A stretch of DNA of 63,887 nucleotides, the filler included, from Octopus bimaculoides (lineage: Eukaryota), in NCBI RefSeq assembly GCF_001194135.2. It is 6 parts of 6 records of this genome, joined end to end, with 100 filler letters (N's around TTAATTAATTAA, not from the genome) between each part and the next. Parts side by side here need not be neighbours in the genome. Positions count along the whole stretch, not along the records: positions 1 to 23,370 come from NC_069008.1; 5 more parts are not named here. One strand, 5' to 3'. The notes under the pieces were generated by a model. That model saw only the letters and a program-made list of their open reading frames with translations. It did no database searches and had not been told where the DNA came from. Of the stretch, positions 1 through 63,887 are shown piece after piece (position 1 is the first letter of the stretch; each line of letters begins with the position of its first letter). The position numbers were made by a program, and so were the translations under genes.

Positions 1-589
1 ATAAATATAAATAAATAAATATAAATAAATAAATATATATATATATATATAAATAAATATATATATATATATAAATAAATATAATCTGTTTCTCCGGTGT
101 TGGTTTGATGGCTCAATAGGTAAAGGTGTTAGTAATTTAACTAATAACCTTGTATGAAAGTAGAGGTTTCAATCTGTATCTAGAATTATATTTTTTTATA
201 TTTTTGTATAAACGAAAAAAAAATAACAAAAAGACTTTCACCTGCTTCCCTCATCCTGACCAGGCTTGAATCCTGGACAGGATAGTTCAAAATGACCCCC
301 TCACCTGGCTCATCAACACTCACCTTTACCCACCAGTCCACCCTGCACGTTTTCTTTAATCCTGGTTCTTATTTCATCATTCTCTTTTCCCAAACCACTA
401 CATCATGAGGATGCAAACACACCAATGCTGGTTAACAAAGAGTGACTGAGACAACACACACACAACAGGCTTCTTTCAGTTTCTGTCTACCAAATCCACT
501 CACAAGTCTTTGGCCAGAAAATGACTTGTCCAAGGTGCCAAGCAGTGGGACTGAACCCAGAAAGGTTGGGAAGCAAGAATCTATATACA

Positions 590-950
590 GATACATATAG
601 ATATATATATATACATATATGAGTGTGTATATATGTATATATATATATATATGTGTGTATATATATATATGTGTATGTATGAGTATGTATGTATGTGCAT
701 GTATATATATGTATGTATGTATATATATGTATGTGTGTTTATATATATATATGTATGTGTGTTTATATATATATATGTATGTGTGTTTATATATATATAT
801 GTATGTGTGTTTATATATATATATGTATGTGTGTTTATATATATATATGTATGTGTGTTTATATATATATATGTATGTGTGTTTATATATATATATGTAT
901 GTGTGTTTATATATATGTATGTATGTATGTGTGTGTGTTTATATATGTAT
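590..950. repeat. TA/TG compound microsatellite with a 24-bp tandem unit
   Basis: GTATGTGTGTTTATATATATATAT repeated about 8 times (715-915). Confidence 0.95.
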
Positions 951-1923
951 TTATTTACATTTCATGCATGCTTCAAAAACTGACCTAGCTAGGCTGTTAG
1001 AGGTAAGTAGCATTTGCAAAGTCCACCGGATGGACTAACGAGCCAGCCAGCCAGCCAGCAATTATGGAAGCTGATGGTAGTGCAATTGGTGATGATAATG
1101 ATGATGATAGCTGCCAGTGTGATGACGATGACAACCATGCATGCACAGGTGATGAGGAGGAGGATGATGTTCATAGCCAAGAACGGGCAGAAACAATGAT
1201 AAACGGGGGGGGGGGGGATAAACTGCAGTAGTGATGACAACTTTGTAATTAGGTTCCTATCTTTCTCCATCTGCCCTTCCCAGTCATTACACTGCAGCCA
1301 TGCTGGAGCATCACCTTGAAGGGTTTTAGTCAAAATAGATAGATCCTTGAACAACAGTGATATTTACGAGGCTCGTATTTAAATTAATTACACGTAAAAG
1401 GATGAGATGTGAAGCTGATCTTAGCAGGATTGGAACTCAGAATATTAAAAGCCAGATGAAATGACATGCTAATGATTCTGTCAGCTCGATGCCTTAATAA
1501 TGATAGTAATAATAATCCGTTCTACCATACGCACAAGGCCTGGAATTTATGGGGGAGGGTATTGAAGGGGCAGTTGATTACATCCCAACCAAGCACTTAA
1601 TTTATAACTTATTTAATTGACTCTGGAAAGATGAAGGGCAAAGTTGACTTTGGTGGGATTTGAACTCAGACTGTAAAGACGGGAGAAAGGCAGCAAAGTG
1701 TTTACTCCAGTGTGCTTATGAGTTCATTTACAGGGCTCAGAGAAACTAAAGGGCTGCTGCTCTAAGTATGTGAATCTGAGAGGGGGAATATGTTGAATAA
1801 AATCATAATTAGGTGATCCTCCTGGGGGGGGGGGGGTCCACCAGAATATAATAGTCATCAAGGGGGGTCCTAGAACAAAAGCTGAGTTTCATGGCTGGAA
1901 CACCTTTAATCATAGGTCTAACG

Positions 1924-2214
1924 CAGGGGTTTTCAAACTTTTTGACTTGTAGTCCCCTTTATATTTCAGGCTTTATCTTAGGGACACCCTTATAAATGCT
2001 GAAATTTATACACAAATATTTGCTTAAAATAACATATTTTTACATTTATTTATTTAACAGTATTTAACAAATAGGTTTATTGTCAATTAAAAGATTTCGA
2101 TTAAAAAACATATATAAAATTAAATTGCCCATAAAAAGTATTTGCTGTCTATGGACCCCCTGTCTTGTCCTTGCAGACCCCCTGTGGTCCGCGGACCACA
2201 GTTGAAAACCCCTG
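1924..2214. mobile_element. hAT-type MITE, 291 bp
   Basis: TIRs CAGGGGTTTTCAAACT / AGTTGAAAACCCCTG and an exact 8-bp target duplication GTCTAACG (1916-1923, 2215-2222). Confidence 0.9.
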
Positions 2215-2370
2215 GTCTAACGAACAAGGAGAGATACATTAGATAATGTAGTCCCAGATAGACTAAGTTTGAATGGTCATAGCTAGATCTCCTTTGGGCA
2301 CGGGTCTGCTATATCAAGCCTGACCAGGAGCTAAAGAACAAGGAGAAAAAGGGACACAGCAGACAATATA

Positions 2371-2760
2371 TTTTACTTTTACTTGTTTCAGTCATTAGAC
2401 TACAGCCATGCTGGAGGACGACCTTAAAGAATGTTTATCTGAATGAATCGATTCCAACACTTTTGTTTGTTTTCAAGCCTGATACTTATTCTATCAGTTT
2501 CTTTTGCTGAACTGCTAGAATACGGAGACGTAAACACCCTGACACCATATGTCGATCAGTAGGGGGGGGGGGGGCAAACACACATATACAATTATATGAT
2601 GGCCTCCTTTCAGTTCCCATACATCAAAATTCACTCTCAGGCATTTGGTTGACCCGAGGCTATAGTAAAAGACACTTGTTCAAGGTGCCACACAGTGGGA
2701 CTGAACCTGAAACCATGTGGTCGGGATGCAGGCTCCTTACCACACAGCCACACCTGTGCC
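2371..2760 (-). mobile_element. SINE family A (tRNA-like head, CORE-like box)
   Basis: GGCTGTGTGGTAAG...GGTTCAGTCCCACTG...GGCACCTTG(G/A)ACAAGTGTC head; tail ...CCAGCATGGCT...GACTGAAACAAGTAAAAG. Confidence 0.85.
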
Positions 2761-3807
2761 TATAAAAACCAGATGTTCATGTGTGGATCATCTTTCATTG
2801 TAGGTTTGTTGGATCAGGCTTGACCTGGGGTTAAACAATAACNNNNNNNNNNNNNNNNNNNNNNNNNNNNNNNNNNNNNNNNNNNNNNNNNNNNNNNNNN
2901 NNNNNNNNNNNNNNNNNNNNNNNNNNNNNNNNNNNNNNNNNNNNNNNNNNNNNNNNNNNNNNNNNNNNNNNNNNNNNNNNNNNNNNNNNNNNNNNNNNNN
3001 NNNNNNNNNNNNNNNNNNNNNNNNNNNNNNNNNNNNNNNNNNNNNNNNNNNNNNNNNNNNNNNNNNNNNNNNNNNNNNNNNNNNNNNNNNNNNNNNNNNN
3101 NNNNNNNNNNNNNNNNNNNNNNNNNNNNNNNNNNNNNNNNNNNNNNNNNNNNNNNNNNNNNNNNNNNNNNNNNNNNNNNNNNNNNNNNNNNNNNNNNNNN
3201 NNNNNNNNNNNNNNNNNNNNNNNNNNNNNNNNNNNNNNNNNNNNNNNNNNNNNNNNNNNNNNNNNNNNNNNNNNNNNNNNNNNNNNNNNNNNNNNNNNNN
3301 NNNNNNNNNNNNNNNNNNNNNNNNNAAAAATATAATCAAAAACAGAAAGGGTTTCTGTAAACTTAGAATTAAAAAAAAAAAAACCATTTACGCTTATGCA
3401 TTTGATTTGCAAGATTCCTGATGTGAAATTATGTGTTGAAACAGATATTGTTACACTTGTTGGGGATGGTCATATTTTACCAATTAAACACACACTTTCC
3501 ATTTGATTTTCACTTAGTTTTATTGTTAACAGTAATCCCTCATCATATATTCGTGGTTCACCTATCAAGGTTTATTATTTAAACTTACATCAATTCCTCC
3601 ATGATGTTGTTTTGCAGTTATAATAAAATAGATATATACAAATTATAAAAATAATTTAAAAAAATATACAGAACTGTTTCTACTTCGAGGAATTTCACCT
3701 ATCGCGGGGGGTGGGGGGACATAACACCCACAATAGTTGAGGGATTAGTGTATTTTGTTTTTAGTTTATTTGTCTGTTGAAGTTATTTGATCAGACATCC
3801 TGTAACT

Positions 3808-4235
3808 TTATTTACATTTGACAGATATTTGTCCTCATCTTGTTGTTAACACGTTTCGGCTGATATACCCTCCAGCCTTCATCAGGTGACCAGAGGAAAT
3901 TTAGAACCTGTGTTCTCGTTCCTAAGGTATTTTTCAATGTTGTTGTTATTATTATTATTATTATATGGCGTAATGGTTAAGAGCACGGGCTACTAACCCC
4001 AAGATTCTGAGATTGATTCCAGGCATAACCTGAAATAATAACAATAATAATAATAATAATAATGTAAAATACCTTAGGAATGAGAACCCAGGTTCTAAAT
4101 TCCCCCAAGACACCTGAAGAAGGCTGGAGAGTACATCAGCCGAAACGTTGTGTTAACAACAAACAAGATGAGGACAAATATCCGTCAAATGTAAATAATG
4201 TACATAATTCCTCATCTCTTAAATATAGAACCAGA
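3808..4235. mobile_element. Inverted pair of a Penelope pseudo-LTR-like repeat around a tRNA-like segment
   Basis: 3808-3930 is the reverse complement of 4065-4200; tRNA-like GGCGTAATGGTTAAGAGC...GATTCCAGG at ~3966-4025; a 3' piece recurs at 4380-4450. Confidence 0.65.
4109..4154 (+). ncRNA. Predicted minimal type-I hammerhead ribozyme (second family)
   Basis: GACAC-CTGAAGA-A-GGCTG-gagagtacat-CAGCC-GAAA-CG-TT-GTGTT: CUGANGA and GAAA core, 5-bp stems I and II, palindromic AACGTT, GUU triplet. Confidence 0.6.
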
Positions 4236-4264
4236 CATTTATTAATTTCAAATAAGTACAAAAC

Positions 4265-4378
4265 TGTAATTTCCTTCAAACTAGGACCCTCTGGCTTCAA
4301 TGCATTTGTTGTAGTGCTTCAGCACCTCATGAAGGCCCCATGGAAATCCTCCAAAGTGAAGGTGTCCAAGACCCTTGT
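4265..4378 (-). mobile_element. Short mariner transposase C-terminal fragment
   Basis: TRVLDTFTLEDFHGAF followed, after a frameshift, by EHYNKCIEARGS: the typical mariner C-terminal helix. Confidence 0.55.
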
Positions 4379-4910
4379 CACAAGATGAGGACAAATATCC
4401 GTCAAATGTAAATAATGTACCTAATTCCTCATCTCTTAAAATATAGAACTGTATTCGGTAACTTCTTCAGCGTCTCTCTATCCCAGGCTTAGATAAGAAG
4501 AGACACACGGAACCGAGAGTCATGAAAGAGGCCACAGAATGTGGGTTGAAAGAATGCTGACAAACAGCAGTAAGCACAGGCGTGGCTGTGTGGTAAGAAA
4601 CTTGCCCAGATTTGTTGAAGCAGGCTTGCCTGCAGCCAGCAAAGAAGGTGCTTGGGGAAGAAATACAAGAGGCCTGATACGCCTATTAAATTATGTGATT
4701 TTGACTGTATGTAATTGAACTTTTAAGTGAATCTTATTGCATTCCAAAAGAACAGTGATTTCGAGGGGTTTTCGGTCAGTGGGAGCCGAATACCCCTCTC
4801 ATTTATATCATTCATATTTCATCATCTCTCATTTCGTTAATGTATGCGTCCAGCCCGCTTTGCTTCTTGCAATTCTTTGTAAGGCCTTATGGCCAATTTA
4901 ATGAAATAAA

Positions 4911-5390
4911 GAAGCTTGCTTCCCAACCAAAAGGATACAAGTTCAGTCCTACGGTGTGGCACCTTGGGCAAGTGTCTTCTACTATAGCCTCCAGCCCACC
5001 CAAAGTCTAGAGTAAATTTGGTAGATGGAAACTGAAAGAAGCCCATCATATATGTGTATGTATCTATGTGTGTCAATGTTTGTCTCCCCACCATTGCTTG
5101 ACAACCAGTATCAGTGTGTTTACGTCCCTGTAACTAAGCGGTTCAACAAAAGAGACCGGTAGAATAACTACTAAGCTTAACAGAAACAAAATAAGTCCTG
5201 GGAGTGATTCATTTGACTAAAAATTCTTCAGGGTGGTACCCCAGCATGGCCACAGTCCAATGACTGTAACAAGTAACAGATAAAAAGATAGGTAATGGGA
5301 TTGATTCGTTTGACTAAAACTTTTTCAGGACGGTGCTCCAACATGGTCACGCTCTAATGATTGAAACAAGTGAAAGACAAACTAAAAATA
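4911..5390 (+). mobile_element. SINE family A
   Basis: Same head (GGCACCTTGGGCAAGTGTCTTCTACTATAGCC) and tail. Confidence 0.85.
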
Positions 5391-6083
5391 AAGAAAAAAA
5401 AAAAAAAAAAAAAAAAAAANNNNNNNNNNNNNNNNNNNNNNNNNNNNNNNNNNNNNNNNNNNNNNNNNNNNNNNNNNNNNNNNNNNNNNNNNNNNNNNNN
5501 NNNNNNNNNNNNNNNNNNNNNNNNNNNNNNNNNNNNNNNNNNNNNNNNNNNNNNNNNNNNNNNNNNNNNNNNNNNNNNNNNNNNNNNNNNNNNNNNNNNN
5601 NNNNNNNNNNNNNNNNNNNNNNNNNNNNNNNNNNNNNNNNNNNNNNNNNNNNNNNNNNNNNNNNNNNNNNNNNNNNNNNNNNNNNNNNNNNNNNNNNNNN
5701 NNNNNNNNNNNNNNNNNNNNNNNNNNNNNNNNNNNNNNNNNNNNNNNNNNNNNNNNNNNNNNNNNNNNNNNNNNNNNNNNNNNNNNNNNNNNNNNNNNNN
5801 NNNNNNNNNNNNNNNNNNNNNNNNNNNNNNNNNNNNNNNNNNNNNNNNNNNNNNNNNNNNNNNNNNNNNNNNNNNNNNNNNNNNNNNNNNNNNNNNNNNN
5901 NNNNNNNNNNNNNNNNNNNNNNNNNNNNNNNNNNNNNNNNNNNNNNNNNNNNNNNNNNNNNNNNNNNNNNNNNNNNNNNNNNNNNNNNNNNNNNNNNNNN
6001 NNNNNNNNNNNNNNNNNNNNNNNNNNNNNNNNNNNNNNNNNNNNNNNNNNNNNNNNNNNNNNNNNNNNNNNNNNNNNNNNNNN

Positions 6084-6113
6084 TCTCCTTTTGCTCTTAG
6101 CCCTTTGCCTGTC
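6084..6113 (-). CDS. CHTOP: Tentative next CHTOP exon running into gap 5420-6083
   Basis: T-rich tract then cacacag|G ACA GGC AAA GGG CTA AGA GCA AAA GGA GA. Phase 2 fits PYM-K|TGKGLRAKG. Only 30 nt are visible and the C-terminal LDxxLDAYM repeat is not seen. Confidence 0.35.
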
Positions 6114-7229
6114 CTGTGTGTCACGTAACAATACATTATAAACAACAGCATATAAAATAAATAGCAAGTAAATGTTGGGTTTTAAAAACTCCCTTTTGGG
6201 TAGAAAGAGCAGAAGGCTGCCATATACAAGACTTGAAACACTCACAATATAAGAACAAAGATATTTTACAGTGAAAATTATGTAAAATCTCTAAAAAAAA
6301 AAAAATCTATCACAAATCTTTTGGAAACAAGCATTTAATGAAACAAACAGATTTACGTTTCTTTATCAAAGATTTTTTAATATATAATTGATGATTTTAA
6401 ATTTAAGAAAATCCTTCTTCATGAGGGCGTATATAAGATTTTTAGGGGTTCACACTATAAAATAGTAAGCTGAGGATCCACAATAGCAATTTAAGAGTCC
6501 CCTTAAAAACTTTGCTTTGGATGTATGTATTGGAACAGCTAAATTTCTTTCTCTAACATTTTACATTGTTCAACCGACAGAAGCTAATGTGTGAAAAACT
6601 AAATATAGATTTTGAAAGAAGTTTCTATAAAATTAGTTTTTAAATATCGAATGGTTATGGGGTTCGCTTGAACAAAACTGTGATCAAAGGGATCTGTAGA
6701 TGGAAAAAATGGTTGAGAAACCCTAACGTAAGTGCAGAAAAGTATACAGAGAGATCATAGCTGATGAGAACTGTCTGTCACGGATGCCAGAACTCCCACA
6801 TCATAAATGGGAAGTAGTCTAGTCACTGCATGACTGGCATACGGTAACCAGACATCCCCCACTGATTTCCAGTAAAACAAAAGCACACGATGTGGGAGTT
6901 CTGGTGCCTACGACAAATGACTGTCATCTGCTATGATCTATGTGTGTGCTTTTATGCACCAAGGACTGATATGGGAGGATCGCTCAAGGTTGTTTTAACA
7001 AGGCATCCATGTTAAGCTGGATATAATGATTACCTTTTAGTATGAATACTGCTCCTGTCACTAATAATTAATATACATATATATATTATGGTAGGGGGCT
7101 CTGAAAGGGGTCTAAGAGAGTAGCATCTCTGCCTTCCTGACTTAGTTTACCACCACATTTCTTAAATATCGTGATAGAGGCCTTGGTCTTAGGACCACTC
7201 ATGTCTAGAAACTGAGGTTGGGGGTAAGC

Positions 7230-8610
7230 AAGGGCATGCTCCCCGTAGAAAATCCAGCCACGAAAAAGCCTCATGATAATAGCAAAAGAGAATGGGCACC
7301 AGCCAGCCCAAAGGATGGGGTAGGCTGCACTTGCCTATCTGAAAAAGGAAGGTGCTAGCCCTCATCCTGGATAGCGCAAGCATGACTTGCCTCATGATGG
7401 CCGACGGCCTGAGCAGAAGCTTGGGATGAGGTTGGGAAGTTGGAATGTGGGCAGTCTGGGTAGAAGGGGAACTGAGGTGTGTGAGGAATTGAGGAAGAGG
7501 AGGGTGGATGTGTGCTGTGTGCAGGAGGTTAGGTGGAGGGGCCAGGGTGCTAGATTTGTGGGGTTCAAGGGAAGAAGGTACAAGTTGTGGTGGTCGAGAA
7601 ATAGCAAGGGGACTGGATGTGTGAGAGTTTTGGTGAAGGAAGAAATCTGTAAGAAGGAGGTAGAGGGCAGGAGAAAGAGCGACAGAGGGATGACAGTAGT
7701 GTTAGCATTTGAGGAAGAAGTGGTGAGGGTGATTTGTGGGTTAGGGTCTGCAAAGTGGAAGAGGGATCGCTGAGAAAGAGCGGTTCTTTGATGAAATGGT
7801 GAAGGAGTGGGACTTACAAAAGGTAGATGAACTGGTTTTGGGCATCAGTGATTTTAATGGACATGTTGGGAAAAGGATCCAGGGCTTTGGGGGTGTGCAT
7901 GGGGAGAAATGGAATTGGGGAGAGAAATTTGGAATGAAAGATGCTGTTGGAGTTTTGTTATGAGAAAGAGTTGTGTGTGGCAAATATGTGGTTTAGGAAA
8001 ACAGAGAAAAGGAAGGTGACTTTGAGTGCAGGAGGGAAAGAGACAGAGATTGATTCCCTGTTGGTTGGTAGGAAAAACAGGAAATATCTGAGAGATGTGA
8101 AGACAATACCAGGGGGAGTTGGAGCAGGGGTTGGTGGTTGCTGACTTGGATGAGAGGAAAGTTAAAAAGTGTGCGAGAAAGGGAACGCTTGAGAGGAGAA
8201 AAGAGTGGGAACTGAAGGAAGAAGAAACAAGAACCAAGGTCTGAGGAGTTGGTGAGCATTGATGCACCAGATTTGTAGAAGTCTTTTAAAGAAGGGCTAC
8301 TAAAGGCATATGACGAAGTGTGTGGAAGAAGAAGAGGTAGGAGAGATCGAGGGAGATATGTGGTGGTGGAATGAGGAGGTGAGAGATGCAATAGTGAGGG
8401 TGAAGGAGGCACACAAAGCTTTGTGTAATAATAGGACTGAGCAAATGAAAGCCAGGTGTAATAACATGAAGACTCATGCAAAGAGGGTGGTTGCAAGATC
8501 TATGAGGAGGGGTTGAGTGAGCCGGATGAGAACCCAGATAGAGTGGTTTAGGTTTACTAAATCAACGAAAAACGATGTTGAGGGGAGACGATGCATGAGG
8601 GAGAGTGATG
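7230..8610 (+). mobile_element. Degenerate RTE-clade LINE, 5' region and AP-endonuclease domain
   Basis: LGSWNVGSL...VDVCCVQEVRWRGQGAR...YKLWWS (ORF 7387-7773), ISDFNGHVG and WWWNEEV motifs in shifted frames; several stops and frameshifts. Confidence 0.9.
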
Positions 8611-9377
8611 GAAGGTCGAATTTTCCATTACTGCTTCACATAACGACTTAAATTTGTTCCTGCCCTGATAGCCAACACACACAAATCAGTAAATAGTATT
8701 TACTAATCTTTTATAAAGTGGGAGCTTTCCAGTCAGCTCAGAATTGCCTCTCTCGGTTATCTGGTGGTATTGAGGACAGTTAAGCTAGCTAGAAATGCAT
8801 TTATCAGTCCACAGAGCGCACTGTAAGCTGACAATGGTTTTCTTATATCTTTTTACCTAAAGCCTGACCTAAAGTTCATATATATTATATATATATGAAA
8901 TTAAAATATATAGAATTCTAAAATACCTTTTTGCTTCTTTTAAATGATCAAACTTTTTACAACATATTTCATCTAAAGCTTCTTTAAATGTCAGTTGATT
9001 ATTATATTTCAACGTAATCCATCTCAGTTTTGACTAAATTTCATCTCGAGACCATTGCTCCAGCTTGAGGTTGGATTGACCTGACCTGATCCCTAATGCT
9101 ACCTTCTACACTACCACACCAATCCAGTTATTCCAGTTAATAAGCTTTGAGAGTTATCCTCCCCATAACCACGGTGACAGAGTAATCGTAAAATTAGAAA
9201 TTGAAAAAAAAATATATAAAATAAAATAAATAGACAAATACTAAATAAAAAGGAGCAGAAAAAGAAAGAAAACAAAGACAGACAGAACAAAATGGTAAGT
9301 GATAAATGTATTCATAAAATATAAAGAAAATATATATGTACACATGTGTATGTGTGTGTATATACACACACGCGTAT

Positions 9378-9755
9378 ATAGCATTCTGTATATCCTACAT
9401 AATGGGGATGTACTGCAGTTACAACACTGTAGTATTCATCTTGAGAAAACACCCCGTACAGACATATGGTGCTAAAAAGCAAAGAAATATCAACAGAGGA
9501 TGAAAAGCAACCAGCAGTGACAGTGGAATTGCAATGATAATGGATACTTGCAACCAATGATGTGGATGTATGCCGAAATCCTAGAAATAGCAACTCAACC
9601 ACCAAACACTGCTGAATGCTTCTTGTTTGTTACCAATACGTTTCTATACTTTCCAGCACTCTATGCCTATACAAGATGCTTTCTCAAGGCAAATACTGGT
9701 ATGTTATGGATTTCTTACAGCATACCTGCATTAAGTATGATATACAGAATGCTAT
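9378..9755 (-). other. Long imperfect hairpin with sense-strand G.U bias
   Basis: Arms ~9378-9553 and ~9569-9755. In the 60-bp core 9431-9490 vs 9638-9697: 43 Watson-Crick plus 12 G.U pairs on the minus strand. Confidence 0.8.
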
Positions 9756-10544
9756 TCTGAACTAACAGTGCTTCCATCACTAATATATATATATATATAC
9801 ATTAGGCAGAAGCATTAACTCTTAACTCTCTATAAACAAATCAATAAATGAAAATAAAAACAAGGAAAAACAAGATGAAAATATGAAGACTGATATAATA
9901 GTTTGTGTGTAAATATACATGCATTCGTAAATTTATGTGTCCATAGATGTTTATACACACACACAGACGTGCTATGAAGAGTATAAGATTAGTGCCATGT
10001 TTTATTTTGAATGATGGTGTCGTGTAACTAGCACCCGTATCCAGTGGCACATAAAATGCACCTTTCAAGCATTGGGCCTCACAGCTGTGGAGACAACCGA
10101 AAGAAGCATTTGACCCAGACTGCCTTCTTCCAACTGCTAAATATGGAGGCGGATCTGTGGGGCTATATCTTGGAAATCTGCCAGCCCAATGGTTTCCCTT
10201 CATGGCAAAATTAATAGTGAAGACTATTTAAGCATTTTATCTGATCAAATTCATCCTAGTAGAGTTAAATTTTAGGTTCCTTTATATTTTATATTTTAGA
10301 CTTTACAATATTCATGCTTATTTACGCATAAAGTTTTATACGCATATATATTCGCACATATATTTATCTATATTCAGATTTTTATATATATTGATATTTA
10401 TATTTCGTATATTTATGTTTTAAATTTATTATGTTGCCGTGCCATGTTGGATGTATGTCTTTCAAAATATTAAAAATAAATATTGATTTCCTGAGTATAT
10501 TATCGATGAGTTTATGAATTTATTAATAATATAAGAACACATAT

Positions 10545-10582
<38 letters not shown>

Positions 10583-10974
10583 ATGTATAAACACATGTTC
10601 ATAAACGTGTGTGTATGAGTGGTGCTGGTGCCACATGAAAAGTACCCGTGCTAGTGCTACATAAAGAGCACTAGTACATTCTATAAAATGGTTGGCATTA
10701 GGAAGGGTATCCACCTGCAGAAACAGTGCCAAAACAGACGACTGTGGAACCAAGTGCAGCCCTCTGGCTTGCCAACTATTTGTCAAACTGTCCAATCCAT
10801 GCCAGCATGGAAAACAGACATTAAATGATGATGATGATGATGATAATGAATTTACACTTTATATTTGGGCCAAAAGCATATACACAACATATTATACAAA
10901 CACACACACACATATATATATAAAGTAATTTACAGCAACAACAATACGAGCAGCAAAAAGAGGGCCACACTTAC

Positions 10975-11089
10975 TTCATATAGGGTCCACCACTCATGTT
11001 TCCTCCGCCTCCTCCAGGGCCCATGCCTCGGCCACCACCACGGAACCTCTGACGGCCTCCACGGAATCTCCCACTACTGCCTCCACGAC
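10975..11089 (-). CDS. CHTOP: CHTOP exon, RGG/GAR-rich region
   Basis: Acceptor gtctgttgcag|, 115 nt, phase 1 to 2, donor AA|GTAAGT. Translates (G)RGGSSGRFRGGRQRFRGGGRGMGPGGGGGNMSGGPYM. Phase matches the previous exon. Confidence 0.85.
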
Positions 11090-11237
11090 CTGCAACAGAC
11101 AAGTAGGGTTGGTGCTGTTCTAATTTGTTACTGGGTGCATTAAGTATAGAAATGTGTGGCTGACTGTGAACAGGTGTGTAACTGATGGCTAGCAAATATG
11201 TGTGCAAATTAAATTGAGCTTTACAGAGTGAAATATA

Positions 11238-11467
11238 TATAAATATATAGTTTTAGGGAAAAGAAGCAAGGTTCATGAACTCATCGATGAAAATCCACTG
11301 TCACATAGAAAAATTAATAATTAAAAGCACAATAAATGAGTATAATATATTACAAAGTAAATATAAGATATTGTGCTTTTAATTATTAATTTTTCTATAT
11401 GTGACAGTGGATTTTCATCGATGAGTTCATGAACCTTGGTTCTTTTCCCTAAAACTATATATTTATA
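11238..11467. repeat. Near-perfect 97-bp inverted repeat (fold-back)
   Basis: Arms 11238-11334 and 11369-11467; one mismatch, one 2-nt bulge, 34-nt spacer. Confidence 0.95.
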
Positions 11468-11477
11468 AATAGAGATA

Positions 11478-11716
11478 TTAATATTTCTAAGTCTCTCTTA
11501 AGGAGACTATGGCAGCGGTACTGGATATTAATAGTTATCGCCAAGCCAACATGGCAGTCCCAAAATTAGGACGAATGCTGCCGTGAATTAGCTCCAAGAA
11601 GCCATCGCCTCTAGCTAGCTATGTGACACACAAAGCCTGTGTCCTTTATAACCTTCGAACAGGGGAGGTCAGCTGCTTCCCCTTGCTGGTTTGGCATCTG
11701 CAGACTAGACTAGTTT
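11478..11716 (-). mobile_element. Truncated copy of the hammerhead-bearing repeat in a CHTOP intron
   Basis: Colinear with 27921-28140; ends within the ribozyme, keeping only AAACTAGTC. Confidence 0.8.
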
Positions 11717-11725
11717 ATATATTTT

Positions 11726-11761
<36 letters not shown>

Positions 11762-11762
<1 letters not shown>

Positions 11763-11912
11763 TCTGAGTGGTTGGCGTTAGGAAGGGCATCCAGCTGTAG
11801 AAACTCTGCCAAATCAGACTGGAGCCTGGTGTTGCCATCCGGTTTCACCAGTCCTCAGTCAAATCGTCCAACCCATGCTAGCATGGAAAGCGGACGTTAA
11901 ACGATGATGATA
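11762..11912 (+). mobile_element. RTE 3'-tail-type repeat (family E); other copies at ~10610-10855, 12465-12722, 16340-16590
   Basis: GAGTGGTTGGCGTTAGGAAGGGCATCCAGCTGTAGAAA...CCAACCCATGCTAGCATGGAAAGCGGACGTTAAACGATGATGAT. Confidence 0.85.
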
Positions 11913-11968
11913 TTATTTATGTATACATGTATTTATGTAGGGAGTGCATATTATTTAAAATACATTAC

Positions 11969-12224
11969 CTCGTCCACGTAACATTGGCATATTGCGTCCA
12001 TCCTCCATACCACCAGGGCCGCTTGTCCCTAGTGAGAGTGCACTGTGCTGTCGAGACAGGTTAGAGCCCCGGCTCCGTCCTGACATGCCACGCATACCTG
12101 GGTTCAGACCTCGCCCCCTGAAGCGCCCGCCTCTTGACCGCCCGCGCCCGCCACGCCCCCTCATCACCGACAGGCTCAGTCGTGACTTCACGTTACTCTT
12201 GCCCAGCCGTTGCTTCAGACTGCG
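11969..12224 (-). CDS. CHTOP: CHTOP exon: SLKQRLGKSN motif and start of RG/RGG-rich region
   Basis: Acceptor ttttgtaatatttacag|, 256 nt, phase 0 to 1, donor G|GTAATG. Translates RSLKQRLGKSNVKSRLSLSVMRGRGGRGRSRGGRFRGRG...; human has SLKQRLGKSNIQARLG. In frame with the upstream exon. Confidence 0.92.
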
Positions 12225-14004
12225 CTGTAAATATTACAAAAAGAAGATGTGAATGAATATATTCATAAACACACACACACACAGATACAGGTACACCTAT
12301 ACATATATATATACATGCAGAAAACACACACCTATACATATATACACAAGTGTCTATATATATGCATGCAGATACACCTACACACACACACGTGTACATA
12401 TACATACACATGCATATATACACACATATACACGTGTGTATGTGTCGCATAACTGGCCCATTTAAAAGCACCCTTGAATTGTTGGGCAATGTGCTGTGCA
12501 TGTGAAGACCGGAGTGAAATCGCAGTCGCGGTTGATGCCAGTGCCACCTGACACCCGCTACACTCTTGGAGTGGTTGGCATTAGGAAGGGCATCCAGCTG
12601 TAGAAAGCTTGCCAAATCAGATTGGACCCTGGTGCAGCCTCCCAGCTTCCCAGTCCCCAGTCAAACCATCCAACCCATGCCAGCATGGAAAGTGGATATT
12701 AAATGACAATGATGATGATGACACACCTATATACAACCATCAACATCACCAACCTATAAGATTCCATCTCTTTCGTATCTGCTTGGGTTGTTTGGGTTTA
12801 TCTCCACCGTGAGGCCCAACATCTTAAGATAAGATCACTACTTGCTCCCAAATGTTTCTCTTCCACAGTTTCCCTCTTTTTCTATCCCTTGGCACTTTTC
12901 TTCATCCCTTCCAGTCATCCTCCATACATACCACATATCCATACAGGTTGTGTCTTCTCCCTTCCACACTACAGCTGGATCCTCATACACCCATTCCCAC
13001 CCACTCCCTCAGCTTACCTGTGCTCTATCATTCATGCATGCTAATTCCTTATAAAGGGTAAAGATCCCCTTCAGTCATGGATGACCATGGGATTGCACCT
13101 ACAAAGTTTCCCTGCCAAGGAACAAGTCCAGGCAAAGGCTGTTTGTGGAACCCCAGCAGTTGCCCATGTGCACCAGCCTGCCCTCTCCATGCCACCAATG
13201 TTGTCCAGGGGAAAAGCAAAAGGGCCAATACAGCTTGACACCAGTGATGTTGCAACTTATTTCTACAGTGGTGTGAACTGGAGCAATGTGAAATGAAATG
13301 TCTTACTCAAGAAAACAACACAGCCCAATTTGGAAATCGAACACACTACCCCATGATTGCAAGCCCGACACTCTAATCATCAAGCCATGCGCCTTCACAG
13401 GCAAGCTAATATCACACATCCACAATAAGACATCAAGTTGGCAAAATGCTCAGCAGCATCTCGTTCTGAGATCAAATTCTTCAAAATCAGTCTTTGCCTT
13501 CCATCCTTTTGGGGCTGATAAAATAAGTACCAGTTGAGAGGGGGTGGGGTTTAATGTAATCAACTTACCCCCCTTCACCAAAATTTCAAACCATGTGCCA
13601 AATGCTAGAAAAGAATATAACAGCTACTGGAGAATATTCTCACATCTACATACAACATCCATGTTCCAATACCATGCAGTGTCACATTTTGTACACAAGC
13701 ATCATAACACTTTGCCCTTCACCCAGAGGGAGAAAGAAAGCCTCAGTTACATAAACAGTTAATAGGCTGCTGGATTTTCTCCACTGTGGCCTTACTCTGA
13801 CTACTACGTTTCACAACACCCACAGCTAATTAGGTAATTAGGTCACCCACGTCAGCACTACCCAACTGTTTATGCCCCATGGACCAGTTACATGCAAGAC
13901 AATTTTTTTTTACAAACCAGAGGATCACATGCTTAACAAAACAATAAAGTACATAACATAATTTAGCCCCTTTTTCATAAAGATCACTCTGTTAAATATA
14001 ATGT

Positions 14005-14190
14005 TTATTTATTCACATTATTTTGAATTAATCATGCATTATCTCGTAGCTTTGATACTTGAATGATGTGACGTTAATTTTAGAATGACATTGTACAGTA
14101 GGTGTGAGAGGTCAGATCTGGCTGGTTTGAACATAAAAGAACTAGAATATTTGGGATAGATATGGCTGGTTCAAATGTGAAAAGGTTAAA
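14005..14190 (-). mobile_element. Partial copy of the same piggyBac-type MITE; another copy at ~15000-15155
   Basis: Reverse complement of the 20423-20650 unit (GAATTAATCATGCATT...AGATCTGGC...AAAGGTTAA). Confidence 0.7.
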
Positions 14191-14494
14191 GGTAATCTCT
14201 GTCACAAGTAACCTTTCATGGTGATATTGTAGTTTGAGCAATATCTATTCTAAATAATCAGTCAATGATACCAGTAGAACATCGATAAAAAGGGAAGTAT
14301 TTTGTGATCATCATTTCATCATCCGAACAGGGATGTCATCGTAAACCAACAGAAGATTCAAAATATCAAATTCTATACAACTAACTCTATTCACAGCAAC
14401 CGTCCTGAGACAAGCCCTGGTCCTGGGATATGAAACTTCCTCATGTCGTGCCACCCAACTTCTTCCTTGAGAGCCTCATGCTGGCTACATCCAC

Positions 14495-15005
14495 TGATGG
14501 CTACATCCATGTTCTGAGTGAGGTGGTGAAGCCCTGGACTGACTGGTTAGCTGCAGGGTGGCAGTACATGTGACAGCAAGACTCTGTGCTCTGCCACACC
14601 AGCCGGAAGACCAAGGTTTGGATTGTCAGGGAATTTCTTTGATCGTACAGCCCCTGACAATTGGCCTCCCAACTCATCTGACTGCAATCCCTTCAACTTC
14701 TTTGTGTGGGGTACGGTGGAACGAGAAACCAACAAATCCAGATGCAACATGAAAGGTGACCTGAGGGTCCAGATTACCAGGGCCTCCAGGGGCCTAAAAC
14801 AAGAGACAGTGATAAAGGCCTGTGGCTGGTTCCAAGACTGCCTGGAGGCTGTCATCAAGGCTAAAGGCAGGTTCCTTGATTAAGATCAACAGAACATGTT
14901 ATGAAGACAAACTGACCCACATTTGATGAATCTATCTCAAAAAATAAAAACATTATTTTTTCCTGAGACAATCATCATGTGAACGAACATCGTTTGCACT
15001 CTGTA
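14495..15005 (+). mobile_element. Tc1/mariner-superfamily transposase C-terminal relic (maT/DD37D-like)
   Basis: VLSEVVKPW...QQDSVLCHTSRKT...NWPPNSSDCNPFNFFVWG...LEAVIKAKG, with a stop and frameshift; probable TIR CGTTTGCACTCTGTA near 14991-15005. Confidence 0.75.
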
Positions 15006-16114
15006 GCTTTGAGATTTTGATGATGTGATTGCTTATTTTGAGAATGACATTGTAAGGCAAGTGTGAGGGGCCAGACTTAGCTGCTTTGAACATAAAGCAG
15101 GTAGAATATTCTGTATTTTGGGTGGGCCATGGCTGGTTTAGATGCTAAAGGGTTGATTATTACATATATAATGCAAAAACACCCAGCAAGCAAGAAAATA
15201 GAAATGAAATTTTAAAATTTATTCTTTTTGTTTGACCCAATACCAAATGATCCACTGCTTAGATTATGGAAACAGAAGCCCTCAAACACAGCTACTCATG
15301 GGCATGCCAGGGTCTTTGAAGAAAAACCTCATTTTATGAGTGCACTGTTTGCTTTTTTTGTGCTGCTTTTGTGGATTCCTATGACTCTCCTCCACCATCC
15401 AATTCCATTATTATGAATTTTGAATCGGGACATTGAGTTATAATGGATCTTTCACTAGCTGATTCCACAACCATGGATGCAACCCCTATGGATGGTACTC
15501 TCTTGACAGAGTTTGGTGATCCTGCCCATTGCTCTTGTAGGATTCCTCTGCTCAGCATCAATGTAAGAAGCAGCATCCTTGGCTCAGTTGAGTTCTTCTG
15601 CTATCATTTCACAATCAACCATGCTGCAGTCCCATGACTTCGCCATGTCCTTGACAGGGTGGCTGAATGGGTGCTATGCCTTGCCAAAGGGCAGCCTGTA
15701 ACTATGCAAGGCACGGTCATCACTCCGTGAAGTATTTTCAAAGACACCTGCACTTATTGTTAGCTACTCCTAAGTATCTGTTGTACACACCTTCTCCATC
15801 AGCCTGCCTGTCAACCCTACAGCATCTGTCTATATACACCCATATTGTACATGGGTGTATACAAAATTCTTTCCTGTCCATTGAAACGTTGCCATATTAC
15901 CTCTTGAATTCAGGCTTTTTGTTTCACGTGTGGATATGTGTCCTCTAATTCTATGACTGATTCAGTGACGAGAACTAGGGTCGTTAGATAAAAAGAAGTT
16001 CTCATGGGCAGCCAAGATTCAACTCCTTTATGGCCTAGAGAAGGTGGGGAGGGTGGGTAGGAAAGTAGATGCAACAAAGCTTGTACACTTCTCATAAACC
16101 ACACACACACAGGT

Positions 16115-16975
16115 ACAGATGTGGCTGTATGGTATGAAGTTTGCTACCCAACCACTTAGTTTGGGTTCAGTGCTACTGTGTGACACCTTGGGCAAGCGTC
16201 TTTTGTTGTAGCTTCAGTCTGACCAAAGGCTTCTGAATGGATTTGGTAGATATAAACTGAAAACACTTTATGTGTGCATGCATATATATATATATATATA
16301 TATACACACATGTTTATATACACACATATGTGTGCATGTATGTGTCTCCTGGCCTTGGCACTGTGAGGTAGATGTAAATGAGTGTCACTGTTATACAAGC
16401 AGTGTCATTCACTTTCAATGTTCTGCGAGAACATGCCTCACCAAGGGGAACTGTTAGCTTGCTTGGAAACCAGTGAGGGTTGGCAACAGGAAGGACATCC
16501 AGCCATAGAAAAGAAGCTGCCTCTATAAACTTTGTCCAACCCATGCAAGCATGGGAAAGTGAAAGTTAAAATAATGATAATGATATATACTTCTCTGTAT
16601 AGGCACAGGTGTAGCTGTGTGGTAAAAAGCTGGCTTCTGAACCACATGGTTCTGGGTTCAGTCACACTGTGTGGCACCTTGCACACATGTCTTCTACGAG
16701 AGCCTTGGCCTACTAAAGCCTTGTGATTGGATATGGTAAACAGAAACATGTGTGTGTGTGTGTTTGCCACCCACAACTGTTTGACAACCAGTGTTGGTGT
16801 GTTTACATCCCTATAACTTAGTGGTTCAGCAAAAGAGGGCAATAGAATAAGTACCAGGTTGAAGAAGAAAAGTACTGGGATTGTTGATTCATTTCACTGA
16901 AAAAAAGATTTCAAGATGGTGCCCCAGCATGGCCATAGTCTAATGACTGAAACAAGTAAAAGATAAAAGATGTGT
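16115..16975 (+). mobile_element. Two SINE family A copies flanking an RTE-tail repeat
   Basis: Heads at ~16115 and ~16605; RTE-tail motif GGTTGGCAACAGGAAGGACATCCAGC at ~16478. Confidence 0.8.
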
Positions 16976-16978
16976 GGA

Positions 16979-17009
<31 letters not shown>

Positions 17010-17777
17010 TCCAAGATGTAACTACACATGGACTGTTGATAGTTTTTTTTCTTCTTCCTTTTCTTTTGGACTCTTCTCTGTTTCCTGTTTCCGAAGAAGA
17101 GCTTTGCTCGAAATATAAAACAACCACTCTTTCTTTCCTTCTCTGAGTGTCTTATGAATACTTTGCATGTACTACGTTCTCACGTTGCTGTTTTTTTTTC
17201 CTGTTGTCTTTTTTCTCCAGTTTTTAAAAAAATTAATTATATATATATATATATATATAATTTTTCAAAGTAAACTCTGCAATCGTTACCAATATAGCAT
17301 AAGATTTCACCTCAAAAAATTTTTAATTAGATTCCTTAAGGATCGTTCTCCTTGTTTATATATCCAAAGTTTTAAATTTTCACATTTAAGAAAGAGATTT
17401 GACACTGAAGTTAAAAATATCCATGTAATAAGCCAATGTACAATTGTACAGAAATGTTTACATTTGATGAATAGATGGATATATTAAACTTCGGTGTCAA
17501 ATCTCTTTATTAAATGTATAAATTTAAAACTTTGGATATATATATGTGGGGGGGAAGCTACATATCTCCCCTACTACAAGCTGTCTGTTCCTGTGTTCAG
17601 TTGAGTGGTTTTGTCCTGCATATTACTCGAGGACCTCAATGTGTTGAGCCATAAAAACCATGTCAGAGCTGACAGTACAGCTTGGCACAGTTCTCTGGCT
17701 TTCAAGTCCACGTCAAACCATGCAAGTATGTATATCTCATTATGCAACGGTTGTAAAATATATTGGTTTCACATTTT

Positions 17778-18205
17778 AGCACAAGGCCTGCAAGTTCAGG
17801 GGAGAGGTAAGTCGATTACATCGACCCCAGTGTTCAACTGGTACTTGTTTTATTGACCCTGAAAGGATGAAAAACAAAGTTGACCTTGGCAACATTTGAA
17901 CTCAGAACTTAAAGATGAACGAAATGTTGTAAAGCATTTTACCCACCGTGCTAATGATTCTACCAGCTCGCCACTTTAGGATTGAAAAATATATTGGCTT
18001 CCCATTTTGGCACAAGGCCTGCAAGGTCAGGAGATAGGCTAGTCAATTACATGGACCTCAGTATCCAACTGGTACTTATTTTATCGACCCTCAGAGGTTG
18101 AAAATCAAACTCAACCTCAGCAGCATTTGAACTCAGCATGTAACGATGAACAAAATGCTGCAAAGCCTTCTGCCCGGTGTGCTAACAATTCTGCCAGCTC
18201 GCCAC
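17778..18205 (+). mobile_element. Two tandem copies of dispersed repeat family B
   Basis: GCACAAGGCCTG...GTCGATTACATCGACCCCAGT...TTTGAACTCAG...CCAGCTCGCC. Further copies at ~1525-1720, 22575-22745, 33050-33260, 37696-37860(-), 37925-38345, 44885-44985(-) and 62608-62785. Confidence 0.85.
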
Positions 18206-18407
18206 TTTTGGATTGTAAAAGATTTCAAAATGTCTTTTACATCACACTGCTGCCACTAATATTCGTTATAGGAACAGGTATGGTTGTGCAGTTCAGAAGC
18301 TTGCTTTCCAGCCATGTGGTTCTGGGTTCTGTTCCACTGCATGGCACCTTGGCCTCAAGTGTCTTCTATAATGGCTCCAAATTAACCAGTGCCTCGTGGA
18401 AACCCTT

Positions 18408-18442
<35 letters not shown>

Positions 18443-18629
18443 ATGTTCCTTCCACTGCTTAACAGTCTATATTGGTTTTTGTCCCCATAGCCAAGTGGTT
18501 CGGCAAACAAGTCCTACAGAACAAGTGTAGCAGAACGCTGGGGTCAATTTGTTTGACCACACCCTTTAAGGTAGTACCCCAGCGTGGCTGCAATCCAATG
18601 ACAAGGACAAGTAAAAGAGAAAAGATATG

Positions 18630-18789
18630 TAGGCACAGGAGTGGCTGTGTTGTAAGAAGCTTGCTTCTCAACCACATGGTTGCAGGTTCATTCCCACTGT
18701 GACACCTTGGGCAAGTTTCTTCTACTGTTGTATCAGGCCAACCAAAGCCTTGTGAGTGGATTTGGTAGACGGAAACTGAAAGAAGCCCG

Positions 18790-18820
<31 letters not shown>

Positions 18821-19290
18821 NNNNNNNNNNNNNNNNNNNNNNNNNNNNNNNNNNNNNNNNNNNNNNNNNNNNNNNNNNNNNNNNNNNNNNNNNNNNNNNN
18901 NNNNNNNNNNNNNNNNNNNNNNNNNNNNNNTTTGGTAGCCATGATAAAACTCCGAGTTTCGGATGCCAGAGTGATGTTGGCATGGGTTCCCACCCGGGCA
19001 TCCAAAACTCGGAGTTTTATCATGGCTACCAAATAAGTGTCACATATTTTTACAGATATATATATATATATTTATGTGTGTGCCTTTGCGTCTGTGTTTG
19101 TCCCCGCAACACCGCTTGGCAACCGGTGCTTGTTTACATCCCCATAACTTAGCGGTTCACCAAAAGAGACTGATAGAATAAGTACCAGGCTTAAAAATTA
19201 AGTACTGGGGTCGATTCATTCGACTAAAAATTCAAGGCGGTGCTCCAGAATGGTCGCAGTCTAAGGAGTGAAACAGTTGAAAAGACAATA
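18630..19290 (+). mobile_element. SINE family A spanning a gap and a small fold-back insert
   Basis: Head 18630-18790, tail 19075-19290. Confidence 0.8.
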
Positions 19291-20273
19291 AAAGAATAAA
19301 AGATATAAATAAATAAATAAATAAATACAAACATACAGAGCCTGAATGAGAGTTTCATGCAAAAGAATACTCCGAGTAGCCAAGGAGTGAATGAATGGTT
19401 TGACTTGACACAAAATATACTCTACTACATGTACTGAGTACTCTTCTCATTTGCAACTCTAGACGTAAACGTACACATATTATGAATAAATACCTGACTG
19501 AGATAGGTACTGGGGTCAATATGATCAGCTAAAACCCTTGAAGGCGGTGCCCCAGCATGGCCGTAGTCCAATGACTGAAACCAGTAAAAGAATAAAAGAA
19601 TATATATATATATGTATTCATATACATACATATATATATATGTATATATATACATGTGACAAATATTGAAAATTGTTTTTTTTTTACTGGGGGTGCCTTC
19701 TGCATAGAAAACATATACTGAAGTGCATGGTACCCTTGCACTTAAGATAGTGAGCTGAAAATAATTACGAATCAACTCGAAACCGTAACCATAATGAGAA
19801 GTAAAGTCATTAATGTTAATGAAAGAATTAATAAAAAGCTGAAACTATAAAAAGAACTGAGGACTTCAATTTTTTTTATCTACCAAAAAATTATTCCAAG
19901 ACATCAAAGTTGGCAGGGGTGAATTTAAAGGGATGACACTTGTCTCGGGTCACACTGAGGCAATGGTAAAAGACACTTACTCACTCAATGTGTCCCACAG
20001 CAGACTTGAAGCCGGGACCTCGTTAGTGTGAAGCAAACTTTTTACCCACTTGACCCAAGATTGCAACCATACTTTTTCTACTGTTGCCCCCACCTCCAAT
20101 TCACCTCAACTATGTTCACCACCACCCCTCCCCACGGGCCATAATTTCCACACCTTGGCTCCCCATTGATTCACACCTCCTCCTGCTGCATCATACACTA
20201 AAAACACACATCCCCACTCAAACTAGTCCTTCTTCTCTAAATATGCAACCCTGAAATTCCTTTCCCATAAGTT

Positions 20274-20924
20274 TTAACCCTTTAGCATTTGAAACAGCGA
20301 TATAATGGCCCAAACATTTTACCAGTTTTATGTTAAGACTGGACAGATCCAGTCTCTCACACCAACCCTACAATATTCTTCTAAAAACAAATAATCACTT
20401 GAAGCTACAAGGTAATGTATGGTTAACTCTTTAGCATTTAAACCAGCCATATCCGGCCACAGTATTCCACTTGTCTTATGTTCACACTGGCCAGATCTGG
20501 CCTCTCACACCTACCCTTCAATGTCAATCTAAAAACTAACAGTTGCCTCATTGAAACCTCAGAGCGACAAGATAATGCATGATTAATTCAAAACAATGTG
20601 AATAAATAAGCATTACTTTTGACAGAGTAATCTGTAAGCTGAAGGGTTTATAGCAGCCATATTCAGCCCAAATTTTCTACCTGTTTAATTGCTCAAACTG
20701 GCCAGATCTGGCTTCTCCCACCTACCCTACAATGTCATTCTAAAAATATAGTCATATCATTGAAATCTCAAAGCTATGAGATAATGCATGATTAATTCAA
20801 AACAATGTGAATAAATAAGCATTACTTTTGACAGAGTAATCCGAATGCTAAAGGGTTAATTCAAAGCAATATGAATGAAATAAGGATTACATTTGGAAAG
20901 GTAATCTGAATGCTAAAGGGTTAA
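20274..20924. mobile_element. Cluster of piggyBac-type MITE copies
   Basis: Ends TTAACCCTTTAGCATT / AATGCTAAAGGGTTAA (TTAA plus CCC terminus); about three overlapping units. Confidence 0.75.
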
Positions 20925-21707
20925 GAGCTGGTGGGGTTTCTTTCATTCCATCACCGCTGACAAAACTGATACACACACACACACACATTAACTGAGGCAC
21001 ATGCAGTGATGCATAGACAAACACGCATTAACTGATGCACACAGTTGCAAGCAGATACACGCATACACAGGCAGACAGACACACACCGTCCGACTAACAC
21101 ACACACAAGCACTAACTCTAAGACATACAGACTGACTACCAGGCGCACACACACACACACACACACACACCCCACTGAGCACCACAGTAGAGTTGTTCCA
21201 AACAGTATTGACTAGAGTTTCACGTATTCACTGTTGTATAACAAATAATGTCTACATAAGGGGAGGGGAGAGACAAATAGAAAGATGAAGAGGGAAAGAT
21301 ATAGACAGATAGATAGATAGATAAATAGATAAAGGGAGAGAGAGTGAGATAGGCAGGCAGACAGACAGAGATAAACACATATAGACAAGTAGAGAAACAG
21401 ACGGATAGAATCAGATAGAGGAACAGACAAAGAATCAAATAGAATCAGATAGACAGGTGGATAGACAAACAAACAAGTAAAGAGGATAAAAGATAGACCC
21501 ACAGACAGACGGAGATAGACAAACAGACAAAAGAGAGACACACAGAAAATAGACAAATGAAGAGAAAAGAAACAGGACACACAAACAGAGAGAGACAGAC
21601 AAATGAATAGGACAAAAGATAGACACACAGACAGACAGAGATAGATAAACCGAGGTAGATAGCCAGTAAGACGGAGCCAAAAGAGAGATGAAAAAGTGCA
21701 GTCTTAC

Positions 21708-21773
21708 CCTCTTGATCTTCAGGGCCGCGATCACGCTCGGTCGGTTAGCCATCTGCTGGGCTAGCCTACGGTT
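21708..21773 (-). CDS. CHTOP: CHTOP exon, N-terminal region; 5' part lies in gap 21774-22300
   Basis: Translates [22 protein letters not shown], matching human CHTOP [22 protein letters not shown] as recalled. Donor AGG|GTAAGA, phase 0. Confidence 0.92.
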
Positions 21774-22827
21774 NNNNNNNNNNNNNNNNNNNNNNNNNNN
21801 NNNNNNNNNNNNNNNNNNNNNNNNNNNNNNNNNNNNNNNNNNNNNNNNNNNNNNNNNNNNNNNNNNNNNNNNNNNNNNNNNNNNNNNNNNNNNNNNNNNN
21901 NNNNNNNNNNNNNNNNNNNNNNNNNNNNNNNNNNNNNNNNNNNNNNNNNNNNNNNNNNNNNNNNNNNNNNNNNNNNNNNNNNNNNNNNNNNNNNNNNNNN
22001 NNNNNNNNNNNNNNNNNNNNNNNNNNNNNNNNNNNNNNNNNNNNNNNNNNNNNNNNNNNNNNNNNNNNNNNNNNNNNNNNNNNNNNNNNNNNNNNNNNNN
22101 NNNNNNNNNNNNNNNNNNNNNNNNNNNNNNNNNNNNNNNNNNNNNNNNNNNNNNNNNNNNNNNNNNNNNNNNNNNNNNNNNNNNNNNNNNNNNNNNNNNN
22201 NNNNNNNNNNNNNNNNNNNNNNNNNNNNNNNNNNNNNNNNNNNNNNNNNNNNNNNNNNNNNNNNNNNNNNNNNNNNNNNNNNNNNNNNNNNNNNNNNNNN
22301 GCTCGTTTCAATTTGTTTCAAACAAGAAGGAAAAGAAGAAAAAAAAAAATCGTTTCATCTCAACAAAGTGATGTGACGATGATTGTCAGAGAAATGATGA
22401 TTAAGGAACTAATGAGGAAGAGTAAAAGAACTGATATTGGCAAGGGTTATAATGATGACAAGAGAAATGATGATGATGATGATGATGATGATGATAACAG
22501 CAAGAAAGAGATTGAATGGCTTAGAAGTTTTCTCAAAATAAAATAAAATAAAATAAGACATAGCATTAATAATTCTATTATAGGCAAAAAGGCTTCAAAT
22601 ATAAGGGGGAAGGGGTCAGTTGATTACATTGGCCCCAGGATGAAAAACAAAAGCTGACCACGGTGGCATTTGAACTTAAGAACATAGGAGCCAGAGAAAT
22701 GCTGTTGAGCATTTTTGTCCAGTATGGTAATGATTCCGCCAGCTTGCAACTGTAGATTTACCAGAGATAGATCAGCATTGGTTATGGTAACTTTGTATAC
22801 TCTGGAGCAACGAAAGACTGTTGTATT

Positions 22828-23160
22828 GAAGGACCAACAGAGTCTTGGGAACTGCTCAGACCAACAGATTACTAGGTGTGCTATATGCTGCAGGACTGGC
22901 AGGGGTTGCTATATGCTAAAGGACCAACTGGGGCTGCTATGTGCTGAAGAACTGATTGGGTTGCTATATGCTGAAGGACCAATTGGGGTTGCTATATGTT
23001 GAAGGACCAATTGGGGTTGCTATATGTTGAAGGACCAACTGGGACTGTTATATGCTGAAATACAAACTGGGACTGTTATATGCTGAAATACCGAGGCAGT
23101 TATATACTGAAGGACCAACTGGGTTGCTAGATGCTGAAGGGCCAAGTGTTGCTATACATT
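22828..23160. repeat. 28-bp minisatellite, about 11 degenerate copies
   Basis: Unit GCTATATGTTGAAGGACCAATTGGGGTT; period 28 measured at 22981 and 23009. Confidence 0.9.
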
Positions 23161-23370
23161 GGACGATTAGCAGGGAGTCACTAAAAGCCTCACAAATCTA
23201 TGTATGAATGCAACATAACAACTTGTATAAATTTCACTGAAACGTATCTAGGTTAGGCTGTGATATTGAAACCTATGAGACACTCAGGTCATATCTTAAA
23301 ATAGTTAGGACAATAAGACAAAGTAAATAGGATGCGACATAGAAAAGACGGGGAAAAGGGGGGGGAGGGG

Positions 23371-23470
23371 NNNNNNNNNNNNNNNNNNNNNNNNNNNNNN
23401 NNNNNNNNNNNNNNTTAATTAATTAANNNNNNNNNNNNNNNNNNNNNNNNNNNNNNNNNNNNNNNNNNNN
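23371..23470. other. Assembly join spacer N44-TTAATTAATTAA-N44; also at 30682-30781, 52943-53042, 56868-56967, 59808-59907
   Basis: Identical 100-bp spacer five times; the 12-mer gives stops in all six frames, so it is artificial. Confidence 0.97.
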
Positions 23471-23501
<31 letters not shown>

Positions 23502-25639
23502 TTTAGAATCACCTGCTCAGTCATGCATGCATCTATGCACCAGAACTCGTGTCTATGTATATATATCACTATATATGCGTTTGAATGCGGGCATTTGAGA
23601 AAACGTATGAGTTGCTTTGTGTCTGCATGCATATAGGTTTGTATGTCTGTGTTATATATATGTGTACATGGTATAGCCCAAAAGGTGTGTGTGTAAGTGC
23701 GTGCGTGCGCGCGTGCGCGCGCGCGTGCGTGTCTGTGTGTTTGTGTGTTTGTGTGTATGCGTGCGTGTGTGTGTATGTACGTACGTATGAATGCATGCAT
23801 GTATATATGTGTGTGTGCATGTGTGAAAGTATATCTATGTGTGTGTGTGAGTGTATGTCTATGTATGCTTTTGTGTGTCTGAGTGTGATTCATGATTATC
23901 TTGTTTAGTGTGCTGTGCAGAAAATAATTCAGCATAGTCTAATATTTTGCATCACATCGATTTTTCGTGACTACCAATATTTAGTAGTCGAAAATGAAAG
24001 CATACAGATGTAACGTCAACGTCTTGACTTTAGTCACGGAACCTCTTTTCCAGATATCAGTTTACCGTGTCTCAACGTTTAAATCATGCAGAAGAGATGG
24101 GTACTTAAAATAAAACAGACCGACCAAAAAACGTTATGAGTACAGGTACTAGATACACACAATGCAATAAATTATTTGTGTCATGAAGAACTGAAGTATA
24201 ACGTTTCGGAGAAAATATATTTGTCAGAAAGGGAGAAGAACTGTTATTCGGTATTTAAAAATATATAAATTAATATTAGTGTGAGAATGAGAGAGCGAGG
24301 AAAATAGATATTAGTGGTGGGATATTGCAAGGTTAGAGCAAGGGCAAAATAAATGCATCGCAAGTAAATCTCATATTGAGGAGAGCAGCATATGGTAACG
24401 GCATAGAAGTGCTATATAAAAGTGACGCACACATATACACGTACACACACACGCAGTAAACTACAAAGACCAACTTGCCTTCCTTAATACTTTTGTAAGA
24501 GTTAGATTTAACATTAAATTACTGGCGTGTTAACCATGTTTAATTACATTATTATAAAACCTATAGAACATAACTATAGCCTTTTAAATAAAACTGTGTG
24601 TTACGACTATCGTAAATAGTTTGGCTGTACAATATGTGCGCAAATTTTGAAAGATAATTATAACCTCTAATAGTTGTGGGTTTGAGGAATGTATATGTAA
24701 TTATTTAAAGCTGGTATAGAATTGCTGACAGAAACTCCTAAAACAATCGAAATCTACATACAGTATTCTCCCTTTAAATGTCCGCGCACATATCGTATAG
24801 ATGAAATGTTTACAGTCGTCGCATCATACAATGTTGGTTAAAAAAACGAACTCAGGAAATCGGATTGAGATGTTTACTGCGTCTTGATAATCATTCCTTC
24901 GTCACATTTTAAAGAATGTTGCACAAGTGAAACCTGAAACAGGAGTTCGATAAAGCGACGGAGTATTTTACGAAGAAGAGTGATGTAAAAAGATTACTGT
25001 CCACAAAATAAAAGGTTCTCTGACATTGCCTACTAATGACCAATATTTCAGTCTTTCTTTCCAATATTTTCGTTTCTATGAAATTTAAATTCTCTCTTCA
25101 CCTTCTGAAGAAAACTGATTCTAACAAATATAAAAGGAAACATTTCAAATCAACATGTTTGCTGATTAAAGATTTTGTTTAGTAGTACTGATAATGAGTG
25201 AAAGATATAAAAGGTTTTCTGGTTTACCCTTTCAATTTTTAGGCCAATTTTGGATTACATTACAAAATTTTAACGTAACTACTTCATCGGAATAGTATTA
25301 TCAAACTGAAATAATTAATCATCGATAAGTTTAATTTCAGATGTTTCGGCATTAGCTGAAAAAATGTAACAATTGTATAACAATAAAAGCAAAGAGAAAA
25401 CAAAGATAGTGAAAGAAGTGAACACATTATTAGTCGTAGTTTTAATCCAATTTACTTGATGGAGAGGCTAAAGAGAAGAAAGTGAAGTAAATGAAAATAA
25501 ATTATGTATAAAAAGAATAAAGAATAGAAGATTAAATAAAAGATACAAGTAAAAATGATAATAGAAGTGAGACAGTAGTGGAAAATGATGATACTGACCG
25601 TGTTGGAAATGATATCGACATGAATGCTAGTGCTACTGC

Positions 25640-37696: not shown

Positions 37697-40189
37697 GTCG
37701 TCTGCCACTACGTTCTGAGTATAAATTCCGCCGAGGCCCGACTTTGCCTTTCATCCTTTCGGGGTCGATAAATTAAGTACCAGTTGTGTACTGGGGTCGA
37801 TCTAATCGACTGACTCCCTCTCACCAAATTTCAGACATTGGGCCTATAGTAGAAAGGATTATTATAGTATATTTAATTGTTAATTATTATACTATTATTA
37901 TAGTTGTTGTTATTGTAGTATTGTCGAAGGAGGTGAGCTGGTAGAATCGTTAGTGCGTCGGACAACAATGCTTAATGGCATTTTTTTTTCCCGACTCTTT
38001 ACATTTTGAGCTCAAATCCTGTTGAGATGAAGTTTTCCTTTCATTCTTTAGTAGTCGATAAAATAAAGTATCAGTCAAGTGCTGGGGTAGATGTAATCGA
38101 ACTTACCTCCTCCCTTCAAAATTGCAGGCTTTGTGTCAAGGTTAGAAAGAATTGCGAGAAGAATGAGTAAGTCGATTACATCGACCTCAGTGCTTAACTG
38201 GTAATTATTCTATCGGCCACGAAAAAAAAAAAAAAAATGATAGGCAATGTCAACCGCGGCGGAATTTGAACTCAGAACATAAAGATAGACGAAACGCCGC
38301 TAAGCGGTTTTGCTCGGTTTGCTAACGGATTTGTCAGCTTGCCGACCTACGTACTGAATACTATAACTAAACATCTTTACTTCTCAACATAGTCATCCAC
38401 TCTTCCAAAGGCAGTGTTCCACCTACGAATTGGGGCATGTATCCAAGCTTGGTAGAAATCTGCTGGCTGCTGACTATGAGTGGCTTTACTACTATAACTA
38501 TTATAAGTTATACTAAATAAACTGAAAGTGTTGTAAAGAATTGGCTACGTCAGCAGCCAGCTGAGTTTTGCGAAGCTGGGTTATAAGCCCTTATTTGTCG
38601 GTGAAAGTCTGTCATTGAAAGAGTTGGTGACTGTTGAGAACTACGGGTGAGAACCTTGGATGTGTTATTGTATTTTGATGTACGTTATGTTTGATTGTCT
38701 TCCTTACTTTTCGTATTAAACAAACTGTATTACTTTTGACTCACCATCGTACATTAGTATAATATTAATTAATATTATATTGGAGTTGTTGTTTTAAAAT
38801 TGCTCCTCCGTATAATACCAGAAAAAATATCTTACAGTGTTTAGTTACATATTTTTCTCCCCTAAATTCTAATCTTCCTGTGGTTGATTTTCTCTTTCAT
38901 CTTTTCGTGCTCAATAAAATAAACACCAGTTAGATACCCTGGAGAGTTGAAGTAATGGACTAAACCCTCCCTTAAGACAATAAGCGTTTGTATTTTGTTT
39001 CTTTAATACTAAACATGAAAATTGTGTTTTCACAATGGGACATATGCTTTAAATCTAAGACGATAGGAAAGCTGTTTCATTTGATCGGGAGGAAGCCACA
39101 TGATTATGGCTACAAAGTTACACCTCGGTCTTTTGACAAAATGGTTGCGTGGTGTTCAATTCCATTCAAATGTTTGCTATTTTTAAGCTGTGCATTACCC
39201 AAGTGTTTGTGTGTTTCTAACGCGAATAAATTGGAAATGGCGAACTTGAAAATCTAAATCAAAAATTTTTATCAACTATTAGCAGAGAATGAGTAATGGG
39301 AAGAAAGGCCTATAACAGTATCAGATACACGAAAGTGTTTCTTCAATACGGGAAGTTCAAAACGTGTAATTTGATTTTAGATAAATTGAAAGCATTTCAC
39401 CGAGCTGACCCCCTCTCTATCGAGTGGCTGTACTAACTTCTCGAGTCTAGATAGCTTCATCACACACTAATATCTGATCATTGTTTCTGAATAGTAAATG
39501 GCTACGTTTCGGACGCGTCGTTCTGCAGAACAGCGCCTAAACTAAGATAATTTTCGCTAAACTAGAGAAGCTACAGTAATAGATGCTGGAGTTGAACAGG
39601 ACAATCTGGAGGATGGTATCTTGACAGCCTACAGAAGTAACGTCATACCACCTAGGTTTTCAGCCAGTTTATATGTATTGTTATCCTTATTCAAAAGAGC
39701 GCCATTCCACTGATTGTAAACTATTCTCAGCAACACATTACAGCTTATATCTTACATATTTACACTTTATTTTCTCTACTTCTTTCGCTGCTGCTTTAGC
39801 AACCCTTGCTCCTTTAAATTAGCAAAACTGCTTACCTTTTCCACCCTTGAACATCCAGCCTACCAGTCTAATCTTCTCCCATCACACTTTCTGCAATACA
39901 ATTCCCAGACGTGGCACGAAATCCTTCGCTCAATCTCGCCATTATTTAGAACTATCCCCACATTTCCCCTCATGCCAATTTCTTTTGCCCTGCAGACGTC
40001 AAATCTACAGATGTTCAGAATAAACATCTCTGCACCAATCACACCAGCTTGAGTGGGTTGTAGACTAATGGACATTGACCCCTCTCTTTTGGACTATCGC
40101 ACATAAAAATACATACATGTCTGCATATGTGTGCATATGTGTGCATATATNNNNNNNNNNNNNNNNNNNNNNNNNNNNNNNNNNNNNNN

Positions 40190-40243
<54 letters not shown>

Positions 40244-40285
40244 TGTATGTATCGGGAAAGAGAGAGACAGACAAACAGACAGGCT

Positions 40286-40326
<41 letters not shown>

Positions 40327-41359
40327 GTAGGTAGGTAGGTAGGTAGGTAGGTAGATACAGAAAACATAGAAGGATACAAAGAGCGCGGGTGGGGAGGAAT
40401 ATATAATTAAAACTAACTTCCTGTGCAATCATTCTATTTCTTTCATTTCCTTGTTGCTATTAAAAATGGAGTCGTTTGCTGTTGTTGATTTTGAATGACT
40501 TTTATCATTTTCTTTCTTCTTTCTTCCATTTCCTTTTACATTTCTTTCGGAATTTTTTTTCTTTACCACGTCCCAGTTTCCCGAGGAAACTAAAACGTTG
40601 GCCCTTTTGATTCGCGTTAATCCTGTCATTCCCACCCATCTTCCATAGCATTTATACCACGATAAAAAAAAAATCCTCCCTCCCTCTCTCTCTCTTTTCT
40701 CTGTCCCTCTTCTTCCTCACCTTTCACATCCAGTGAAACTTGAAGAAGATGGCAAACATAATTGGAAAGGAAAAAAACATCTGACCTTAGCTCTTTTGGT
40801 GTCGTGCTCTTTAATAGCATTTTTGCCATATCCACAAGACATACAAAAACTTCCTCACCATTCTTGTCAAAAGAATGAGCCGATAGAATTTGTTGGCTGC
40901 TGGATCGGGCAGTTCTAAACAAGATGCCAAACATTCAACAAAAAGAATCTACACATGCTCAACTATTGCATGGACGCTAGTTTCACGATTTTACATACGT
41001 CAACAAATATCTTGGCCAAGTCTTCCATCTTATACTTTTCTTGAATTGGTCGTTCTCTCTCTTAGGTGGCGATCGTCCACGACAGGCACTTTTGATGAGC
41101 TCCTACTCTTGTCAGATCCATCAGACCTAGAGGTAAGCTTTAACTGAGATATACAACGTGGTCGAAACACTGCGGTTGTCTCAATCAAAGTTCCGTTGCC
41201 TCGGTGTACCGAACAATCACATGTGTTATGAAAAAATATCAACTAAAAGAAAGAGATGATTTATGATGAAAAATAACACTTTCAAATCTTCAAAAATGTA
41301 TTAAAAATGAATAGATCGCCTGAAAAGAAAAATTGTAAGGTACATTCTCATAGATGTGG

Positions 41360-41665
41360 AGGCGCATGGCCTAGTGGTTAGAACAGCGGACTCGCGGTCA
41401 AGGGATCGTGGGTTCGAATCTCAGAACGGGTGATGTGTGTGTCTATGAGCGAACAACACCTAAGCTCCACGCGGATCCGGCAGAAGGTAATGGCGAATTT
41501 CTGCTGACTCTTTCGCCACAACTTTCTCTCACTCTTTTTTCCTGCATTTAGCAGCTCACCTGCGGCGGACCGGCGTCCCGTCCAAGTGGGGAACCTGTAC
41601 GCCAATGAAACTGGGAAACCGGTCCTTATGAGCCAGGAATGGCTCGAAAAGGAACAAACAACAAA
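41360..41665 (+). mobile_element. SINE family C with a tRNA-like head
   Basis: TGGCCTAGTGG A-box, GGTTCGAATC B-box, then a non-tRNA body and an (ACA)n tail. Confidence 0.8.
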
Positions 41666-42354
41666 AACAACATTCTCATCGATACAAAAGTTTCCTTTAA
41701 GTCAGATGCAAGTAACAAGTATGGAAACACCTCTGTCACGAGCAAATAACGATTTTTTATTTCTTAAAAATCAACAGTGTGCGATACAACAGTGTGCGAT
41801 TTATATCAAATTACTGTTTTACTNNNNNNNNNNNNNNNNNNNNNNNNNNNNNNNNNNNNNNNNNNNNNNNNNNNNNNNNNNNNNNNNNNNNNNNNNNNNN
41901 NNNNNNNNNNNNNNNNNNNNNNNNNNNNNNNNNNNNNNNNNNNNNNNNNNNNNNNNNNNNNNNNNNNNNNNNNNNNNNNNNNNNNNNNNNNNNNNNNNNN
42001 NNNNNNNNNNNNNNNNNNNNNNNNNNNNNNNNNNNNNNNNNNNNNNNNNNNNNNNNNNNNNNNNNNNNNNNNNNNNNNNNNNNNNNNNNNNNNNNNNNNN
42101 NNNNNNNNNNNNNNNNNNNNNNNNNNNNNNNNNNNNNNNNNNNNNNNNNNNNNNNNNNNNNNNNNNNNNNNNNNNNNNNNNNNNNNNNNNNNACGGATGG
42201 CGATATTTATGGCACACATAGAACAAAAGACCGGAGGGAAAAGCACAAACAAAACAAGTCTTTAGTTAATTGGATACGAATCGTTTCATGGTTAAGTGAA
42301 TGAAAATTTCACTATTCCAATCTTCAGCCCAAATATTCTGATAAATTTGAAAGT

Positions 42355-42423
<69 letters not shown>

Positions 42424-43541
42424 CGGGTTTTTGTTCGTCGACTAAGAAAACTCTTAGACAACTGACTGCACACCTGAAAGACCATCAGTTATCTGTAAGG
42501 CAAATCCCAGTGGATGAGAGTGGATCGCATTTGCTTACTACCTACATTACACCTGCGTGCTCTTACGAATGTGGAAACTAAATAAGTAGCTGTATTTCTG
42601 GGCTGCTAACGTGCACGTTACTCCAAGACCCTGAACGAAAATGCAGTCTATTCGTGTCTCTGAGAAATCTAAGTCTTGTACTAGAATGAAATTATAGTAC
42701 TGAAGGGCTGCGCGGGACGATCAGCCTAACTCTCTCGTTCCTGAAATCTAGGACCCATGGCAAGGATGCAGCGGGATATCTAGAGCGATCTACGTATCTT
42801 ACCGTCACCTGAGGTGTACGTCACACAGTGACGTTGTTGGATATTGTCTTTGTATTCGTTGCAATTGGACCATTAACGATGGATTTTTTTTTCAGTACAG
42901 AATACCGGAAATATCCAGTCTTTGCATAGATACGGTGGCAAATCTTTAATAGTTTTCGCAGCGAGTTTCAGACTATTCAGCTACGCTGAACCTAGTTTTG
43001 TTGGTCATCCGATACTGTTGGCCAGGAGTTGGTACACCACTTCATGTAGGCAGTTCGTGAAGTCGAAGAAGAGAGCTGAGTGCCAGATGAGATCCAACAG
43101 CAGACAAAATGTCCTCAAAAGTTCTTCTCTTACTCCCTCCGTTACGCAACATCTAAATAATCAAAGAAAGATGGACTTCAGAAACGTGTTTAAAAATGGA
43201 GATTATATTTCCGACAAATATGGCTCCAATTTGTAAAACACGCCGGTATAAACATACACTATACATTGCTACACGCGCGCGCAAATAAATTAACAGATAA
43301 GGCATAGCGCAGGTGCGTATACCTGGGAGAAGTATGGCGTCAGTTACTAATAGTTACATACATATATATATATATGAATGCATATGCGTATGTGTGCGTG
43401 CGTGTGTATGTATGCAAGACTATATATATGTGTGTGAAAGGATACATAGATAGCAAGATGTATAATTAGATTGATGAACAGATAGGTATATATATGTTCC
43501 TATATGTATATATGTATATCTATCTATTATCTATATCTATT

Positions 43542-43585
<44 letters not shown>

Positions 43586-44729
43586 NNNNNNNNNNNNNNN
43601 NNNNNNNNNNNNNNNNNNNNNNNNNNNNNNNNNNNNNNNNNNNNNNNNNNNNNNNNNNNNNNNNNNNNNNNNNNNNNNNNNNNNNNNNNNNNNNNNNNNN
43701 NNNNNNNNNNNNNNNNNNNNNNNNNNNNNNNNNNNNNNNNNNNNNNNNNNNNNNNNNNTATATATATATATATATATATATACATATATATACATATATT
43801 TTTGTGCGTAAATGCAACTCCACCTTCACACATACACAGACACATATGCATATATATATATATACATATATACACGCACATACATACATACATACATACA
43901 TACATACATACATACATACATACATACATACATACATACATACATACACACATTCATACAGATATACATACGATGCATATGTGTCTGTGCGTCTTCATCT
44001 TTGAGTATATGTGAGCGTGCATGCGTGCGTGCGTGCGTGCGGGCGCGCATGTGTATACACGCGTGAGTATGTGTTCGCATGCATGCATGTACGTTTTAGC
44101 AGCATATGCATGCTTGGATGTGTATGTTTGCATGTCTGTACTTTTTACTTACGTGTCATTGACCTTTTATTTGAATTAACATATATATAATTGAATGCAG
44201 AATTGAGAAAAAAAAAATCTGATCTTGTTACATCATAATAATTGCTTTTAACCCATTTAACGTCGCTGTGAAGCGGTTGTATGTAAAGCGATGTTTTAAC
44301 CCAGACTACAACTCACCGCTTATTTTTTCTTCCTCTCACACTAAAACGCTATCAGCTAACAACATACCATGTCTGCGATTATATACAGCTGGGTATTTAG
44401 TTAGATTTAGCTTCAGCTGTATTCTTTCTGTGAGTAGACATGTACTCTCAAGGTCACTTGCCGCTTTCTTTTTTTTAATATTTTAGTTTATTTTCTAATG
44501 TTTTATTTTTGTATCTATTTATTTAGTTGTATTACGTACGTACATACATACACACGCATGTAAATATGTATGAATGTATGTATGTTGTATGTTTTCTGCT
44601 TTCGGTCTTCATAGAGTTAACGCTATGACAGCTCATAACTATTATCAATGTCTGAAAGATTCATGTTACCAAGAACAGAAAGACGATTTTTGTGTAAATT
44701 TCTGTTGAGGCAAGTAATTTAATGTGACC

Positions 44730-44770
<41 letters not shown>

Positions 44771-45802
44771 TTTTAGTGCTACAAGAGAGCATCGAGAGTA
44801 TATTAATGCACAGATGTACCAGCAGACAACAAGATAAACGGTTCGTATCCAGCCAACGGCTTTGAGTTGTTTGTATTGCTATTCTTTCAAGGCAGCGAGT
44901 CGGCAAAATCGTTAACACGTCGGACGAAATGCATGGCGGCATTTTGTCCGTCTTTATGCTCTGAGTTCAAATTCCACTTTGCTTTCTAAGATGATGAACA
45001 GGTTCTGTTATTCTTTAGTTCCACCAAGTGACAAAAAAAAAAAAAAGAAAAAAATCAACCGAAGCAAACAGTGTATCCCCGTGGATCAAAGAAAGGGTTA
45101 CGTTCGAAATTCCGATACAACAACCGAGTTCAGCACAAGACACCTGAAAAAGGCTGGAACGAACAACAGCCGAATTGCAGTGAAAGCAACAATCAAGATA
45201 AGAACACCAGTCTGACTAGCATAAGCAGTATACATAACTCATCTTGATATCAGCGCATCAAAGACTTTGTTATTTGGTGAAACTTTTCGGATACACGTGG
45301 GAAAGGTGTGAAGGGAGAGATTTGACTTTTATTTTTAACATGTCGCGTGACCTCTTGAAGGTTCCTAGGTTGTCCCGACAGTACTTCGTTGTTACTGTTG
45401 TTGTAAGGTCGCAAATCAGCCTGAACGAAGAAGTCTATCTTCAAAGGCATTTCAGTCATAATCATTCTGTCTTTTTAAAGGTATCTAGCTCTACTTTATT
45501 TAATGTGCCCTTCTCTTTTTAAGACAGTAGGATTTTATTTGGCAGCTTTTCTATAAATTCGAACGACCACGTAGATACTATGCTACATGCCTTATCTGTT
45601 AGTTTCATTGGAGTCATATTTGTCGGAAATATAATCTCCAGTTTTAAACGCGTTTCTGAAGTCAGTCATATTCTTAATTCTCGCTGTCTCGGTCGACCTC
45701 GGTCGTGAATAGCCACTTTGGGGATTTATTCCTCACCGTCGCTTGATAGTTTCACAATATTCTATCGACATCTTGACACTCCTTTATGAATAATTTCACA
45801 AG

Positions 45803-45837
<35 letters not shown>

Positions 45838-47049
45838 CATATAGGTTAGTCTGCTTATATTCAAAGCTTAACCACTTCTTGTTAGATGTGTTTTTCCGTG
45901 CATGAGCACACAAGTGGCTTTTGAATCCCTAAAGCTGTTTGAAAAATGCGTTACAAACAGTACAAATATATCTCACCTCATGTGGTACAGTGGTGCATGT
46001 GTTACCTGATTTATGGATGTTTAAATGCCATTTTAGATTAGCACGGAACTTGCATGTCTTATTACAAATTAGGCATATGAGCGTGTCTGTTGCAATGATC
46101 TTTATGTTATTTGGGCCATCTACATGAAGATGAGTTCTGAGATGTGAAGTTGAGCCAGCATTAGAAAGGCACGTATTACTACATGTTGAGCAACTGATGA
46201 ATGAGACTATCCCTGAGTGTTATATTTCTGTTGTTCCCTTTTCATTTTTGCATACTTCTTTTTTTCTCTTCTTCAAAATCTTTTACCCTAGACCAGATCA
46301 TTTTCCCCATTTATTTCTGTCAAGAGTAACAGATTCAACATCTTTGTTTAGTATATTCAACTCCCCAAGACTGATGTTTAGCAAGGCTTTAAACCATTTT
46401 TTTTCTTTTTGGTGTTCGTTGTTTTCGCTTGCCAGCAGACAGTTTGGCATGAAAAACTGCTTAGAGATGCGCTCATCTCCTATCTGTATCACATGACCAG
46501 TTCACCTGTTTATTTGGCAGAAACAGACTGGATTAAGGAAACCTTTGTCTTATAATTATATATGTGTGTGTCTGTGTGAAATTGTGTGTGTACGTGTGTA
46601 TTTGTATTTTTCATTTCCTCCTATCTTCTACTCGTAGTTTACATACACATCTTCTACTTTTCATTCTTTCTAAACAGGCACTGGTGTTTCTGGTTGTGCT
46701 GTTAATCTGTGTTAAATTTGTTACCTTGTGTCTTACAATAATTTTCATGCTCAGAGTGCAGTAGTAACTCACTCTTAGACTATTCTTGCTGAATATTTTC
46801 CTGCAATGATGGTTATGCGGAAAATGCCTATATATGAATATAAAAAAGAAATTAGCGATATTTGATCGAACGTTTAGCATAAAAAGGGTTATACAAGAGA
46901 TGATGTCAAGAGGTGGATTCTCATTATTGAAAGACAGGGTGTTAGAAATGCAAGCAATCGTATCTTTGAATCAATTTTCTCCTATGATTCTGTCACCAGA
47001 GACAAATCATTGACCACTAGGCAAATAAATAAATAAACACAAGAAATTT

Positions 47050-47620
47050 TTCAGTCTGACCTTTTAGATATGACAGCCAATACACACTTCCGTTGATACA
47101 CTAATATCTTTCAAAATAACCTTATATCTGACATTAAGAGCATTAAGAATTACAAAAACGAGAACTTTATATTCTTTGATAAAACAAATAACCTTTATGA
47201 AACAGAAAACAACACCTATAAACAATTACTTTAGTAAGAATATTACCCAAAATTACAAAAGAATAATGTAAATACTTACAATTATATAAACAATAAAACA
47301 AAACAAAAAAAGCTCATAAAATGAAACTAAATAATAGGTAGGAATGTCTAGCTAAGCATTACGCTTAATGGCGAAAAGGAAATCTTGCTTCGAATTTCTG
47401 ATGTTGACTAATTAATACCGCGAAAGTAATGCTAAGCTTAATTGGCAAAAGTACTTTCAGAAAAATGAACAAGACTATCTAGAAAGACAATAAGACACCA
47501 GAAAGAGACTAACAGCAATGCAGTAATCAGCTGAAAGATACTGACTTGTTAGCAGTACTCGTTTTTGATGTTAAGAAATATCGGAATAAGCCTACAATTT
47601 CAGTTACTACTTCCGGCGTA
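47050..47620 (+). mobile_element. Degenerate Penelope-like element (RT N-terminal region)
   Basis: FQSDLLDMTANTHFR*YTNIFQNNLISDIKSIK...FIFFDKTNNLYE...YKQLL resembles PLE ORFs (..ADKTTNLYE..); RLINTAKS follows; a YDDIL motif occurs near 48065. Confidence 0.65.
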
Positions 47621-48384
47621 AATTCGTTGAAATTCATTAAATATACTGTGGTAAAAGACTATTTTTTATAAGGTTTCACTGTGGTCAGAAAAAAAAGGGA
47701 GTAACCAGTTTAATTCTCTGTTGAGATTTCACTGACTATCATTGTCTGGTAATCCACAATGTATTTAGTCATAGAATCTTTAAATTAAACTCACTGAGTC
47801 ACATAAATGAGGTATTCTTGGAAGATAGTTCAATAAATAAATTAGTAATGCTTCAGCAATGTTCGTTTATGAGGCTACGATGTACTACAGAATAAATCTA
47901 TAGATTTCGGTGAATACTGCAAGTATAAATTTATCAATACTGCAAGTATAATTTAATTAAATTTAATCAATCATTTACTCAGGACGGTTGTAAACTACTT
48001 CGCCTCTCTATGTAAACTCGTCGTAGACAGAAAATTTATTAATCAGCTTAATTAAATTCAAAATATACGATGATATTTTATCAGTAACTGGCTACTCCTC
48101 TTTAACAATGCAGGATGTCATTGTTTTTATTACCTCAAGATTCAGGGATTCCTTTGCTAATACACCTATTTGTGTAAAGGACCCATTCTTAGCAATTAAT
48201 ATTTAGGCATTATTATAAGAGCTTCAACAAAAAATGCGAAGCAAAATTCTTAAACACACATCGAATAATTCTTAAGCATACACCTAGACAAATATAGGTA
48301 TTTGAACCTTGATAAAAAGGAAATTTGTACTTGTCCATTCAGAGTATTGAGTTCCGTGCCAAATGATGTCTGTACTATTCTTTT

Positions 48385-49345
48385 ATTCTTTCATTTGTTT
48401 CAGTCATTTGACTGCGGCGATGCTGGAGCACTGCCTTTAGTTGAGCAAATCAACCCCAGGACTTATTCTTTGTAAGCCTAGTACTTATTCTATCCGACTC
48501 TTTTGCCGAACCGATAAGTAACGGGGGCGTATACACACCAGCATCGGCTGTCAAGCGATGGTGGGAGAACAAACACAGACACACACAGACACACATACAT
48601 ACATTCATACATACATACATACATGCATACATGCATATATATATATATATATAATTTATAAAGAATATTCAAAAGGAATATTTTATTGAACTTATATTAA
48701 GTACTCTATTACTTTGAGNNNNNNNNNNNNNNNNNNNNNNNNNNNNNNNNNNNNNNNNNNNNNNNNNNNNNNNNNNNNNNNNNNNNNNNNNNNNNNNNNN
48801 NNNNNNNNNNNNNNNNNNNNNNNNNNNNNNNNNNNNNNNNNNNNNNNNNNNNNNNNNNNNNNNNNNNNNNNNNNNNNNNNNNNNNNNNNNNNNNNNNNNN
48901 NNNNNNNNNNNNNNNNNNNNNNNNNNNNNNNNNNNNNNNNNNNNNNNNNNNNNNNNNNNNNNNNNNNNNNNNNNNNNNNNNNNNNNNNNNNNNNNNNNNN
49001 NNNNNNNNNNNNNNNNNNNNNNNNNNNNNNNNNNNNNNNNNNNNNNNNNNNNNNNNNNNNNNNNNNNNNNNNNNNNNNNNNNNNNNNNNNNNNNNNNNNN
49101 NNNNNNNNNNNNNNNNNNNNNNNNNNNNNNNNNNNNNNNNNNNNNNNNNNNNNNNNNNNNNNNNNTATATACATACATACGACGGGCTTATTTCAGTTTC
49201 CGTCAACCAAATCCACTCACAAGGCTTTGGTCGGCCCGAGGCTATAGTAGAAGACACTTGCCCAAGGTGCCACGCAGTGGGACTGAACCCGGAACCATGT
49301 GGTTGGTAAGCAAGCTATTTACCACATACCCACTCTTATGCCTAT
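48385..49345 (-). mobile_element. SINE family A tail and head on either side of a gap
   Basis: Tail 48385-48590, head 49175-49345; may be one copy or two. Confidence 0.7.
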
Positions 49346-50289
49346 GTATGTATGTGCATGTATATAGATAAAACTTACTTGGAAAAGGATACGTGGCGTT
49401 CGATCATATAATAATATAAATAATATATAAATATATGCATATATCCATACATATATGTACATATCTACATCTATATGTATACATACATGCATATATGGGT
49501 ACAGGACATCACAAAAAAAAAAACGTTAAACACAATGAGAAACGAAAACATAAAAACGAAAACAGAAAACGAACTTTTTCCGAACAACGAAAAAACACAA
49601 ACAGAGAAACTAGACATGCAACATAAAGAGAATACCCCTTCGTCAGTTGTCCCTGTTCCATCTACTCCGCGTTTCGATCATAGTTATTCGTCATATATTA
49701 AAAGTTCATTAAGATTTTCAATAGGTATTGTATGAAAATACATCTCCGATGAATTTTACAAATATTAACAGTTTACTGCACCAATTGCACTCATTTCGTT
49801 TCACATTGTTGAACATTGTAGCGATGTTTTGTTTGAAATTCATGATATTCTGGACTTGTTTACACAGTGTTGTTTCTTTTATGTAAATAAATGTATCTAT
49901 AGCAAGCAAATATCTCTTTAGCCTCCTGCTATTTTTTTATATGCGCCCATGTCACAGAATAATAGTTATACATAGAATAAAAACAAGTTGATTTATGTTC
50001 ATTTCATATACATATGTATATAAGTGAATGCGCGTAGCCTACTGGTTAGGCTGGTGCACTCACGTTTACCCGGACCAGGTGGGCGCGGTGTTTTTAAGCA
50101 AATCAGTCCATCTCACGCTGCTCTGAAATCATTTCGACATCTGACGTATGGTACAGCGTGCGTCTGTACAGGCAATGTCAGTTTGTTGAAGAAAATGATG
50201 TAATATTCAGCACAAACATTTAATCATTATAAAAAAAGCCCTGTGCAGGCTAATCAGCGAGAAATTGCAGATCCCTCATCAATTACTCT

Positions 50290-50705
50290 TTACTCTCTCT
50301 TTTAATTGTTTCAGTTAATTTGACTGCGGCCATGCTGGAGCACCGCCTTTAGTCGAGCAAATCAACCCCAGGACTTATTCTTTGTAAGCCTAGTATTTAT
50401 TCTATCGGTGTCTTTTGCCGAACTGCTAAGTTACGGGGACGTAAACACACCAGCATCGGTTGCCAAGCGATGTTGGGGGGACAAACACAGACACACAAAC
50501 ACATACACACACATATATATATATATACATATGCATATATATACGACGGGCTTCTTTCAGTTTCCGTCTACCAAATCCACTCACAAGGCTTTGGTCGGCC
50601 CGAGGCTATAGTAGAAGATACTTGCCTAAGGTGCTATGCAGTGAGACTGAACCTAGAACCATGTGGTTCATAAGCAAGCTACTTCCCATACAGCCACTCC
50701 TACGC
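50290..50705 (-). mobile_element. Full-length SINE family A
   Basis: Head, short microsatellite and tail are contiguous. Confidence 0.9.
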
Positions 50706-51264
50706 TACTTGCCTACGACGGATGAAGGTTTTAAGCACAAACACATATATAGTGCGATTTGAATTGAAAAGGCAATGGAATTTTGAAATTCATTAGTATT
50801 CCCCTACAGTTGAAAGAGAAGCACATAGTGGAACCCTATTATTGTATACGTATCTTGTAGTTGTAATCCAAACTTGGGTGCATTTACAAAGATAAGGAAA
50901 AAATAGGAAAGCTTGTTCATAAAATATTTATGCATATCTTCTTATGCATCGAGCTTTGGCTACGAGCCTACTCAGAGACGTTGTGTCAGCAGAGGAGCTT
51001 GCTTTCAGTACTTTTGAAGCCTTCTCTCCGTCAAATATTAAATAGATATAAACTTAATCTAAATTAATACCGCCAACACAATCAATAATGCGGCATGTAT
51101 AAGTGAATTTACGAATGAGAATTACGCATTTCTGAAGATTTCACAATGCAATCGGAAGATATCATTTACATTATGTTCATGACGATCATCCCTTGTTAAT
51201 GAATCACACAGAAGACGATGTGATTAAATATTATATAAGCAAACTTTCGTGTTTCTGTTTCGGC

Positions 51265-51590
51265 CCGAGGCTATAGTAGAAGACACTTGCCCAAGATGCC
51301 ACGTAGTGGGACTGAACCCAGAACCATGTGGTTGGTAAGCAAGCTACTTACCACACAGCCACTCCTGCGCTTCATATATATAAGTGTGTGTGTGTGTATG
51401 TTTGTGTCTTTGTGTTTGTACCCCATTTTCACTTGACAACCGATGTTGGTGTGATTACGTCTCCGTAACTTAGCGGTTCGGCAAATTTGACCGATAGAGT
51501 AAGTCCTGGGGTCGATTTGCTCGACTGAAGGCGGTGCTCCAGCATAGCCGCAGTCAAATGACTGAAACAAATAAAACAATAAAAAAAAAA
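51265..51590. mobile_element. SINE family A reverse head joined to a forward tail
   Basis: 51265-51375 is a reverse head; 51385-51590 is a forward tail. Confidence 0.75.
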
Positions 51591-52904
51591 GGCTAAATTG
51601 GGTAACAGCACTGACCCGGATATAGTATACTTTCAAAAAAATATGAAGTTATTCATCTCAAATTTTTCGACCAAAGGAACATCAAAACTATATAATAGTG
51701 ACTTAGAACATTTTTCATTTCTAACTATCTAAAATCTGAAAAAATTAGACCGTATTTGCCGCTGTATAAGAGGCAAAAGTCAAATTCTTGAAATTTTGTG
51801 GAAAAGAAAAGTAGATATTTTTGGTCGGGGTAATATATTTATGGTTCATCATGCACTCATACATTCGTTTTTTCCATCCGTAATACCGTCGCATTAAACA
51901 CTTCGTAACTTTTGTTATGTTTAAGAATGACAAAAANNNNNNNNNNNNNNNNNNNNNNNNNNNNNNNNNNNNNNNNNNNNNNNNNNNNNNNNNNNNNNNN
52001 NNNNNNNNNNNNNNNNNNNNNNNNNNNNNNNNNNNNNNNNNNNNNNNNNNNNNNNNNNNNNNNNNNNNNNNNNNNNNNNNNNNNNNNNNNNNNNNNNNNN
52101 NNNNNNNNNNNNNNNNNNNNNNNNNNNNNNNNNNNNNNNNNNNNNNNNNNNNNNNNNNNNNNNNNNNNNNNNNNNNNNNNNNNNNNNNNNNNNNNNNNNN
52201 NNNNNNNNNNNNNNNNNNNNNNNNNNNNNNNNNNNNNNNNNNNNNNNNNNNNNNNNNNNNNNNNNNNNNNNNNNNNNNNNNNNNNNNNNNNNNNNNNNNN
52301 NNNNNNNNNNNNNNNNNNNNNNNNNNNNNNNNNNNNNNNNNNNNNNNNNNNNNNNNNNNNNNNNNNNNNNNNNNNNNNNNNNNNNNNNNNNNNNNNNNNN
52401 NNNNNNNNNNNNNNNNNNNNNNNNNNNNNNNNNNNNNNNNNNNNNNNNNNNNNNGGTCGATAAATTAAGTACCAGTTACGCACTGAGGTCGATGTAATCG
52501 ACTTAATCCCTTTGTCTGTCCTTGTTTGTCCCCTCTATGTTTAGCCCCTTGTGGGCAATAAAGAAATAAGATAGATAGATAGATAGAAAGATAGATACCG
52601 GGAATCGAACTCACGAACTCATTTCACGTTGCTTCACTTCATTCAGCAGTAGAAATGCGTTGCGGCGTCAATGGTGCCAAGCTGTATCAGTCTTTGACTT
52701 CCCCTTCGACAATGTCGGTGGCATAGAGATGGGAGGGGAGGGTGGTATGCATGGGAGACCACTGGTCTTCCGTAGATAAGGTCTTGTGTTTTAGAGGGGA
52801 ACTTTCTAAGTGCAGTCTCATGATCATTTGTGACCAAAGGGTCAGTTGCATGCATACGATTACTGGACTACGCACACGTGCTTCACGAAAACCAATATAT
52901 TGTG

Positions 52905-52942
<38 letters not shown>

Positions 52943-53049
52943 NNNNNNNNNNNNNNNNNNNNNNNNNNNNNNNNNNNNNNNNNNNNTTAATTAATTAANN
53001 NNNNNNNNNNNNNNNNNNNNNNNNNNNNNNNNNNNNNNNNNNTTGATTG

Positions 53050-53400
53050 TAAGGTAAGAAGTTTGCTTCCCAATCACATTGTTCCAAGTTCAGTCCTACT
53101 GGGTGGCATTTCAGGTCAACCAAAGGCTTGTGGGCGGATTTGACAAACGGAAACTGAAAGAAGCCTGTCGTATATATCTATATAAATATCTATGTGTGTG
53201 TGTCTTTGTGTCAGTGTTTGTTCCCCACCACCATTTGACAACCAGTGTTGGTGCATTTACGTCCCCATAACTTAGCGGTTCTGCAAAACAGACCGACAGA
53301 ATAAGTACCAAGCTTAAAAAATAAAATACTGCAATCGATTCATTCTTCAAGGCAGTGCCCCAGCATGGTCGCAGACTAATGAAGTAAAAGATAAAAGATA
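53050..53400 (+). mobile_element. SINE family A
   Basis: Head (internally deleted) and tail motifs. Confidence 0.8.
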
Positions 53401-53697
53401 AAATATGTATGTATGTATGTATGTATGTAAGAGGCGGTACACAAAAGTAGCCGAAAACGTTCTCTGGGAAACAAGCCCGTTTTAGTTCAGGCTTCCTCTG
53501 CTAGAAGCCACTTGATGCAACCCTCAGGTATCAGTCTCCTGGCCGGTGTTGTTGGGTGTAGTCCTCCTGCCACGTGGTACGTCTTTGCTTTGCATATATA
53601 TTCTGTCCACGTTTAATTGATGTCCGTACCCATATATGCATGTATATATACATATATATGTAGATATGTACTTACATGTATGTACATAAGCATATAT

Positions 53698-53756
<59 letters not shown>

Positions 53757-54341
53757 NNNNNNNNNNNNNNNNNNNNNNNNNNNNNNNNNNNNNNNNNNNN
53801 NNNNNNNNNNNNNNNNNNNNNNNNNNNNNNNNNNNNNNNNNNNNNNNNNNNNNNNNNNNNNNNNNNNNNNNNNNNNNNNNNNNNNNNNNNNNNNNNNNNN
53901 NNNNNNNNNNNNNNNNNNNNNNNNNNNNNNNNNNNNNNNNNNNNNNNNNNNNNNNNNNNNNNNNNNNNNNNNNNNNNNNNNNNNNNNNNNNNNNNNNNNN
54001 NNNNNNNNNNNNNNNNNNNNNNNNNNNNNNNNNNNNNNNNNNNNNNNNNNNNNNNNNNNNNNNNNNNNNNNNNNNNNNNNNNNNNNNNNNNNNNNNNNNN
54101 NNNNNNNNNNNNNNNNNNNNNNNNNNNNNNNNNNNNNNNNNNNNNNNNNNNNNNNNNNNNNNNNNNNNNNNNNNNNNNNNNNNNNNNNNNNNNNNNNNNN
54201 NNNNNNNNNNNNNNNNNNNNNNNNNNNNNNNNNNNNNNNNNNNNNNNNNNNNNNNNNNNNNNNNNNNNNNNNNNNNNNNNNNNNNNNNNNNNNNNNNNNN
54301 NNNNNNNNNNNNNNNNNNNNNNNNNNNNNNNNNNNNNNNNN

Positions 54342-54379
<38 letters not shown>

Positions 54380-56440
54380 GCTATCAAAGTGCCTGTTAAA
54401 GTATACGACACACGAGCAATAAATCAGAACTCCATATGTTCCCTCCAACTCCAAAACAGATGTCCAGGAGAGAGAATGCACGTTATTACATGGATGTTAC
54501 AAGTATATCGGGTGTAATGATTTGAATGTATGTATAAATAGTACATGGCAAGGGAAATTATTGAAGACTGATTTATTTAAAACACATTTACACGTGTTTC
54601 AGGGACTATTACATAATAATTATGTGAAAGATGAATTCGGTAACAGATTTCAGGTAGCTTGGTAGTTGGTTAAACAGCTCCGATGCTACCTTCAAATTTA
54701 CAAAAGGACACGACTGAACATCTTGTCACAAGCTCTAAAGAATATGGAAGTCAAGATTCTCAAGGAAAGGAGAAATGACACACGTACATACAAACATATG
54801 CGTGCACATACTCATGCAAACACTCACATACATATTGCTGATTCATAATCATATTGCAATTCCTGAAAACTACAGTTAACTTTGAACCCAGACAAGGGTT
54901 TGGGCCCTCTTTAGGTTACAAGGTTTGTCCCGGATGAAGACATTCGACAGCTGTAAGTTCTCTTCAAAAATAGCCCTTGTCAATTAAAAAGGGCCCTAAT
55001 TCTTGTGTGGATGCAAAACAAATAGTAGTTGACTTCTCGCCAATTTTAGAGTGGAGTGTTTTTACGAAATTTCCTACATATATACATATGATACATTTGC
55101 ATTTATACAAACGCATACATATGTATACATACAAATATATTCATATATATATATATATATATATATATACTAGCTGTTTTTCCCGGTTTCACTCTGGCAG
55201 TGTGGTGGATTTGGTTAAAGGCTATTTCCTATGTATATTTTGAATAATAAAAAGAACTAAAAATAAAAAAAACAAAAATTCCAAAACAAAAAAAACTAAG
55301 AACAACCCAAAAACAATACGATGCTAAGGATTTTGCGGGTCGATATTGTNNNNNNNNNNNNNNNNNNNNNNNNNNNNNNNNNNNNNNNNNNNNNNNNNNN
55401 NNNNNNNNNNNNNNNNNNNNNNNNNNNNNNNNNNNNNNNNNNNNNNNNNNNNNNNNNNNNNNNNNNNNNNNNNNNNNNNNNNNNNNNNNNNNNNNNNNNN
55501 NNNNNNNNNNNNNNNNNNNNNNNNNNNNNNNNNNNNNNNNNNNNNNNNNNNNNNNNNNNNNNNNNNNNNNNNNNNNNNNNNNNNNNNNNNNNNNNNNNNN
55601 NNNNNNNNNNNNNNNNNNNNNNNNNNNNNNNNNNNNNNNNNNNNNNNNNNNNNNNNNNNNNNNNNNNNNNNNNNNNNNNNNNNNNNNNNNNNNNNNNNNN
55701 NNNNNNNNNNNNNNNNNNNNNNNNNNNNNNNNNNNNNNNNNNNNNNNNNNNNNNNNNNNNNNNNNNNNNNNNNNNNNNNNNNNNNNNNNNNNNNNNNNNN
55801 NNNNNNNNNNNNNNNNNNNNNNNNNNNNNNNNNNNNNNNNNNNNNNNNNNNNNNNNNNNNNNNNNNNNNNNNNNNNNNNNNNNNNNNNNNNNNNNNNNNN
55901 NNNNNNNNNNNNNNNNNNNNNNNNNNNNNNNNNNNNNNNNNNNNNNNNNNNNNNNNNNNNNNNNNNNNNNNNNNNNNNNNNNNNNNNNNNNNNNNNNNNN
56001 NNNNNNNNNNNNNNNNNNNNNNNNNNNNNNNNNNNNNNNNNNNNNNNNNNNNNNNNNNNNNNNNNNNNNNNNNNNNNNNNNNNNNNNNNNNNNNNNNNNN
56101 NNNNNNNNNNNNNNNNNNNNNNNNNNNNNNNNNNNNNNNNNNNNNNNNNNNNNNNNNNNNNNNNNNNNNNNNNNNNNNNNNNNNNNNNNNNNNNNNNNNN
56201 NNNNNNNNNNNNNNNNNNNNNNNNNNNNNNNNNNNNNNNNNNNNNNNNNNNNNNNNNNNNNNNNNNNNNNNNNNNNNNNNNNNNNNNNNNNNNNNNNNNN
56301 NNNNNNNNNNNNNNNNNNNNNNNNNNNNNTTTTGCAGAAAACATATAAGCATAGAATGCATATAGAAAGCATATTCTACCTTGGTATTCGAGTATTATAT
56401 TTTACCAACTTATTTTGCATTTGTGTGCTTACTTGTGTAT

Positions 56441-56484
<44 letters not shown>

Positions 56485-56967
56485 CATCTAAAAGTAAACA
56501 GACATCTTTTTTATTTCACGGATTTGTTTTTCAAATCAAAATAATGTAATTCGATGCATTTAAACACTTAATCTAGTGTTTAGTAGGCATGTCTTGCGCA
56601 GTTTTTAAAGGTTTAACCCGTTTGAGAATCTTACTAATGAACAGTGTCTGCACAGATGACATGGTATAATGAAGAGCGTCTAATTACTTTTGATATGTGT
56701 GTGTACACTCACAAACACACATACACACACACACACACGCATATTTATATACATATATATACGTATATATATATGCATGTATATTGTTAAACAAACACAG
56801 AGACAAGGTGAGACATAGACAAATACATTTACTTATGCATATATAGTCAAGCTCATATATATATATANNNNNNNNNNNNNNNNNNNNNNNNNNNNNNNNN
56901 NNNNNNNNNNNTTAATTAATTAANNNNNNNNNNNNNNNNNNNNNNNNNNNNNNNNNNNNNNNNNNNN

Positions 56968-59807
56968 GCTCGAACGGAGCAGATGGAGGCCGAACGGTCG
57001 AACGTACATTCGAATTCCGCTCGATAGTTGCAGAGGGAGGCTGAACGGACGCACGTACGTTCCAATTCCGCACGAACGGGGCGGAGGGATGCCGAAAGGA
57101 CGCACGTACGTTCGAATTCCGCACGAACGGTGCAGAGGGAGGCCGAACGAACGCATGTACGTTCGAATTCCGCTCGAACGGTGCAGAGAGAAGCCTAACG
57201 GACGCACGTAAGTTCGAATTCCGCTCGATCGGAGAAGATGGAGGCCGAACGGTGCAGAATGAGGACGAACGTGCGTATTCGGCCACTCTCTACACCGTTC
57301 GTGCATAATTCGAACGTACGTGCGTCCGTTCAGCATGCCTCTGCACCGTTCAAGCGGAATNNNNNNNNNNNNNNNNNNNNNNNNNNNNNNNNNNNNNNNN
57401 NNNNNNNNNNNNNNNNNNNNNNNNNNNNNNNNNNNNNNNNNNNNNNNNNNNNNNNNNNNNNNNNNNNNNNNNNNNNNNNNNNNNNNNNNNNNNNNNNNNN
57501 NNNNNNNNNNNNNNNNNNNNNNNNNNNNNNNNNNNNNNNNNNNNNNNNNNNNNNNNNNNNNNNNNNNNNNNNNNNNNNNNNNNNNNNNNNNNNNNNNNNN
57601 NNNNNNNNNNNNNNNNNNNNNNNNNNNNNNNNNNNNNNNNNNNNNNNNNNNNNNNNNNNNNNNNNNNNNNNNNNNNNNNNNNNNNNNNNNNNNNNNNNNN
57701 NNNNNNNNNNNNNNNNNNNNNNNNNNNNNNNNNNNNNNNNNNNNNNNNNNNNNNNNNNNNNNNNNNNNNNNNNNNNNNNNNNNNNNNNNNNNNNNNNNNN
57801 NNNNNNNNNNNNNNNNNNNNNNNNNNNNNNNNNNNNNNNNNNNNNNNNNNNNNNNNNNNNNNNNNNNNNNNNNNNNNNNNNNNNNNNNNNNNNNNNNNNN
57901 NNNNNNNNNNNNNNNNNNNNNNNNNNNNNNNNNNNNNNNNNNNNNNNNNNNNNNNNNNNNNNNNNNNNNNNNNNNNNNNNNNNNNNNNNNNNNNNNNNNN
58001 NNNNNNNNNNNNNNNNNNNNNNNNNNNNNNNNNNNNNNNNNNNNNNNNNNNNNNNNNNNNNNNNNNNNNNNNNNNNNNNNNNNNNNNNNNNNNNNNNNNN
58101 NNNNNNNNNNNNNNNNNNNNNNNNNNNNNNNNNNNNNNNNNNNNNNNNNNNNNNNNNNNNNNNNNNNNNNNNNNNNNNNNNNNNNNNNNNNNNNNNNNNN
58201 NNNNNNNNNNNNNNNNNNNNNNNNNNNNNNNNNNNNNNNNNNNNNNNNNNNNNNNNNNNNNNNNNNNNNNNNNNNNNNNNNNNNNNNNNNNNNNNNNNNN
58301 NNNNNNNNNNNNNNNNNNNNNNNNCCGCTCGAACAGAGCAGATGGAGGCCAAACGGACGAACGTACATTCGAATTCCGCTCGAAAGGTGCAGAGGGATGC
58401 CGAGCGGACGTACGTATGTCCTCCGAACTGACGCAGGAACGTTCGATTTCGACTCATACGGTGCAGAATGAGGACGAACGGACGCACATATGTTCGAATT
58501 CAGCTCGAACGGTTCAGAGGGAGGCCGAACACACGTACGTACGTTCGAATTGCGCTCGAACGGACGCACGTACGTCCGAATTCCGCTCGAACGGTGCAGA
58601 GGGATGCCGAACGGACGCACGAACGTTCGAATTCGACTCGAACGGTGGAGAATGAGTAAGAACGGTCGTACGTACGTTCGAATTCAGCTCGAACGGTGCA
58701 GATGGAGGCGGAATGGACGCATGTACGTTCGAATTGCTCTCGATCGGTGGAGGAGGCCGAACGGACGCACGTACGTTCGAATTGAGCTCGTTCGGAGCAG
58801 AGGGAGGCCGAACGGACGCAGGTACGTTCGAATTCCGCTCGTACGGTGCAGAGAGAAGCCTAACGGACGCTCGTACTTTCGAATTCCACTCGACCGGTGC
58901 AGAGGGAGGCCGAGCGGACGCANNNNNNNNNNGCCGAACTGATGCACGTACATTCGAATTCCTCTCGACCGGTTGAGAGGGAGGCCGAGCGGACGCATGT
59001 ACGTTCCAATTTCGTACGAACGGTGCGGAGTGACGCCGAAAGAACGCACGTACGTTCGAATTCCGCTCTAACGGTGCAGAGGGTGGCCGAACGAACGCAT
59101 GTACTTTCGAATTCCGCTCAAACGGTGCAGAATGAGGACGAACAGACGCACGTACGTTCGAATTGCGCTTGAACGGTTCAGAGGGAGGCCGAACACACGT
59201 ACGTACGTTAGATTTGCGCTCGAACGGACGCACGTACGTTCGAATTCCGCTCGAACGGTGCAGAGGGATGCCGAACGGACGCACGAACGTTCGAATTCGA
59301 CTCGAACGGTGGAGAATGATGACGAAAGGACGTACGTACGTTCGAATTCAGCTCGAACGGTGCAGAGGGAGGCGGAATGGACGCACGTACGTTCGAATTG
59401 CGCTCGAACGGTGGAGGAGGCCGACCGGACGCACGTACGTTCGAATTCCGCTCGTACGGTGCATAGGGATGCCGAACGGACGCACGAACGTTCGAATTCG
59501 ACTCGGACGGTGCATAATGAGGACGAACGGACGTACGTACGTTCGAATTCAGCTCGAACGGTGCAGAGGATCGCCGAACGGACGCACGTACGTTCGTATT
59601 GCGGTCAAACGGTGAGGAGGGAGGCCGAAAGTACGCTCGTACGTTCGAATTCCGCTCGAACGGTGCAGAGGGTGGCTTAACGGACGCACGTACTTTCGAA
59701 TTCCGCTCGAACGGTGCAGAGTGAGGCCGAAAGGACGTACGTACGTTCGAATTGTGCTCGAACGGTGCAGAAGGAGGCCGAACGGACGCACGTACTTTCG
59801 AAATCCG
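56968..59807. repeat. 51-bp CpG-rich satellite array with higher-order structure; internal gaps at 57361-58324 and 58923-58932
   Basis: Consensus CCGAACGGACGCACGTACGTTCGAATTCCGCTCGAACGGTGCAGAGGGAGG; variant monomers of about 31, 48 and 54 bp. Confidence 0.95.
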
Positions 59808-59907
59808 NNNNNNNNNNNNNNNNNNNNNNNNNNNNNNNNNNNNNNNNNNNNTTAATTAATTAANNNNNNNNNNNNNNNNNNNNNNNNNNNNNNNNNNNNN
59901 NNNNNNN

Positions 59908-59957
<50 letters not shown>

Positions 59958-61879
59958 GTATGTATGCACAAACGTATATATAAATCACTCACCCACACAT
60001 GTAATATTGTAAGATGCATACATAAAGTTGTTCATATATATATACACACACATGCAAACATGCATGTATACAACACATGTATACAAAGAGATACAAAGAT
60101 AGATAGATTGATATAGATAGATAGATAGATAGATAGATACATACATACATACATACATACATACATACATACATACATACATACATAGACTGAGATATAT
60201 AGACACACACACACACAGACTCTGATTGGCAGACTGACAGACAGATAAATAAAAGACAGAACATTTTATTAATAACGAAGGAGAAAGAAAAAGAGAACGA
60301 AAAGAAGGAAGAAAGAACGAATTCTGAAGAGGAAAGAGAGAGAGAGAGAGATTTGGCCGAGCAAAAAGACAAAACTAAAACAAATAAATAAACCATACAA
60401 GAACTAAAAGAATATATACAAAAAGAAATCAAAAACCCAACATAAAATACAAGATGGTTCTGGAAGGTAAAATTTTGGAATCGTGGCAGCCAAACCAATG
60501 AGAGTTGGAAGCAAGTTTGGCTAAAGTCTTTGGAATCACGTAGAAACACTTAAACTTGGTTTGGACAATGATGGCTGCCCGTCGGTGGTCACGGCTATCA
60601 CGTGACTCCGGAGACAGGCGACTGGAAGCTCAACCTATTTTCTTGTTTGTCTGTCGTCTGTCTGTGTGTCAATGTCTCTCTCTCTCACAGCACGAAAGTT
60701 TCTTCTTGAGGACGAAGGTCGCTGTAAAGTGTGCATGTATGTATATACCTATATACACATATATGCATATATATACATACATATATATATATGTATATAT
60801 ANNNNNNNNNNNNNNNNNNNNNNNNNNNNNNNNNNNNNNNNNNNNNNNNNNNNNNNNNNNNNNNNNNNNNNNNNNNNNNNNNNNNNNNNNNNNNNNNNNN
60901 NNNNNNNNNNNNNNNNNNNNNNNNNNNNNNNNNNNNNNNNNNNNNNNNNNNNNNNNNNNNNNNNNNNNNNNNNNNNNNNNNNNNNNNNNNNNNNNNNNNN
61001 NNNNNNNNNNNNNNNNNNNNNNNNNNNNNNNNNNNNNNNNNNNNNNNNNNNNNNNNNNNNNNNNNNNNNNNNNNNNNNNNNNNNNNNNNNNNNNNNNNNN
61101 NNNNNNNNNNNNNNNNNNNNNNNNNNNNNNNNNNNTACATATATACACATACACACATATATATACACACACACATAGACACCATTATATTCCATGTAAA
61201 ACCTCGCCGATACTTGAGCCAGCACTGTCTCTGAGGCATTAATTACCACCACCACCACCACTACCACCACCAACACCGTCTTCTCTGCTGTGGTGGCCAT
61301 CGTCACCTCCCCATCTTCAAAATGGTAGTAGTAACTGTTATCGTTAGAAAAGATCATTATTCTATTCCTGTTAATTTTATGATTTAGCCCCTGGTCAGGT
61401 CTGAACTACCAGATTATTGATCAAAGACCATTCCAATCGTGACATTTCCAGAGCCGTATTATTCAACTTGCATTTTTTTTTTAACCCTTTGCTTCCCCTA
61501 AGAATTACACGACGATACCTCAGACATATTCCCTTAGCGTCCATACATCATATATGATGCGTGTTCCTAATTTTTTATCTATCACCAGAGTAACTTGGGA
61601 CTTATTTCAGGAAAGATCTATACCACATAGGATGTATGAAACAGACGCATTGTAAAGACACATTTTCTGTAACATAATTCACCATTGACACATTCTAAGT
61701 GTCTCTTCAAACAGAACTGTTTGACAATTTGCCTGTCCTATGTATTGCATGTGATACACAAGACATTGGCTTCGCGTCCTTACATCATATATGATGCACG
61801 TTCCCAAGTTTTTTCAACCACCAGAATAACTTAGGACAACACACACTCACACACACATACACACACGGACTAAATTAAG

Positions 61880-62070
61880 TAAAAAAAAAAAATGGGAAAA
61901 TAATCCAGAACCCTTGTCCGGTACCGGATCGATCCCAAAGTCAGATTGTGCCAGACATGAGGCCAAACATCCCTGAAAGTTTCGTACGAATCCATCCAGC
62001 GGTTCTCGGAGATATCTTGTCCACGGACAAACAAACAAAGGCGACTGCAAACAATACCTTCCGATCATGG
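61880..62070 (+). mobile_element. Possible non-autonomous Helitron/Helentron-type fragment
   Basis: GAAAGTTTCGTACGAATCCATCCAGCGGTTCTCGGAGAT...ACGGACAAACAAACAA resembles HINE/DINE-like blocks; recognised from memory only. Confidence 0.35.
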
Positions 62071-62563
62071 GAAACGTCGGTCTCCCAATGTAGCCAGCGA
62101 CGTAGCATCATTCGAAAGCCAAAACAATGCAAAGAGAATTGTGACTAGCGATCTATAACAATGTCCGATAGTCTGGTCGATACGGAGAGATCGTGATACT
62201 AATGAAGATACGATCAAGCAAACCTCTTGGTGAGCAATCAGTTGATCGATTAGCTGTATTTTGTTTTCATTAAATCAACGCGTATCCTTAAGGGAATTCT
62301 CAGTTTGAATCAAAGTGTCTCAGTCTGCGACACGTGTGTACTTTTGAAAAATGGGAACAGTCCACTTGATAGGCTTCATTAAAGTTTTCAGCCACCCGAT
62401 TCCAATGAAAAGACCTAGATGCTATACATGTGGTACACTTCAATCGTCATACGGTTTTAAAATGCTACGTGGTACACTGGGTAACTTTCATGGATCCCTC
62501 TTTAATCTTGGATGCTCGGCAAAATTTTTGGGGTACCGTCTTCCACCATGATTAAATGGTCAC

Positions 62564-62609
<46 letters not shown>

Positions 62610-62784
62610 CTTTCTACTCTAGGCACAAGGCCTGAAATTTGGTGGGGAGGGGACTAGTCGATTTCATCGACCCCCAGTGTTTCTCTGGTACTTAATTTAT
62701 CGACCCCGAAAAGATGAAAAGCAAAGTCAACCTCGGCGGAATTTGAACTCAGAACGTAAAGACAGACGAAATACTGCTAAGCGT

Positions 62785-63350
62785 ATACACACACACACAC
62801 ACGAACACACATACATTAACACTTACACACGGTTAGAAACAAACACATAAGCACATATATATTTACACACAAACCACACACACACACACACACACACACA
62901 GACATGAACCATGCACGCACAACTAGATACAAACACACAAAACTATGCACGCATACACATACATACACACATAGCTACATACACACACATTTACACAAAT
63001 TCAAACCACACACACAATTGCACATACATACACACACATACACAGCTATGCACACACACAGCTACTCACATACACACATAACTATACACACGCGCACACA
63101 AAGCTACACAAATATACACACACAGCTACATACACGCATCTACACAAATATACACACACAGCTACATACACGCATCTACACAAACACACAAACCTTACAC
63201 ACATCTATACATACTCACACACACGCACTGACAACTATGTATACACACTTACACACACACAACTACTCACATTTACACGCACAGCTACAATGCACACACA
63301 ACTATATATGCACTCTCACACACACCCACACACACATAATTACAGGTTAC
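62785..63350. repeat. Degenerate CA-rich microsatellite with a short internal duplication
   Basis: CACA/TACA-rich; ACACACAGCTACATACACGCATCTACACAAA occurs twice in tandem (~63115-63185). Confidence 0.9.
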
Positions 63351-63887
63351 ATCCAGATCATCAGAAAGGAAAAAAAACTGACAAAACAGCAAAAAAGACA
63401 AACAGACCAAGAAAACAAGAATTAACAACAACAAACACCACCAGTGATTTTCCCGCCATTAATATAACGCGCCAACCGGCCACCAAACCAGCCAGCCTGC
63501 CGACCAACCGCCTCATTAGCGGTAAGATCTAATGCCATCATATACTTGAACCAATATGAAGCCACCGTGGGGCAACACTGACGGAGTACGGGGTGAGCAC
63601 AGTGCTCGGTGGTCCCTCGTTGCTGGTGACAGTGGTGGAGGCACAGTGCGATTCCTGGAGGGGGTGGGGATGGAACCAACTCTATAATTATATATTATTA
63701 TATAGCCGTATTAAAAGAGCTGTTTTTGTTGTTTGTTGTTTTATTTCTTTCTTCTTTGCTCCGGTGTTAGTTATGGTGGAAGCGAGGCTTGCTTCTTGTG
63801 TTGGTGTTGGTGGGCATGAGAGGAGAAGTGATGGGTTAGGCGGTCACGTGGTGTGGAGTAGTATGTTATTTGTGGTGGGTTGGTTAG

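What the first reader, a model, noticed from the sequence alone, without database searches (positions are those of the whole stretch)
9378..9755. ~380-nt hairpin downstream of the last firm CHTOP exon, paired preferentially on the sense strand
Seen: two ~175-nt arms align in reverse. In the ungapped 60-bp core there are 17 differences: 12 are G.U wobbles on the minus (CHTOP sense) strand, 3 are wobbles on plus, 2 are transversions. That gives 55/60 paired on minus and 46/60 on plus. I found no other copy in the window. A neutrally decaying fold-back should show no such strand bias; the 6731-6960 repeat splits 7:7. Inference: a selected RNA structure, for example a hairpin-RNA/endo-siRNA or miRNA precursor, an ADAR substrate, or a CHTOP autoregulatory element. 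Known: mammalian CHTOP autoregulates through intron retention involving an intronic stem-loop. Caveat: transcription-linked A-to-G mutation bias pushes in the same direction.
Basis: partly seen in the sequence, partly recalled or inferred. Interest (0 to 1): 0.78.

Follow-up and report, generated by a model that had tools for sequence, protein, structure and literature searches.

The report
Palindromic repeat hairpin in CHTOP intron
A 378-base palindromic, transposon-like repeat sits in an intron of the CHTOP gene and would fold into a long RNA hairpin that pairs clearly better on the gene's sense strand; the bias is real but only moderately significant, and the element most likely belongs to the abundant class of fold-back repeats in this genome rather than being a dedicated regulatory RNA.

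Summary
RNAfold gives -158.3 kcal/mol on the minus (CHTOP sense) strand and -120.0 on the plus strand. Over the ~100-bp aligned core the split is 17:4 (binomial p=0.007). A swap simulation reaches the energy gap in 0.5% of trials, or 3% if a 64:36 mutation bias is allowed. Four other fold-backs and the intragenic SINE-like copies in the same gene show no bias (35:32).

- The element has perfect 17-bp termini around a 25%-diverged interior, which looks like a MITE.
- It has no Rfam match, no coding homology and no second copy in the window.
- It lies downstream of the RG exons, so it is not the counterpart of the vertebrate CHTOP intron-2 stem-loops.
- Molluscs are reported to lack an endo-siRNA pathway.
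- Octopus is reported to be unusually rich in such dsRNA-forming repeats, which ADAR hyper-edits.

Best reading: an ordinary palindromic repeat that is a passive ADAR substrate. Selection on the RNA structure is not excluded. Copy number and conservation could not be tested, because no cephalopod genome was reachable.

The parts
9378..9755 (-). Whole fold-back element, seen as an RNA hairpin on the CHTOP sense strand
   Evidence: Inverted repeats. MFE -158.3 on minus against -120.0 on plus. 138 bp with 25 G.U on minus.
9378..9394 (.). Left terminal inverted repeat, ATAGCATTCTGTATATC, 17/17 complementary to the right end
   Evidence: Unique in the window. A perfect 17-bp run has probability about 0.75^17 = 0.008 at the interior's 25% divergence.
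9739..9755 (.). Right terminal inverted repeat, the reverse complement of 9378-9394
9431..9530 (.). Left arm core, pairing with 9594-9697
Evidence: Gapped arm alignment gives 17 sense-strand G.U, 4 antisense G.U and 4 transversions.
9594..9697 (.). Right arm core. It includes the 27-bp uninterrupted sense-strand helix 9663-9689 with 9439-9465
9531..9593 (.). Apical, poorly paired centre of the palindrome
   Evidence: MFE structure and arm alignment.
10975..11089 (-). CHTOP exon C, the second RG-rich exon. Acceptor ttgcag|GT, donor AA|GTAAGT. It is the last recognisable exon, and the hairpin starts 1,220 nt downstream of its donor
   Evidence: Sequence and ORF translation.
11969..12224 (-). CHTOP exon B (RSLKQRLGKSNVKSRL...RGRG), conserved in a second mollusc locus (L001)
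21708..21773 (-). CHTOP exon A (NRRLAQQMANRPSVIAALKIKR), cut at its 5' side by an assembly gap
   Evidence: Named homologue 'chromatin target of PRMT1 protein-like'.

Best explanation
It is an old, non-coding palindromic repeat. Most likely it is a MITE-like terminal-inverted-repeat element, or otherwise a local inverted duplication, lying in the CHTOP intron that follows the RG-rich exons.

Because the intron is transcribed, the element folds in the pre-mRNA into a ~138-bp imperfect double-stranded hairpin. In a cephalopod such hairpins are typical targets of ADAR hyper-editing and are removed with the intron. On this reading the hairpin is a by-product, not a dedicated device.

The excess of sense-strand G.U pairs would then come from one or more of three sources:
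- differences between the arms that already existed in the element family before insertion;
- a modest strand-asymmetric transition bias (sense-strand A>G and C>T);
- sampling luck in a post-hoc pick.

Shown here: the structure, the strand bias, the intronic position, and the lack of coding or known-RNA homology. Inferred: transposon origin, ADAR editing, and the absence of a specific function.
For: - Perfect 17-bp termini surround an interior that is only ~75% self-complementary. This is expected if the ends were kept by a transposase while the interior diverged within the family. It is unexpected for uniform post-insertion decay (about 0.008). It is also somewhat unexpected if G.U changes were freely tolerated all along a selected stem (about 0.05 for none in 17 bp).
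- The element is small, AT-rich (38% GC) and non-coding. Both arm ORFs have no Pfam hit and no homologue among 5.8 billion and 1.8 billion proteins.
- The same 23-kb piece holds at least four other fold-backs of other families: 3840-4159, 6720-6970, 11234-11471 and 17357-17542. It also holds a Tc1/mariner-type DDE relic and a LINE endonuclease fragment. Palindromic repeats are therefore commonplace here.
- The literature reports that O. bimaculoides has an exceptionally high density of loci forming long near-perfect dsRNA and the strongest hyper-editing signal. It also reports that palindromic repeats are edited on their own (PMC5625713).
- There is no Rfam family on the hairpin body.
- The bias loses most of its significance outside the chosen core: 20:8 against background 35:32 gives Fisher p=0.11. 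All SINE-like copies pooled hint at some sense-strand A>G/C>T excess (51:29). With that bias, 17:4 has p=0.08.
Against: - In the core, changes that keep sense-strand pairing make up 17 of 25 differences. In the other fold-backs and intragenic repeats of the same gene they make up 35 of 133 (Fisher p=1e-4).
- Transitions outnumber transversions 21:4 in the core, against about 1:1 in the controls.
- The controls inside the gene show no transcription-linked asymmetry (35:32).
- No target-site duplication can be demonstrated. A TA is possible but is itself palindromic.
- No second copy was found anywhere I could look, so family membership is unproven.
Confidence: 0.55

Rival explanations
1. The hairpin is a selected RNA structure in the CHTOP pre-mRNA. 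Purifying selection keeps the sense-strand pairing, so transitions that give G.U survive while A.C mismatches and transversions are purged. Possible roles are an ADAR-recruiting 'editing inducer' hairpin, or a structure that modulates splicing or retention of this intron.
For: - 17:4 sense to antisense wobble split, and a transition to transversion ratio of 21:4 in the core.
- Pair-preserving to pair-breaking changes are 17:8, against 35:98 in local controls (p=1e-4).
- The energy gap of 38 kcal/mol is reached in only 0.5% of symmetric swaps.
- The other fold-backs in the same transcript fold equally well on both strands.
- Long intronic hairpins that boost editing at nearby sites are known in mammals (PMC3479170, listed).
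Against: - No conservation or covariation data could be obtained.
- The only other mollusc CHTOP locus available shows no hairpin within 10 kb downstream of exon B, although that species is too distant for intron alignment.
- If G.U changes were neutral, the implied purged divergence would be very large, about 68 changes per 100 sites between the arms.
- The outer and apical thirds carry many indels and mismatches.
- The finding was selected post hoc.
- Significance fades when the whole arms are used (p=0.04-0.11).
Confidence: 0.25
2. The bias is a strand-specific hypermutation footprint. Either deamination of the exposed non-template (sense) DNA strand during transcription produced A>G and C>T changes, or the hairpin RNA was ADAR-edited (A-U to I.U) and later copied back into DNA. 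Both would yield G.U pairs on the sense strand without any selection.
For: - The excess consists only of transitions, all of the class that corresponds to sense-strand A>G or C>T, spread over both arms (12 and 8).
- Removing about 14 excess transitions leaves an arm divergence of about 11%, similar to the other fold-backs.
- All SINE-like copies pooled show 51:29 in the same direction.
Against: - The G of the G.U pairs shows no ADAR-like depletion of a 5' G: 7 of 25, against 13 of 67 for all paired G.
- There is no poly(A) tail, target-site duplication or other retroposition mark.
- The four other fold-backs and the five intragenic SINE-like copies in the same transcription unit show no asymmetry (35:32).
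- The sense-strand G-C skew of the surrounding introns is not consistently positive.
Confidence: 0.12
3. The hairpin is a small-RNA precursor, either a hairpin-RNA/endo-siRNA locus or a miRNA-bearing hairpin, diced into 21-23-nt RNAs.
For: It is a long, stable hairpin on the transcribed strand. Its architecture resembles Drosophila hpRNA loci (my own knowledge).
Against: - Molluscs, including O. bimaculoides, are reported to lack siDicer, siAgo and endo-siRNA signatures (PMC12479628).
- The arms have no similarity to any protein-coding sequence that could be a target.
- There is no Rfam miRNA family on the hairpin body. Only sub-threshold low-complexity hits touch the TG/TA microsatellite at its left edge.
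- The best helices lie about 80 nt from the apical loop, which does not fit Drosha/Dicer measuring.
Confidence: 0.04
4. The hairpin is the cephalopod counterpart of the vertebrate CHTOP autoregulatory intron element, in which CHTOP binds an intronic stem-loop, the intron is retained, and the mRNA is degraded by NMD.
For: The gene is a CHTOP orthologue, and vertebrate CHTOP does autoregulate through intronic stem-loops (PMC5175361).
Against: - The vertebrate element lies in intron 2, directly after the 81-nt exon 2 and upstream of the RG exons. It consists of two short predicted stem-loops in 142 nt.
- This hairpin lies after the second RG exon, is 378 nt long, looks like a repeat, and shares no detectable sequence with the other mollusc locus.
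Confidence: 0.03

Closest known systems
Palindromic MITEs / fold-back TIR elements (for example the near-palindromic Harbinger-derived repeat of Xenopus cited in PMC5625713; human MADE1 and zebrafish Angel from my own knowledge)
   Same: A few hundred bp long, non-coding and AT-rich. Perfect terminal inverted repeats. The whole element folds into one hairpin. Located in an intron. Several unrelated fold-backs lie nearby.
   Different: No demonstrable target-site duplication and no second copy available. The arms are much more diverged (about 25%) than the termini. The differences between arms are biased toward sense-strand G.U.
ADAR hyper-editing substrates formed by repeats in metazoan pre-mRNAs (Porath et al. 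2017, PMC5625713)
   Same: A long, nearly continuous dsRNA formed within one pre-mRNA by a palindromic repeat, in the species group with the highest reported density of such loci.
   Different: Editing was not observed here. With 25 G.U pairs and several internal loops it is less perfect than the 'nearly perfect' duplexes described.
Intronic editing inducer hairpins (Daniel et al. 2012, PMC3479170)
   Same: A long intronic hairpin at a distance from exons that could recruit ADAR.
   Different: No nearby short editing-site hairpin or recoding site is known for this gene. The mammalian element is conserved, and conservation could not be tested here.
Vertebrate CHTOP intron-2 stem-loops (Izumikawa et al. 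2016, PMC5175361)
   Same: An intronic RNA structure in the same gene family.
   Different: A different intron (after the RG exons rather than after exon 2), a different size (378 nt against two small stem-loops in 142 nt), and repeat-like anatomy. No sequence relation could be shown.
Drosophila hairpin-RNA (hpRNA) endo-siRNA loci (my own knowledge)
   Same: An inverted-repeat hairpin several hundred nt long, transcribed from one strand.
   Different: The host phylum is reported to lack the siRNA machinery (PMC12479628). The arms match no target gene.

Membership tests
MITE / TIR fold-back transposon | Terminal inverted repeats | tested here: met
   17/17 perfect termini at 9378-9394 and 9739-9755.
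MITE / TIR fold-back transposon | Target-site duplication flanking the TIRs | tested here: inconclusive
   The 8-bp flanks differ (gcgtatat against tctgaact). A TA duplication is possible at 9379-9380 and 9753-9754, but TA is palindromic and cannot be told apart from the IR.
MITE / TIR fold-back transposon | Multiple dispersed copies in the genome | not testable with these tools
   No other copy in the 23-kb piece. Zero hits in metagenome, prokaryote-genome and viral collections, none of which is a cephalopod genome collection. The source genome is not on record.
MITE / TIR fold-back transposon | Short, with no coding capacity | tested here: met
   378 nt. The arm ORFs (70 and 77 aa) have no Pfam hit and no homologue.
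ADAR hyper-editing substrate | Long dsRNA on the transcribed strand | tested here: met
   138 bp on the sense strand, longest uninterrupted helix 27 bp, -158.3 kcal/mol, z -12.9. Intronic position follows from the exon model.
ADAR hyper-editing substrate | Clustered A-to-G mismatches between RNA and DNA | not testable with these tools
   No RNA-seq data available.
hpRNA / endo-siRNA locus | Host has a dedicated siRNA Dicer and Argonaute, and 21-23-nt duplex reads arise from the arms | not testable with these tools
   The literature reports that molluscs, including O. bimaculoides, lack siDicer, siAgo and endo-siRNA signatures (PMC12479628). No small-RNA reads were available here.
hpRNA / endo-siRNA locus | Arms derived from, or complementary to, a target gene | tested here: not met
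   No similarity of the arm translations to any protein, and none to the rest of the window.
Animal miRNA precursor | Match to a known miRNA family, or a ~60-80-nt hairpin with a ~35-bp stem next to the terminal loop | tested here: not met
   An Rfam E<=1 scan gives no hit on the hairpin body. The stable helices lie about 80 nt from the apex of a 378-nt hairpin.
Vertebrate-type CHTOP autoregulatory intron element | Located in the 5' part of the intron that follows the small N-terminal exon 2, upstream of the RG exons | tested here: not met
   The hairpin lies 1,220 nt downstream of the second RG exon. The vertebrate element is described in PMC5175361.
Vertebrate-type CHTOP autoregulatory intron element | Sequence conserved among species and bound by the CHTOP N1 domain | not testable with these tools
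   Only one distant mollusc locus (L001) was retrievable. No similarity there. Binding needs an experiment.
CHTOP gene (host) | Conserved N-terminal motif and RG-rich exons on the minus strand | tested here: met
   Exon A/B query hits 'chromatin target of PRMT1 protein-like' from Saccostrea. Exons A and B are conserved in L001. Consensus splice sites are present. The C-terminal duplication domain was not found in the window.

The most novel reading that the evidence does not exclude
The hairpin is single-copy, conserved among octopods, and held under purifying selection for pairing on the CHTOP pre-mRNA. On this reading it is a repeat-derived structure recruited as a cis-regulatory dsRNA, for example an ADAR-recruiting or splicing-modulating element in a gene that itself controls mRNA export and intron detention. 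The 17:4 G.U asymmetry would be the footprint of that selection.
Probability: 0.2. Interest if true: 0.6.

Novelty: new member of a known kind. Interest (0 to 1): 0.3.

Why it matters
If it is an ordinary palindromic repeat, it matters only as one more example of why octopus transcripts carry so much ADAR-editable dsRNA.

The strand-biased G.U pattern is a cheap, sequence-only statistic. Applied genome-wide to intronic fold-backs, it could separate three things: transcription-linked mutation bias, editing-related hypermutation, and real selection on RNA structure.

If this particular hairpin proved conserved, it would be a rare case of a very long intronic structure under selection in an mRNA-export factor gene.

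Tried and rejected
**Finding other copies or orthologues**
- Two pattern scans of metagenome contigs, two of prokaryotic genome contigs and one of viral contigs gave 0 hits.
- Exact-ORF look-ups of window ORFs were not on record.
- Homology searches with both arm ORFs found nothing.

**Orthologous intron comparison**
- The only related locus (L001, from an ENA metagenome assembly) shares exons A and B, at 100% and about 72% amino-acid identity. Nothing else aligns, and there is no hairpin within 10 kb. It is too distant to test intron conservation.

**Other checks that led nowhere**
- Coding origin of the arms: both arms carry an open frame in the homologous register. There is no Pfam hit or homologue, and the chance of such a frame is not small. 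Rejected.
- ADAR neighbour signature at the G of the G.U pairs: no 5'-G depletion, but n=25 is too few to decide.
- Rfam at permissive E-values: only TG/TA microsatellite look-alikes of mir-297, mir-1277 and similar families, all far below gathering scores.
- PDB and Pfam on the concatenated CHTOP exons: no hits. The RG-rich sequence is low-complexity and the C-terminal domain is missing.
- Search for the C-terminal CHTOP exons: only a weak 'LDAYINEMRDDEI*' candidate near 4853-4812 with a poor acceptor. Not accepted.
- The first run of the swap simulation timed out and was repeated with multiprocessing.

Full report
**1. The observation**

The sequence at 9378-9755 is a fold-back. The repeat finder reports complementary arms 9378-9415/9718-9755 (82%) and 9431-9487/9641-9697 (74%).

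It reproduces exactly: 43 matches, 12 transitions that are G.U on the minus strand, 3 that are G.U on the plus strand, and 2 transversions.

Folded as RNA:
- The minus strand reaches -158.3 kcal/mol (z = -12.9 against dinucleotide shuffles). It has 138 base pairs, 25 of them G.U, and a 27-bp uninterrupted helix (9663-9689 with 9439-9465).
- The plus strand reaches -120.0 kcal/mol (z = -7.3), with 130 pairs, 12 of them G.U.

A gapped alignment of the two arms gives 20 sense-wobble against 8 antisense-wobble transitions overall. In the well-aligned core (9431-9530 / 9594-9697) it gives 17 against 4, with 4 transversions.

**2. Is it more than chance?**

- 17:4 has a two-sided binomial p of 0.007, and 20:8 has p = 0.036.
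- I kept the sequence and its differences but assigned each transition at random to one arm or the other. The observed energy gap (-38.3 kcal/mol) was reached in 0.5% of 400 trials. When a 64:36 bias was built in, it was reached in 3%.

I built local controls from the same gene.
- Four other fold-backs in the window (3840-4159, 6720-6970, 11234-11471, 17357-17542) split 6:5, 6:7, 0:0 and 1:1. They fold about equally well on both strands.
- Seven copies of a SINE-like repeat, compared with their majority consensus, give sense-strand A>G 26, T>C 14, C>T 25 and G>A 15 (51:29).
- The five copies that lie inside the gene give 22:19. The excess comes from the two copies at 352 and 2368, which may lie outside the transcription unit.

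Pooled intragenic controls are 35:32 with 66 transversions. Against them:
- the core's 17:4 has Fisher p = 0.023;
- its 17 pair-preserving against 8 pair-breaking changes has p = 1e-4;
- whole-arm counts give only p = 0.04-0.11.

Base-composition skews of the surrounding introns are small and inconsistent: sense-strand T-A skew +0.06, G-C skew -0.04.

The bias is therefore real. It is not mirrored by neighbouring repeats, and it is moderately significant. It was chosen post hoc from a scan, and it depends partly on the choice of core.

**3. Context**

The minus strand encodes a CHTOP orthologue.
- Exon A (NRRLAQQMANRPSVIAALKIKR, 21773-21708) is cut by an assembly gap.
- Exon B (RSLKQRLGKSNVKSRL...RGRG, 12224-11969) and exon C (11089-10975; acceptor ttgcag|GT, donor AA|GTAAGT) have consensus splice sites.
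- Exons A and B are conserved in a second mollusc locus, L001, from an ENA assembly.
- A query made of exon A (in its full-length L001 form) plus the first residues of exon B hits 'chromatin target of PRMT1 protein-like' of an oyster.

The C-terminal exons were not found in the window. Exon C ends at a strong donor in mid-codon. The hairpin, 1,220 nt further downstream, is therefore inferred to be intronic.

The piece is repeat-rich. It contains the fold-backs above, a LINE endonuclease fragment (PF03372, 7387-7773), a Tc1/mariner-type DDE relic (14481-14793), SINE-like copies and several tandem arrays.

**4. What the element is**

- It is 378 nt, 38% GC and non-coding.
- Both arms carry an open frame in the homologous register. 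Neither has a Pfam match or any homologue in the 5.8-billion or 1.8-billion protein collections.
- No Rfam family matches the hairpin body even at E <= 1. The only hits nearby are far-sub-threshold matches of the flanking TG/TA microsatellite to low-complexity miRNA models.
- The outermost 17 bp are perfectly complementary, with not even a G.U pair, while the interior differs at about 25% of positions. Uniform decay after insertion would give such a run with probability about 0.008.

This last pattern is what a TIR transposon family looks like. The termini are maintained for transposition, while the interior is free to drift within the family before the copy inserted.

A target-site duplication cannot be shown. 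A TA is possible but indistinguishable from the palindrome. No second copy exists in the window.

**5. Mechanism**

The most probable account (about 0.55) is a MITE-like or fold-back repeat that is transcribed passively as part of the intron and forms a long imperfect dsRNA.

Octopus bimaculoides is reported to have an exceptionally high density of loci able to form long dsRNA and the strongest hyper-editing signal among 19 species. Palindromic repeats are reported to be edited on their own (PMC5625713). ADAR hyper-editing followed by intron turnover is therefore the likely fate.

On this account the G.U asymmetry would come from family history, a modest mutation asymmetry, or luck.

The main rival (about 0.25) is purifying selection for pairing on the sense RNA. 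It explains the 17:8 against 35:98 contrast and the 21:4 transition excess. It also implies that a very large amount of pair-breaking change was purged, and it sits awkwardly with the many indels in the outer and apical thirds.

A third possibility (about 0.12) is strand-specific hypermutation, either non-template-strand deamination or an edited RNA copied back to DNA. The 5' neighbours of the wobble G's show no ADAR-like G depletion (7/25), and there are no retroposition marks.

**6. Comparison with known systems**

- The vertebrate CHTOP autoregulatory element consists of two short predicted stem-loops within a 142-nt conserved stretch in the 5' part of intron 2. It lies beside the 81-nt exon 2, is bound by the N1 domain, and sits upstream of the RG exons (PMC5175361). 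The present hairpin differs in intron, size and nature, so it is not a member of that class.
- An hpRNA/endo-siRNA role is disfavoured. A clade-wide survey found no siDicer, siAgo or Dicer-signature endo-siRNAs in molluscs, including O. bimaculoides (PMC12479628), and the arms match no gene.
- A miRNA precursor is not supported by Rfam or by geometry.
- The closest known kinds are palindromic MITEs and repeat-derived ADAR substrates.

**7. Limits**

- Pattern scans of the metagenome, prokaryotic-genome and viral collections found nothing.
- The window's ORFs are not on record.
- The single related locus is too distant. Only exons align, and there is no hairpin within 10 kb.

**8. Verdict**

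This is a real, strongly strand-asymmetric intronic hairpin. It is most likely an ordinary member of a very common repeat class in this genome, with a residual chance of about 20-25% that the asymmetry reflects selection on the RNA. Interest is low to moderate (0.3). Novelty: a new member of a known kind.

Noticed in passing
window 3840-4159, 6720-6970, 11234-11471, 17357-17542: Four further fold-back elements of unrelated sequence lie in the same 23-kb piece, with arms of 70-136 nt at 81-95% complementarity. They fold equally well on both strands, and their transitions split evenly (pooled 13:13). Palindromic repeats look very common in this genome.
   Followed up: partly
window 340-580, 2360-2775, 4900-5295, 16105-16310, 16590-16980, 18620-18815, 19055-19300: There are seven copies of a ~400-nt SINE-like repeat with an internal TA/CA microsatellite. 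Against their consensus, the two copies at 352 and 2368 show a strong sense-strand A>G/C>T excess (29:10), while the five copies inside the CHTOP introns do not (22:19). The reason is unexplained.
   Followed up: partly
window 7387-7773 (+), probably extending to about 8516: A LINE-type apurinic endonuclease fragment (Pfam Exo_endo_phos, E=2.9e-7) lies on the strand opposite to CHTOP, followed by further broken ORFs.
   Followed up: partly
window 14481-14793 (+); L001 12167-12478 (-): A decayed Tc1/mariner-type DDE transposase relic is 37-38% identical at protein level to one in the other mollusc locus. The L001 copy is flanked by 43-nt TIRs that begin TACAGGGTG (L001 11979-12021 / 12834-12876).
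   Followed up: no
window 21774-22300, 18800-18900, 5420-6080, 2850-3350: These are assembly gaps (runs of N). The gap at 21774 cuts CHTOP exon A, and the C-terminal CHTOP exons are missing from the piece. The gene model here is therefore incomplete.
   Followed up: partly
window 4812-4853 (-): A short frame reads GLDAYINEMRDDEI*, which resembles the CHTOP C-terminal LDAYM motif. A phase-compatible AG precedes it, but the upstream tract is purine-rich, so it is probably not a real exon.
   Followed up: partly
window 17751-18220, 20274-20860, 22879-23145, 608-950: There are tandem arrays with periods of 231 nt (2 copies), about 210 nt (3 copies, seen by self-BLAST), 28/83 nt (about 10 copies) and a 24-nt TA/TG-rich unit (about 15 copies).
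   Followed up: no
L001 1820-3209 against window 21773-11969: The intron between CHTOP exons A and B is about 1.1 kb in the other mollusc locus and about 9.5 kb here. Most of the extra length is repeats.
   Followed up: no
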